Origin: Ruditapes philippinarum | Lineage: Eukaryota | Assembly: GCF_026571515.1 (NCBI RefSeq) | Contig: NW_026857303.1 | Coordinates: 124,001-188,000 of the forward strand | Reading direction: 5' to 3' | DNA length: 64,000 nucleotides | Shown: piece by piece, positions 1 to 64,000 of the stretch | Numbering within the stretch: the stretch's first letter is position 1 | Layout: the number at the start of each line of letters is the position of its first letter | The notes under the pieces: generated by a model | What the model saw: the letters and a program-made list of their open reading frames with translations, nothing else | The model's database searches: none | Told to the model about the DNA's origin: nothing | Position numbers and translations under genes: made by a program

Positions 1-2625
1 AAAGCTGAGTTTAAATGAATGACGTCTTGATTTTAGTCTTTATATTAAGAGATGTGTTTATTTAAAACCAGGGGACAGAGAAAAACATAATGTTAGTATG
101 GTCTAAACGATTGCAACCAGACCGTTCTGCTACGTCATCTTGTCTAACGTTACACGTCAGAAAATTGTAACTTACTTGGTCTATTAGCCAGTTTAATTCA
201 TTTCTACGTATAACCTATCAATAGACAAAGCTTATGTTGGGGAAACAGTTTAGAATGAATCTATGAATCCGTGAAAAGTTAGAGACACCCATGTTAATTG
301 CCCTAAATTAGTCACATGATACAGCATCTAGTTCAAATATTACCCTGTATATCAAAGGCGCCTGTTCTTCATTTTTTATTCACAAAACAAACGCAACAAT
401 CCAATTAAAGTATTATTTTGTCATTTTGTAATGGTTTTCTTACGTTTATGCAACCTCTTCTGCAGACGGTAAAATATAATAGCGTGTGATATTTAAAGTT
501 AATCATGTTTCTCCTTGTAAATAACACTAAAATTGCATTTGGACGTTTGCCCTGAAAAATCTTATATACATTTGTATTTTCCAAAAGTTATATCTAATAA
601 ACCCGTCTTAATTATTTATTTGAAAAAAAATTAAACTAATTTGCCATTTTGTGTTGCCTAAATTTGGAACCAGTGTATAAGTTATTTTTAATTGTATATG
701 AACTTTAAAGAAAATTGGCCCATCACATATTTCCATGTTCTTCATTGAAAATACATTACTCAACATTGTACTGTACTATACGGGAATATATCCACCCCAT
801 GAGAAGAGTCGCCAGGCGAGCGTAACGTGACTTCCAAGCTGTGTACAAGTCCAAACATGAACAGAATAGTGTTAAAAAACAAATTAATTGCATATCCAAA
901 TTACAGTATGCCGTAGTTTGCAATACTACTACAAAAATAAATAATATTAATGCAAAAGTTTTTATCAGATCAGAATAAAATCAATAAACTTGTTTGGTAA
1001 CACTACTTGCCAATAAAAATAAAAGCGTAGAAAGAATGAACAACTAATGCTCACACAATTCGACCTTTTCGATATTCTATATTAGTATACAGTTTTACAC
1101 TTTAACAGTGATATTAATGTCATGTTCCAATTTGGCGCCAAAAAGTCATAAAATGTTATAACTGTAAGAGCTTACAAAGTAGAACATATGTATGGTTTCA
1201 AGTCTCGAATAATCTCATTAATACGTGAAGTTGAAGGTTTAATTGTAACAATAACTTCTTAATTATAAAATCATCATTTTATTGCATATATTCAGATAAA
1301 TAAGTCCCACTTTTATGTTCGGGCCTTTTGATATTGTAAACATTTGTAACATATATATTTCTTACGGGAATTATCAATTATCGGAGGAGAGAAAATATAG
1401 AGAAGGTGAAAGGAATATAAAGTGATTTGCGAAAACGACCAAATTGTGAAAAGATGTTTAGGGTATAAACATAATAGAAGATAATGCAGCTGTTTGAAAT
1501 GTGTTTTAACTTACAAAAAAATTATGTCTTGGCTTATATTTTTTAACAGATTTACATTTTCAGCATTCAAAATATAATTGATAATTTGTTCAAATTAAAT
1601 GTCACTAGTTAAGGCAGACGGTTTCTTCCCGTAGAGAAAATATATCTAAGTGGCTTGAAATGCATCATTGTTTTTCAAGAACCTTCTGTTGAAAAACATG
1701 AAATTTAAATCTTTTAACCTTTGCCACCCAATCAACGTTTAGTTTATTCTGTCTATTTTCTCCTAGCCACCACTCCATCCTCACATTATTTCTATTCTCG
1801 CGTGATATTACGTGATAATGCGATAATCGAATCTTCAGGTGTGGAGTTATATTTTTTATACACAAGTTTTATTTGTTTCCGGTTTGGGTGGTCCGAAAAT
1901 TGTTTAGCATGTCATAGCAACATTATTCTCTGCTGACAAGAGGGTTCTAGATGTTTGTTTCTAGCATGGCAGATTGGAGTTTCGTGTATATTCTGTTTTG
2001 ACTGTTGATACAATATCCAGACACGTTTTCTAATTCACTGTTTGGCAGTTACTTAAACACTCTAGTTCATAACTTAAGCAGGCTGGATGTAACTTGCACT
2101 GAACTGGTTCTTAAGTAAACTTCAAATAAATCAGGGCCCATAATGTCTTTACACATGATGAAGAAGTGCATGAATTGCATGCTCTTATAAAATGTATGCT
2201 AACAAAATGTTAAGAAAGATATTTAAATAGAAACTTTTGTTAAATTCGACAACAATGGTGACCAAGGAAAGCAATTCGATGTTTTTGCCATTCTGTCAAG
2301 CCAGTGAAAGAGAAGCCGATAAAGTTGAAGCACACGAATGCCGAGAGATGACTGCAAAAAAATGTAAAACATTAATTCCTAAAGAAATTATATGACTATA
2401 TCTGAAGAATATTTCTTTAAAAAAACCTTTTGATGGTGAATTATAAATGTTTTAAAGTGTGTCTATTCAGGCTCTTATTGAATACAATGACAATATTGTT
2501 GTTTTTTTTATATTTTTGTCATATCTGTATCAATGATCCGTGAAAGAGACCAAAATATAAAATGTCAGCGAGCAACACAATCTAAAGACTTAAAAGAACG
2601 ACACATTAAACAAGGTCATATATCT

Positions 2626-2660
2626 AACAACAACAACAACAACAATACAACAATAACAGA
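2626..2660. repeat. (CAA)n microsatellite, degenerate at its 3' end
   Basis: aacaacaacaacaacaacaatacaacaataac. Confidence 0.8.
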
Positions 2661-3677
2661 AACAACATAAATGTATGATATACATGTTAAAAAGAACAAA
2701 GATAAATTGTCAAAAGTTGCCTCTTGAATATATTACCCAAATCTTAGATTTTTATTGTTAGCACATTAAAACACAACATGGCTTGATAAAAAGTTGTTTG
2801 TCCTCCTTTTATTTTATTTTTGTAAATTAAGTTATTTAGTAAATTGGCTTATTTTTTGTGTTTACGGTTTTATTGATAGTTAAATATATTGACCTACTGT
2901 TAGCTATAATTTCCACACACGAATGATGTGCAGACATTGTAGACTGTAAACTGTAAATTTATTATAACTTGCACAGAAACGCAGAAACACATATATGTTT
3001 CTTTATGGCCTAGCCAGTGTATATATATTTATGCACGCACATTTTTGTTGATGTATCCATAAATAAACCAAAATGTATTTAGACAGGCCGTTGACTGTTG
3101 CTGAGAACCATGTATCCAACTATAAGTAGATGATTGTATATTTCCTGCAGACATATGCGATGATAGATTTTCTTCATGAAATGCTTCCAGGCATCTTTAG
3201 ATTTTTGAACCAGTCTTGTATTAAGGCTTTTGATTGGTTGTAAGAGACTTTTAATTTTATAATTAACCAATGGCTGAGTTTTAATGCAGGATTTGTCTTC
3301 GTGCGCCGCTTTTCATGGAATGACATGAATGTGTCACAAAATCACCACTGTATGAGCGCATCTACTTATGTTTCTTAATTCGAAATTTAACCATGTTCAT
3401 GTTTGAATGTTAAATACTGCTCAAGCCGGTGCTAGGGTGCCTTCAACTTTGTCGTTTTGGGTGTTCTATAAGATAACCATTTTTCTTATTTCAGTTCTTG
3501 TTTTGTTTTACGACCACCGATTGATACAAGTATTTGCATGTGGTTGATGAAATTATGAAACTAATTTTCATTAATTTGATATGTCATTTTTTTCAAATTG
3601 AATATCTGAATGTCATAGTCATGTAGAGGCATGCCAGCAATAAATGCTATATATATGTTTAGTCTTGTAAGTGTTTT

Positions 3678-4024
3678 TTAAAAGTAGCATGCCTCCAGAT
3701 TCATGATAATTTTCATGAAAATTTCGAAAGTGTATTTAAGTATTTTATGGAGTGAACAAAGAAAGTAATTAATACATTGCAAACGGTACTTACAATTCAC
3801 GTCAATAACCAGAAAGAGGTCAAAATTTGCAAAAATATCCATTACTGCGTAGTCACGCAGTCGAAATGAGGGGATAATTCTGCAAAGTCAGTCATTTATC
3901 AACAAAACATGTAAAATATTACTTAAATCATGAATCAATTTTCTTTTCTTAAAGTCTTAGTTAATTGTTCTCGAGTTTGATTTTCTTGAAATATTTTGTC
4001 TCATCTGAAGTCGTGCAGCTTTAA
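3678..4024. mobile_element. TTAA-flanked MITE (Kolobok-like), copy 1
   Basis: Termini ttaaaagtagcatgcctccaga ... tctgaagtcgtgcagctttaa; colinear homology to 33113-33439 (shared gtgaacaaagaaa, acattgcaaacg, agtcacgcagt, ttgattttcttgaaa). Confidence 0.7.
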
Positions 4025-4686
4025 CTCTAAAATCATGAGTTATATGAAATATAACTAGTCTACTAGAATGGTTTATATTCAATGGTATTTTATAAGAAAT
4101 TTCACTGTATTCTCAAATAATTGTTTTCTCGAATAAAGACTATTCAGTTTCAAGGTTTTGCACTTTTGAACTATTTTACGCCCAGTAATTTAATGAAAAT
4201 GAATACTTATCCACAACTTTAAGAACAGGTTAAACTTCATTTGCGGTTTGGACCATTTGTTGATTACGACACGTAAAGAGATTCTTTGATTTCTAAACAA
4301 ATGTTTAACTGATATTAAATCAACATTTTAATCAGCAAAAAGGTGCGTTTTAACAAATCAATGAGCTGCGGTCGTACATGTTTTTGGTTTGGCTTCCAGC
4401 ATGACTAATATAAAAATAGATGTATTATCATTTTATGTTTGCGCGGTAAAAATATCAAAATGATTCCGTAGGCAACGCTAAGGTTGCAATTCATAATTGC
4501 TCTTGTGTGTATTCTTTTATTTGCTAATCTAAAAGTAATATTGTAATACAACATGTCAATAACATGATTTTCACATTATCTTATATGCCAACAGCTGGAC
4601 AGAAAACAAAATTATCAGAAAACATCAAAAACAGCAAAATATCATATGCGTGTTATCCCCCTGTTTCAATGCAGTAGGCACATTTC

Positions 4687-4760
4687 CAAGGGGCAGGACA
4701 TGAAGTGGTTGCACACTTGATTCAAGCGAGAAATTTGGTTGCAAACTTGACAAAATTACT
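4687..4760 (+). mobile_element. Solo terminal fragment related to the TIR element at 49059-51181
   Basis: caaggggcaggacatgaagtggttgcacacttgattcaagcgag...ttggttgcaaacttgacaaaat matches the first ~70 bp of the 49059 TIR, then diverges. Confidence 0.8.
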
Positions 4761-4859
4761 ACCGAGTCATGAATATTTACAACACTCGCATATATTTTCT
4801 TGTATTTCGGTACCTTCATCTTTCAAACTAAGATAACATTATTGGAGGTCCAAAACTTG

Positions 4860-5240
4860 TTTTACTGACTATGTTGAAGACGGTTTGGCGTGATAGGTGT
4901 AGCATCTTTCATGGTCTCACATGAACACACCCAATCAAACTGGATCTATAATTCTATAATGTCTATCTTTGTTTGTAACTGTTTTCAGAGCTCTCAGACG
5001 TCACCATCTAGTCCGCATTTTTGTAAAGCTGTAATATTTATAAGCAAGAAAAGCATCATATATTTCGGCACGTGTTTGCTTATCGTTAACTTGGCCAATC
5101 TTTACAAAAATCGTGTGTCTATAATTTTAATTTTGGACAAAGGCGAATGTATACTCAATGTTCCGCAAACTTTGTTGGTTCACAGATTTTTGTACATGAT
5201 TCATTTGCGACATCAACATTTGAAAAATTAGTCGTCTTTA
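4860..5240 (-). mobile_element. Possible highly degraded BEL/Pao LTR-retrotransposon coding remnant
   Basis: Minus-strand frames give fragments CTKIC..., ...AEIYDAF..., SSLIGC, PITP, with stops and frameshifts; resembles the BEL/Pao protease region from memory only. Confidence 0.25.
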
Positions 5241-6339
5241 ATGATGACAATTATCCTATATATTTCCGTGACACCCTCTTATGTATTCTTATGTACTCCT
5301 TGTCAAATATTTTAATGGTTTTAATATCTCAAAATGTTTGGAAAATTGTAATTATATTTAATTTGTCATGCACGTAATTTCTCTATTAATATTAGCTGTT
5401 ATTAAACAAAATAAAATAGTTTCTAAAACGCAATAATTTTATGCGATTAATATTTATTTGCAGACAATCGTTTAAGCATTGGCAATAATTAAGTTTGAAT
5501 TTTCATATTTCCAATAAAAGGAAACTTCTGATATCAATAAAAAACTTTGAAAACAGAACATTTATTCTCGTAAGCTGTGTAATTGAAAATGATAATCACA
5601 TATGGTTATTTCCTTCAAGTTTCAGAAAAGTTATCTTTATGATAAAATAAAGTCACCAGAGTTGTTAAGTTTTTAATTGCTAAGTGGACAAGATGAACAT
5701 TCCCATTTGAGAGATGTTGTAAAGATCTTTGTTCGGAGATGGACAAAATAACCATTTCATTTGAGAATTTTTAATGGCACATTGTGCTTCAGAAATAGAT
5801 TTTTTTTGTTCTTAAGAAGAAGCAAGCATGTGTTTAATAAAGTTCAAAGCACGTCGAATGCCTATCATTGGTTAAAGTAGCCCTGAATGTGAAATAATAT
5901 GAGGGCTGTCCCAGATTTTTACGTTACTGACACGGTTTTTAAGGTATTGTGTTAGTTAAATGTATATGCACTTTCTTGAAATAATGTTGTTTTTATTTCA
6001 CTTTAAAGTGATGGATACACTAGCGCAAAATTTATTTCAGGCTTGTACGTTATATTTTTGTTTTACAGTCATTGTCCACGGTTTTGTTGGACATCCCTCG
6101 TATGAAATTAAGGTAGCAAAATGCTTACAAAGTGGTATTTTGATTTCCATATAGATAACCCATTCTCTATATGAAGTATACTGTTTGAAAGAAGAAGCAA
6201 TAGATGATTCAGCTTTATGGTCTATGATTTTTTTTTTGGATTTTTTGGAAACCGGAACAGGACACACAAAAAAGCTTTTAAAGCTAAAAATAATAGCAAT
6301 GTTGAGGCCTAATCGTTCTTTAAATTTCATGCATTCTTT

Positions 6340-6520
6340 TTGATATAACATTTGACAAGAAGTGTGTTGATTGAAGTTTTGAGTATCGCTCAAGCCGGTG
6401 CTAGGGGGCGTGAGGGATGTTTCACCTTTTCATTATCCCTAATGCACAGACTCGATCAAACCGAGTCTGCAATTTTCATGTAATTTTTCTGTTTTTAATG
6501 CTTCCATGGGATCACTTTTT
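6340..6520 (+). repeat. Interspersed repeat with core GCTCAAGCCGGTGCTAGG
   Basis: ~170 bp homologous to the reverse complement of 21565-21750; the core motif also occurs alone at ~3419-3437. Confidence 0.75.
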
Positions 6521-9012
6521 AAAATATTTAGTTCTCTTACTTAATTATATTGAATTTTCAAGGTTCAAGTTAAAAGATATAATAATTACACTAAATATGT
6601 TTATTTCCCATTTAACATATATAATTATCTAGTTTGTTTAGTTTATCTTATTTACGAATCATTCAGATTATCTTATATAACACACAAACAATAAAAGTAA
6701 ATTAAAACTGAAGAAAAAACGTAGATACATTTTTGGTTGCAGTTCATATTCTGCATTTTTTTTCAAGAAATGGAGATTTATTTTATATACTAGTTTAAAA
6801 ATCATAGCTCCAGGTTTGTTTGGTTTCTCTTCGGTTTCATTATCAGTCTACACTTTCCTTGTTATCAGCACCAATCGACCTCCATAAAATTGATGGCGTC
6901 CAGTGGGATGTTAAAGTCAAATAGCTGGAAACAGTTTTTAAGTGACCGAGACAAAATTTGATAGATACGTTATAAATCATGTAAAGAAGAAATTATTTTC
7001 ACATCAAAACTAAACGCAGGTGCTACAAAAAACACGATGTAAGAGGAATGTTTCAAATTAAAAAAGCGTCTCTAGTATATGTTTTACTTGTACAGTGCCA
7101 AGTTTGTTTGAGCTATGAAAACTTGCTAAGAAATTATCATATAAAATCGTGTTTTCATTGTGCGTTTGTGCAGATACTAGTAATTTTACAATCAAACGAT
7201 ATAAACTTGTACTTGATCCTTGATTTATAAACTATTTTAGATGCAATAGTATTCTTAAACGTTTCGAATATTTCTTTATCAATACTTTTATTAATGAATG
7301 AGTCTAAATAGGTTCTTGTGTATACTTGGCCGTTGAAGAAACAAAAACCACTAGTTTAACATGAAATAAACGTGTAATAGGAACATTATGATACTTAATA
7401 AAAGAACACTTCTATAACATGTGCCTTAACCCTTAACCTACTGAGTGAAACTGACCAGGCCAATGCGACCAGTACAGACCAGCTGGCACAAGCATGCCGA
7501 CTGAACATGGTCTGCACTGTTAGCTATTTAGTCAGTGCGTGCTTATTTTGAAATTTTCCCTTAAAACGACGATAGTTTTTGTGTAGATTAAGAGTTAAAA
7601 TATTTAGCGTGGTAAATACAACGTATACATGTATATGTATATCCTAATTACCTGGCATAAACTATGAAAAAAGGGAGATAACTACCCGGACGCTTTCAAG
7701 TACTAATCAATGTTATATTCCTTAGGTAATAATTATAAAAAATATCATTTTGTTGTTGTGTGACATATTTGTCAATTGGATGTGTTTAAAATGCTCATTT
7801 AAGGAGAAACTTGTGTTCATTATCGAAAAATTGTGACACTGGAGTTAAAACTATAATACTATTACTGTTCTAATTTCCTTACAACTTACGGTTGCTTAAT
7901 TACCAATCAAAATGATAGATGACAAGTAAAATAGAAAAACAAATGTAAGATATTGGTCTTATCAAGATTTCTTTCAAATATGACTGTGATAATTAAAGTA
8001 CATCGACCAGCGTATTTATATAAAAATATATATTTCACTCTCTGATACACAGCGTTTCCATGAAAGAACTGCGCATTTTTACGGACATGGTAACTAGGCA
8101 CAAGTGATAAAGCTAAATAACGAAACTATTTTCGTTTAGAGCAGTTGAAATAACAAGACTTTCTGTAAAATGACATAAGAACAGTTTGACTTTTATATAT
8201 CATTTATTCTATCCATGTTTCTAAATAGCTAAACATGACATAAATTAACAAAATATATGTTATAAGCACCATCGTGAACATTTGAAAAAAAATGTTTACA
8301 TGTCAAATATACAAGTTTTTAAATAAAAATAGCAGATAAGAAATTTGAACCTCAACAGACGGCATGTACTTTCATCACAAATGTCAGAATATCAGAGGGA
8401 AGAAAAATAAACGTTTAGTTCTTGTTAGCAACTCATCTATAAGTAAGTAGGTATGTTTCTTTAATTTAACATAGATAAAAGAAAATGGTTTTTCGTATTC
8501 CATTTATTATTTAACAACATGTTAAAGAATCTAATTTTAAAGTTTAAACCATTCCTTATTTCTTGTTTGGCATCTTGAGATCTTTTTTTGCAAAAATGTA
8601 TTTTTATTATAAAATAAAAAGTGTGAGAGTCAGACGAAAGTTATTTATTACATTTTTGACATGTTCTATGTAGCCACCTTTTTATTGAACACAATACACT
8701 AATAAAGAAATGACTTACAAATACATTTCACTATATAATTTATACTATATCAGTCCTGCTGTTTATATTGAAATTTACATTGATTTATTAAAAAAAACAC
8801 ATTCATTTTAAACATATAAAATTAAATTTTTATTGCAAATCAATACTTGCTTGATATCAAAATATCAGCAATTTAAGCGTTGATCTTGATCTTTCAGAGA
8901 ATAAAAACACCTAACCAACAGCTATCTACGCCTATAAATTCTATCGCAAAAGAAGTTCTAAATAAGTTATTTGCAACAATATATTTTCATGAAAACAATG
9001 AGTGTTTATTAT

Positions 9013-12000
9013 CTACGACTGGTCTCGAATTTTTTCTGCTGAATTTGGTAAATATGGATGATATCTGAGGGTCGGTTTATGATGAAGACCATGAGATCCG
9101 AGTGCTCCTTTTAGTAATTGACTACGTAACAAAAGTTCATGGTTGTACAATGACTGAGACGCAAGCATTTGACCGTACATTGATGAAAACATTGAGACAT
9201 CCGCCGGAAGTGACGTTGGGATTGACGTTGGGAATGATGGATAATTTGCTGACGATACAGCAACCGGAAGCGTTGTTGGAAGTGTTCTCCACGCAGAAGC
9301 GAAACCCTCTGCCAAAACTGAAAGATTAAAATGAGAAAAATGTAACAATGTGTTTTGCAGTGATAAACAGGCTGATAAAATAACTGATACAGTAATCTTA
9401 CAGATTCGCTTTCATCATGTAAGATTAATCGAATAGCACTTTGTGCTCCATATTGTAGCGTTTACTCTGAGATATTCGACACCAGGTACCCGCCGGTTGT
9501 AGGAAAGATGTTTTCATTTATCATTATTGTTGGCCTCCTTAACGCAAGTGTTGACTACACGCTACTATTGTACCCGTCGCTAAATTGTAAGATCTTATTT
9601 CATATATTAACCGCCTCTTTGACAAGATAATGTCTGCTCATGACTATTGGTGTAATTTTAAACCGATAGAGGGCGCTTAATGACCTAAATGACCTTTAAA
9701 ATGCCTTTGGAAAAGATGGCAGCCGAAGGAATTTTCAAGCTCCTTGTCACTTTAAAGACATTATCCAGAAATAAATATATCAACAATAGGTATAAATTAG
9801 AAATAACAAACAGTAATAGTAGCTCTCAAAGAGTTTTTATGTGATTTAATTCATAAGGGTTTGTGAAAGCAGAATAATGTTTCAAGAAAACAACATTAAG
9901 ATTTGATGTTAACATTAAGTCATAAAATAATAATTGATTATGAGCAAACATAACATTGGTGCGATGAATGTCTGTCCGAAAATGAGTTTTATGAATATTT
10001 ACCTTTTTGTCTTTCTTGGGGTGAAAGTCGGAGTGGATCTGCCATTTCGGGGTCACCGTATGACCTTAAAGGAGTTCTTGGGTACCCGTGAGATTGCAAC
10101 ATTCCCTCTATACCAGTACTGTAATGATATAAAAAAAATATACATGACAATATTGAAATATATACATAAACTACAAATTATATAGCTAAATTGTTATGTA
10201 TTAACTTTCATTTTAATAATCTGAGTGAAAAAAATTAAATGTGTTCATTACTTCTTGACAGGTACGCTTAAATGCCATCTCGGCTTATTTAACATATAAA
10301 AATTGTGACAAAATATAGTATTTCCGAATGTAATTGGTCAATCTGTATATAACAAAACGTGTTAAATTGTCTAGTATTATGGCATTTCGTGTGGCATGCA
10401 TTATTCAATACACCTTGTCTTAAGATTGATAACACATGCGGCGATTACTTAGCGTGATTTAAGGTATTTTGTAAATATTGTGTTTCAATCGAAGTCGCCA
10501 TTGCCTTAAGTCGATGTCAAGTAGTTATGTATCGCGGAGGGAGAATATCTTTATATTAATGATATGTCAAGTGAGTAATACTGTATGATAAATGTACAAA
10601 AAACCTTGAAATGTAAATAAAATGGATAGGTGTCTTGTTGAATATGGAGTTATTTACTGACATGGTGGTGTGGAAATTGTACACCAGGCCTGGGCAAACA
10701 ATCGCCTCGCGTCTATAATAGCAGCCTGACACTCTCCGAAGGTGACTCTTTCGACCGCCCAGTGAAATTTATCCGTACATGGATGGATGGGTTATAGCTT
10801 GGCATTTGCGATTGTCACGGTATTATATGTAACATAGACACCGTTAAGAAGAGCTGACACCTGCTATTTTTGCCGATGTGTAATTTGTACTTACTTTTCA
10901 AACTCAGAAAGCCGTGTTGAGTCTCTAAAGCCTTTTGCGAATGGATTGCTGTCAATTTTCAACTTCGTGATCTGCAAAGGTAAAATAATATCTCGATAAT
11001 GTACTTATTGCATGACGAGCCTCGCTTTCGAATCATGGAAGACTAGGTGAGAAATTGTATACAGATTACAGCATAAGACCACACAAGAGATGTATCAAAA
11101 ATAATACAGAAGCCAAGAAACTGTTTATGTAGACAGATAGGCGGGGGTAGCCAGATGACCCCGGACCAGGGTTAATATGACTTGATTCTGCTGGATTCGA
11201 AGCCGACTAGGCATGAAAAGTCTTATCAAAATTATATTCGGAATGCTTCACATAACATCGATTGTAAGTCGTTAATGTGATGTCTGTTTCATTAGCGGGG
11301 GAAAAGGTTAGTTTCGCGAGTTAAAATCAGAAGTAGATTCAGTGTCTGGTGTTGGTGCCAGATTTATGTCAACTGTTGATTTACGCCTAAGGTTCAAGTG
11401 TATGTAACATTTAATGTTTTAAAAAGTGTTGCATCTCTCACAATCTGTTCAGATAAACCGTCTCTAGTCAATTTATATTGTAAATAATCTAGATTTGATA
11501 CCAAGAAAACGAATGATTTCGTCTTTGTATTGTCAGGAAATGCTTTTGCGTATCCAGTTAATTTAAGCAACTTGAATTTTCTAAAGAATGTTTGTGAAAT
11601 CTTAACGAAAAAATTTTGGTAACAATATTACAGAAACAAATTTTGGTATCAAAGTAAAATTTTAAAAATACTATTTTTCAATGTTAGCAGACGTTGTTTT
11701 TAAACAAGAAAATAATTAACTATATATTTACCAGTTGATTTTGGTATGCTGTCACAGCAATGAAAATAGTCTCTGTAAACACGAATGTTTTGTGTTCTTC
11801 CTCATCTAATGAAGGGGGTGGGACTTTCGTTCCTTCTGACAACTTCACTATGTGGATTCTAGGTTGGTATTTATGCATTGAATTCAAAACGATCTGTAAA
11901 ACAAAGTGAAAAAATATTAAGATAGAAAATATTTTAAGCATTTTGGATTGGAAATAATAACGTAAATAACATCTACAAAATTTACTCTAAAAGATATAAT

Positions 12001-15000
12001 ATTAATCTAAAATATTCCTTATTATCAGAAAAAAAAGAAGAAATTGATAGATCATTGTCTTAGCAAACAGTATAAAAAAGTAAAACACGCAAATATTTTT
12101 TAAGATTTACGAACCTGTCCACTTTTATCTTGTGTATTATTGGTTAGTTTCAGCTTCTCAAACGATACCGTCTGCTTCATGAGTTGTTCTCCCGTGAATG
12201 CTCCGTCCGGGTGCATACACAGACGGCGTGGGGGTGGAGGGTCGGCCTTGCCTGCAACCAACCAGGAGGATCTGTGATAAGCATATCTGTATCGTTTCTT
12301 ATCCAAAGGTACAATGTCCATCAACACGGCGTAACGAGCAGTGGATTCGAGTCCAGTAAATGATACTCTCACTGTTGGAAACATCCGTCTGAAAGCAAAA
12401 CAGGGAGAGACATTTTAATACATGTATGATTTATAACACTAATATTAATCAATAATTAAACACGTATTTTCTCAATAATCCTTAATTGCGCACTGTAATT
12501 TTCAATTAGTTTTGACGTTTGCATATCTCATGTTTTCATTGGCCATCAATTTGTGCAAATATGATATCCCAAAATGACCTCTCTGACCTCCGCAATACGG
12601 TCCATCGGCGTTTTCAATATTAATCACTAAATCATAGGCTCGTGTCGTCTGCAGCGAAGGTGCTGCTCCCTTAATATATTTGCACTTGGAGCGAGAGCGT
12701 CCCTAGTCCATAAATCAAATTAACTTCCGTTTTCTTTAAGGGCTTGAATTTCTACTGACACCAGAACATTTCACATAAGTCTATAATTATCAGTATGGTT
12801 TATGTTGAGATATAATACGGGGTATTTAGTTTTATATTTCAACATTACCGTTCTGTTTTTCTTAATGTAAATGAAATGAAAGTACTGCGTATCGCCTTTT
12901 TTTCATAAATTTACAAAACATAAAGTATAAAGTAATACGTTATAGGGAGAAATGAAAAATAATTATCGGTATTGTTATTTCTAATTATTATTTCTCAATT
13001 TCTCAGCTTTACGTGTATTTTAAAGCTAGTGTGACTTGTCGTCAGATGATATCAAATAATGAATTATTATTCTAATATATAAACATTTTCGAAAGTGTTT
13101 TCTTAAATTCAAGAACATTCTTATATGTTATTCTGCCATGCCTTAATCTTAGTACATTAGTATTTACTGTGACTAGTTATCAACACGCACCACACATTTA
13201 CTTGTATAAAGTATAGCTCGTTTTAATGTTTTAACTGTCTGAATTTTCTACTTAATTCAGAAGGTATGTATATATTCACCAGTTCAAATTTTAAAGGTCC
13301 ATTCATCTTGCGCAACGTGTATTTTTATTTCGTAATGGTACGGTTAAGGTTTTGAAAGCTGTATTGTGGAATAAAAGTCTAATCAACCCCGCATATCCAT
13401 TACTTTCAGCAGTTAGATGTATAATTAAACCGACATTAAAATATTTAGAGCTGATTTGATGAGTTTTCTTCACACATATTTCCTGTTATCGCAGTTTTCA
13501 AGCTCGTAAATGATCCGTGCGTAAAAGAAGTGTTTATTTCTTTTGATTTTAAATAAATAAACTCGCGTGACGCAACTCACATTTTTAGTTTTTCGAGTGA
13601 AATTAAAGCCCCCATCGTTGAATGATCGGTCGCTGAAATTACAGGGTTCGTTTTGTGTTCGTGAAGAGTAACGTTGCGTGTTAAACTATAATTCATCCAA
13701 AGATATGTAACTTAGACTTTCAACTGATGAAAATGACTTTTCCTCGCGCAGTAAGGGAAATAAAACAAGTCATCAAATTATAATCCCGAAAAAGTAGTGC
13801 ACTGACAAATACGCAAAAAAAGAGAATAAGATTGTACACTATATAGGCGCAAGTAAAATTAGTTAATATCAATTTATATAATAAAAAAGGATACTATTAT
13901 ATATTTGTTTTAATCTATAAGACGTTCATCATGTAGTTTATTAAAGATTGTAGTGAATTAAAACACCTTCCCGGGTACCAATCAATATCCGAATTTATAT
14001 CTTCTTCTTGATTACATTACATATTAACTTGAAACCATGAGTCATCGGACAAAACTGTATAATATGGATTAATTCATCAAGATATTTACATGTATACAAA
14101 GATCCCACACAAATAAAAAGACAATGTATTTTGGTATGACTCACACCTCGAGTTACCCAGAGTGTCATTTTTGAGGTTCATTCATTCAAAAAAACTTACA
14201 ATCAAAACCTCGAGATTTACAACTATAACGTTTCAACAACTGACATGTTTTATTAACTAAATCTCTAATCCACTAGTTTGATTTTAACCGCAGAAGAAAG
14301 ATTTCAATTTTTGATAACCACATAAGGTTTCTTCATGATGAATGGTAAGGTTAATAGTAGTTGATAGTCTGTATTGTGTACATTTTAAAGCCTAATAATT
14401 GTGTCATTTAGTTATCTCTCATCGTGTTGACGGCCGCTACAAACACTGTAATTGACCGAACTTTGGCTATTTCATCTGAATAAACTTTTTTTTCGGAACG
14501 CTAGGAAGAAATTGCGGTCATTGTACCAAGGTTGACCATCTGGCTGCTTTATATACTTAAGTTTGAACGCAAGTATGTTAAGAAAGAACTATTCAACAGT
14601 TATTTTGACAGTAAGAGAACATTGCAATATGTTTGTGCGAGAAAATCGTGCATTCTGTGATGCAGGTGTCAAATGCGCATATTGTACTTCAGTTTAGCAC
14701 GGTGCGATACTGCATTTATTGAACATCTCCAAAATGATATCGTATTATCAAAATTAACAGAAACGTGTAAAGATTGAGGTAATAACGCTACTTATAGACA
14801 GACTGCTATTCTTTGAGTATATTTTATAAGCATTAGACCGAATTATAAAGTCAAGCGTCGAACTTGATTTGAAATAAAGAAACATTCTCACGATTATGTC
14901 GTATCACTCATGCTCAGCGTTCCTTGTATCATATTATATATATGCACTGCATTAACTTAAGATGTATGCAAGCTGTCTCTTCTAGAATGATTATAACGTT

Positions 15001-18000
15001 TTATATCAATTACTTGCAGATAACAGATATATTCTAATTCTAATATATTATCTTAATTAAATTGAAAATTATCTCGTGTAATTTTAGGAATACCCTGCAA
15101 AGTTTTTAAAATTCTCGATCGCGATAAGCACGGAATTTTCAAATAATTCAAACATTAATACACATTTTATTAGATGCGAATTAGCCCCATTTTGCATCCC
15201 GCTATATAAATATTAGCCTTTTCTATCAGAAAACTTGTTAGATTTAACAGCTATCGAGTTTCTTAATGTCAAATTCTTTCCTTCGGCCAGCGAAATTATC
15301 GAGTTGTGTTATCAAATTCCTATAAACACATCACAATGATTGATTTACAGCCCTTTCAAAACTACGTCTTTATCAGCAAAGTACAAAATACCTTGAAAAG
15401 AATCGATGATTAAATAATGAAAGCTGATCAGTTTTCGCCAAGGGGTACTACAAGGCGATATCTTGACACCTTTCCACTTCAACATCTTCATTTCAACTGC
15501 ACCGAAACACGACTTGATACGAAAGTATTTTGACTAAAGACATCTACATTTATGAGAAATGTTCCCCAAGGTGTGAAATTCTAAACTTCCTATCTGTTAA
15601 ATTCTATGTAAACGTCGCATGACACAATATTGTTACAAAAGTTATTTGATAAAATCTTAAATAGAATTTATGTCAAAAAGAACAAATAAACAAACAAGAA
15701 ATAAAAGTCTTACATAAACATTACGGAGCATCCTCCACCCTACCCCAACTAACTCATAAATAAGCTAACAGGAAACCTCGCAAGCAAACTTTACAGACAT
15801 TGGATAAAGGAAAACGCGTGTGCAAGTATTGAAACAAAATATATAAACCGTACACAAATAATTTGCCATTATTAGCACGAAATTCAAATAAAAATACGAA
15901 AAATAATCAGTTCTATTTCTTAACAAGTAAACAAAGTATCAACACATAAAATGAAATAAAAAATATCTTCAAAGAAATTTTCGCGATTGGAATATTTAGT
16001 CACACGTCTTGCCGGCAGCGTTATATTTATTGTCAGGCACGTTTGCGACTTCATAACGAGTATGTTTTGTATAGTTTCTCACATTTCAAACTCGTACATT
16101 GTAACCCTTTCCCTTTTGTCTTTTGCTTAATTTGCATATATACATTTATTCAAATGCGGCGGTGCTTTACTTTGTTTTCTCCTCATTAAAATCAATCGCC
16201 CAAGTTAACCTCTCCAGTGAATAATGAGTGTTGTTCACACAAGTTCACCTTCACTGTTCCGCCATTAATTTCGTGGGTCGTTATAGTTCTAACAGAAACC
16301 AGACCAGTAAAAGACGTAATGTTTCTTTTGGAAGACATGTAAATATTGTGTTGTCCTTCCAACGCTCTCCAAAATTTAATTTGACGTTAAGTTTTTATCA
16401 TTTTAAAATCTATCAAGTAATTGTAGCAGTATTTTAACACCTGGGCTTTAGTTAAAAACTTGCATGGTAGACTTATATATCATTTTTTGTTTGCTAAATG
16501 TAACCCCATACTTAACAATTCTCTTCAAGTTATTGATGATTAACCTTGGTTTCTTTTTTGTTTGGAAACTAAAATATGAAGCGTTTGGAATGGTTAGATA
16601 TCGTGATACTGAAGAATTAAACACATGGTCATGTTATTTAACAGTGCATTTTAGAGCAATGGGGTGGGTTATATCAATTAAAAAGAAACAATGATCATTG
16701 AAAAGCAATGAACGAATTACCACAAATTACGGGTTTCAAAAACTAACACATTATTCGATGACTAATTTAAATTGACGAAGCACCTGTCTTAACACTGCTT
16801 TGATTTCTTAAATTTATATGGCATTTTATGTTTTGTTTTGTTTTTTTCGGTGTTTTTCTTCTTCTTTTTCTTCTTCGCCAAATTAAAATTAATTTGAACA
16901 AATCAAAGATTAAGTTGAACAGATAAGTCACAGCTGCATCTACTTCTTGGTGACGGAATTGCTTTAAAAATGATTTTAAAATGATTTTTTTAATGATTCA
17001 CGACTGATGTAACATTTGTACACATTGCAATAATATTTCATTATTTTATTGAAAATAATAAAGGATTTACATTATTCCACTATTTAAACCCCTTACCCTT
17101 TCAATAAATATATCTTGTACATATTTTATGATAGTGAATTTGAACAATACAAGGGTTGCGCTTATTTGTTAGTTAAAAATATAAAACGTTATGTCAATCC
17201 TCATTTTTTCCCTTTTATATATTACATGCGAATAATTAAGATTTTATTTTAATTAGTTTATGGTCTAGTTTCAATCTGAATATTTTATTTCACTTTCTTT
17301 ATTTTCTTTATTTAAATCAAGAAAGAAACAATCCCTAAACATTGTTCATTTCTGAAAAACATATCGCATTTCTGTGAACATATCGACTTGAATAACGGAA
17401 ATAGTTCCTTTAAAAGAAACCGTTTAATTATTGCAGACAGCGCGCTATTTTCTTCCCATTTTCTTTCAAAGTGGTTAAAGCTTTACGAGATATTTTTTTG
17501 TAAATTCTTATATTTGTAAGAAATGATATGATTGTCTACATCTAAAATTTCTATATATGACTGATTATTTTTTTTTATTCAACATGATAAAACTCTTACC
17601 TGCCGCTTTTTGTAATTATCATCTCAGTTCCGAGCTCACTGAACTTTTCCCATAATTCTCTCGTCTCAAGTTTGCATTTAACGGCGATTAGGGAGTCGGG
17701 ACACGCAACGACGGGGCTGGGCGTTCGTACGGGTGAGAAAGCGCCCGAGTCGTTTGGTGAGACGCACTCATCCCGGACTGAATCTGTATCTCTGACAGAG
17801 TCCGATTCTGAGTCGCTTACTGTAAATAAAAATAATATTGTTTGAGCAAGATTCCTATGTACGAATTTATAATGTACGAGTAATTAAATAGTATTTAAAT
17901 AAATATTAGAAAATATTAATACTGCAAGTGATGAGGGTTACGGGAAATTCAGAGTACCTTTGCATTTCTAAATGCGTAGAAACGGATAAATCATTGAAAA

Positions 18001-19279
18001 ATTTATTATTTTTATTACAAATATTAACTAGATAATACAGTTTAAACTGTTTAATGTTACAATAAATCGTACATTATTTTTCAATAAACAGATGAGACTA
18101 TGGTCTGTATGTTTTTTTCTCAAAGAAAGTGAATATTTATATTTTATATGTCATAATAAATCTAAACAAATATAGCAAAAAGGATAGTTTATATCTGGTT
18201 ACAAGCCTTGCTTAAATATATATATTTATAAAAAGAATGTATTTGTCTTTCGTTCCTTTACTTTAATCAATTATCATTTATTCGGCATCTTTTTACAAGC
18301 TAAACTTATCTTTATATTTTAATAGAATAATCATTATATCACTTAATTAAATCACGATAAAATTTAAACAAATATTTATTTTCTTTATTCATAAACAAAT
18401 CGGTGATGATTACAAAGCAATAAAACTTATCGATTTACATGATTTTTGACGGTTTAATTACCCTTTGAACATGCCGCTGTATTTATATTTCAAGTTAGTA
18501 ATTGCTTTTAGGCAAAAAATATAGAAAGATTAATATCAAAATACATGTTTACTGTTGATATTTTTTTTCAAATCATTATTTATGATTTTAATCTATTTTT
18601 TCTTCTTTTCTATTTTTATGAGGTTTGTTAATAAATTATTTTCAGTTTGTAAGTAATAAAGAAAAAAACATGATAGCGTTAGATATATTCTTACATGATT
18701 TCATATACAGTTTCTTCTATTAGATATTAAAAGTCTATAAAAATTAGGAAAAATGAACATTCCTATGAGAAAATGAATTTACAAACAAAATGTACAAAAT
18801 GATCAGGCGCTTTTTTAAAGAGAAATTAAAATGTGTCTGTTTACAGTAAAATAATGAGTTTAATATTTTAATAATACATTTTGTTTCTTCAAAGCAATAT
18901 TCATATATTCATACAAGTATACAATAAATATTAAAGTAATATATTAAATTCATAGCTTTATATTTTACATAATCCCCAGCATGCGTTAGTTGCTTCTTAA
19001 TTGAAATTTGCATTACTCTTCTATTAAAATTATCATTGAAATTTTCATTCCAATGTTTGCTTATGTCAGCAGAATCTCCTGCAGATTTGCATCAGAAATA
19101 AGTCACTTTGAAAAAAGCGATTTAAAAGTAGAAATATACTTACTAGACGGTGATACATTATCCGCCGATCTTTTCAATGGTTGTTCACCAATTATTGCGG
19201 CGATGGAGAAAGCCGACGCTTTTGTAGACATTTTCAAACCCGTCGGCGAAGAGTTCCTTTCGATTTCGTCTTGGATCAT
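9013..19279 (-). CDS. TBX20: T-box transcription factor Tbx20 (H15/midline class), 7 coding exons, 429 aa
   Basis: Exons 19279-19144, 17819-17600, 12388-12115, 11893-11732, 10971-10895, 10118-10003, 9317-9013, all GT-AG with continuous frame (1290 nt). N-terminal eh1 motif FSIAAII; T-box [23 protein letters not shown]...[21 protein letters not shown]...[12 protein letters not shown]...[35 protein letters not shown], diagnostic of Tbx20. Confidence 0.95.
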
Positions 19280-19599
19280 TTTTATTTAAATTTACAATTG
19301 CACTATGTTTTAAAACAATAAACACAACAGTTAAATGTCAGTCTTAAAAGTATTATTTCCGTCGGGTTTCGCTTTTGTCTCCCTGCGCGTAGTTAACTAA
19401 GCGATATATTCCTGCACATGCAAGTGAGTTGCTGTTTTGGAGAAACTTAATCGATTCTGACAGTCCAACATTGATTTCATTACACTCTTCACACTCAAAC
19501 AAGATTTTATTTTCATGGAATGAGACATTAACAACTTTGCCCATTATTTTGTAATCCTATAGAGCCTGTGTGTAGAATAGCGGCTGCCGAACATCAGAT

Positions 19600-19700
19600 G
19601 TAACGTGAGCTTCTATTGGTTAATCGCCCACAGAGCGGAGTGATATTACAAATGGTGGGCGGGCTCAGTTTTATCGACCAATCGCATAATTAGATTATAA
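19600..19700 (-). promoter_or_regulatory. Putative Tbx20 proximal promoter
   Basis: ATTGG (~19615), GGGCGG (~19657) and CCAAT (~19678) clustered 330-400 bp upstream of the ATG in a locally GC-richer patch. Confidence 0.45.
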
Positions 19701-21564
19701 ACGTCTTATCTGAGCGAAGAATCGACAAATGTCTTCAATCATTTCGCTGCCGCTGCAATAGCTCTAATTAGAAAATGTGTTTCAAAAAAAATATTTCATT
19801 GGGGGTAAGGGGTTAGACAACTTAAAATGCCATAGCAGTTACACCAGGCGATGATAAAATAGTGTTTTTATAATATTGTAGCATATCTCCGATCTCATGA
19901 ATTTGCTGAAATTATCGAAAAAAGATCATTGCCTTTTTAATATCATTGTGAAATAAACTTCAAAGATGTATCGCTCACTTATAATGAATATGTTTATTTT
20001 GTTCTTAATTAATTGTGAATTCGCAAAAACATAATTACTGAGGCTAACAGATATAGGTTCTTTGACTCGCTGCCAGTGTATTTGGTGGGGTCTCTTTAGT
20101 ACTATGGGTGGGGTCTTGAAGTGCGTCTGAAAGAAAACAGAAATGGCGATAAAATACTTTAGAAAAGCAGACGTGAATTGTAGCAGAATGAAAGATACAA
20201 ACGTAAATTTTGCGGAACAAATTGATGCAAATTAAGACTGTATGCATTTCAACTAGAGAAAATATTTGACTGCCCCACAAGTTGTTTCTATATATTTATT
20301 GGCATTTTCAGTCTTGCAAACAAATTGTGTATATATGTTGTCCTGCGTTGCACTTTGATTTACGTAATGTATACGTCATCAAGTGATTTCTGACATTAAC
20401 CAAAAAATCTAAAAACACTTCCAAACAATGTGGAATAGCTGAAGAGTAGATCTGTGATTTTCAAATGTTGTCCCAAAAATAGCAAGTAAAGCTTCTATAA
20501 GTTTTTTTTGCTCTTCAAAATAATATGGCGTTGAAGGTTTATTTGAGAAACTATGCAGTTGCTATTATATTAATGCTAACGTAAAGTGACAAAAAATCTT
20601 TTTTTTTAAGAAATGTAGCTTTACGTTTGCTTATCATTGTTGTTGAAACCTTGAATTAATATAAAATAGTTGACTTGTGAATATTTCATAGATGTCTCCG
20701 TCCCTCAAGTTAGTTTCGAATTTGAATTCAACCAGCACAATGACGGATTGGTCAGTACTATATTACAACAAACAAACACTTTATCATCTACTGCTTAAAA
20801 GTACATTTATCAAATCTATACAGTTGTTTCCGAAACATATCGTGCTTTTGCTGATTAAACAGAACAAATAAATAGCCTCAATTTTGTTACATTCTTCAAT
20901 CTTAGTTACAAATTTCAACAACCGACAATTAAACGAAATCGTATTTTTGCGCACGTTTAAAATACTGCTTTGTTTTCTTTTATCTTTTAAGATCTGAGGT
21001 TACGTCCCATTCAATGTTATCGTTGATTCTAAAATTTGATAAAAATCACCGTTTTGTATTTTTGAAAGATAATTGCACCTCTAAGATGTTTAAGGATCGA
21101 GTTAAGTTGTTACATTTAGGACAGGTGACTCAACGTTACGCAGTTCTATCTAATTAAATGAATCTCGCACGGCAGTTGAATTCTTTTTGAAAATAAATAA
21201 ACCGGTAATTAATTTAGGTTTTTATCTATTTAATCTTCGTTATTGTACTATAGGAATTTATGGGTTTTTATATATATAAATGTACATATTGTTAAACAAT
21301 ATATATAAGATTTGTGGGATATTTTTGATTTTTTTAAAGCTGGGGTTTCAGTGACTAATGAATTAATGTTAAAAATGTACCAAAATAAAGAAAAAAGACC
21401 AGTTGATAGTGATGTAGAGCTTTCTCATGCTAAATGTGAATATAGTTTTGCAGTGACTAAATCATCATTCATACAGAAATAAAAAAAATAAAAGTAAGTT
21501 TTCATACACAAAATAGAAACAAATAAGTAATGAAAAAAGTTCCCAAATGTTTTTACAAAAAAAC

Positions 21565-21750
21565 ATCATAGTGATCCCTCGGAAGCATTAATTATAACAA
21601 AATTACATGAATAATGCAGACTCGGTTTTTGATTGGGTCTTCACATGAGGAATAATGAATAAGTGCAACATTCCTAACACACCTAGCACCGGCTTGAGCG
21701 GTACTCAATTCTCAACAAAATCCGCGCACTTTAATTATAACATATCAATT
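21565..21750 (-). repeat. Second copy of the interspersed repeat at 6340-6520
   Basis: cctagcaccggcttgagc core plus flanking tgcagactcggttt and gtgatccc..ggaagcattaa matches. Confidence 0.75.
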
Positions 21751-22524
21751 TAGTCCAAAAATCGGAAAGTGGGAGGGTTTAATAACCAACAACGTATTTA
21801 ATTCCATTCTTTAGAGTATGCATTTTAAATTCTTTAGCGTTTTAGGAAACATATACTTATCTAGGAAATTTAATGTTAACTACAATATATAGAATCTGTA
21901 ACCATAACAACGACGAGTTCACTTCCTAAGTAAAGTAACCTATAAAAGTAGTAAAATAGATGTTTTCTTCGTGCATATTCACGAAACGTACGATACAAAC
22001 AGTAATATAAATTGACTCGTTTCCAACAGTTGCTCGTTCTCTCTCTAAACTTTTGTTGGCATACGTTATATTCATGGGAGATACGGCAACTGTAAATTAA
22101 CGTCTGAATATTATGTTGGAAATATATAATTTGCGAGATGCATGCTGCCCTGTAAGTTTTCCAATTTGTTGTTTTAAAAATGTGGAAATTAGTCTATTTC
22201 TAATGTTGTGTAAATTAACCGTTACATCAGACAATCTGTAAAAAATCCAGTCGCTTATTTCATTCCAGAAATTAATAATGTCTGCTTTAGACAATTAATA
22301 AGGCATATTTTTGTTTAAGAATATACAGTCTCTTCTTAAAAAGATAAGTAAAATACTGGTGAATTGTGTTTTATAACCACGTATTTTGCAGATATAGTAA
22401 TTGGTTTATTAAAATGGGTTTTCATTAGACAAATTTATCGCCTCTTCAGTTCAAACACAATTGTTTTACTTCAATTTTATGAAAGCATGATGCTTTTTTT
22501 AAACCATTTTTTAAGAATAAATCG

Positions 22525-22605
22525 GTTTGGGTGTCATGATGGTAGCCCACGTAGGGCTCTTACCACAGTGCGTAAGTTAAGAGGCAGACACCTTAGCACT
22601 TTGTT
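22525..22605 (-). mobile_element. Degraded tRNA-derived SINE head
   Basis: Minus strand gtgctaaggtgtctgcctc...ggtaagagccctacgtggg...catcatgac, tRNA-like A/B-box remnants. Confidence 0.3.
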
Positions 22606-22932
22606 CAACTGTTCCCGTTTGATCGTTGAAGCTACACAATCATGATTTTAATGCTAAAGGAGTATACATGTAATATGCATCTGACCATTTCTCTACAATG
22701 AAAGGTACTGTTCTAAAATTGTCTGCATATACACATTTAGATTACCTTCACAATTCTTAATATGTTTTGAAGATGAAATACGAAAAATAACTATTTCAAT
22801 ATACTTTAACGGTGTGTGTTTGTTTATGTGCGTGAGTGCGTGCGCTCCTAATTCAAAATGTTTACAATATAAAGAAAAATTACAACAAGTGAATAATATA
22901 TCAATCTTTTCTTGTTGTTCCATTTTTTATTA

Positions 22933-24397
22933 TTATACCTCATACAAAAGCACAGCAGAGAATGTCGTGAATCTATAGGCATCATGACTCTCAATATGGG
23001 CGTTGCCAGTGATCACCTCTACCCACATATTTTGCCCCTTTGTCAGACGAACGAGCACAACATTACCGCCCTGGTCTATATGACGATTTTGTATCGTCTC
23101 GGCACAGGCAGAAGAAACAATTGTATTATCAACATTAAGCTGAACTAGGACCTATTAAATATAAAGTAAAAACACTTTTGATTAATTAGAATAACAACGA
23201 AACATGACGTTACAAAAATCTTTAATACTCTTCAATGTACGAAATATCTGACCTCATTTAAAGTACTATGCCAAACATACAACTATTCAAATAACGCTAT
23301 GGATACAAGATTAGCATAAATTTTGCATTAACATGTTAAGTTACTAGAATAAAAAACGAGAATAAAGATTAACAAGGCAAAGGCAACGTTCACAGGACGC
23401 AGCCCCCGGACACACCCAATCAGGGCACACAGAAGAAAATTCACTTTTAACATGCAATATATTAAATTATATTATTATACGCTTTTAAACAAGGGATCAT
23501 ATACTAAATGTCATAAGTACCAAAATAAGATAAATAAAAATTACAAAACAATTATGAAATCCCTACCTGGTTTACGTCTCGATCAGCTATGAAAAACGAC
23601 ACCAGGTACACACCGCTGACAGGGCATGTGAAAATACCAGTGTGGTTGTTGTATGCATTTCCGTCGTTCAAGACAGCGCCATCAAATCTGATGGTCTTGT
23701 GTTCAGCCACGTTGCTTTGGTAGTTAGTCACATATGAAGAAAAGGCTACCGGACCATTTTCAAAGTTGTCTGATAGCAAAAACTTCTTTGATCTTCGCTT
23801 TTCTGCAAACATAGTAACATTATGACTAGCTATACTTGATCAAAGGTATTTGACAGATTTGTTTCCAAGTTAAAATGCAGTGTTCCTTGCTGTTTAAACA
23901 ATGGACTTTTCTTACCTGAGTGATTTTAGTAATCTCTTGTATATGATATATTCCTTAAGTATTTGTAGATCGACTTAAAGATATTTCTATCCTTCCTTCT
24001 AGGTAATGACCCGATTTCTTTTGCGTAACCGTCTGAAAACTGCAAAAGGTATATGCTATCTTATTGGCTGTACACTAATCTCTGTGGTACGTATTTCTCG
24101 TTACGAAAAGTTTAATGAACGCAAGATTTACGCTTTTAAGTTACTAATTTTTGAAATGTTTTAATTTCACATGGTTAAGAAAACCAATCGTTTTGTACCT
24201 AATCACGATAATGTATATACCTTTCACTTACCTGAATTGTTTTCGCAGACCTGAACCCTATTTTTCAAATCCTCGACTTCATTTTGCAGAGCTTTCATTT
24301 GCTTTGCCAGACTCTTAATGTCAATGTCACCTTCATCCAGCTTTGAAAATGTCGCTAAAGCGACAAAACTGGCGAGATAGAACAACGTTTTTAACAT
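22933..24397 (-). CDS. Secreted C1q-domain-containing (C1qDC) protein, 3 exons, 206 aa
   Basis: Exons 24397-24232, 23802-23567, 23151-22933 (621 nt, in frame). Signal peptide MLKTLFYLASFVALATFS, coiled coil (LAKQMKALQNEVEDLKNRV), basic KRRSKK linker, globular C1q domain (VAFSSY...IRFDGAVLNDGNAYNNHTGIFTCPVSGVYLVSF...GGNVVLVRLTKGQNMWV...TTFSAVLLYEV*). Confidence 0.9.
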
Positions 24398-24592
24398 CTC
24401 GGACGGGAGAATAGCATGAATAGAATATAAAGCTGTTTGTGACAGAAGTCTTATCTTACCATACTGACCTAAACTTTGTTTATTGCAAAAGCTCTGTGCA
24501 CTTTGATCGAAGATAAGTAGAGAGAATGATAGTAACATAACATTGAGGAACCATTCGCTTTAATGTCTTTATCAACCAAATGTCAGTACACT

Positions 24593-24780
24593 TTTTGTTT
24601 GTTTTTCGTTTTGTTTGGTTTTACGGCTCACCAACACAACGATTTAAGTCTGACGGCACCAGAACTGGAAAGATGATTTTGACAAACCTCGGGGGTTACT
24701 AAATTAAAGCAACACCCGAGGCCAAAACCACCTTACCTACTGGAGCTAAGAGGTCCATAGCCTCCGGGAATTCGAACCTA
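24593..24780 (-). mobile_element. 5'-truncated tRNA-derived SINE just upstream of the C1qDC gene
   Basis: Minus-strand B box GGTTCGAATTCC at ~24767-24778; 3' tail ...gccgtaaaaccaaacaaaacgaaaaacaaacaaaa; a related tail fragment at ~34595-34625. Confidence 0.6.
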
Positions 24781-27700
24781 TGCATTAAGTCGCCTCTAAA
24801 ATCACGCAGTGATATAAATTCATTTCTATACTAGAAAAAAATAAACGTCAATTTTTTCTGAAGAAGACTTAACGTCGAAAGCTAAAGAAAAGCGTTTGTT
24901 TTCATTGAACTGATTATATATTTCTAGACCAGACACATACCAAACAGAAATGAGGTTTTTAATAGCAACGAGCAAAACAGGCACTCTTTCTACAATAATG
25001 TGGGTTCATTCATTTGCACCAAGCTCATAACATCATCTTTATAATTAGATTCATATACTTACAGCTATTGTCGGAAAATCTGAAATATCAAATTCAACAA
25101 TTCAACAAACAAACCGAATTCCACGGACCTGTTTACCTTGAACGAACTCACACTATCAAAATTACGGATATAAAAAACATACTGCAACCACTGAATCAGA
25201 GAAATCATCTAAATTAAATGCCTTTTGTTCAGATATTTAAATTTCAAATCATCTAATAATATTTAGATAGATATATAACGATATATACATGAATGTTTAA
25301 TAATTGCAGATGATATCTCATCTTTGCCACTTTGCCGAAAAATCTCATCAAATCATGGCGAACCACATGGCACAACGCCTTATCACTACCCGTACATATC
25401 ATCAAGCTAGAATGTAATGATATTTCTTTTATTTCAGGACGTCATCGGGTGGTTTCTTTTATACTGCAGGTATAACTTAGAACAATGAATTTGATGATAG
25501 ATTTAAGGAATATTTCATCGATGGGCACAATAATCCCAGGCCTTGTCAACACCAAATTGCCATAATACTAGCAATGCTACATGGAATGGACAGGGGTGTC
25601 GTAATTCTTAATAAATACTAATGTTTCATCGTTAACATTTGCAAGGCTGTTGAATAACAGCCTCGATTGATGATGAAACTTTCCAATCATTGTTTGATAA
25701 ATGACATGTTATATAATTTTTTCTCTTTCTTTTTGTAGTAGAATCTTCGTATTGGTCTTATGAATAAGTATTTATCTAGTATGCGAATAGCATAAAACGA
25801 GTCATGTTTTCTTACCTCACGCGTGCCTCTATCTAAAAAATTTAATTTTACTAACCGTCACCGCCCGTTTTGGAATTTAAAACACAAATTTATATCTGAG
25901 GACATGGCATTCGTTTAACGCGATATATATACATTTTTTTCATTTGAAAACATCGTTTATTTCAACACCCCTGTGTGGACCAGTCATTAAAATATATTAA
26001 TTGTCTGACAAGATTAACACTTGTATTTCTTTATTAGGTGGAGATAAATTCTCACGACGTAAAACAAAAGGTTCATAGATTACAGATATCACAGTTTAAT
26101 GGTCACCATAATGTACTGACTGATAATGTTTTATTGAAGGAATATATCGTTAAGATATGAGGTAATTTGATTACACGAAAACATGTAAAAATAACGATAT
26201 ATTAAGTTAACTAATTTAGTGTTTTACATTTCACTACGGAGATAGAATTCAATTCAATTCAATATTTTATTAGACATATAAACATTATATACAGTTTTTT
26301 TGCCTAAATGAATATATTAGGCGGCAACAAATATCATGAGAAGAGTATGTTATATACAAAGAATGATGATAAATGTCAATTATAATATATATATGTATAA
26401 GGAAACACTCATATTTATACATTTCAATTCGATAGCACATAAATTTATTTGCAAGTGACTACTACATTGTCCGATAAAATATTCCGATTACTGGGTCGTA
26501 TAATTATAAGAATAATATACACACTTTCTATGTGCTCATATATGCTTTTATTACACTGTTTACAATGGAGACGAGAAAATAGAAAACGCATCTTTTTTAT
26601 GATATTTTCTATATAAAAATCTACGCACGCAAATGATGTTAAGCAATTAATCTGTAAAAATTCATCAATAGAGCTTGAAATATGTTTAAATTCGAATAAA
26701 CAACAATTTATTTAAATTTTACTGGTGTATGCTTTTTATTCCATATTTCATATATTTCTTATAAGCATTTGTTTTATCTTACCAGTTATTTAACAATTAT
26801 TTATCTAAGCTAATATCGATCACAATTTATCTGCACTGTAGATTCTACTTAAGTCAATTTTAGAAATTCTAAATAAATATATATTTGATATTTTTTGTAC
26901 ATAAGATTAAAGTATAATATTTTCAGATTCTCTTTTGTAAATCATAATCTATTTTAGATCTACATTAATATGATCATTACAGGACAAATCACGTGATCAC
27001 TATCTTTATTTTCGCCTGTTTCATCTTATTTTTTTACTTAACTAAAATATTTTAAAATGAAAAGAAAATAAAACATAAAAGGGTGTAGGCTTTACATTGT
27101 TTTGTTTCACAATATTGACAGATTGACGTGTTTAAATACCAAGTGAAGTCGATAAAAATGTGCATCAGTAAAATCTTATCATGTTCAGTATCCATTCAAG
27201 TGTTGATTTGATATCAATGTTGTGATCGGGCGTAAAGTTACGCTGACACCGGGTGTTGAAAGTTTGGAACAACAGCTATGTCATATGGTTGACTCGTGGA
27301 ATTCTGGTTAGCAGTTCATTGCAGTTTAATCCCTGTCATCTCATTTACTGGTGGAATTCCGGTCTGCAGTCCGACATGACCTAAACCCTTCAGGGACAAC
27401 TTACTACACAATGTAGTAGTTTTTTAAAATTTAAAATTAACTTGCGGCGTCAAAGTGGACTTGTTTTTGCCATTTTCAAAGAGCTTTACATATGGAGATT
27501 AACATGCAGCTTCAAAATTCAATGAGGGTAACTGAGAAAAAAATATCTGGAAAAGCGTTAAATTTAGTTATCCCCAGGGCATATAATGTACAAATAACTG
27601 TAACAAAATGTATAAAAATGTTGTTCTTATCAATATATACGTATAAAATACAATTGTAAGTGCACATCACAATTATTATTTGATATTTCGCACTGGTACC

Positions 27701-29415
27701 TACTTTTTAGGTTACAGTGGTGTACATGTTCTAAAATCAGCTTACCAACACGGTAATGCACATTATGCTATTGCCTTACATTTGAACACGAAGAAAATAT
27801 AAAATTTCAATATTAAATAACAAACAAGATATCATTACTTTGTAAGGAAGTGAAAAGCTCTCATGATAGAATACGTTTATTTGCTTATATACGCTAGATA
27901 CCGTTTATGCGTCTTCATAAATATATTAGACTATTTCTGTTTTCTTCCGACTGTCGGGGTAATTAACTTCTTCTTTGGAGGTTGTTCATATTCAGTTAAC
28001 TGTCACAAATGACATCATCATGGTGTCACAGTGTCAATGCAGGCTTTACATGCAATTTCGCAATGAAGAAACGCATTAAATTAAGTTGGGAGGTCTTGAC
28101 ACGGTTTCGTTATGCTAACTTTCGTGTGACAGTTTACTAAAGATTTCGACTTAAGCATGCAATGTCAGCTAAGCCGTTAAGTTACTCGTTATCTGTTCGA
28201 TAAGAACTTTCAATTTCTGTGTAAATTCATCTTTTCTTTTAATGAATAACATTATGATATAACTACTCAACGAGAATTTTGTATTTTTAGTCACATGTGT
28301 TGAAGTAAATTCCCTCATCTAACTATTTCACAGATTAAACATGAATGAATCGTTTGCATACAATAGTTAAAACTATTTGTTTTAGTAATGTTCGACTTAT
28401 TTCATTTCCTTAAACATACAGAAATCACAGCTAGACATGTAAATTTATGAATAATTAATATTTAAAATTTTACATATTTGCAATCAAATATGATTGCCAA
28501 TTATTATTGCGCTAGAATGTGCTGTTATCATGTTTCAGTCTTTTCTTCAGATTATACTCGCCAATATCTATTTAAGACCTATAGTACTTGATCTTCTTCT
28601 AGAAAATAATATGGTGCATGTTTCAATTGTTTTGTATATTTATGCTATATACTGTCTTGTCACATATAATGTATTGTATATCTTCATGGGCCATATGGCG
28701 TTATGGAATATTGAAAATAAAGTTATCAATCTTATCATGTATTTTAATTGAATTTTGTGTACGTTTGATTTTCTTTATAATATAGAAAACGATCTTCACA
28801 GCACAGTGAAATGTAGAACTGCTTTTTAAAACGGTCTTTTTATATGTTTAGCATGCTGATTCAAATATATTTTACCATCTTGGTACCGAGAAGCGGAAAA
28901 TAATGCTTTTAATGTTTGCACGATCAATAAGTAAAATCATAAAACCAGTAAATATGTTGCGTGTTTCAACCGTCTCTATTTATAGTTAAAGTGGGCATTC
29001 ACATTTCCACAATAATGATATATTGGTGTATTTTGTTATACAAAATAGAGAAACGTAGTAATAAATCAGCTTAGGAATTTTAAAGGTGAAATCATTGACA
29101 AACTAAATTGAGTGTTAAATACGTATAACCTTAAGTGTCAAATTGACATTTTCGCTTTTTATAATTTACGAATAATTTACACCAAGTGTATCATAATTTT
29201 GATATCATAATTACCTCAATTTAAAGAAATATCGGTAATATGAGTATCAAAGTTGACTTTTTTGTCCATTGATTATAAGAAATAGTGTTTTTTTAAAAAA
29301 TAATTTAAGACATAATGGTATTTCTAAACTATTTAAGAGATTTAGAGCTACATTAAGCATTGGATTATTTATTGAATATACCTTTTGTATATCAGTGTGT
29401 AGCAAAATTGCCCCC

Positions 29416-29445
29416 ATAAATAAATAAATAAATAAATAAATAAAT
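29416..29445. repeat. (TAAA)n microsatellite
   Basis: ataaataaataaataaataaataaataaat. Confidence 0.9.
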
Positions 29446-29446
29446 C

Positions 29447-29665
29447 GCCTCCGTGGTCGAGTGGTTAGAGTCGATGACTTCTAATCCAGTTACCTCTCTG
29501 GCGTGGGTTCCATCCCCGGGAGATGCTTTGGTAGTTTAGCGCGGAGGAAGGTAGTCTAGTACTGGTGTAACTCTCCAGGAACGATGGTTAGGAAACTACC
29601 CGCCTATATGACTGAAATACTGTTGGGAAAAAGCGTAACATAAAACAAACAAACAAACAAATAAA
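29447..29665 (+). mobile_element. tRNA-derived SINE
   Basis: A box TGGTCGAGTGG, B box GGTTCCATCCC, 3' tail atatgactgaaatactgttg...(aaac)n. Confidence 0.8.
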
Positions 29666-32399
29666 ATAAATAAATGAAAAATAAACAAATAAATGTAAAA
29701 TAAGTAAGATAACAAACAAACAAAAAAAGTCCAAAAAAAAGTCACGAAACTTTCACTTCGATAGAAAATGATATTCTCTTTATCCTCTGCTATTGTCACG
29801 CGGCGTTCATTCAACAATAAATATGAACTGTTTCCTCCTTTTTGTTGGTCCTTCATTTATTTCGATACTTTCAATAAAAACATGTCTTCCACTTGTTGCA
29901 TAAAAGGTTGAGATGTTATTTATTACAGTATCATTTTAATTCAAGGACTTTCATTCTTGATGGGTCCCGTGTTAATACACTCCCCGCAGTCTGCAAGGTT
30001 CATTGTCACCAAATTATATATTTAACCAACCGCCTTGAATTGGTGTTTACGTTATTTGATTGAACTATTCGTGTCTACCCACTGCGTAATTGCGGCCTTT
30101 TATACTAACTGTCCATTCTACACTTCATCTGACCAAGAATGAGCCAAAACTGGTCATGTTTACCGATGAAATATCTTCTAAACCTGAAAGACACGGATGT
30201 AGAATATTACCAATCATGCTGCGTTGCAGACTGATTTTGCGACATACAGTCTTCGGTCAATAAATTGAAATTGTCTTCCACCTTTTAAGGTTGTGTTCAT
30301 GTTGTTGAAACTGAAGTGGGAATGATGTAATGACGTAAACAGATACTTTGTCACATTTGAAATATGGCGGATAGATTAATTGACATCACTTCCGGTTGAA
30401 AGCACATACGGGACTGACGATTTGTTGAGGGGAGGGTCTGAAAGAAATAAATGACTTTCCTTTGTAATAGAAGAATGTGGTCTCGACATTTTGTGATTAA
30501 ATTTTGTCCACGGCATTACACTTAGAAGTATATTTGATTAACAAAAAGTAGCGTAGTTATTTTTGGTACAAGGGGGTGAGTAAGACATATATTATTCACG
30601 TAAATTAGTTTATTACGTTGGTCTGAAATACCTTCCTATCTGACACTTTTATTATATTTATTTTTGATATAAGGTTAAGTGTGTTTAGATCCAATTATGC
30701 CATGGTTGAAGCATCAGTGATTTGAGGTGGCATGACCATCATTGGTCAAATGTCTATCTTAAGCCAACCATTTCTTCTTAACTAATACATTTGTATTCTT
30801 CGATTTTTTAATATAACAAGAACACATAGATAATCTTGCATTTTTATACATATCATAGTAAATGTTTAATGAAACAGGTGTCACTTTGCGTTTCTTATTC
30901 CAATACTTATTCATAACTGACAAAGTACTAAGATACCACAGTGTACTTCATTCATAAAACACTGTCCCAAAAGTATTCAAACCGAGATATTGTATTTGAC
31001 ACTTTTCATGGTCGTTTTAATCGGAGATTTGAATCTTAGATACACTACGGTTTACCCAGTCTATATTTCAACCACAAAAGACTGCCTTTCCACACCTTTT
31101 TGTTTAAACCGTTTTTCTGATGCAGATAGTGCTTTTGATAATTGGTGGCTCATGAACAAGTTTAATAAATCTTCAAATTAATGGCTTATGTCTTCAAAAT
31201 TACACAAAGCAATGTGTCAATGAGAGTAAAGACCATTCTTTCTCTCGATAGTCAATTAACATAGTTCAACGGTGTGTTAACGGGCTCTATAGTAACAAAA
31301 TACTGTTACAGTTTTCCAATAGAGTCAACTCATGCATTATCTGTTAATTGAGTTTTAATTACTTCTTTCCTTAAAAAGTTAAAAAGTAACCTCATTTTGA
31401 AGTTGCATTTTTTTTTAAAGAAATGTGGTTTTTAAAGTTGAAGCTAGTGGTAGTTGAGTAAAGCAATAATTGGCAAGTTTACATTTTCTCCCTCCTTATT
31501 GAGTTGAAGTTTCATTCATTAAATGTTTTCATTGATAAAATGGCGGTTGTTCAATCAGAGCTAGATTCAGTCAAACTATTTTATGTTACTTTTTTGCTTA
31601 AATTGTTGATGAGTATTTTAACTGTTTTCTATTAAATACCATATTAGTAATGTTTTTACTTTTGTTACTAACATTTATATGTACTTGTTATTTAGATTTT
31701 TTCTTTAATTCCTAAAGAGCCAACTTTACGTTGCAGTCGCAATGAGTTATTTACTATATGAACATGATGTTTAATTAATCGGTAGGTACAGTGGATGAAG
31801 TCTATCTTTCTAACCTAACTCTTCTATAATGATTATTTACCAATGTCTTGTCGAATTGGTACAAAAGAACAAATGCAAGCATATGTGAGGTATCATAGAT
31901 GATAATTTATTCACTGTCAGGCATATAAGATCGAAATACGATGTTATCTTCTTGTCTTAACCTTTCAATTAGTCAACCACAGGAACGCTAATAAATAATT
32001 TCCTTATTGCTAAAACAGTGATAATTTCCAATCAAGTGTTGGATTGTTAATTTGCAAAAATGGATTGTGTTGATAAATATAATTGAGTAATAAAATATGG
32101 CGGCGTTTTATTGGTGTGGTGAGTTATAGATATGAACCACGCCTGCTACACTGCCATAAGTCTCGCTATCTCCGAGATACGACAGCGTTGTAATATATAA
32201 TGTTGTCTTTATTTTTCAAATGTTTTATGTATGAGATATATTGTTTAATAAATATGTTACATAGTTTTGCAGTGTGTTTGTTTCTATGTCTTTGAATTAG
32301 TCATTTTAGTATGAGTACTCGTAAACACATATTTATATATTCATCCTGTTTCAGTGTTGAAGTTTAATTGTATTCAATAAATAGTCTGGTATAATTTAA

Positions 32400-32620
32400 T
32401 CTTATGAACCTTTTTAAAACTTTATACTTGAGATATTATCACACATCAATTTATACAAATCGATAATCTTCTGTATATATTTACATGTATGTATTTAAAT
32501 AGTTTGAATATGTTAAATTTATATTGTTCCTTGTTGAGGGCCTCATGGAAGATTGATATGTTTGTTCAAATGAGTTCTCTCGTTAAATAGTCTTTATTAT
32601 TATTATTATTATCATTATTA
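32400..32620 (+). mobile_element. Probable LINE 3' UTR remnant with (ATT)n tail
   Basis: gagggcctcatggaagatt...gttaaatagtctttattattattattatt; similar LINE-tail-like ends at ~26250 (minus, (AATTC)n) and ~28690-28740 (plus). Confidence 0.4.
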
Positions 32621-32880
32621 ACCTAAGTCATCAGTCATTTTGCTATTAATTTCTTGACAAATTACGTTGAAATTGAAAATCTGACGAATAAAAACACGAA
32701 TAATAATAATGAGGTTCACTTGTCCATTTGTGATACACACTTTTATACTACCAGCAGCTTATCTCGTTTATTTGACGTGACCCGTCATAATCTTATGGCT
32801 CGTTATCTTAATAAGTCCCGATAAACTCAACTCACATCAGTCGAATAATAGTTAAACTTCCGAAAATATTATATTAAACA

Positions 32881-35800
32881 ATGCCGCCGACGAATAAACT
32901 TTTAGTGCATTCTGCAAAACAAATTGTACAAGTTTGTGCAGACGGTCGTCGTGTTAAACAGGGGCCTGAAATGAATACTGTGGATATATTACAAGAAGAA
33001 GGTGTAGGATACAGTATTCTAGTTGATAGGTACGTTATATATCATTATTGTTTATTAATATATAAATGTACAACACAGCATTAATGAATGCTGGCTTTGT
33101 TATATCACGCATTTAAGCAGCATGCCTCCAATTCATGCTCATTTCCATGAAAATTCTAAAAATGTAATAAAACATTAAATGTTGCCAAGTGAACAAAGAA
33201 AATATTTTACACATTGCAAACGACACTTTAAATCCCAGAAAATTACCTAATAAAGGTAAAAAATGCAAAAATAGCCCTTACGGCGTTAGTCACGCAGTAG
33301 AAATATTGTGATAAATACAGCAAAATCAGTCTTTGCATATGACATGTAAATCATTTTACTTCTCTTAAAAGCATAGTATATTTTCGCAAAGTTGATTTTC
33401 TTGAAAGGTTTTGGCTCATCTGGAGGCATGCAGCTTTAAAGTTATATTTCTAAACCACAACTCTTGTCTTATTATATACTTTGCCATACAATTTATCAAC
33501 ATATGTATTTTAGATCTTTTTGCAACAATGTTAAAAGCAGATAACAAAATTATGCTTTATGCTGATGTTAAACTTAATGCTAGTGTATTTAGTATTAAGC
33601 TATCATTTTCTAAATATCTTAAAATAAACAATTTTTCGTGTACAGAAACGGGATCATAACGGACATTGGCACTGATAAAGAAGTTGCAAATAGGAACCCA
33701 GATATAAATGCAGAGACAGTTATTGATGCAAGTGGGTGTTCAATTATTCCAGGTAAATATTCTATTATTCCGGGTAAGTATTTAATTATTCCAGGTAAAG
33801 GTTATATTATTCAAGGAAAATGTTCTTTTATTCCAGGTAATCTATCATTATGAGTCATTATGTCTTTATATCAAGACATATAAGAGAAATACATGCAACA
33901 ATATACACCGTAAATAATGTATTCAGCTATACAAAAAATATCTTTCAAGCTTTTATTCTTACGAGAAGAAACAGAGGGCTCTATCCTCCATTTAAAAGAG
34001 ACTGCACGGAGGTATCTTGACTTGACGGGACTAGAAATGATTTTTTGAAATTAATTTTCCATTTGATGAAGGTCTAGACCAAGAACTTGTGTGCAAATTT
34101 TCAGATCATTCGCTCACTATGTTTTTCCAGAACGATTGTGAAAAAATACCCATAATTGAAAAACGCTGTAAAGCTTTTCACTCAAATCGGGCAAAGCATT
34201 GCACAAAAATTAGCAATCTATTTCCAACAATATTTCTTAATCATCTATTGCATATCTTCCTATTTTGAGTGCCCCTGCTAATCTATGTAAGAAATTCAAA
34301 TTTTATGGTTTTAGGTTTTTGGACCTCAGCGGAGTTCCTTTAAAAGTGATAAATATATATATTCATATTCGATAACTGAATTACACTGAAAAGTACATTA
34401 CAAATGTAATAAAACCAAATTTCGTTGACATATCGACGAAAATGAAAATGAAATCATATACAAATGAATTGTATGTATAATATTTTTCTAATATATTAAT
34501 AGATACATTTTAGATTATAGATCAAATTCAATAAAGGGTTTTAACTTGATTATGTATCTGATTGTACTTTCCAACATATACTTTTATTTTGTTAAGTTTG
34601 GTTTTACGGCACACGAACACAATTTCGTCCTCTTTTTATGTAATCATATACTTTAAATTAACAAACGTTTTCCAATTATAGGTTTGGTAGATGCTCACAC
34701 ACATCCAGTATGGGCAGGTGACCGTGTACATGAGTTCGCTATGAAGGTAAGTATACTTGAAATGTTAGTTTAAAAACACGATATAAAGTGGAATATCTAT
34801 TTAGGAATGATAAGTTAAGAACCACAATAAAGCAATATTTAATTTTTAGAACTATATTACATCAATGGGTGAATGAACTTTTTGTAAAATGTAAATACTT
34901 TTCAGACCACCTGAAACGATTTTATATATTTAGCTGTAAACAGACATGTCTGAATTTAAAATCTTTATTGTCAAAACCATTGTTATTAACAAGCTTGCAG
35001 GAGCAACATACATGGAAGTTCATAAGGCTGGTGGAGGAATACATTACACTGTCGAACATACCAGAAAAGCTTCCGAGGAGGAGCTATATGCTTCATTTAA
35101 AAACAGACTAGAAACAATACGAAGTGCTGGTACCACACTAGTAGAATGTAAGAGTGGCTATGGACTAGATGTTGATACAGAAGTGAAGATGCTGCGAGTC
35201 ATTGAGAGAGCCAAACGTAACATGGCGATCGGTATATCCTCAACATATTGCGGTGCACATGCTGTTCCCAAGTGAGATATATGTTCTTTATTTGCTTGGT
35301 TTCACGTATCGAAATATGTAATATAATAAATATAGATTAATTGAAAATGTATGCTTCGTGCAAACAATTGGGTGTCATTTTCATGCGCTCCTTTTGAAAG
35401 CGGATATGCATTTATTGTCATTAATAGTCCTTACGCTATAGTTTTTATAACATTGTAGTAGAAGATCAATTCATTTCATGCATTTTGATGCATTTTGATA
35501 CAATCTGCATGTAGTTTGTTTTCATAACCAATCATTAGAATAGAATTCATATATTTATATTTAAATATGTATGTATAAAGCAAAATCTATAGAAATGATA
35601 ATAATAGAGAAATCCATATTCACAATGCAGGAACACAACTGCAGAGGATGCCACACGCGATGTCCTTGAAAAACAGATTCCAGAAATTCAAAGACTGATG
35701 TTAGACGACTCATTGCACGTGGACAATATTGACGTATTTTGTGAACGCGGCGTCTTTGATATAGCGCGACGAGATCTTTTTTAGAAAGGGAAAAAAGTTT

Positions 35801-37692
35801 GGGGGTCCCCCAATTAAAAATTTTCCCTGGAGATGAAACTTCATTCCCAACCGGGAATTTCCCCAGAGGTTTTGTTTTATTTTGGGTTTTTTTATAATGT
35901 TGTTTTCGTAAAAAAAAAAGGGAATTTAACCCCCTATTGGGTTGCCTTTTAAAATGAAAACCCCACGTCAACCCAAAGGGAAAATATTTAAAATTTTTTG
36001 ATAATTAAATACCCCGAAAAAAATTACTTATTTTTTATCAAAGAACAATATAAAAAGATGGTTCCCTTTTCCTTTTTTTAAAATAACGCAAAATTTAAAA
36101 TTAAACAAAACTTTATTATTAGTATTTGTTTAAAGGGGATTTAAGGCATTTTATTCTGACCCTTTCGTTGTCCCAAATTTTTTAGTTTTACCTTAGGGTG
36201 GTCATACCTTAAAATAAAACCATTTCAACACTTCACTTAGGCACTTTAATTATAACATTTATTTCATTATTGAAAAATACTTAGTGAATCATACTCTCAG
36301 TACTTTTATTTTGCTTCATTTGTCTGTTATCTAACAATATTAAAGAGTAATGTCCCTTTGATTTAAACATTAAACATAATGTCATGTCATCATTATGTGA
36401 ACATTAATACATTGTTTGATACAAACATTATAGATGGGCGCAGAAATTGGTGCTCGTGCCATAAGTCACTTGGAAGAAATCTCAGAGGATGGAATATCAG
36501 CAATGGCAGCCGCTGGATCGGTAGGAGTAGTGCTACCTACAACAGCTTATATTCTTCGTCTTAAACCTCCGCCGGTCCGACAGATGATTGACAAGGGAAT
36601 GGCTGTAGCTCTCGGTTCTGACTTCAATCCGAATGCTTATTGTTTGACTATGGTAATAAAACGTTTAACAAAATGATTCAATTTATGAATTTCTCGCTAA
36701 TGCTACCCTTTAAATTGCTTCTGTATGGATTGTTTTCGTCCTGTCCATTGCATTCTTAAACACATGTAGATTTACATATTTTTTTCAATTTTGCAATTAA
36801 CAAAAAAGTAGAGAACTAATATTTTACCGACTAGTAAATCACTTTAATTTCTTATTATAATTTAAACTTTTCAGCCACTTGTGATGCACCTTTCCTGTGT
36901 TATTTTGCGCATGAGTATGCCCGAGACACTTAATGCCGCAACAATCAACGCTGCGCATGCGCTAAATCTCTCAGACAAACATGGCTCCATCGAAGTTGGA
37001 AAATATGGAAATTTTGTTGTTTTAGATACAAACCGGTAAGAAATCATTACGAAGGATGTGTTAACTATACATGTTTTATCAAAATGTTTGTCAAGAACGA
37101 AAGGCTAAGGTAGTTCATAAGAAAGTTGTTTTCAGTATACATTAAATCTGTAGCAAAATATTTATGGAACCCCTACTTTAAAGCAAAATAAAAGAAATGC
37201 AAATAAAACAAAGAACATCAGTGCTTTCTCTATAAATAAACTGTCCCTTTCACAAGAATATTGTTATATGATGCAATGAAATGATACTACATACGAAACA
37301 ATCTACAAATGTAGTTAGAAAATTGACTGTTAACATTACTAGAACCACGTTGATTTGCTTATAGCGAGTCAATTGTGCCAGATTCATATTACGCTGATGT
37401 CATAAAACGTTGCTTTTATACGCCAAATACTTAAACATATTTTTTTCGTCTAGAGTTTACAAGATATCTTTGTATAACGTCTGCACAAGTCACTGTTAAT
37501 TTCATTTTACTGCCTGGTATTTCACTATAATATGAACACGTCTTTGTCATTTTGTTTAGTGATTAAGAAAGCTATATCTTACATTTCAGATGGGAAAATC
37601 TTATTTATAAATTTGGCTGCTTCACTGACATAGTGAAAAATGTCATCTTCCAGGGAGAGGTGGTCCATTCTAAGGCAAAATCTAGTAAATAA
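32881..37692 (+). CDS. AMDHD1: Probable imidazolonepropionase (HutI; histidine catabolism), 8 coding exons
   Basis: Exons 32881-33029, 33646-33752, 34682-34746, 34994-35271, 35631-~35868 (3' half garbled), 36434-36652, 36875-37035, 37590-37692. Motifs [101 protein letters not shown]. Confidence 0.93.
33113..33439. mobile_element. TTAA-flanked MITE (Kolobok-like), copy 2, in AMDHD1 intron 1
   Basis: TIRs ttaagcagcatgcctcca ... tggaggcatgcagctttaa; homologous to 3678-4024. Confidence 0.8.
33743..33847 (+). repeat. 21-bp tandem repeat x5 spanning the AMDHD1 exon 2 donor
   Basis: Units attattccaggtaaatattct / attattccgggtaagtattta / attattccaggtaaaggttat / attattcaaggaaaatgttct / tttattccaggtaatctatca. 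Confidence 0.9.
33992..34343. mobile_element. Older TTAA-flanked MITE in AMDHD1 intron 2
   Basis: Degenerate TIRs ttaaaagagactgcacggaggt ... acctcagcggagttcctttaa. Confidence 0.4.
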
Positions 37693-37924
37693 AACGCAAT
37701 GCTATATATACAATGTCATTTTATTTTTGTAGCTTTTACAAACATTTGAGCATGTATGATTTTCACTGCATTGTACTTTTTATCACATTTTAATAAATCT
37801 TGAATTATGTAGATTATTGTTTTGTCATAAATCTTTAGCAGCACACCTATCTAGATTTGTTATTGATTTTTATGAAAATTTACAAAATGAGTAAATATAT
37901 TAGAACGTGTGCAAATACATATAT

Positions 37925-38133
37925 GTTGTGATTGATCATGAAGTCCTTTCTTCGGTTACCTCTGCTCTGGTATGTACTGAAGTTATCAGTTCCTTGCGAG
38001 AATGAAGGCAAATAGTACTGGTAAACTGCTTAACAGCCTGCCCATGTAAGATTCGGTGGCTGAACGGCGCTCTGGTAAATTCAATGTGGCTTATTAACGT
38101 GATCCGAAGTGAAAACTACCAAAACCACCACCA
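37925..38133 (+). mobile_element. Headless SINE, same family as 53204-53503
   Basis: gattgatcatgaagtcctttct...cagttccttgcgag...cagcctg...gattcggtggctgaa...gctctggtaaa...gtgaaaactacc...accaccacc matches the reverse complement of the 53204 element. Confidence 0.75.
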
Positions 38134-39009
38134 TGTTAATTATATGATTACCTTAGCCAGAGAAACTTACTATCAACGATATTACCTATTAGTTTTCAAA
38201 ATATGCAAAACATTCTCTTACTACGTTAGTACCGTATTCTGTTATACTAGTATATTATATATAAACAAAACAATGAATGTATGTCCTAGATATTTAAACA
38301 GGTCTTGAAATATAACTATTTGCTCTAAAATTTGATTTTTAAATGATTTATTTTACTCCTGTGGAAAGAGTTGAAAAATGTCAAACAAACAAACGGTTTT
38401 GGCGTATTTTACCATTTTCTACATCTTCAAAATTTTCAAAATATTTCATTCGTGTGTTAGATATTAAGAGTAACAGATATGTTTAAAGGTATTCAAAATA
38501 CAACAATTTAAATATTACTTCATTTTCCCGTATGCAATGTTGGTCGCTTCGCAAAACAAATCGTAATACATTTTGTATTAATGGTTTAGGATTTTGACCT
38601 TTTCTGGTCTTCATATATCGTATGTGTCGCATTATATTTTGTATATAATATTATATGTGTGTAATTTGTTAATTAACTCCTTACCTTAATTCTTAATTTT
38701 CATATTGTACCCGAAATGCATGGAACAGATTCAATGTTTTTTATTATAATTTAAAGTGTTATAAGTCCGTTTCAAGAACAGGAATCAGTGTAAACCCAGC
38801 AATATGAGTTAACATTTCATAATGTTTAAACCTACAACATATTATTCTAATATTACAATTAATGTTGACCACAACGTATTTTAAACAAATAAAACGTAAA
38901 ATTGATTTGAAACATAATATATTTATAACATGCAATGTCATTCAGACCATTTACATTTTATATCCTTTTGAAGTTTTGCTATGCCAAAATATTTATTATG
39001 TTTACTTTA

Positions 39010-39195
39010 GGCGCAATGTCAATTTCACTTCCTTATACTGACAACTGATAAGAGAATTATTGCATGGAGCTATTATAATCTTTTACGGATCGTTAAACAT
39101 TTAGATTATAAGCTTATAAGCAGGACATGTTATAAACGCTTAAAAAGGAGATAACGGATTCGAAAGGAAGAATGAAGGTTAGTTTCGTTTTATAG
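39010..39195 (+). promoter_or_regulatory. Putative promoter and non-coding first exon of cGLR copy A (paralogous region ~44510-44740)
   Basis: Donor AAG|GTTAGT conserved in both copies; acceptor ctgttacag| at 39625 and 45193; in-frame TGA upstream of the copy A ATG; tttcacttcc (39023-39032) and agtttcgtttt (39181-39191) motifs. Confidence 0.5.
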
Positions 39196-39677
39196 AAATA
39201 TATATATATTCAATATTTCATGTAAAATATTCAATATTTTTGTAATCGTGGAATGCTGTTTAAACATATAAAGTTTGTAAAATATATTGCAATCCGACAA
39301 TAAACACAAATCTATTTCATTCGAACATAATTTATACTTCGGTTGTCCTATTCCAGATTTGAGTGTAACAACTAATCGATTTATTACAATATACAATGTA
39401 CATGTATTATCAATGTTTGTTCAAACTTGAATGAATACTAATTTTGTTATTTGATTCTTGCACTAAATGTACGGAAAAAATCAAGTGTTATATTGAGATT
39501 CATTTGTTATATAATTATAATAAGTGTATTAAAACAAGTGTATTAGAAACAGTACTTTATACCTAACACTAGCATACAAGAGTAAATGTGTATGTTTTTA
39601 TGTACAAATGTACTTCCTGTTACAGTAGCTGGTAGATGTGACAAAAAAGTACATTCAGAGATAACACACCTTCCAAT

Positions 39678-42200
39678 ATGCAAACATCTACATTGGGGAT
39701 TTTTAAAGGTGAAACAATATGGCGTGTTGGACCATATGACCAGAAGACAGCAGAACGTTTAAAACGCAATTTGTCATTACTTACATGTCCAGACAATGCA
39801 CAGGGAATAGAAAATGATCCTCTACCTTACACTATAGAACCGATCTTATTTTCAAAACAGGCAAGCTCTCATCCCGAGTTGATGCCAGAATCAATAGTAA
39901 GAGACATTTTTGATGTCAAGAACATACACAATTCAGGAAGTAAATTCCTAAATCATTCTATAGAGGATTTCATACTTGACTTGGTTTTACCAATCCCAAT
40001 GGCCGGATGTCTTACACTTTTGGCATTGCAAAATTTTCACCGAGAAAAAGAAATGTTTACTGTATCCAGGAACCATAAAGAACATTGTATTGTTTTAACA
40101 GGAAGCTGCTCGGATGGACTAAGTCTGCCAGAAGTTACACACATTAAAAGAAAAAATAAAGTCACAGAAGGTCCTGATGAAGATAAAATATACATATTTA
40201 CATCACTAATCGTTGACAGTGAAAACAGGAGGGCTTTCTGTTCGTTAGATACTTCGAAAAGTCCGCCTGGATATACAAGACTTATCTTCAACAAAGGGTG
40301 GTTGGAAAAGAAACCAAGTAAATATCCAAGAGAACGTATCGAAGAAACTTTTATTAAAAGAAACTATCCGGGATTCTTATCGACAGATGAAAGTGATGTG
40401 GTTGTGAGAAGAAAATTAGTTAATATTCTTAGAAAATATTTAAAGGATGAAATACGTAGTAGGGAAAAGGAACGCTTATTTCTTCGGCGAACTCCATTTG
40501 CCGATTCGACCCCAAGCGTCCATTTTTCTTGCCATGGACCAGCGGTAACTTGTGAACTAGAAAGGTCTGACTTCATGAAAGTTACAATTTCCCGTGATAA
40601 TGTCGTTGCACTCCCGTGTCCACGCTGGCCACATGAAGCATCAGAATGGATCCATAGAGATCGTGTTTGGCCTCCAAAAGCTCTTGTCCGCTTCGTTGTT
40701 AAAGGTGGTTGTCATATTGTCCCAAAAGGGGATAAGCACCACAAAGATGTCCACGACTTCCTCATCTCATTCTCTCACTGTGAGAAACTTATTGCCCTGA
40801 GTCTGAGTATCAAACAGAAGAGATGTTACATGTTGTTCAAGTTCTTATTCAAGTATTCCATAAATAGAATAAATCGCGGGTTAACGACCTACCACTGCAA
40901 AACTATATTTTTCCGTCTCTGCGAGAAAATCCACGAAGATCAGTGGAGTGAAATACATCCCTTTGGTTTTTTGATGAGGTTACTCAATCAGATGGAAAAC
41001 TGTCTGCGAATCGGATATTTGCCAATGTACTTCATACCAAAGCGGAACATGATTCACTTCATGACGAAACGCACGAGGGAGGTAGTGTTGTCTGACATTC
41101 AGAAGGTTATTGAGAACCCAGTAGGTATCTTTCTAGAGCTCACAGAAAAACACAGGTTCTGCTGGCTTTCACAAGACATATCTGCAGCGTGTTTGTTCAC
41201 GCCTTTATTGGTAAATCAAAATTTGTCGAAGAGTTTAGCACAGGAAACGTTATTAACTTACATATCAACACTGCTGGACAAAGGAGAAGTGAGCTTTGTT
41301 CTCTCTCTGTTATGCGGAACTGAAATATGTGACGATCCACCCTCTACAGAAACTGCAATTTATTATGTAGAGAAGGCAGCTGAAAGCGATGGTGGACGAA
41401 GATGTATACGCGTGCAGGCTTTACTTGCGACACTTTACCACCAGCATGCATGCAGCATATCTTTTGGGTCTTTAAATGGTCGGAAATTAATGGTGAAAAG
41501 TTTGGGTATATTTGTGAACATTCTTCGAGAAGAAAATTGTAGTGCGTGGGTAGTTGGTGAATACTACAATCTACTGTTCAACTTACAATGTTATGACAAG
41601 ATCATGAACCATTTCACAACTTTAGTAAGAAGAGACTGCAATCCAACAGCCATAGATTTTTTCAAAAGTGGAATATACACAGTTGTAGATTACCATAACC
41701 GAAGTACAGCAGAAAAGGCAATACAAGTATCCCCGGAATTCATCGTACCTTCTATACTGTATGTCAGTTACAAAGCTATAACGGCCTGTATATGCTTCAT
41801 GGGGCAATACAAACTTCCAAAGGAGGACATTGAGGCCATTTTTAAGTTTAATGAGAAGCTAATGAAGAAGTTACAACTTTGGTTATCAGAGAAGGAGAGG
41901 TTGTACCCCGAATACACAGACGAGTATGCCCATATTATTCTTGGTCTGGGGTATAAGCATCTTGATGACATAGAAAATTACAAAAACGAATTTTGTGCTG
42001 CGGAAGATTTTTCCGTCCCACTTCGTAAGAAAGGAAATTCTTTTGTCTACTTCGAACCGGTAACGGTGAGAATTCATCATAGCTTTAAGAGCTACAGATA
42101 CAGTCCGTATACTCGAAAAAGTAAACGAAAGAAGTCGCGAGTTCCTGCTTTGGATTTCCGATTTAGAGACTTTTTAGTGCATGAGTATACCCACTATTAG
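39678..42200 (+). CDS. cGAS-like receptor / Mab-21-domain nucleotidyltransferase, copy A (840 aa)
   Basis: Uninterrupted ORF; NTase signature G142-S143 (LTGSCSDGL), D167-x-D169, third acid D307 (RDNVVALPCPRWP); Mab-21 motifs PPGYTRL, HGPA, GGCHIVPKG, ISFSHCEKLI, CYMLFK, LTTYHCKTIFF, LPMYFIPKRNM. Confidence 0.9.
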   Translation: MQTSTLGIFKGETIWRVGPYDQKTAERLKRNLSLLTCPDNAQGIENDPLPYTIEPILFSKQASSHPELMPESIVRDIFDVKNIHNSGSKFLNHSIEDFILDLVLPIPMAGCLTLLALQNFHREKEMFTVSRNHKEHCIVLTGSCSDGLSLPEVTHIKRKNKVTEGPDEDKIYIFTSLIVDSENRRAFCSLDTSKSPPGYTRLIFNKGWLEKKPSKYPRERIEETFIKRNYPGFLSTDESDVVVRRKLVNILRKYLKDEIRSREKERLFLRRTPFADSTPSVHFSCHGPAVTCELERSDFMKVTISRDNVVALPCPRWPHEASEWIHRDRVWPPKALVRFVVKGGCHIVPKGDKHHKDVHDFLISFSHCEKLIALSLSIKQKRCYMLFKFLFKYSINRINRGLTTYHCKTIFFRLCEKIHEDQWSEIHPFGFLMRLLNQMENCLRIGYLPMYFIPKRNMIHFMTKRTREVVLSDIQKVIENPVGIFLELTEKHRFCWLSQDISAACLFTPLLVNQNLSKSLAQETLLTYISTLLDKGEVSFVLSLLCGTEICDDPPSTETAIYYVEKAAESDGGRRCIRVQALLATLYHQHACSISFGSLNGRKLMVKSLGIFVNILREENCSAWVVGEYYNLLFNLQCYDKIMNHFTTLVRRDCNPTAIDFFKSGIYTVVDYHNRSTAEKAIQVSPEFIVPSILYVSYKAITACICFMGQYKLPKEDIEAIFKFNEKLMKKLQLWLSEKERLYPEYTDEYAHIILGLGYKHLDDIENYKNEFCAAEDFSVPLRKKGNSFVYFEPVTVRIHHSFKSYRYSPYTRKSKRKKSRVPALDFRFRDFLVHEYTHY

Positions 42201-43380
42201 ATGTACACATGACTTTGCAGTATTCCTACTAGGGGTGTGGACGGTAGCTGGCACATTCCAGAACCGACTATGGACAGACTCAATCAAAACTAGCCTGCAG
42301 CATTTTCAGTTTTGCCGTCATGGACTTTCTTACACTAGGAATTCTGTTTGTCTCTACTTCATTGATTTCATTGTACAGCTATTTTGCGATTTAATTAATT
42401 TCTGAAACAGTATGATGTTTGTAATCTTAGTAGTTGATTGTTCTAAAATATTTCTTACGATGCATTGATGATAGGTCCGTCGATTGCTTTTAAAGATTTT
42501 TAAAGATTATATTTAGAGTATCACAATTGCATGTTAAATACATCTACATGTATTATGTTTACAAGTTAACCCTATAGTTACTTTTGGATGTACAACGTTT
42601 CTACGTTTCAAACATAAAAACTGGAAATTATATATAGTATAATTTTGATCATAATGCAGCTTCCTATTATGAAGCTATAAAGGTATATCTTATTAAAATA
42701 TTTTTGTTAACTTTATAAACAATTAAACATTAAAATTATTTTATAATGGATATAATGGAATATTCTCAAAAATATTGTAACATGAAATGTCACTGGTGTT
42801 TAACACATATGAATAGTGTTGGTTAACAGAATAAAATGTTCCTGAACAAAATATCTGCTATCTTAAGTATGATTTTAACTTCATGCATGCGCTATTCACT
42901 TAAAAGGAAATTTAAAAAGTGTGTCTCTCATACAGGTTTTGTAGGAGTACATCTAAATGTAATCATTTTTTTTTCAAAATTCGGAAAACAAATTACACAG
43001 CATTCCTTCCATTTTAGAAGTAATCTTTTTTTTCAAAAGTAGTAAAACAAATTTTGCAGCATACATTTATTTGAAATGTAAACAAAGTAGTATTTTTACT
43101 TCCATACAAAAAAACTAAATCACTTTATCTGTACTCATTGCCAATAATTAACAGACGCAAATTGTTCAATGAGTAACTTTTCGGAATCTCTAGCAGTACA
43201 TCAATAGTAAAAAAGCTTTAGAGAAATAAAAAATCAAATCTTTTCTGAAGTAAAATAGACCTTTAAAACAGATATACGCGATTCTACAGAGACTAAAAAA
43301 CAACATAAAAGTGTGGATTTTGCAATTGAACAAGAACAGTATGTGTGATTTGCTTTGAAATGAATAGAAAACCATGCTGT

Positions 43381-43494
43381 TGTCTCATATTACAAAATTT
43401 ATCACGCAAGGCTTAGAAAAAAAAAATGATAGTCGAGGTTTATCCCAGCCATCATTTTTTTGTGCCGAGCCTGATAAATTTATAATATCAGACA
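43381..43494. repeat. Imperfect inverted repeat (MITE-like) between the duplicated units
   Basis: tgtctcatattacaaaatttatca...aaaaaaatgat pairs with atcattttttt...tgataaatttataatatcagaca. Confidence 0.7.
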
Positions 43495-45258
43495 CTTGTC
43501 TGGCATTCTGTTTGTCATATTTTCAATTTTAATATGCGTTTCTTTCTTTAAATTTAAATGAAACAAATACCTGTTAAGAACCTTTCGATTAAATGCCGCG
43601 CGCATTAAGTCCCAGATGTTTTTAGTCCAATGTAAGAGAATTTTTATTATTTAAAAACTCTATTCGATTAGAGTTCATCAGTTTTATATTTTCAAACTAG
43701 TAATAGTTGAACATACTCCATTCTCTTAATTTTATTTCAATATGTATTGATGAGGTGTGCAATCAAACTGAGGGCGACTGATAAAGCTAAAAGTATCTGA
43801 CATGCACTTTATTAACAGAAATGCTGATGATAACATGATAGAAAGGCATTCAAAATACAACAAGTAATTACTTCTTTTTTGTTTGCAATGTTGGTCGCTT
43901 TGCAAGAAAAATCGTAATGTCATCGGTTAAGGATTTAGACCTAACTGTTATAAAAACTTTCTAATCTTCATATATCGCATGAGTTGTATTATATTTCGTA
44001 TATAATATTATGATTTTTTTCTGTATTTTGTAAAGTTATAACTTACTTAAGCTTTTTATTTTTATATCTGATAATATGTTGTACTCGAAATGCACTTAAT
44101 GATCCAACTTTGAAGGAAGAATTTCAAATGTTTCAAATGGTTGTTTCAAGAACAGGAATAAGTTGTTAATCGAAATTTTAAACCTAACAATATGAGCGAA
44201 CATTTCATTTCGTTTAAACTTACGACATATAAACCTGATATCACAATCGATGTTCACTTATTTTCGGCGCCATATGACCTAAATTGTTTTTAACCAAACA
44301 ATAACAAAATATATAAAAAAGAAGACTACTCATATACAACAAAATGGAGTGGTAAAAACGGATACTATTGTTGATCGTAACGTATTTTAAGCAATTATAA
44401 CGTAGAATTGATTTTAAACATAACATATTTTTACCATGCCGTGTTTTTAAGACATTTATATTTTAAGCCATGAAATTAGATCTATAACCATGATAAAAAT
44501 GTTTACTTTAGGCACAATGATAATTTTACTTCCTTATACAGATAACCACTGACTGATATTAGGAAAATGCATGGAGATAACAAATATTTTACAGATCGTT
44601 AAAAAAAACCATTGAGATTGTTAGCTCACATTGAAAAGCAGAGCATGTTATTAACGCTTAAATATGAACACAACGGATTCGAACGGGTGAAACTTGTTTT
44701 CTGCTTTCATGATCAAATAAAGGTTAGTTTCGTTTTATACACATACATATATACATTCAATATTATGTCTAAAGTATTCAATATTTTGTTATCAATTTGA
44801 ACTCCTTGAAATGTCGAGTGAACATGTAAAGTTTGTTCAAACTAAATTTCAACCCCATGGGCGTTTTGACAATGAACACAAATCTATTTTATTAGAACAG
44901 AATGTATACTTCGGCTGTTCTATTCCAAAATTTGGGTGCAATAACTAATAATTTATTACATGATATTAGTAATGTTTATTTCGAACTTAAATGCAGGCTA
45001 ATTTTGTTATTTCGCTCTTGCACTAATGTACGAAAAAAAATTCAAATATGAAGTTGCATTTGTTTGTAATCAAGAGTGAAAAAATATGAAATAATTGCAA
45101 TAAGTGTATTAAAACAGTACTTTATATACCTATATCTAGCATACACATATAAAAAGTCAATGTATTTTATGTACAAATGTATTTTCTGTTACAGTAGCTG
45201 GTAAGCGTGAAAAGATATACATTGAATATAACTGAACAGAGATAGCACACCTGTCAAT

Positions 45259-47790
45259 ATGCAAACATCTGCAAAAAATGGGACTTTTAAAGGTGAAGCA
45301 ATATGGCATGTGAGAGCGCATAACCAGAAGACAGTAGAACGTTTAAAACATAATTTTTCATTACTTACATGTCCAGACAATGCACAGGGAATAGAAAATG
45401 ATCCTCTACCTTATACTATAGAACCGATCCCGTATTCAGTACGGCCAAGTTCTCATCCTGAGTTGATGCCAGAATCTATAGCAAGAGAAATCTTTGATGT
45501 CGATGTTAAGAACACAAACAAGTCAGAAAATTATTTTCTTACTCACTCTACGGAGGATTTTATTCTTGACTTGGTTTTACCAATTCCAATGGCAGGATGT
45601 CTTACACTTTATGCAATGCAAAATTTTCAACGAGAAAAAGAAATGCTTACTGTATCCAGAAATCATAAAGAACATTGCACTGTTTTAACAGGAAGCTGCT
45701 CGGATGGACTAAGTTTGCCAGAAGTAACACACATAAAACGAAAACATAAAGTCACAGAAGGTCCAGATGAAGACAAAATCTACATATTTACTTCACTGAT
45801 TGTTGACAGTGAAAACAGGAGGGCTTTCTGCTCGTTGGATACTTCGAAAAGTCCGCCTGGATATACAAGACTTATCATGAACACAGGATGGTTGGAAAAG
45901 AGACCAAGTAAATATCCACGAGAACGTGTTGAAGAAACTCTCATAAAACGAAACTATCCGGGATTCTTATCGTCAGATGAAAGAGATGTTGTTGTGAGAA
46001 GTAAATTAGTTAGTATTCTCAGAAAATATTTAAAGGATGAAATACGTAGTAGGGAAAAGGAACGCTTATTTTTTCGGAGAACTCCATTTGCCGATTCGAC
46101 CCCAAGCGTCCATTTTTCTTGCCATGGACCAGCGGTAACTTGTGAATTAGAAAGATCTGATTTTATGAAAGTAACACTTTCCTGTGATAATGTCGTTGCA
46201 CTCCCGTGTCCGCGCTGGCCACATGAAGCAGCAGAATGGATCCATAGAGATCGTGCTTGGCCTTCAAAAGCTCTTGTCCGTTTTGTTGTTAAAGGTGGTT
46301 GTCATATTGTCCCAAAGGGGGATAAACACCACAAAGATGCCCACGACTTCCTCATATCATTCTCTCACTGTGAGAAACTTATTGCCCTGAGTTTGAGTAT
46401 CAAACAGAAGAGATGTTACATGTTGTTCAAGTTCTTATTCAAGTATTCCATAAATAGAGTAAATCGCGGGTTAACTACCTACCACTGCAAAACTATATTT
46501 TTCCAGCTCTGCGAGAAAATCCATGAAGATCAGTGGAGTGAAATTCACCCCTTTGATTTTTTGATGAGGTTACTCAATCAGATGGAAAACTGTCTGCGAA
46601 TCGGATATTTGCCAATGTACTTCATACCAAAGCGGAACATGATTCACTTCATGACGAAACGCACGAGGGAGGTTGTGTTGTCTGACATTCAGAAGGTTAT
46701 TGAGAACCCAGTAGGTATCTTTCTAGAGCTGACAGAAAAACACAGGTTCTGCTGGTTTTCACAAGACATATCAGCAGCGTGTTTGTTCACGCCTTTATTG
46801 GTAAATCAACAATTGTCGAACAGTTTAGCACAGGAAACGTTATTAACTTACATATCAACACTGCTGGACAAAGGAGAAGTGGGCTTTGTTCTCTCTTTGT
46901 TATGCGGAACTGAAATATGTGACCAGCCACCCTCTACAGAAACTGCAATTTATTATGTAGAGAAGGCAGCTAAAAGCGATGGTGGATCAGGCTGTATAAG
47001 CGTTCAGGCTTTACTTGCGACACTTTACCACCAACATGCATGTAGCATATCTTTTGGGTATTTAACTGGTCGCAAATTAATGATGAAAAGTTTGGGTATA
47101 TTTGAGAACATTCTTCGAGAAGAAAATTGTAGTGCGTGGGTAGTTGGTGAATACTACAATCTACTGTTCAACTTACAATGGTATGACAAGATCATGAACC
47201 ATTTTACCACTATAGTAAGAAGAGACTTTAATCCGACAGGCATTGATTTTTTCAAAAGTGGAATATACACAGTTGTAGATTATCATAACCGAAGTACAGT
47301 AGAAAAGGCAATCCAAGTATGCCCGGAATTCATCGTACCTTCTATACTGTATGTCAGTTACAAAGCTATAACAGCCAGTATATGCTTCATGGGGCAATAC
47401 AAATTACCAAACGTGGACATTGAGACCATTTTTAAGTTTAATGAGAAGCTAATGAAGAAGTTACAACTTTGGTTATCAGAGAAGGAGAGGTTGTACCCCG
47501 AATACACAGACGAGTATGCCCATATTATTCTTAGTTTGGGGTTTAAGCATCTTGATGACATTGGAAGTTACAAAAACGAATTGTGTGCTGCTGAAGATTT
47601 TGACATCCCACTTCGTAAGGAAGGAACTAATTTTGTCTTCATCGAACCGGTAACGGTGAGAATTCATCATAGCTTTAAGAGCTACAGATACAGTCCGTAC
47701 ACTCGAAAAAGTAAACGAAAGAAGTCGAGAGTTCCTGATTTGGATTTCCGATTTAGAGACTTTTTAGTGCACGAATATACACACTATTAG
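45259..47790 (+). CDS. cGAS-like receptor / Mab-21-domain nucleotidyltransferase, copy B (843 aa)
   Basis: Close paralog of 39678-42200 with the same motifs (G145-S146, D170-x-D172, D310) and an intact ORF. Confidence 0.9.
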   Translation: MQTSAKNGTFKGEAIWHVRAHNQKTVERLKHNFSLLTCPDNAQGIENDPLPYTIEPIPYSVRPSSHPELMPESIAREIFDVDVKNTNKSENYFLTHSTEDFILDLVLPIPMAGCLTLYAMQNFQREKEMLTVSRNHKEHCTVLTGSCSDGLSLPEVTHIKRKHKVTEGPDEDKIYIFTSLIVDSENRRAFCSLDTSKSPPGYTRLIMNTGWLEKRPSKYPRERVEETLIKRNYPGFLSSDERDVVVRSKLVSILRKYLKDEIRSREKERLFFRRTPFADSTPSVHFSCHGPAVTCELERSDFMKVTLSCDNVVALPCPRWPHEAAEWIHRDRAWPSKALVRFVVKGGCHIVPKGDKHHKDAHDFLISFSHCEKLIALSLSIKQKRCYMLFKFLFKYSINRVNRGLTTYHCKTIFFQLCEKIHEDQWSEIHPFDFLMRLLNQMENCLRIGYLPMYFIPKRNMIHFMTKRTREVVLSDIQKVIENPVGIFLELTEKHRFCWFSQDISAACLFTPLLVNQQLSNSLAQETLLTYISTLLDKGEVGFVLSLLCGTEICDQPPSTETAIYYVEKAAKSDGGSGCISVQALLATLYHQHACSISFGYLTGRKLMMKSLGIFENILREENCSAWVVGEYYNLLFNLQWYDKIMNHFTTIVRRDFNPTGIDFFKSGIYTVVDYHNRSTVEKAIQVCPEFIVPSILYVSYKAITASICFMGQYKLPNVDIETIFKFNEKLMKKLQLWLSEKERLYPEYTDEYAHIILSLGFKHLDDIGSYKNELCAAEDFDIPLRKEGTNFVFIEPVTVRIHHSFKSYRYSPYTRKSKRKKSRVPDLDFRFRDFLVHEYTHY

Positions 47791-49058
47791 GTATACAGTA
47801 TTCCTACTTGGATATGTTGCCTGCTTTTTATATTTTGTTTATGAAATAAAAGTAGCAAAATGTAAACAAAGTAGTATTTTGGCTTCCATACAAAAAACTA
47901 AATCACTTTAACTGTACTAGTTGCTAAAATGCAACAGATACAAATGATGGTTCAAGTAATTGGCCAATGAGATACTTTTCGGAAGAAGTTCAAGCAGGAC
48001 AACAAAAGTAAAAAGCTTTAGAGAAGAAAACAAAAATTATGAGGTATAATGGGCCTTTAAAACAGATGTACATGATTCTACAGAGACAAAAATAGAACAT
48101 AAAAAGAATGGATTTTGAAATTGAATATGAATAGTAAGTGTGATTTGCAGCGGTTTAGCAACGAAATGTTCGTAGAATAGTGTACAAAATCTTTATCAAT
48201 GTTTATTACTTGTTGTAGTATGGAGACAATAACTCGCCGGTCTTTATTTAAATACTGTGTATTATAATAAATGCAAATCTTAGCTTTGTAATCATTATTG
48301 TTAGTAAATGTATTATTTTTCATTCGTTTTACCATGTCTTTATATTTCTTGCTGGACAAATATTGAACATTGAATTTAAAAACTATATATTCATAATTTT
48401 GATGCCAGCAAAATAAGTTTTGTGTCTTTGAAGTCAGCTTTTCACAAATTAAAATGGTAATGATAGGTGTCTCTAACATCGCCCAGGTAGGTGCTGTGTG
48501 TGCGTGCTGGCCGACTATTTAACAGCGGTTACCTCCAAGCACCTGTTCAAAATAGTATTCAATTTTCAATATTAAAGCATTGAATCAATAAGTCAAAATT
48601 GAGATATTGTAAAACTATGAAGATCAGTTATGATGTGATTACCAATGTCCTTTATATCACATTGTAACAATAAACTTCAGTCAGGACCTTCTTATATGAT
48701 AATAATTGCATTTTACAACTAATTAATAGGAAAATGAAAATGCACACAAAAACCACAATGATGGTAAAATCCATAATGGTAATTTATCAGGTAGTCTGCT
48801 GACTGTGTGATAGTTTTGTCCCACTTTGAATTTCGTGCTTTTAGAGCTTTATTCAGTATCAATATACAAAATATGAGGTACTTACTGTATAGAACCTGAA
48901 CAGTTTGAACTGACCTTTTACTGGTAGCAAATTCTAATCACATCCGGTTCAAGAAGGATAAGTATAAAGGGACGTAACTGATACACATTATAATAACTAT
49001 CATGTATTGCATTTTGAGCACTAATGTGCAAGAACATACCAAGACTCCCTTGTAATAT

Positions 49059-51181
49059 CAAGGGGCAGGACGTGAAGTGGTTGCACACTTGGTTCAAGCG
49101 AGCGAATTGGTTGCAAACTTGACAAAATGGCGAAAACGGCGTGATTTTTTGAAACGGGTGAACGAATTTTTGCCAGGCAAGTGGGTTTCTTTGTTTTTTT
49201 GAAGTTCATTAGTACCTTATTCCATAATGAAATATATATGCCACACTCGGTTAAAGGTTTCAGCATCCTAGATTCTGTTTTGACGAAGTTATTGAAGATA
49301 TAAACTGATCATGTAGATTTTTTGAAACTTGACATATGACTGTTCTGGCCGGTTTTTCTCCTAATTTATTCAAATTTGGAAGTTTTGAACTGCATTTAAC
49401 AATAACAAAATATGTTTCTGTCAATGCTGTACAAACGGTTTAGTTCGCAAGTCCGAAGATAACGTTCAATACACAAAAATATCTTGTTCAAGCACATTTT
49501 GGTTGCAGACTTATACTTCAAGCATTTTTGGTTGAAAACTTATTCTTATTCTATTGAAATTCATAGTAAAACTTTGCAAAAGGAGTGTAGAAGGTCATAT
49601 CTATTAACCTATTTTCAATGGCAATTATTGACATTTATGTTCTGTTACTTCTTTTTGTTATAAATGTTATTTATACTTTCTTCTTTTACAACAATTATGC
49701 ACTTTATGTTTCAAATTACATGGTTCTCAGTTCAATACTATAATCATCAGTAAAAACCTGCAAACAAAATAATAGCATATAGAAAAATATTTATTGATAC
49801 TTCAATTCTAAAATATGTCATCATATGTAAAATGCAAATGAAAACTACATACAAAACAAACGTATACATGTGAGAGTACTGTTGTATTTAAGTGAATTTT
49901 TTTTCATCATAAACATAAGGACATGTGCACACATACGATGTTATTCGGCAAAATTTCCAAAGTTTATCAAAACCACAAGAAATTTTAATTTGTTTGTTTC
50001 GTATGTAAAGATCAGCAGTTGCTTTAGACATGTACTTATAATGTTTTTACAAACCAAAAGTTAAAATGACGTACATGCTTGTTTACAATATTTCGGATTT
50101 GATGTCATATGTCCATTGGTATTCTAAAGATGATTTTGATTATTAGATCATAATATAAATGATATACAATTGGTTATTTACATTAACTGTTATGTGACAA
50201 AACTACTTAAAGTCATTGTTCGAGTTAGGGAATTTGGAAAAATTTTCGATTGGTCAATAATAAGGAACAATTTAAAGAAACATGTGAATAATGCCCTTGT
50301 GTCAATGTTAATATAGTTTTTATCTACTATATAATCAAATTTATTTCAAATCTCAAAAAAGAACAATAATGAAAGCTGTTTGTTGCTATTTTTTTCTTCT
50401 TTTCCTTTACAGTTAGTCATGCCAAGATATAAAAAAGTCCTAAGACTTTGTAAAAAGAAAAGGAGTATATCGAGGAGAAAAAATGATGAAGATAAACACA
50501 ACTGAACTTCAATTTAGCATATTGTGCTATATATCTATTTGAAGACCCTGTGTTAGGATATATCTGCACGCATGCACAATTTGTATATATATTTCTTATT
50601 AGATGAACCGGTATAATTGCCATAATATTGCTAATTATTTAAAAAAAATGATAAGTTATTCCTCGCTAAAAATATGCATGCCACATTATTGACACAAAAG
50701 TTTGCAACCAAAAATGCTTGAAGTATAAGTCTGCAACCAAAATGTGCTTGAACAAGATATTTTTGTGTATTGAACGTTATCTTCGGACTTGCGAACTAAA
50801 CCGTTTGTACAGCATTGACAGAAACATATTTTGTTATTGTTAAATGCAGTTTAAAACTTCCAAATTTGAATAAATTAGGAGAAAAAACGGCCAGAACAGT
50901 CATATGTCAAATTTCAAAAAATCTACATGATCAGTTTATATCTTCAATAACTTCTTCAAAACAGAATCTAGGATGCTGAAACCTTTAACCGAGTGTGGCA
51001 TATATATTGCATTATGGAATAGACGTACTAATGAACTTCAAAATAACAAAGAAACCCACTTGCCTGGCAAAAATTCGCTCACCCGATTCAAAAAATCACG
51101 CCGTTTTCGCCATTTTGTCAAGTTTGCAACCAATTCGCTCGCTTCAACCAAGTGTGTAACCACTTCACGTCCTGCCCCTTG
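49059..51181. mobile_element. Non-autonomous DNA transposon, ~2.1 kb, ~480-bp TIRs, 5-bp TSD AATAT
   Basis: CAAGGGGCAGGACGTGAAGTGG... (49059-~49540) is the near-perfect reverse complement of ~50700-51181; aatat directly flanks both ends; no transposase ORF inside. Confidence 0.92.
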
Positions 51182-51633
51182 AATATGATATAACGCGTTT
51201 CTAATGCCACGCAATTTTGAAACAAGGAAAAGACAAACAAATCAAAAGAAATTTCAACCCTTGCACAGATTTCTTTTTAAAGTTAAATATGTAATTACAC
51301 AGGATTCCATATCTCAAGAATTGTCGACGGATTCTTTCAACGTAAATTACAACTCATTATTGAACTTCGTGAAATCTCATTTATATCTCGCGTAAATTGT
51401 TGATCTGTTAAAAATATTGCATGTTAAAGGCCTATCAGAACGGGTTTCATTGATGGATTTCAGAGCCTAGTATAATTATATAATCAACCCTCATTCCTTC
51501 AAATGACTAATGGTGTATTTGAATGCAATGGAATGAAAATGAGAAATAAAACTATTTTTGGAGCATGATCAAGATTTAAGAATTGATTATGAGACGGACC
51601 ATTTTCTAAAATCTAAGGGAAGTAACTGTAACA

Positions 51634-52166
51634 CAAGGTTTCAAGGTTTCAAGGTTTATTGAATACGTCAGGGCCCATATGGGCATGTGACAACATAAAA
51701 CAGTACATACATACAAAATAATACAAAATGGCAAATAATATGTAAAAACAAAATACTACAAAATGGCAAATTATAAATGGTCATACAACTCCATGATGTA
51801 ATAAAATTACTGTAATAATTGACTGATAATGGAGGATGAGAGAGAAAAATCAAAAATCATTGCGAGAAAAAACAAAGAGAAAATACATAATCTAATAAGC
51901 TAACATTATTTAAATAATAACATAATATTTTTGCAAAATATGGCAAGTTTCAAAAGGATATCTTTATTACTATGGTTCATTAATTTTTCAAATTTTAAAG
52001 CACTTGGACGTTCATAGAAATATTTATCAAGATACAGCTTTCTTGTATTAACTAAATGTGAACATTCAAAAAGATAATGGAATTCGTCGCCTAAAGAGTT
52101 ACTGGTACATAGGTTACAAGTTCTAAGTTCTCTTGGAATATCATCAAACCTTTCTTTTTCAATAGG
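51634..52166 (-). mobile_element. 5'-truncated non-LTR retrotransposon (ORF2 C-terminus, 3' UTR and tandem tail)
   Basis: Minus frame 52166-51906 reads PIEKERFDDIPRELRTCNLCTSNSLGDEFHYLFECSHL...LLFK* (C-terminal CCHC finger of LINE ORF2); ends in aataaac followed by (cttgaaac)n. Confidence 0.85.
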
Positions 52167-53203
52167 ACAACATAACTTGAGACCGGTGTAGGGGAAGTAA
52201 CGAGTATGTTTTACTTTATTGAAAATTATATAAAGTTTAGTACTGACTTCTATCAGGTGAGTACACAGCTACTAAATCTATATCATCTCGTCCAAATTAA
52301 GGTATTGCATCTTGTTAACGAGTTCATTAGAATCAGTATTGTTCCCAACAATGTACTTTATTTCCTTTAAGGAAAAACACATCAAATAAATCAACATTGT
52401 GTTTTTATTATATATGAGTAAAATACAAATAAAGCCGATAACATCATTAACCTGATATACTGTATTGATAAATATATTTCGGGTACAATATGGAATTGAT
52501 AGGAATATTTTGGACTCGAAATGAATACGAGACTAAATTAATGAGATTGAATACAATCATGATTCATTTGGAGGATCACTCGGTGCAAACGTTGAATGTT
52601 CATGATATAAATGGTCTTATAGCAAGTTGGCTTAATAAATGATAAAACATAATGTATATATTTTTTATATATATGCTATAGTTGTTTTACTGGTGTCCTT
52701 TGAGCCTTATGTTTTAATATCTTTCCTTTGTTGCAACCAACAGATTCGCGCGGATAAATCATGGACTTTGTGATCTGTTTTATCTATACGATAAATTATT
52801 TAAAATCAATTGAGGTAAATTTTGAATATTCGGTACTACAACAATTGATAACGAACAATAACTTTCATTTGATAAACAATGATAAACAATGATAATCGAC
52901 TGCATATCAATATCAGAATACCTTAATATCATAACAAGATTTTATATTCCTAAGCTTGAAATGTCATGGATAAACATTATCAGTTGCGAGGAATATGTTT
53001 TAATGAACCACAATATGTATTGTTATTATACAAGTACTTGTCATAAAAGTAAAGTTCTATTGGTACTGACAAATAAAGCTTGTTTTTGAAGGAGCATTAT
53101 AATCGAGCTATTAAACAAAGATTTGAAAAATATAGGATAAGTGCTCTAACCCGTATTCTTCCGTTATTGTACAGACTATCTGGAATGTACTTGTACTGGC
53201 AGT

Positions 53204-53503
53204 GGTGGTGGTATTAGTAGTTTTCACTCCGGATCATGGACGTGAGCGACAACGAGTTTACCAGAGCACAATTCAGCCACCGAATCGTTCCTTAGCAGGC
53301 TGTCGAGCAGTTCACTTGTGCTATAGTTGCATTCACTTTCGCAAGGAACTTAAAACTTCTGTACACGCCAGAGCAAAGGTACAGTGCGAATGCCGTAGAA
53401 AGGATTTCATGATGAATTACAACGAAAGTGACCTGCACTGTCCGGAAATCGGGTCACCCGATTCACAGTCCAACGCTCTACCCTTTGAGCTAACAGGATG
53501 GCC
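53204..53503 (-). mobile_element. Near full-length tRNA-derived SINE with 10-bp TSD
   Basis: Minus-strand head ggccatcctgttagctcaaagggtagagcgttggactgtgaatc; central catcatgaaatcctttctacgg block (Meta-domain-like, from memory); (acc)n tail; TACTGGCAGT at 53194-53203 and 53508-53517. Confidence 0.85.
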
Positions 53504-55616
53504 TTTCTACTGGCAGTAGGCATTGAGAAGAATGTTTCTACTTTCATATCGTAAGTTTACTTTAGAATAAAGGATTTAAATACATTTACTAAATCGCTCT
53601 GGACGTCTAACAAAAAATGTGTTTACCGTCCGTGGAAATGTAGGTTGAATATATAATGTTTATTCTCAATTTTTTTCTTTCTTCAGTAAAATCCTTTAAG
53701 ATGTATTGTCTGCAATCCAAATCCCTTATAAAAGCAATGGTCAGTCCCGAATTCAAAGCCGATTGCGGTTAGCTGCTGTGAACCAAAATATCAAATTCGT
53801 TTAAGATGTGATACATTAAGCCAGTGTTCAAATTCTTCCTCAGAATCTAGACTGTCGACACATATAGCAAAGATTTATTTAGGTAACTATTTATACGAGA
53901 CAAGTAGACGGGATATATGCATTTTGTATGTTTAAGTAGGTTACTTAAGCCATATATCGGTTGGCTTTGTCCAATGAAAGAGTCCGTATTCTGCTGCACT
54001 AATTGTAAAATGTTTTACACATATGGCTGTCAGTTTCTCTGAACTAAGTAAAATTCTTCACTGTTTTTGACCGTGAAAATATATAAGGCCTTTCTAATAT
54101 TGGCAAGATATATCAGCTACCAAAATATGATAGCAAAGATCAGCATGGGACGGCGTGCGTCGTTCACTGAACCCTAAGTTTAAAGACATTCAAATGAGTG
54201 AAATATTACATTTGGATTATAGAAATTTTGTTTATAGCTACAGAAAAGTACAAGGAACAATTTGTTTTTGCAAAGGAATTCCTCATTTCCACTCATTGAA
54301 TGACAATTTTGAGCATAATGAACTTGGTACAGTAAGAATTCAGCATCGCATTAATAGAGATACATGAATCATACTTGCACGCTTATCTTTCCGCCAAAGT
54401 GGTACTTGTTAAAATTGAATTTCAATATGCTTTAATGTTTACAAAATTATACGGTATGTAGATTCTACTGTGAATACAAGTTCCCTTTAAATATCATTAA
54501 GTCAAAAAGCATAATTTTATGTGAGCCGTGTCTGAACATGACAGATTGATTTGAATGTTATTGCCTTTAAATTGTCTTTGGGAACCAATGAATTTGAATA
54601 TAAGAATTTAAGATGCAATAGTTAATATCATTTAAAAAAAATCTTTAATGATCAAAATTATTTTTTGTCCAATCACATTGTAGTATTTTTCAAATTTCTG
54701 CTAAGTCTAACTTTGGTTAATGTGTACTAACTAAATAAAATTCACTTAATCTGTCGTCTAACCAGTCTAACAAATTTCAATAATGCATTATATTAGGGAG
54801 GAGTTAGAGGTGTGATTTGCACTCTGAATGGTAAAATATCTAGGTTAGCAAAACAATGCCAACGTAAAAAAAATTAGGCGATGTCAGGTGTTGATACAAT
54901 CAATTAATTTAATGCATAGATAATACATGTGGGGCACGCAGAGACAAATGATTACATAGTAACTTTTTATACCCTTTTAACTCTAAGAAAAATGTCTGTT
55001 ATAAATTGCTGACTGTTTTAAACTTTATATTTTCTAGAAAAAGTAACCAAAACATTATTTTCTTCCACTTGATAGGAATGAACTGCATTAACAATCCTTG
55101 ATATTAAGAATACAATGATTAATTTTTTGGCTGGAATACTCATTGAAAATGGACCCCCTCCACCTTTAAACCTAAATTGACACACAGAAAAAAATGAACT
55201 GTTTTTCAAATGAGCGATTCAATAGGGATTTTAAATGTTAGTGAAAAACTTGAAGCTAATAACGATTTGTATCAATTAATAATCTCTAATTTATTTTTCT
55301 CACATTTTCCATTTATTTGAAAAGGATGTACATATTTCATTAACTCCATTGTTTTCACCTAATTGCATCATTTTCCTCGCTGTTTTTTTTTCTCTCACAT
55401 ATTTTATAGAAACACGACAGTCTTACTGTAGATAAAGGTATACATTCTGTGACATTTAGTAAAAAATGTGCCTGATTATATGTTGAAAGGGCCATTTATT
55501 TAGCTTATCTAAATGTGACATGTTGGAAACCATCTTGTAGAGCTATAGGGCGGAGCTATCGGTGATTTAGAGAATTGCCTTGTTTTTGGTTTAAAAAAAA
55601 TAATGTTGATCATTAA

Positions 55617-55723
55617 ATAGGTTAATGTTTAATAATACGCATTAACAAAAATAATTGGTCGCCTGCCTGCGGCATGCTTGACCAATTATTTTTGTTAATA
55701 CGTATTATTAAACACTAACCTAT
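55617..55723. repeat. Near-perfect 44-bp-arm inverted repeat upstream of the Rab gene
   Basis: ataggttaatgtttaataatacgcattaacaaaaataattggtc / gaccaattatttttgttaatacgtattattaaacactaacctat; 2 mismatches, 19-nt loop. Confidence 0.9.
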
Positions 55724-55777
55724 ACATAACCCGCCTCTTTTTGGTATTTATTTCCCTTCATTGTAAATTAACATAGA

Positions 55778-55815
55778 TCACGTGACAGTCATGTGACTAA
55801 ACCAATATGGTGGAC
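55778..55815 (+). promoter_or_regulatory. Tandem CLEAR/M-box-type E-boxes plus CCAAT in the Rab promoter
   Basis: TCACGTGAC (55778-55786), AGTCATGTGAC (55787-55797), CCAAT (55802-55806), ~180 bp upstream of the ATG. Confidence 0.6.
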
Positions 55816-55974
55816 GGTAGTGAAACTGAACAAAACGGATGTCATATATTTGAAAAATTCAAAACACATTTCCCTTCCTTTTCCACGAAAAAAGATAAAT
55901 ATATATTAGTAGACAATTAATTATATGGAATTTTTGTTGTTCATGATTATGTAAGATAATTAGAATTGTCCCAG

Positions 55975-58900
55975 ATGGCGGCGAGAGAAGTTAAACTATG
56001 TTTGCTTGGAGTGAGTTTCTTTTTCATTTGTGTTACTGTTCTGCATAAGTCAAGTTTTTAAAAGTGTCATTCGGTATTTTATGCACTGCTTTCATTAATC
56101 TGGTTCCCTGTCATATTATGGTTCCCATAGAAGTGTGCAGTGGTCCTGTTTATGCATCCATTTTCAATCAGAATTCTTCGACTTTTATTGTTACTTTGTA
56201 AGTCAAAAAGTTGCGATTGTTCCATTATCAGAATACCCCGCCATTTATGATATCATTGCCTTATATTTTTATACAAATCTCGGGTACATGTACTGTGTGA
56301 TAATTGTGAAAACATTGATTTATTGTAGGACTCTGGTGTAGGAAAATCCAGTATTGTACTTCGGTTTGTCAGAGATCAGTATAAAGAAAACTTAGAGAGC
56401 ACCATAGGGTATACATCTAGTATAGTGTTATTTCTTTCTTTAATAACTCTTTAGAAACAATGTTTTTCTTTTTATGCACCCTAGTAACTCCAATTTTGAT
56501 GTACCAGTAATTCTGTTTTATCAATTTAATAATTGTTTTTTTTTTATTATTTGGATTTTTTACTATAAGAAGTTCAGACTGTTAGATTACTTTATGTACA
56601 TGTACTTACTTTAAGTTTATTAACATAGCAATGTGATGACACATGAAATGATTGATTCACTAATTGATACTCATATTTAATTACTATAAATTAAAACTGC
56701 GTTAGCATGACATTAGTAATAGTATGTAAACTTTTCCAATTTCTTCTACCAACAGCTTAAATAAGATTATTATTTTACAAATGTATATTAAAAGAAATTC
56801 ATAAATAACCATAGCCCTTCCATGTGATACCTTCTTTTTGTAATTCAATGAAGTACACCCTGGAGTCATTTTATACCCTATTCAGTTAATTTATATTGAA
56901 ATTCCTTTGATTGTGATAGTAACGTAACATATATTTTTCCATACAGATTTTTCTATATCTATTGTAGTGCATCGTTTATGACAAAACGTATAATTGTTGA
57001 TGGAAATTCATTTGTATTCCAAATCTGGGACACAGCTGGGCAAGAGAAGGTATGTTCAGAAAAAGTTTTAATTTTTACAAACCCACACTACAGTGTTACA
57101 AGTATTTTATATTGCATAAATGTTTTAATGAATAATTGGCAAATTTATGTTAGATTTTGTAGAAATTCAAAACAGGTTTTAGCTCATATGTTTCAATAAA
57201 AAGGCTTAATAATACATGACGATGTATTGATCACTGAGTCATCATTGTTGCGATTATCTTGCAAAAACTTTAATGTTACTCAAACACTTAAAACTGAATC
57301 TTCGCATTCATACTTATCTGACAAGATGCAGTTGGTAGATAGTGTGACCCGGTTATATTCTGAAAGCTATATTGTTTGAGTTATGCTTTGTTTTAATTTA
57401 AAAAATTCCTCAAATTTGCTTATTAAGTAGAATGATTTCAAATCTATCACAGATCTCAACAAGTAACATTGCATACTTGGTTATCATGACAAGACAAGGG
57501 ACATTAATGTCCCCACAGCTAGATTTTACTTACTTGTAATAGAATTAGTGTCAAAATTACTTACCATACTTTTGAACTACATTTATATGAAAGGCATGAA
57601 CATGAAACATGGATCGTGGTAAGCTGCAGATGTTATAATTGGGGATAATCCTGAAACTATTGTGATGTTCCTTTTTTTTACTAAGAATTTTTGTAAATAT
57701 TGGTGTATTGAATAAAATTTTGAAAACTGTCAAAGATGTTGTACTCAATCTTGGCATACTGTCTAATGAGGATGAAGCAGATGGCATGTCTGTAGGATAA
57801 TTAGGAGAAATAAATGATAAGTATTTCTAGACCTCTGCCTCTTTTACTTGGTAACTAATTGAACTTGAGTATTAATTCTCTTGAATATTCACATTTGCAA
57901 AGTTATTGATTATGCAGAAAAAATTAACAGTGATAATACCACTACTCTTCAATTTAATTTGTTTTAATTGTTGCAATCAACAGGGAAAAATTTGCACCAA
58001 ATGTGTTGTGCTTGTTTGTTTTTAGAAAATTATATGATACCAGTAAACTAAAAACTTAAAAAAGTGTATAAAAAATGTATTTAACTTTTCATGCCACGGC
58101 CTACTTGTCAACCTGTAGTCTGATAAAAAAGTTTTACTATGTTTAACCAAACACAAAATTTCCTATTTTTTAATGCTGTATTTTTTAAACAGATGCATAT
58201 TTTTCATATAAAATAAGCTATTCCATAAATTTCTTTATTTTCTCTTTACAATTCCTTTGTCAGATGAGAAAAAAATGCTTATGTTTTGTTACTTATCATT
58301 CCTGTAAAGTGATATATGATTGAATATAATTATATTTACAGTATAGAGCTCTGGCCCCCATGTATTATAGAGGTGCATCAGCTGCTATTGTTGTTTATGA
58401 TGTAACAAGGGAGGTAAGTCTGTAATACTTATATTTAAAAAAGTAGAATGATATACTTACAACCTATATGAAATAACAATTAAGATATTTCAAACATCCT
58501 AACATAACCTTTACAAGTGGCTAAACAATATATGTGTATTTGCTTAATGGAAGGCAAATGGTTATAAAAAGATGCCAGTGTTTTGTCTGAAAATAATAAT
58601 TAATATTACTTTTGTCAACCCATTTATGTACAGCTACATGTATAGCTTACAGATAGGGTTTTTTCCAAGCAACTTGCTTCTTTTTAAAGCAGTGTATGGA
58701 TTGTCAATTTAAGTGCTCCTTCTCAAGTCAAATTAATAGTTTGGGCAGGACTTTAAAACTTTAAAATATCAACTAATAGATAAGAAGTTATTGTAGCTTA
58801 AGTGAGAGTGTACCTTGATGCAAACTGAAATCTCTCAGAATTTAATCATATAGTTTGTTGTCATTAATTTAATTTAAAACAACATCATGTAAAAATTCCT

Positions 58901-60105
58901 CTGGGAAAAAAATCTAGTCATCTTTAAATGACAGGAAATTATTCTGTCAATATAAGAGTAAGTTAGGTTGTTTCATAGGGAAGAAAAATATGTAACATTG
59001 TAATATGAAATTGGTAATGAATGTAACAAGTATTTAATAATAAGGAAATAAATCCATGTTTGGTACAAAATCAATTATACATTTACTCAATATAGTAACA
59101 AAAAAATATTTTTATTTATGTGTTTTCCATGAAGGTCAGTATTATTTAATTATCTAGTACATAAAAAGGAAGGGAGTTCAATGTAATATTTGTTTGTATT
59201 TTTGTTCTTGAAGAAAAGGCATATTGTCATGACACACCTGTTTGCATTGGCCCAGTGTCTATTCTAGGAGAGGATATGGGCGGATTCACTCATATTTTTG
59301 AGAATTCCCCCTATTTTTTCAGAGGCAGGGGGGAAATTTTGCATAGAGAAAGAAGGAAAAAGATCAACAAATGTAAAAAATTCTTACTTTTCGATAAAAA
59401 TCCCCCCGGTTTTTTTGAATCCTAGAATAGACACTGTTGGCATTGATTAACCTATTCTATTATTGTTTTTGTTTATGGTCATAGAATGCAATAATTACAA
59501 AGCTATTACTTTGAAACTGAATATGCAGAATGAGATGCATTTTGATGAGTTCTACCTGCACATCCATTTTCTGGTCAAAATATCATAGGTCAAGGACTCT
59601 GGTACCTATAATAGAGAAACATGATATTGGTCATTAAATTAAACTTTAATGACCTTGAAACTTAAAAAATTTTGTATGTGCATGCATCTTAGTGAGTCTT
59701 ACCCATCTTACCCAATTTGGATCTAAAGGTCAAAGTTCAAGGTTACTGTGACCAGCTTTAACAGTAAAATATGATCATTACATTAAACATAATTTCTCTA
59801 GCTCAAAAGACTTCAGTGAACAGGATTTATAGTACTTCTAGACTTGTTTCACAGTGTCAAAATAAAAGTGACATACAAAGTTATGGAAGCCAGAACTAAA
59901 TTTTTCAAACTATCTCTTCATTACGAACACTGAGAAAAGTTAGTATGCTACTTTAGGACAGCTGTTGTTTGTTTATTGCAGTCATCATTTCCTGGTGTTA
60001 AGGACTGGATTAATGAGTTAAACAAGAATGCATCAGGGAATATTGTCATAGCAATTGCTGGCAATAAATGTGACTTGGAGGATCTCAGAGAAGTTGATAC
60101 AAAGA
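55975..60105 (+). CDS. Rab22/Rab31-like small GTPase, exons 1-5 (3' exons not found in the window)
   Basis: Exons 55975-56010, 56329-56408, 56968-57049, 58342-58413, 59982-60105: MAAREVKLCLLGDSGVGKSSIVLRFV...ESTIGASFMTK...[31 protein letters not shown]...IVIAIAGNKCDL; no ETSAK/prenylation exon seen before 64000. Confidence 0.88.
59253..59436. mobile_element. 184-bp hAT-like MITE in Rab intron 4
   Basis: Perfect 17-bp TIRs CAGTGTCTATTCTAGGA / TCCTAGAATAGACACTG; flanks ttggcc / ttggca. Confidence 0.8.
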
Positions 60106-61268
60106 GTATGTTGTTTTCTTGTTTAAATTGTATTTTTCATTTTTTTTTGTTTTTCTGAAAATTGTATTGGGACTTTATTCAATTAAACTGAATCCGCAAA
60201 TTGTATGTTAAGTAATACTTTCAAGATGCACTTCGGGAAATGGAGTTTAATATCAATACAAGCTGATGTGTTGTCTTGTTTATATTGTATGATTTAAAGA
60301 TATTGACACCCCTTAGGATATTAGTAAACTGAAAGACATCATGAAATTTGATTATCTTCCTATGTGCTTGATAAAATGAACATAGCCTTTTGATTATTTA
60401 AATTTGATATATCTCATGATATGTTGTATAGATGTTTTGTAGTAAATCATGCAGGGCAGACCGCAGTCGTCATGAATATTATCACTCATCTAAACTCCAT
60501 AACATATAGCCTCTTATACTGATATAAGATACCTTGCAGTTGCTTCCCTGTATGATTTAAATTTATTTCAGTTGAATCCCAGGTGTAATTTATAACTGTA
60601 ATTGTTATAGTTAAAAGTAGAACTCTGTTTTATGATATTCAGCTTCACAAAGGATATGTTTATACATTTTGAATCAACATGCATTCTGCTTTTGAAATGA
60701 TACATGATAGTGATTATTTAATAATGAATCTAAATAACATTTGATTTTTGTGTATGTATAGAACTGTTGAGAAATCAAATTTTATCACATACATTGCTTG
60801 TAATTAATATAATATACATGTATTATATGTTTCTTCATATTACACATATTTATAAATTGCATGTCGTCTTTAAACCTTTGTGTGACTTTTTTAAAATAGT
60901 ATATTAAACAAATTATTTTATTGTATTTTATGTTTTCTGGCTTTATAATATCATGTAATGAAGAGTTTTTTTATTCATAGTCATTTCCTAAAGACTGGTA
61001 TTGAACTTATCTTAAAATTTTGAGCATTATAAAACTTGCCAGAACTTTAGTAAACATAAGTTGATAGTAAAATATAAATCATGTAAGGTCCAATATCATA
61101 TGATGTAAGATTGTTTAAGCCTTGTTAGAATTATTTTGTATTTATCATATAAACTACAGTGCAGGAGTGTTAAAAACAATTTAATGAAAAGGTATTACAT
61201 CAATGATCTTCATGTATATTTAACGAACTGCTTGTTTGAGGGGAATGGTTTTTATTTTGTTTATAGTC

Positions 61269-62290
61269 TGTAGAAAAACACATAGACAGTATAAGTCAAA
61301 ATTAACCTTTATTGACAGTCCAAGAAATTATATTTACAATGTATAATAAGAAATATTCTTAATTAAGAATTCTCAATACATGTATATCAATATATAAAAT
61401 TCTTAGACAATTTATTTCAATATAATAACAATTATTTATTAAAATTAAGTTGGGGAAATAATTATTCACTTAGCATTATGAGACCATTTTGATAATTAAA
61501 ATAGGTAACAGGTACCATGTCAACAAAATGTATATAATAAAATACTTAATTTACATTACAAAAATCAATGTTCAATGTATTCATGTGTTCCAAAAATATA
61601 AGTCAAACTATAAAAAACATGTTGTAAGTAAAACATAAAGTTACATTTTTACAAGTCAGTAACTAAAGTAAGTTTACAAAATTTCATTTCCTATAGATTT
61701 TAGAAAAAGAGTTAAAATATAAAATAAAGTTTAACATGAGTTAAAATATAAAATAAAATTTAACATACCTGTAGAAAAACACATAGACAGTATAAGTCAA
61801 AATATATCCTTTATTGACAGTCCAAGAAATTATGACTGTCTAACCTTAAACTGTCTCTTTTATAGGTATGTTTTGGAATTGTTTGAAAAGTAGAATTAAT
61901 TTATTAATGGGTTTTCACTTTGAAGTTATAAATGTCAAAAACTAAGAAGGAAACAAAGCTGTGATATTTTACCCAACTATTATTCTGTATTTGTTTGTAT
62001 TTACTCTATAAAAAACAGTCCATCTGTTAAACAAAGAAAAGTGCTAAAAAGACCTAAAGTGCTTCCTAGGCATAAGAAAAATGTGTTGATTTAACAATAT
62101 CTTAAGTATGTTTGACATGTTAAGAATGATGGTTTCTATCCCAAAGCTTGAAGAAGTTATTACTGCAAAAAATACATGTTATTTAAAGGTTTAAATTATA
62201 AAATACAAACAAGTAAAATATACATACAAAATGGACAAAAATATGCATTATGTAATATAAAAATATAACTCATATTTGGGGTTCCTTATA
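61269..62290 (-). mobile_element. Putative 3' LTR of the intronic retroelement
   Basis: Minus strand: purine tract CGAGGGGAAT (62300-62291) then TATAAGG...; ends AATAAA...gtgtttttcTACA at 61269; the last ~63 bp are also present at 61770-61833. Confidence 0.55.
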
Positions 62291-62515
62291 ATTCCCCTCG
62301 GCTTCGAGAACTTTGACCCCAAAGTTTGAACGAAGTAAGAATTATGAAAGTTTTTAGACGAAGGTATTTAAACATAATGTTTTTAAATTAAATACAAACA
62401 AAGAATAAAAAGTGAAAGTCATATTACAAATATATGAGTTTACAAAAATTAAAAGAATATACATCAATATACAACAGTGAGAGTCAATGCTAAATAGTAA
62501 CTGTCCTGGTGGTAC

Positions 62516-64000
62516 TTATTGATGTCTAATTGGTATGAGTAGGTTATTGTGTTTTTGATAAAAGTAAACATAGAATGGTTTTGTAAAAATATTTTGTAGT
62601 TTGTTTGCTATGGTCATACTAAGAGGAATTGCTGAAGAAACATAAAGAATTGTTTCAGACTGTTTGTCCACTATAGAGAAGCCAGGCCAACATACAGTTA
62701 ACTTGCATGACAGACAATGCTTTTCAATGTTAAAATCAGATACTGAAGCAGGGACATTGATATGGTAACTAGATGGGCACCTGGGCAACCGAATAATGTC
62801 AAGTAGAACACAGTCATCATTGTTTAAGATCTCTAGACACACTGTAGAGTTTTTACTTTTACAATTCTTTTTAAACAAGTAGATAGCAATCAAAATAAGT
62901 ATGAGAAGAAGCAAAACAAAATTTGAATGTTCCCATTTTAAGTCCAAAGACAGAGACTGATTTAGCTGTGGAGCTGCAGTTTTTGGTTTGTAAATAAAAC
63001 TAGGAACTGTAGATGGAAGCCCTTTGACTTGTTGCACCTGTTGTATAATTAATAAGGCCGTGCTTTGTTTCCTTACTCTATGGAATGTATATAAGAGTAA
63101 GATTGTCAAAAATACAGTTACATTCATAGTATATAACAACAATATTTCATTTGCAAAGGAAATAATATATGGCATAGCAATATCTAATGGGTATTCAATC
63201 TCAAAACTTTGGTACCAAAAGTCACTTGCAATGAACACAGGGTTTTCTTTCTTTAAGAGAATTCCGTGATTAAGCTGTTTCACATTTTCTGTTCTTTCAC
63301 TTAAATAAATCAGACCGAACATGACCATTATGCACATTAGTACACACATCAGAATAGAGCCATCACTGAACCCTGGGCATCTTCTGCACTGTGCCTCTGA
63401 GTTGTTCTGTCGTGCCATTTTCAGTTGTTGGTTTTCCTGTCTTTGATCCTGGTTCTGTTGTCTCTGGTGCCTTTGTCTACTCCATGTTTGATTATAAGTC
63501 TGTTTGAGCTCAAGCTTTGACAGTTTCTTATTTATAGCACACAACTGTTCATTGATATTGTCACTGATTTGTGTGGCAGCCACTGGTGCAATTGTCACTG
63601 GAATATTTGTAGCTGCTAAAGTTTGTTCAGCAAGGCTGCAAGCCTTCCGCAAATCTTCAAGTGTCTTGTGATTTTGTGGCATTACAATCTGTTTTACACT
63701 ATTTGATAATCCTTTTAAAGTTAAACTAATAAGTAAACCTTCAGGATACTGTTTGTTGGCTATTGTTTGGTAAATCCTAGTGAAGTAGGATGCTGTGCTT
63801 TCACCTGGCAGTTGCTGTAAGTTAAATAGAGCCATATCAGCATTAAGGCCATTACTACCATTAAAACGTAGTCGCAAGGCTGTTGTCAATTGATTAAGGT
63901 CAGATGTCACCTCATCAGACTGCATGTGTAACCAAGCCAGTGCATGGTCTCTCAAGTAGAAAGGAATGAGTCTTGCTCTTTTATCTCTAGCTACGGCATT
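62516..64000 (-). mobile_element. LTR retroelement ORF: Gag (capsid-like) fused to an Env-like multi-TM region, no Pol; 5' end outside the window
   Basis: Frame is open to the window edge (NAVARDKRARLIPFYLRDHALAWL...). Gag-like motifs FYLRDHALAW, LRLRF, LQQLPGESTASYFTRI, LKGLSNSVKQIV; partial knuckle CRRC; then three hydrophobic segments and a Cys-containing C-terminal domain. Confidence 0.75.

What the first reader, a model, noticed from the sequence alone, without database searches (positions are those of the whole stretch)
39678..47790. Tandem pair of large cGAS-like receptors with intact catalytic triad: candidate uncharacterised second-messenger immune system
Seen: two intact ~840-aa ORFs, each with GS, DxD and the third Asp of the cGAS/DncV-like NTase fold and the Mab-21 helical lobe, an unusually long basic loop between GS and DxD (HIKRKNK/HIKRKHK), a ~130-aa N-terminal extension and a ~350-aa C-terminal region. 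No cGAS zinc-thumb motif is evident. Known: animal cGLRs are pattern-recognition enzymes that make cyclic dinucleotides for STING, and the family is expanded in bivalves. Inference: two active sensors with unknown ligand and nucleotide product, possibly acting together or with split specificity.
Basis: partly seen in the sequence, partly recalled or inferred. Interest (0 to 1): 0.8.

Follow-up and report, generated by a model that had tools for sequence, protein, structure and literature searches.

The report
Tandem clam cGAS-like receptor–TPR genes
Two neighbouring, transcribed clam genes encode cGAS-like (Mab-21 fold) proteins with conserved catalytic residues fused to a family-specific TPR-like tail. 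They are real and probably enzymes, but they belong to a gene family already known to be hugely expanded in bivalves.

Summary
ORF A (39678-42200, 840 aa) and ORF B (45259-47790, 843 aa) are intact and 89% identical. Both hit Pfam Mab-21 NTase and Mab-21_C above cut-off.

The AlphaFold model of residues 94-490 overlays the whole catalytic domain of oyster Cv-cGLR1, coral Sp-cGLR1 and cGAS (Z about 20.8, rmsd 2.8-3.5 Å). G142/S143, D167 and D307 are invariant and D169 is nearly so. There is no zinc thumb. Residue-level superposition of GS and DxD could not be done, and the model is weak around GS.

Transcript contigs cover gene A and show a 448-nt GT-AG intron in its 5'UTR. dN/dS between A and B is 0.29, and 0.10-0.15 in the core.

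The 350-aa C-terminus is a TPR-like solenoid. It was found only in this orthogroup: 11 clusters among 1.84 billion representatives, and every named member is a bivalve. The motif spacing falls outside the published cGLR pattern.

This genome holds many other Mab-21(+TPR) ORFs. Bivalve cGLR radiations and TPR fusions are published, and the scan's first readers noted other cGLR+TPR loci in this genome.

Verdict: new members of a known kind. Catalysis, ligand, product and any A/B cooperation are untested.

The parts
38485..42207 (+). Duplication unit 1 (upstream flank, 5'UTR exon and intron, CDS A)
   Evidence: blastn of unit 1 against unit 2. 39296-42207 matches 44868-47797 at 89.8%. Upstream pieces match at only 74-84%.
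39124..39177 (+). Non-coding exon 1 of gene A. The 3' end is defined; the 5' end is unknown.
   Evidence: A transcript contig in run X5 joins 39177 to 39626, with 54 nt on the upstream side. The donor reads AAG|GTTAGT.
39178..39625 (+). 448-nt GT..AG intron in the 5'UTR of gene A
   Evidence: The joint skips 448 nt with GT..AG ends. The acceptor reads cttcctgttacag|.
39678..42200 (+). CDS A, 840 aa, on a single coding exon
   Evidence: ORF. Transcript contigs of X1 and X5 cover 39643-42485 (X1) and extend to 42734 (X5), and nothing else in the flanks apart from interspersed-repeat peaks.
39678..39962 (+). N-terminal extension, aa 1-95, predicted disordered and lineage-specific
   Evidence: pLDDT is below 50 for most of it. 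It is present only in the window species, Mercenaria and partly P0011. dN/dS is 0.54.
39963..40802 (+). NTase core lobe, aa 96-375
   Evidence: Pfam PF03281 covers residues 183-371. VIA alignment begins at model residue 94-99 against the start of the cGAS catalytic domain. dN/dS is 0.15.
40101..40106 (+). Codons of G142 and S143 (NTase GS motif, LTGS)
   Evidence: Invariant in 12 of 12 family members, in 2 further members and in the genome paralogues sampled.
40107..40175 (+). 23-aa loop between GS and DxD, containing HIKRKNK. The model predicts a beta-hairpin.
   Evidence: Strands 153-157 and 160-164 in the model, pLDDT 53-59. The loop is 23-24 aa across the family.
40176..40184 (+). Codons of D167-E168-D169 (putative metal-binding DxD at the start of a beta strand)
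   Evidence: D167 is invariant. D169 is present in 11 of 12 members; Potamilus has N. The motif aligns in register with the SDxD of paralogues.
40596..40598 (+). Codon of D307 (third catalytic Asp)
   Evidence: Invariant. HMMER aligns it to the SVD of Sp-cGLR1 and to mouse cGAS D307, which is human D319 (PMC5699495).
40815..41102 (+). Mab-21 C-terminal helical lobe, aa 380-475
   Evidence: Pfam PF20266, 54 bits. dN/dS is 0.10. It contains Y405, the equivalent of cGAS Y436.
41163..42011 (+). TPR-like alpha-solenoid, aa 496-778, acidic (pI 5.3), with a conserved beta-hairpin insert (GIYT...HN..T)
   Evidence: AF2 model with pLDDT 74 and 12 helices. Best Foldseek hits are all TPR proteins at E about 1e-2. 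VIA Z is about 10 to TPR proteins. No Pfam hit. The sequence is found only in this orthogroup.
42012..42197 (+). Basic C-terminal tail, aa 779-840, with conserved PY, a KSKRKKSR cluster and an invariant penultimate His
   Evidence: Alignments. pI is above 10. pLDDT is low.
42201..42485 (+). 3'UTR of gene A, minimum extent
   Evidence: The X1 contig spans 41916-42485 and the X5 contig reaches 42734.
43074..43353 (.). Copy of a short interspersed repeat downstream of gene A
   Evidence: At least 1391 candidate copies in the genome at about 75% identity. There is a high RNA depth peak with many loose ends.
43842..47797 (+). Duplication unit 2
   Evidence: blastn.
44723..45194 (+). Predicted 5'UTR intron of gene B, by homology with A. 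No RNA evidence was laid.
   Evidence: The same donor (AAG|GTTAGTTTCG) and acceptor (ttctgttacag|TAGCTGG) sequences as in A.
45259..47790 (+). CDS B, 843 aa, with G145/S146, D170/D172 and D310
   Evidence: ORF. Pfam Mab-21 at 64.6 bits and Mab-21_C at 57.8 bits. 89% identical to A.
47858..48148 (.). Copy of the same interspersed repeat downstream of gene B

Best explanation
A and B are recent tandem duplicates (dS about 0.18) of one gene. That gene belongs to a small, vertically inherited orthogroup whose named members are all bivalves.

Domain layout, shown here:
- A cGAS-like receptor (Mab-21 / CD-NTase fold) core.
- A family-specific TPR-like alpha-solenoid.
- A conserved basic tail.
- All coding sequence lies on one exon, behind a spliced 5'UTR.

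Most likely mechanism, inferred:
1. The basic core (pI about 9.2) binds an activating ligand, probably a nucleic acid.
2. Binding orders the GS loop and the beta strands that carry D167/D169 and D307.
3. The enzyme then joins NTPs into a cyclic or linear oligonucleotide signal.
4. That signal is read by a clam STING or another receptor.
5. The faster-evolving acidic TPR-like domain and the basic tail regulate the core or recruit partners.

Shown: fold, residue conservation, purifying selection, transcription of A.
Inferred: catalysis, ligand, product, STING link, role of the TPR domain and tail.
For: - Pfam Mab-21 and Mab-21_C both exceed cut-off.
- Best solved relatives by sequence are Sp-cGLR1 (E 1.5e-30 with the family profile), MB21D2 and cGAS.
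- Model residues 94-490 overlay the entire catalytic domains of Cv-cGLR1, Sp-cGLR1 and human or mouse cGAS. Z is 20.7-20.8, rmsd 2.8-3.7 Å, over 284-308 residues.
- G142, S143, D167 and D307 are invariant and D169 is present in 11 of 12 members. Two more divergent members also keep them.
- D307 aligns to the catalytic third Asp of cGAS (PMC5699495).
- Y405 aligns to cGAS Y436, and the SFS and K350 positions are conserved.
- GS and DxD align in register with the canonical GSxxEGT...SDxD of genome paralogues.
- dN/dS between A and B is 0.29 overall, 0.15 in the NTase lobe and 0.10 in the helical lobe.
- Transcript contigs are confined to the ORF and UTRs, with a GT-AG 5'UTR intron.
- Core pI is 9.1-9.3. 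Published nucleic-acid-sensing cGLRs have pI above 8.5 (PMC9980059).
- A STING_LBD exon is present in the genome, 30 bits against a cut-off of 27.
- The tree follows a plausible bivalve phylogeny, with lineage-specific duplications.
Against: - No family member fits the published cGLR active-site pattern. GS to DxD is 23-24 aa against 8-20, and DxD to D is 124-140 aa against 50-90. The 'h' positions are polar: DEDK and RDN.
- AF2 confidence is low exactly around GS (pLDDT 27-41 at residues 120-150) and only moderate at DxD and D307.
- The N-terminal half of the core has no detectable sequence match to solved NTases, either as a single sequence or as a profile.
- The equivalent of cGAS R376 is Leu or Ile.
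- Potamilus has DEN instead of DED.
- Intact triads do not guarantee activity. MB21D2 has a complete putative active site (PMC9980059), and to my knowledge no product has been reported for it. Shrimp Mab21 proteins made no cGAMP (PMC12928593).
- Expression in the sampled RNA-seq is low, about 0.3-3x.
Confidence: 0.55

Rival explanations
1. Non-enzymatic Mab-21 scaffold. The proteins keep the fold but signal through protein-protein contacts, using the TPR-like domain and the conserved tail. They would boost a kinase or adaptor, as shrimp LvMab21 proteins do with IKK-epsilon, without making a nucleotide messenger.
For: - The motif spacing and the polar 'h' positions lie outside the published active-cGLR pattern.
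- The model is poor around GS.
- There is a large, conserved protein-interaction-type TPR-like domain and a conserved C-terminal peptide.
- One orthologue has DEN.
- There is a precedent: shrimp Mab21 proteins bind IKK-epsilon, bind no dsDNA or dsRNA and make no cGAMP (PMC12928593).
Against: - GS, D167 and D307 are invariant and D169 nearly so, across proteins only 31-40% identical overall. The cGAS Y436 equivalent and the SFS motif are conserved too. This is hard to explain without a nucleotide-binding active site.
- Constraint is strongest on the catalytic lobes, with dN/dS 0.10-0.15.
Confidence: 0.3
2. Active nucleotidyltransferase with a conserved non-immune or housekeeping role. It would be an MB21D2-like orphan, unconnected to STING or pathogen sensing.
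For: - Unlike the hundreds of fast-radiating paralogues, this is a low-copy orthogroup (1-3 genes per species) whose tree follows a plausible bivalve phylogeny.
- Steady-state expression is low.
- MB21D2 is the second-best solved relative by sequence.
Against: - Recurrent lineage-specific tandem duplication in the window species and in Sinanodonta, together with faster evolution of the TPR-like part (dN/dS 0.48), is typical of immune receptors.
- The closest solved relative is a dsRNA-activated coral cGLR (PMC9980059).
Confidence: 0.12
3. Not functional genes: chance ORFs, decaying retrocopies or transposon cargo.
For: The coding sequence is intronless, interspersed repeats flank both copies, and the genome holds many Mab-21 relics according to the scan's first readers.
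Against: - Two 2.5-kb ORFs in 31% GC DNA.
- dN/dS is 0.29 with dS 0.18.
- The flanks are more diverged than the ORFs.
- There is a spliced 5'UTR, and transcript contigs are confined to the gene.
- Orthologues exist in at least 4 named bivalve genera.
Confidence: 0.02

Closest known systems
Invertebrate cGAS-like receptors: Sp-cGLR1 (PDB 8GJY, coral, dsRNA to 3'3'-cUA) and Cv-cGLR1 (PDB 8GJW, oyster, dsDNA to 2'3'-cUA); Li et al. 2023, PMC9980059
   Same: - Bilobed Mab-21/CD-NTase fold: Z 20.7-20.8 and rmsd 3.5-3.7 Å over 294-308 residues.
- Best sequence match in the PDB.
- GS, two acidic residues and a third Asp are present.
- No zinc thumb.
- Basic core.
- Cv-cGLR1 also has a long extension beside the core: the matched chain residues are 288-633.
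   Different: - The loop between GS and DxD is 23-24 aa, and there are about 45 extra residues before the third Asp. This lies outside the published motif spacing.
- A C-terminal TPR-like solenoid of about 280 aa and a conserved basic tail are found only in this orthogroup.
- Ligand and product are unknown.
Vertebrate cGAS
   Same: - Catalytic-domain fold: Z about 20.8, rmsd 2.8 Å, 23-24% identity in the structural alignment.
- The third Asp, the Y436 equivalent, the SFS motif and the PAVT strand all align.
   Different: - No zinc-thumb insertion.
- The R376 equivalent is Leu or Ile.
- The N-terminal extension is unrelated.
- There is an extra TPR-like domain.
- It is not an orthologue.
cGLR-TPR fusion proteins of bivalves, including the roughly 700-aa Mab-21(+weak TPR) paralogues in this genome
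   Same: The architecture is a Mab-21 core followed by a helical-repeat C-terminus on a single long ORF. This architecture class is reported in PMC9980059.
   Different: - Only about 30% identical, and only over residues 260-500.
- The C-terminal regions share no detectable sequence similarity.
- This orthogroup keeps the cGAS-like helix 244-259 that the paralogues lack, and matches more of the Pfam NTase model: positions 24-193 against 76-197.
- It is low-copy and conserved across bivalve orders rather than species-specifically radiated.
Human MB21D2 (PDB 7LT1)
   Same: It is the second-best solved relative by sequence, E 6.5e-23 with the family profile. It is an orphan Mab-21 protein with a complete putative active site (PMC9980059).
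   Different: The match covers only the region from WP onwards (residues 310-470). MB21D2 has no TPR-like domain.
Shrimp LvMab21-1/2/3 (PMC12928593)
   Same: Invertebrate Mab-21 proteins with an immune role. They serve as a model for a non-enzymatic mode of action.
   Different: No sequence comparison was made here. They are reported to act through IKK-epsilon without CDN synthesis. Whether the clam proteins do the same is untested.

Membership tests
Mab-21 family (Pfam PF03281 + PF20266) | Both Pfam domain models score above the gathering cut-off | tested here: met
   A scores 58.4 and 54.1 bits and B scores 64.6 and 57.8 bits, against a cut-off of 24.1.
cGAS-like receptors (criteria of Li et al. 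2023, PMC9980059) | Catalytic residues present: GS, two acidic residues on the next strand and a third acidic residue | tested here: met
   G142, S143, D167 and D307 are invariant and D169 is present in 11 of 12 members. Two further members also keep them. D307 aligns to the cGAS and Sp-cGLR1 catalytic Asp.
cGAS-like receptors (criteria of Li et al. 2023, PMC9980059) | Exact published pattern h[QT]GS[X8-20][DE]h[DE]h[X50-90]h[DE]h | tested here: not met
   The regex fails for all 12 family members. Spacings are 23-24 and 124-140, and the motifs read DEDK and RDN or KDY. This pattern is a curation filter rather than a mechanistic requirement, but the proteins may be missing from the published catalogue.
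cGAS-like receptors (criteria of Li et al. 2023, PMC9980059) | Homology across both the NTase core and the C-terminal helix bundle | tested here: met
   Both Pfam domains match. The profile alignment to Sp-cGLR1 covers chain residues 123-374.
cGAS-like receptors (criteria of Li et al. 2023, PMC9980059) | Predicted structure directly homologous to known cGLR or CD-NTase structures | tested here: met
   VIA Z is 20.8 and Foldseek E is 5e-11 to 8GJY, 8GJW and cGAS, covering model residues 94-490. Caveat: pLDDT is below 50 at residues 105-147 and 260-305.
cGAS-like receptors | The catalytic triad converges on the NTP and metal site (residue-level superposition) | not testable with these tools
Fold searches return only aligned ranges. 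Sequence and profile searches of the N-terminal half found no NTase.
cGAS-like receptors | [quoted passage not shown] | not testable with these tools
   This needs biochemistry.
cGLR-STING pathway | A STING receptor is encoded in the same genome | tested here: inconclusive
   There is one exon-level STING_LBD match, 30 bits against a cut-off of 27, with one internal stop in the frame read. The related clam Mercenaria is listed with 9 STING genes (supplement of PMC9980059).
cGAS proper (vertebrate orthologue) | Zinc-thumb H(X5)CC(X6)C insertion | tested here: not met
   The family profile shows a gap where mouse cGAS carries the ...HGIEKTCCESSGAKCC... segment.
Tetratricopeptide repeat (TPR) domains | Match to TPR sequence models | tested here: not met
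   No TPR Pfam hit at E up to 1 for A or B.
Tetratricopeptide repeat (TPR) domains | TPR-type helical-hairpin solenoid fold | tested here: inconclusive
   The best Foldseek hits are all TPR proteins but only at E 1e-2 to 1e-1. VIA Z is 9-10, and the tool states that Z below about 13 for helical repeats may reflect only a common arrangement. I therefore call it 'TPR-like' only.

The most novel reading that the evidence does not exclude
This low-copy cGLR orthogroup, known so far only from bivalves, has a beta-hairpin inserted between GS and DxD, a private TPR-like solenoid and an invariant C-terminal peptide. It could be a distinct class of sensor. The TPR-like module, rather than the basic groove, would recognise a non-nucleic-acid or protein ligand, or would hold the enzyme auto-inhibited by docking its own tail. 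The product could be a nucleotide signal other than the known 2'3'- or 3'3'-cyclic dinucleotides. A and B, which differ mostly in the TPR-like and N-terminal parts (dN/dS about 0.5), would then have begun to split ligand specificity.
Probability: 0.15. Interest if true: 0.65.

Novelty: new member of a known kind. Interest (0 to 1): 0.35.

Why it matters
Bivalves carry the largest known cGLR repertoires, and only a few of these proteins have a known ligand or product. This orthogroup is a tractable entry point: it is conserved across bivalve orders, low in copy number and encoded on a single exon. It also sits outside the motif spacing used to catalogue cGLRs, so published counts may miss such proteins. 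If it is active, it would show that the cGLR active site tolerates large insertions, and it would tie a TPR-like module to cyclic-nucleotide signalling. If it is inactive, it would be a second example of Mab-21 proteins signalling without catalysis.

Tried and rejected
1. Residue-level confirmation of GS and DxD by sequence. phmmer of residues 98-210 against the PDB, and a profile of that region built from the family plus paralogues, found only chance hits. Pfam scans of fragments 120-200 and 96-241 gave nothing.
2. PADLOC (bacterial CD-NTase models) and NCBIfam: no hit.
3. A second word-index search with the family profile returned the same 12 proteins.
4. Sequence comparison of the C-terminal region with the C-termini of eight genome paralogues found nothing significant.
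5. ESM Atlas on residues 496-840 gave only sub-threshold molluscan hypothetical clusters, scores 0.85-0.87.
7. The sigma-70 promoter scan is irrelevant to a eukaryote and was ignored.
8. Pfam scans of the other ORFs of 75 aa or more between 30 and 58 kb found only an amidohydrolase exon upstream. No linked immune gene was found.
A deeper-alignment model of the core alone could therefore not be made.
11. Chance ORF, retrocopy or transposon cargo was considered and rejected (see rival explanations).
Full report
**Observation**

The window is AT-rich (about 31% GC), and the two ORFs stand out at 38-40% GC. ORF A (39678-42200, 840 aa) and ORF B (45259-47790, 843 aa) are by far the longest open frames in 64 kb; the next is 479 aa. 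They are 89% identical in protein and 92.6% in nucleotides.
- LTGS at 140-143
- HIKRKNK at 154-160
- DED at 167-169
- RDN with D307

**Family and fold**

Both proteins hit Pfam Mab-21 NTase (PF03281) and Mab-21_C (PF20266) well above the gathering cut-off. Against PDB sequences the best match is the coral cGAS-like receptor Sp-cGLR1 (8GJY). It scores E 1e-15 with one sequence and 1.5e-30 with the family profile, followed by MB21D2, cGAS and Mab21L1.

An AlphaFold2 model of the whole protein used 12 sequences and reached pLDDT 66 and pTM 0.66. Foldseek ranks it closest to 8GJY and cGAS, at E 5e-11 and below. In the VIA second look, model residues 94-490 overlay the entire catalytic domains of several proteins with Z 20.7-20.8, rmsd 2.8-3.7 Å and 284-308 aligned residues:
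- oyster Cv-cGLR1 (8GJW)
- Sp-cGLR1
- human cGAS (161-521)
- mouse cGAS (147-507)

The cGAS-like fold is therefore secure. It begins near residue 95, not 130.

**Active site**

The word-index search found a small family:
- Mercenaria (66% identity)
- Mactra
- Potamilus
- three Sinanodonta proteins
- four unnamed ENA or Logan clusters

In the 12-sequence alignment G142, S143, D167 and D307 are invariant. D169 is present in 11 of 12 members; Potamilus has DEN. Two more divergent members found later keep all of these residues.

HMMER aligns the family 'SkDyvvalPC' to the 'SVD' of Sp-cGLR1 and to mouse cGAS 'ISVDIILALES'. By counting along the printed alignment, this is D307 in mouse and D319 in human, the third catalytic acid (catalytic acids E225, D227 and D319 as in PMC5699495). 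The same alignment places invariant Y405 on cGAS Y436 and the SFS motif on S378 and S380. The partner of Y436, R376, is Leu or Ile here (PMC5699495).

GS and DxD could not be tied to solved structures by sequence. They do align in register with the canonical 'GSxSEGT...SDxD' of paralogues from the same genome.

The model is weak exactly around GS, with pLDDT 27-41 at residues 120-150. It predicts a beta-hairpin (153-157 and 160-164) in the long loop between GS and DxD. Residue-level superposition was not possible with these tools.

No family member matches the published cGLR pattern h[QT]GS[X8-20][DE]h[DE]h[X50-90]h[DE]h (PMC9980059). The spacings are 23-24 and 124-140, and the 'h' positions are polar. 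There is no zinc-thumb insertion.

**Are they genes?**

One reads call was laid on 37700-43699.
- In two runs that look like transcriptome assemblies (X1 and X5), contigs cover 39643-42485 (X1) and extend to 42734 (X5).
- Nothing else in the flanks is covered except two sharp peaks at 37.9-38.1 kb and 42.9-43.3 kb. The second peak is a short interspersed repeat with at least 1391 candidate copies in the genome.
- One X5 contig joins 39177 to 39626 across a 448-nt GT..AG intron. The splice signals are good (AAG|GTTAGT and ttacag|). Both signals are conserved upstream of gene B.
- Raw RNA-seq reads (X23 and X24, 4-5% of each run sampled) lie on the ORF at low depth, 0.3-3x.

So gene A is a spliced, transcribed gene with its whole coding sequence on exon 2. 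Gene B's expression was not tested.

The duplicated unit runs from about 38485 to 42207 and from about 43842 to 47797. The ORFs are 89.8% identical but the upstream flanks only 74-84%.

Nei-Gojobori dN/dS between A and B is 0.29, with dS 0.18. By region:

| Region | dN/dS |
|---|---|
| NTase lobe | 0.15 |
| Mab-21_C | 0.10 |
| N-terminal extension | 0.54 |
| C-terminal TPR-like region | 0.48 |

Both copies are therefore constrained, most strongly in the catalytic core.

**C-terminal region**

Folded alone, residues 490-840 reach pLDDT 74 and pTM 0.76. The model is an all-alpha solenoid of about 12 helices, interrupted by a conserved beta-hairpin and followed by a low-confidence basic tail.
- The best Foldseek hits are all TPR proteins (consensus TPR, LGN/Pins, APC subunits, kinesin light chain, MamA), but only at E 1e-2 to 1e-1.
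- The Foldseek-independent search gives Z 9-10 to TPR proteins. The tool warns that this level is common for helical repeats.
- No TPR Pfam model matches.

I call the region TPR-like.

An exhaustive HMMER scan of 1.84 billion representatives with this part alone found 11 proteins at E 1e-3 or better, and all 11 scored 1e-18 or better. Eight of the eleven carry at least part of the Mab-21 core in front of the match (P0001, P0007, P0008, P0011, P0032, P0033, P0035, P0037). P0036 begins in a sub-threshold Mab-21_C remnant. P0031 and P0034 show only the C-terminal module and are probably truncated models. So the module is not seen in any other domain context.

It has no detectable sequence similarity to the C-termini of the genome's other Mab-21 paralogues.

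The region is acidic (pI 5.3), whereas the core is basic (pI 9.1-9.3) and the tail very basic. The tail carries an invariant PY and an invariant penultimate His. The function of the tail is unknown. Docking into the protein's own TPR-like groove is a speculation.

**Genomic and evolutionary context**

The window is part of a 1.4-Gb genome. An earlier follow-up note from this scan calls it Manila clam; I did not check this.

A six-frame search with protein A finds only A and B as close copies. It also finds at least 54 scored other Mab-21 matches (555 first-look candidates) at about 30% identity over residues 260-500. Most lie in open frames of about 600-730 aa. Some carry weak TPR hits.

The family tree has three groupings:
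- (A, B) with Mercenaria, then Mactra
- Potamilus with the three Sinanodonta proteins
- a third clade of unnamed sequences

This pattern suggests vertical descent with separate recent duplications in the window species and in Sinanodonta. The three Sinanodonta genes have consecutive locus tags on one contig.

One STING ligand-binding-domain exon scores above cut-off in the genome. The supplement of PMC9980059 lists 247 cGLRs and 9 STINGs for Mercenaria. That paper also reports more than 200 cGLRs in some bivalves and that a minority of cGLRs are fused to TPR or ankyrin repeats. First readers of this scan noted several other cGLR+TPR arrays elsewhere in this genome.

**Interpretation**

The most likely reading (about 0.55) is a ligand-activated nucleotidyltransferase of the cGLR kind. 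Its basic core binds a nucleic acid, and its product feeds a STING-type receptor. The TPR-like domain and tail would be regulatory or partner-binding.

The main rival (about 0.3) is a catalytically silent Mab-21 scaffold acting through its TPR-like domain. The precedent is the shrimp Mab21 proteins that activate IKK-epsilon without making cGAMP. The unusual spacing, the polar residues beside the acids and the poor model around GS keep this rival alive. The invariance of the catalytic and base-stacking residues across proteins only 31-40% identical argues against it.

They look like an ordinary young tandem pair, although their differences concentrate in the N-terminal and TPR-like parts.

**Verdict**

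These are new members of a known kind: bivalve cGLR/Mab-21 proteins with a helical-repeat fusion. Two modest points of interest remain. The orthogroup is conserved and low in copy number, and its active-site spacing lies outside the published catalogue pattern.

- Read laying was kept to 6,000 letters.

Noticed in passing
window 40257-41824 (gene A CDS): Of 36 well-supported differences between the window and transcript contigs of other individuals (runs X1 and X5), 18 carry the base found at the homologous position of gene B. This could mean A/B-mosaic alleles from gene conversion, chimeric assembly of A and B transcripts, or an intermediate haplotype.
   Followed up: partly
window 43074-43353 and 47858-48148; also 37900-38100: A short interspersed repeat of about 200 nt sits downstream of each gene copy. 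It has at least 1391 candidate copies in the genome at about 75% identity. It gives very high RNA depth with many loose ends. A similar expressed repeat peak lies at 37.9-38.1 kb.
   Followed up: partly
window 42207-43074: Unit A has about 810 nt between the stop codon and the interspersed repeat that unit B lacks; in B the gap is only about 60 nt. Gene A's 3'UTR contigs run into this A-specific segment. The two genes therefore probably have different 3'UTRs.
   Followed up: no
G000, many contigs (for example L003-L010: C9081, C14510, C11964, C12204): The genome holds at least 54 scored (555 candidate) other Mab-21 matches, most in open frames of about 600-730 aa and often clustered on the same contig. 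Some carry weak TPR hits. L007, L009 and L010 have a canonical GSQSEGT...SDxD motif. L004 reads SDIN, so its second acid is lost and it is probably inactive.
   Followed up: partly
P0005-P0007 (Sinanodonta woodiana, locus tags ACJMK2_023557 to 023559): Three orthologues, 86% identical to each other, carry consecutive locus tags on one contig. This looks like an independent tandem triplication of the same gene in a freshwater mussel.
   Followed up: partly
window 36434-36673 (+): This ORF has a weak Amidohydro_3 match (E 0.003, below cut-off). It is consistent with an exon of the amidohydrolase (AMDHD1-like) gene that another first-reader note places just upstream.
   Followed up: no
window 62516-63955 (-): A 479-aa ORF has only sub-threshold Pfam hits, TniQ and HolB_lid. 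Another first-reader note calls it a gag-env fusion. It was not examined further.
   Followed up: no
G000:C7837:112707-113015 (L011): This is the only STING ligand-binding-domain match found in the genome by the six-frame search. It scores 30 bits and has one TAA inside the frame read. It was not assembled into a gene model.
   Followed up: no
window 42132-42197 and 47722-47787 (last ~22 codons of A and B): The extreme C-terminus is conserved across the whole orthogroup as [PE][YF]xH-x-COOH, with an invariant penultimate His, and an invariant PY lies about 30 residues upstream. This looks like a short linear motif of unknown partner.
   Followed up: no
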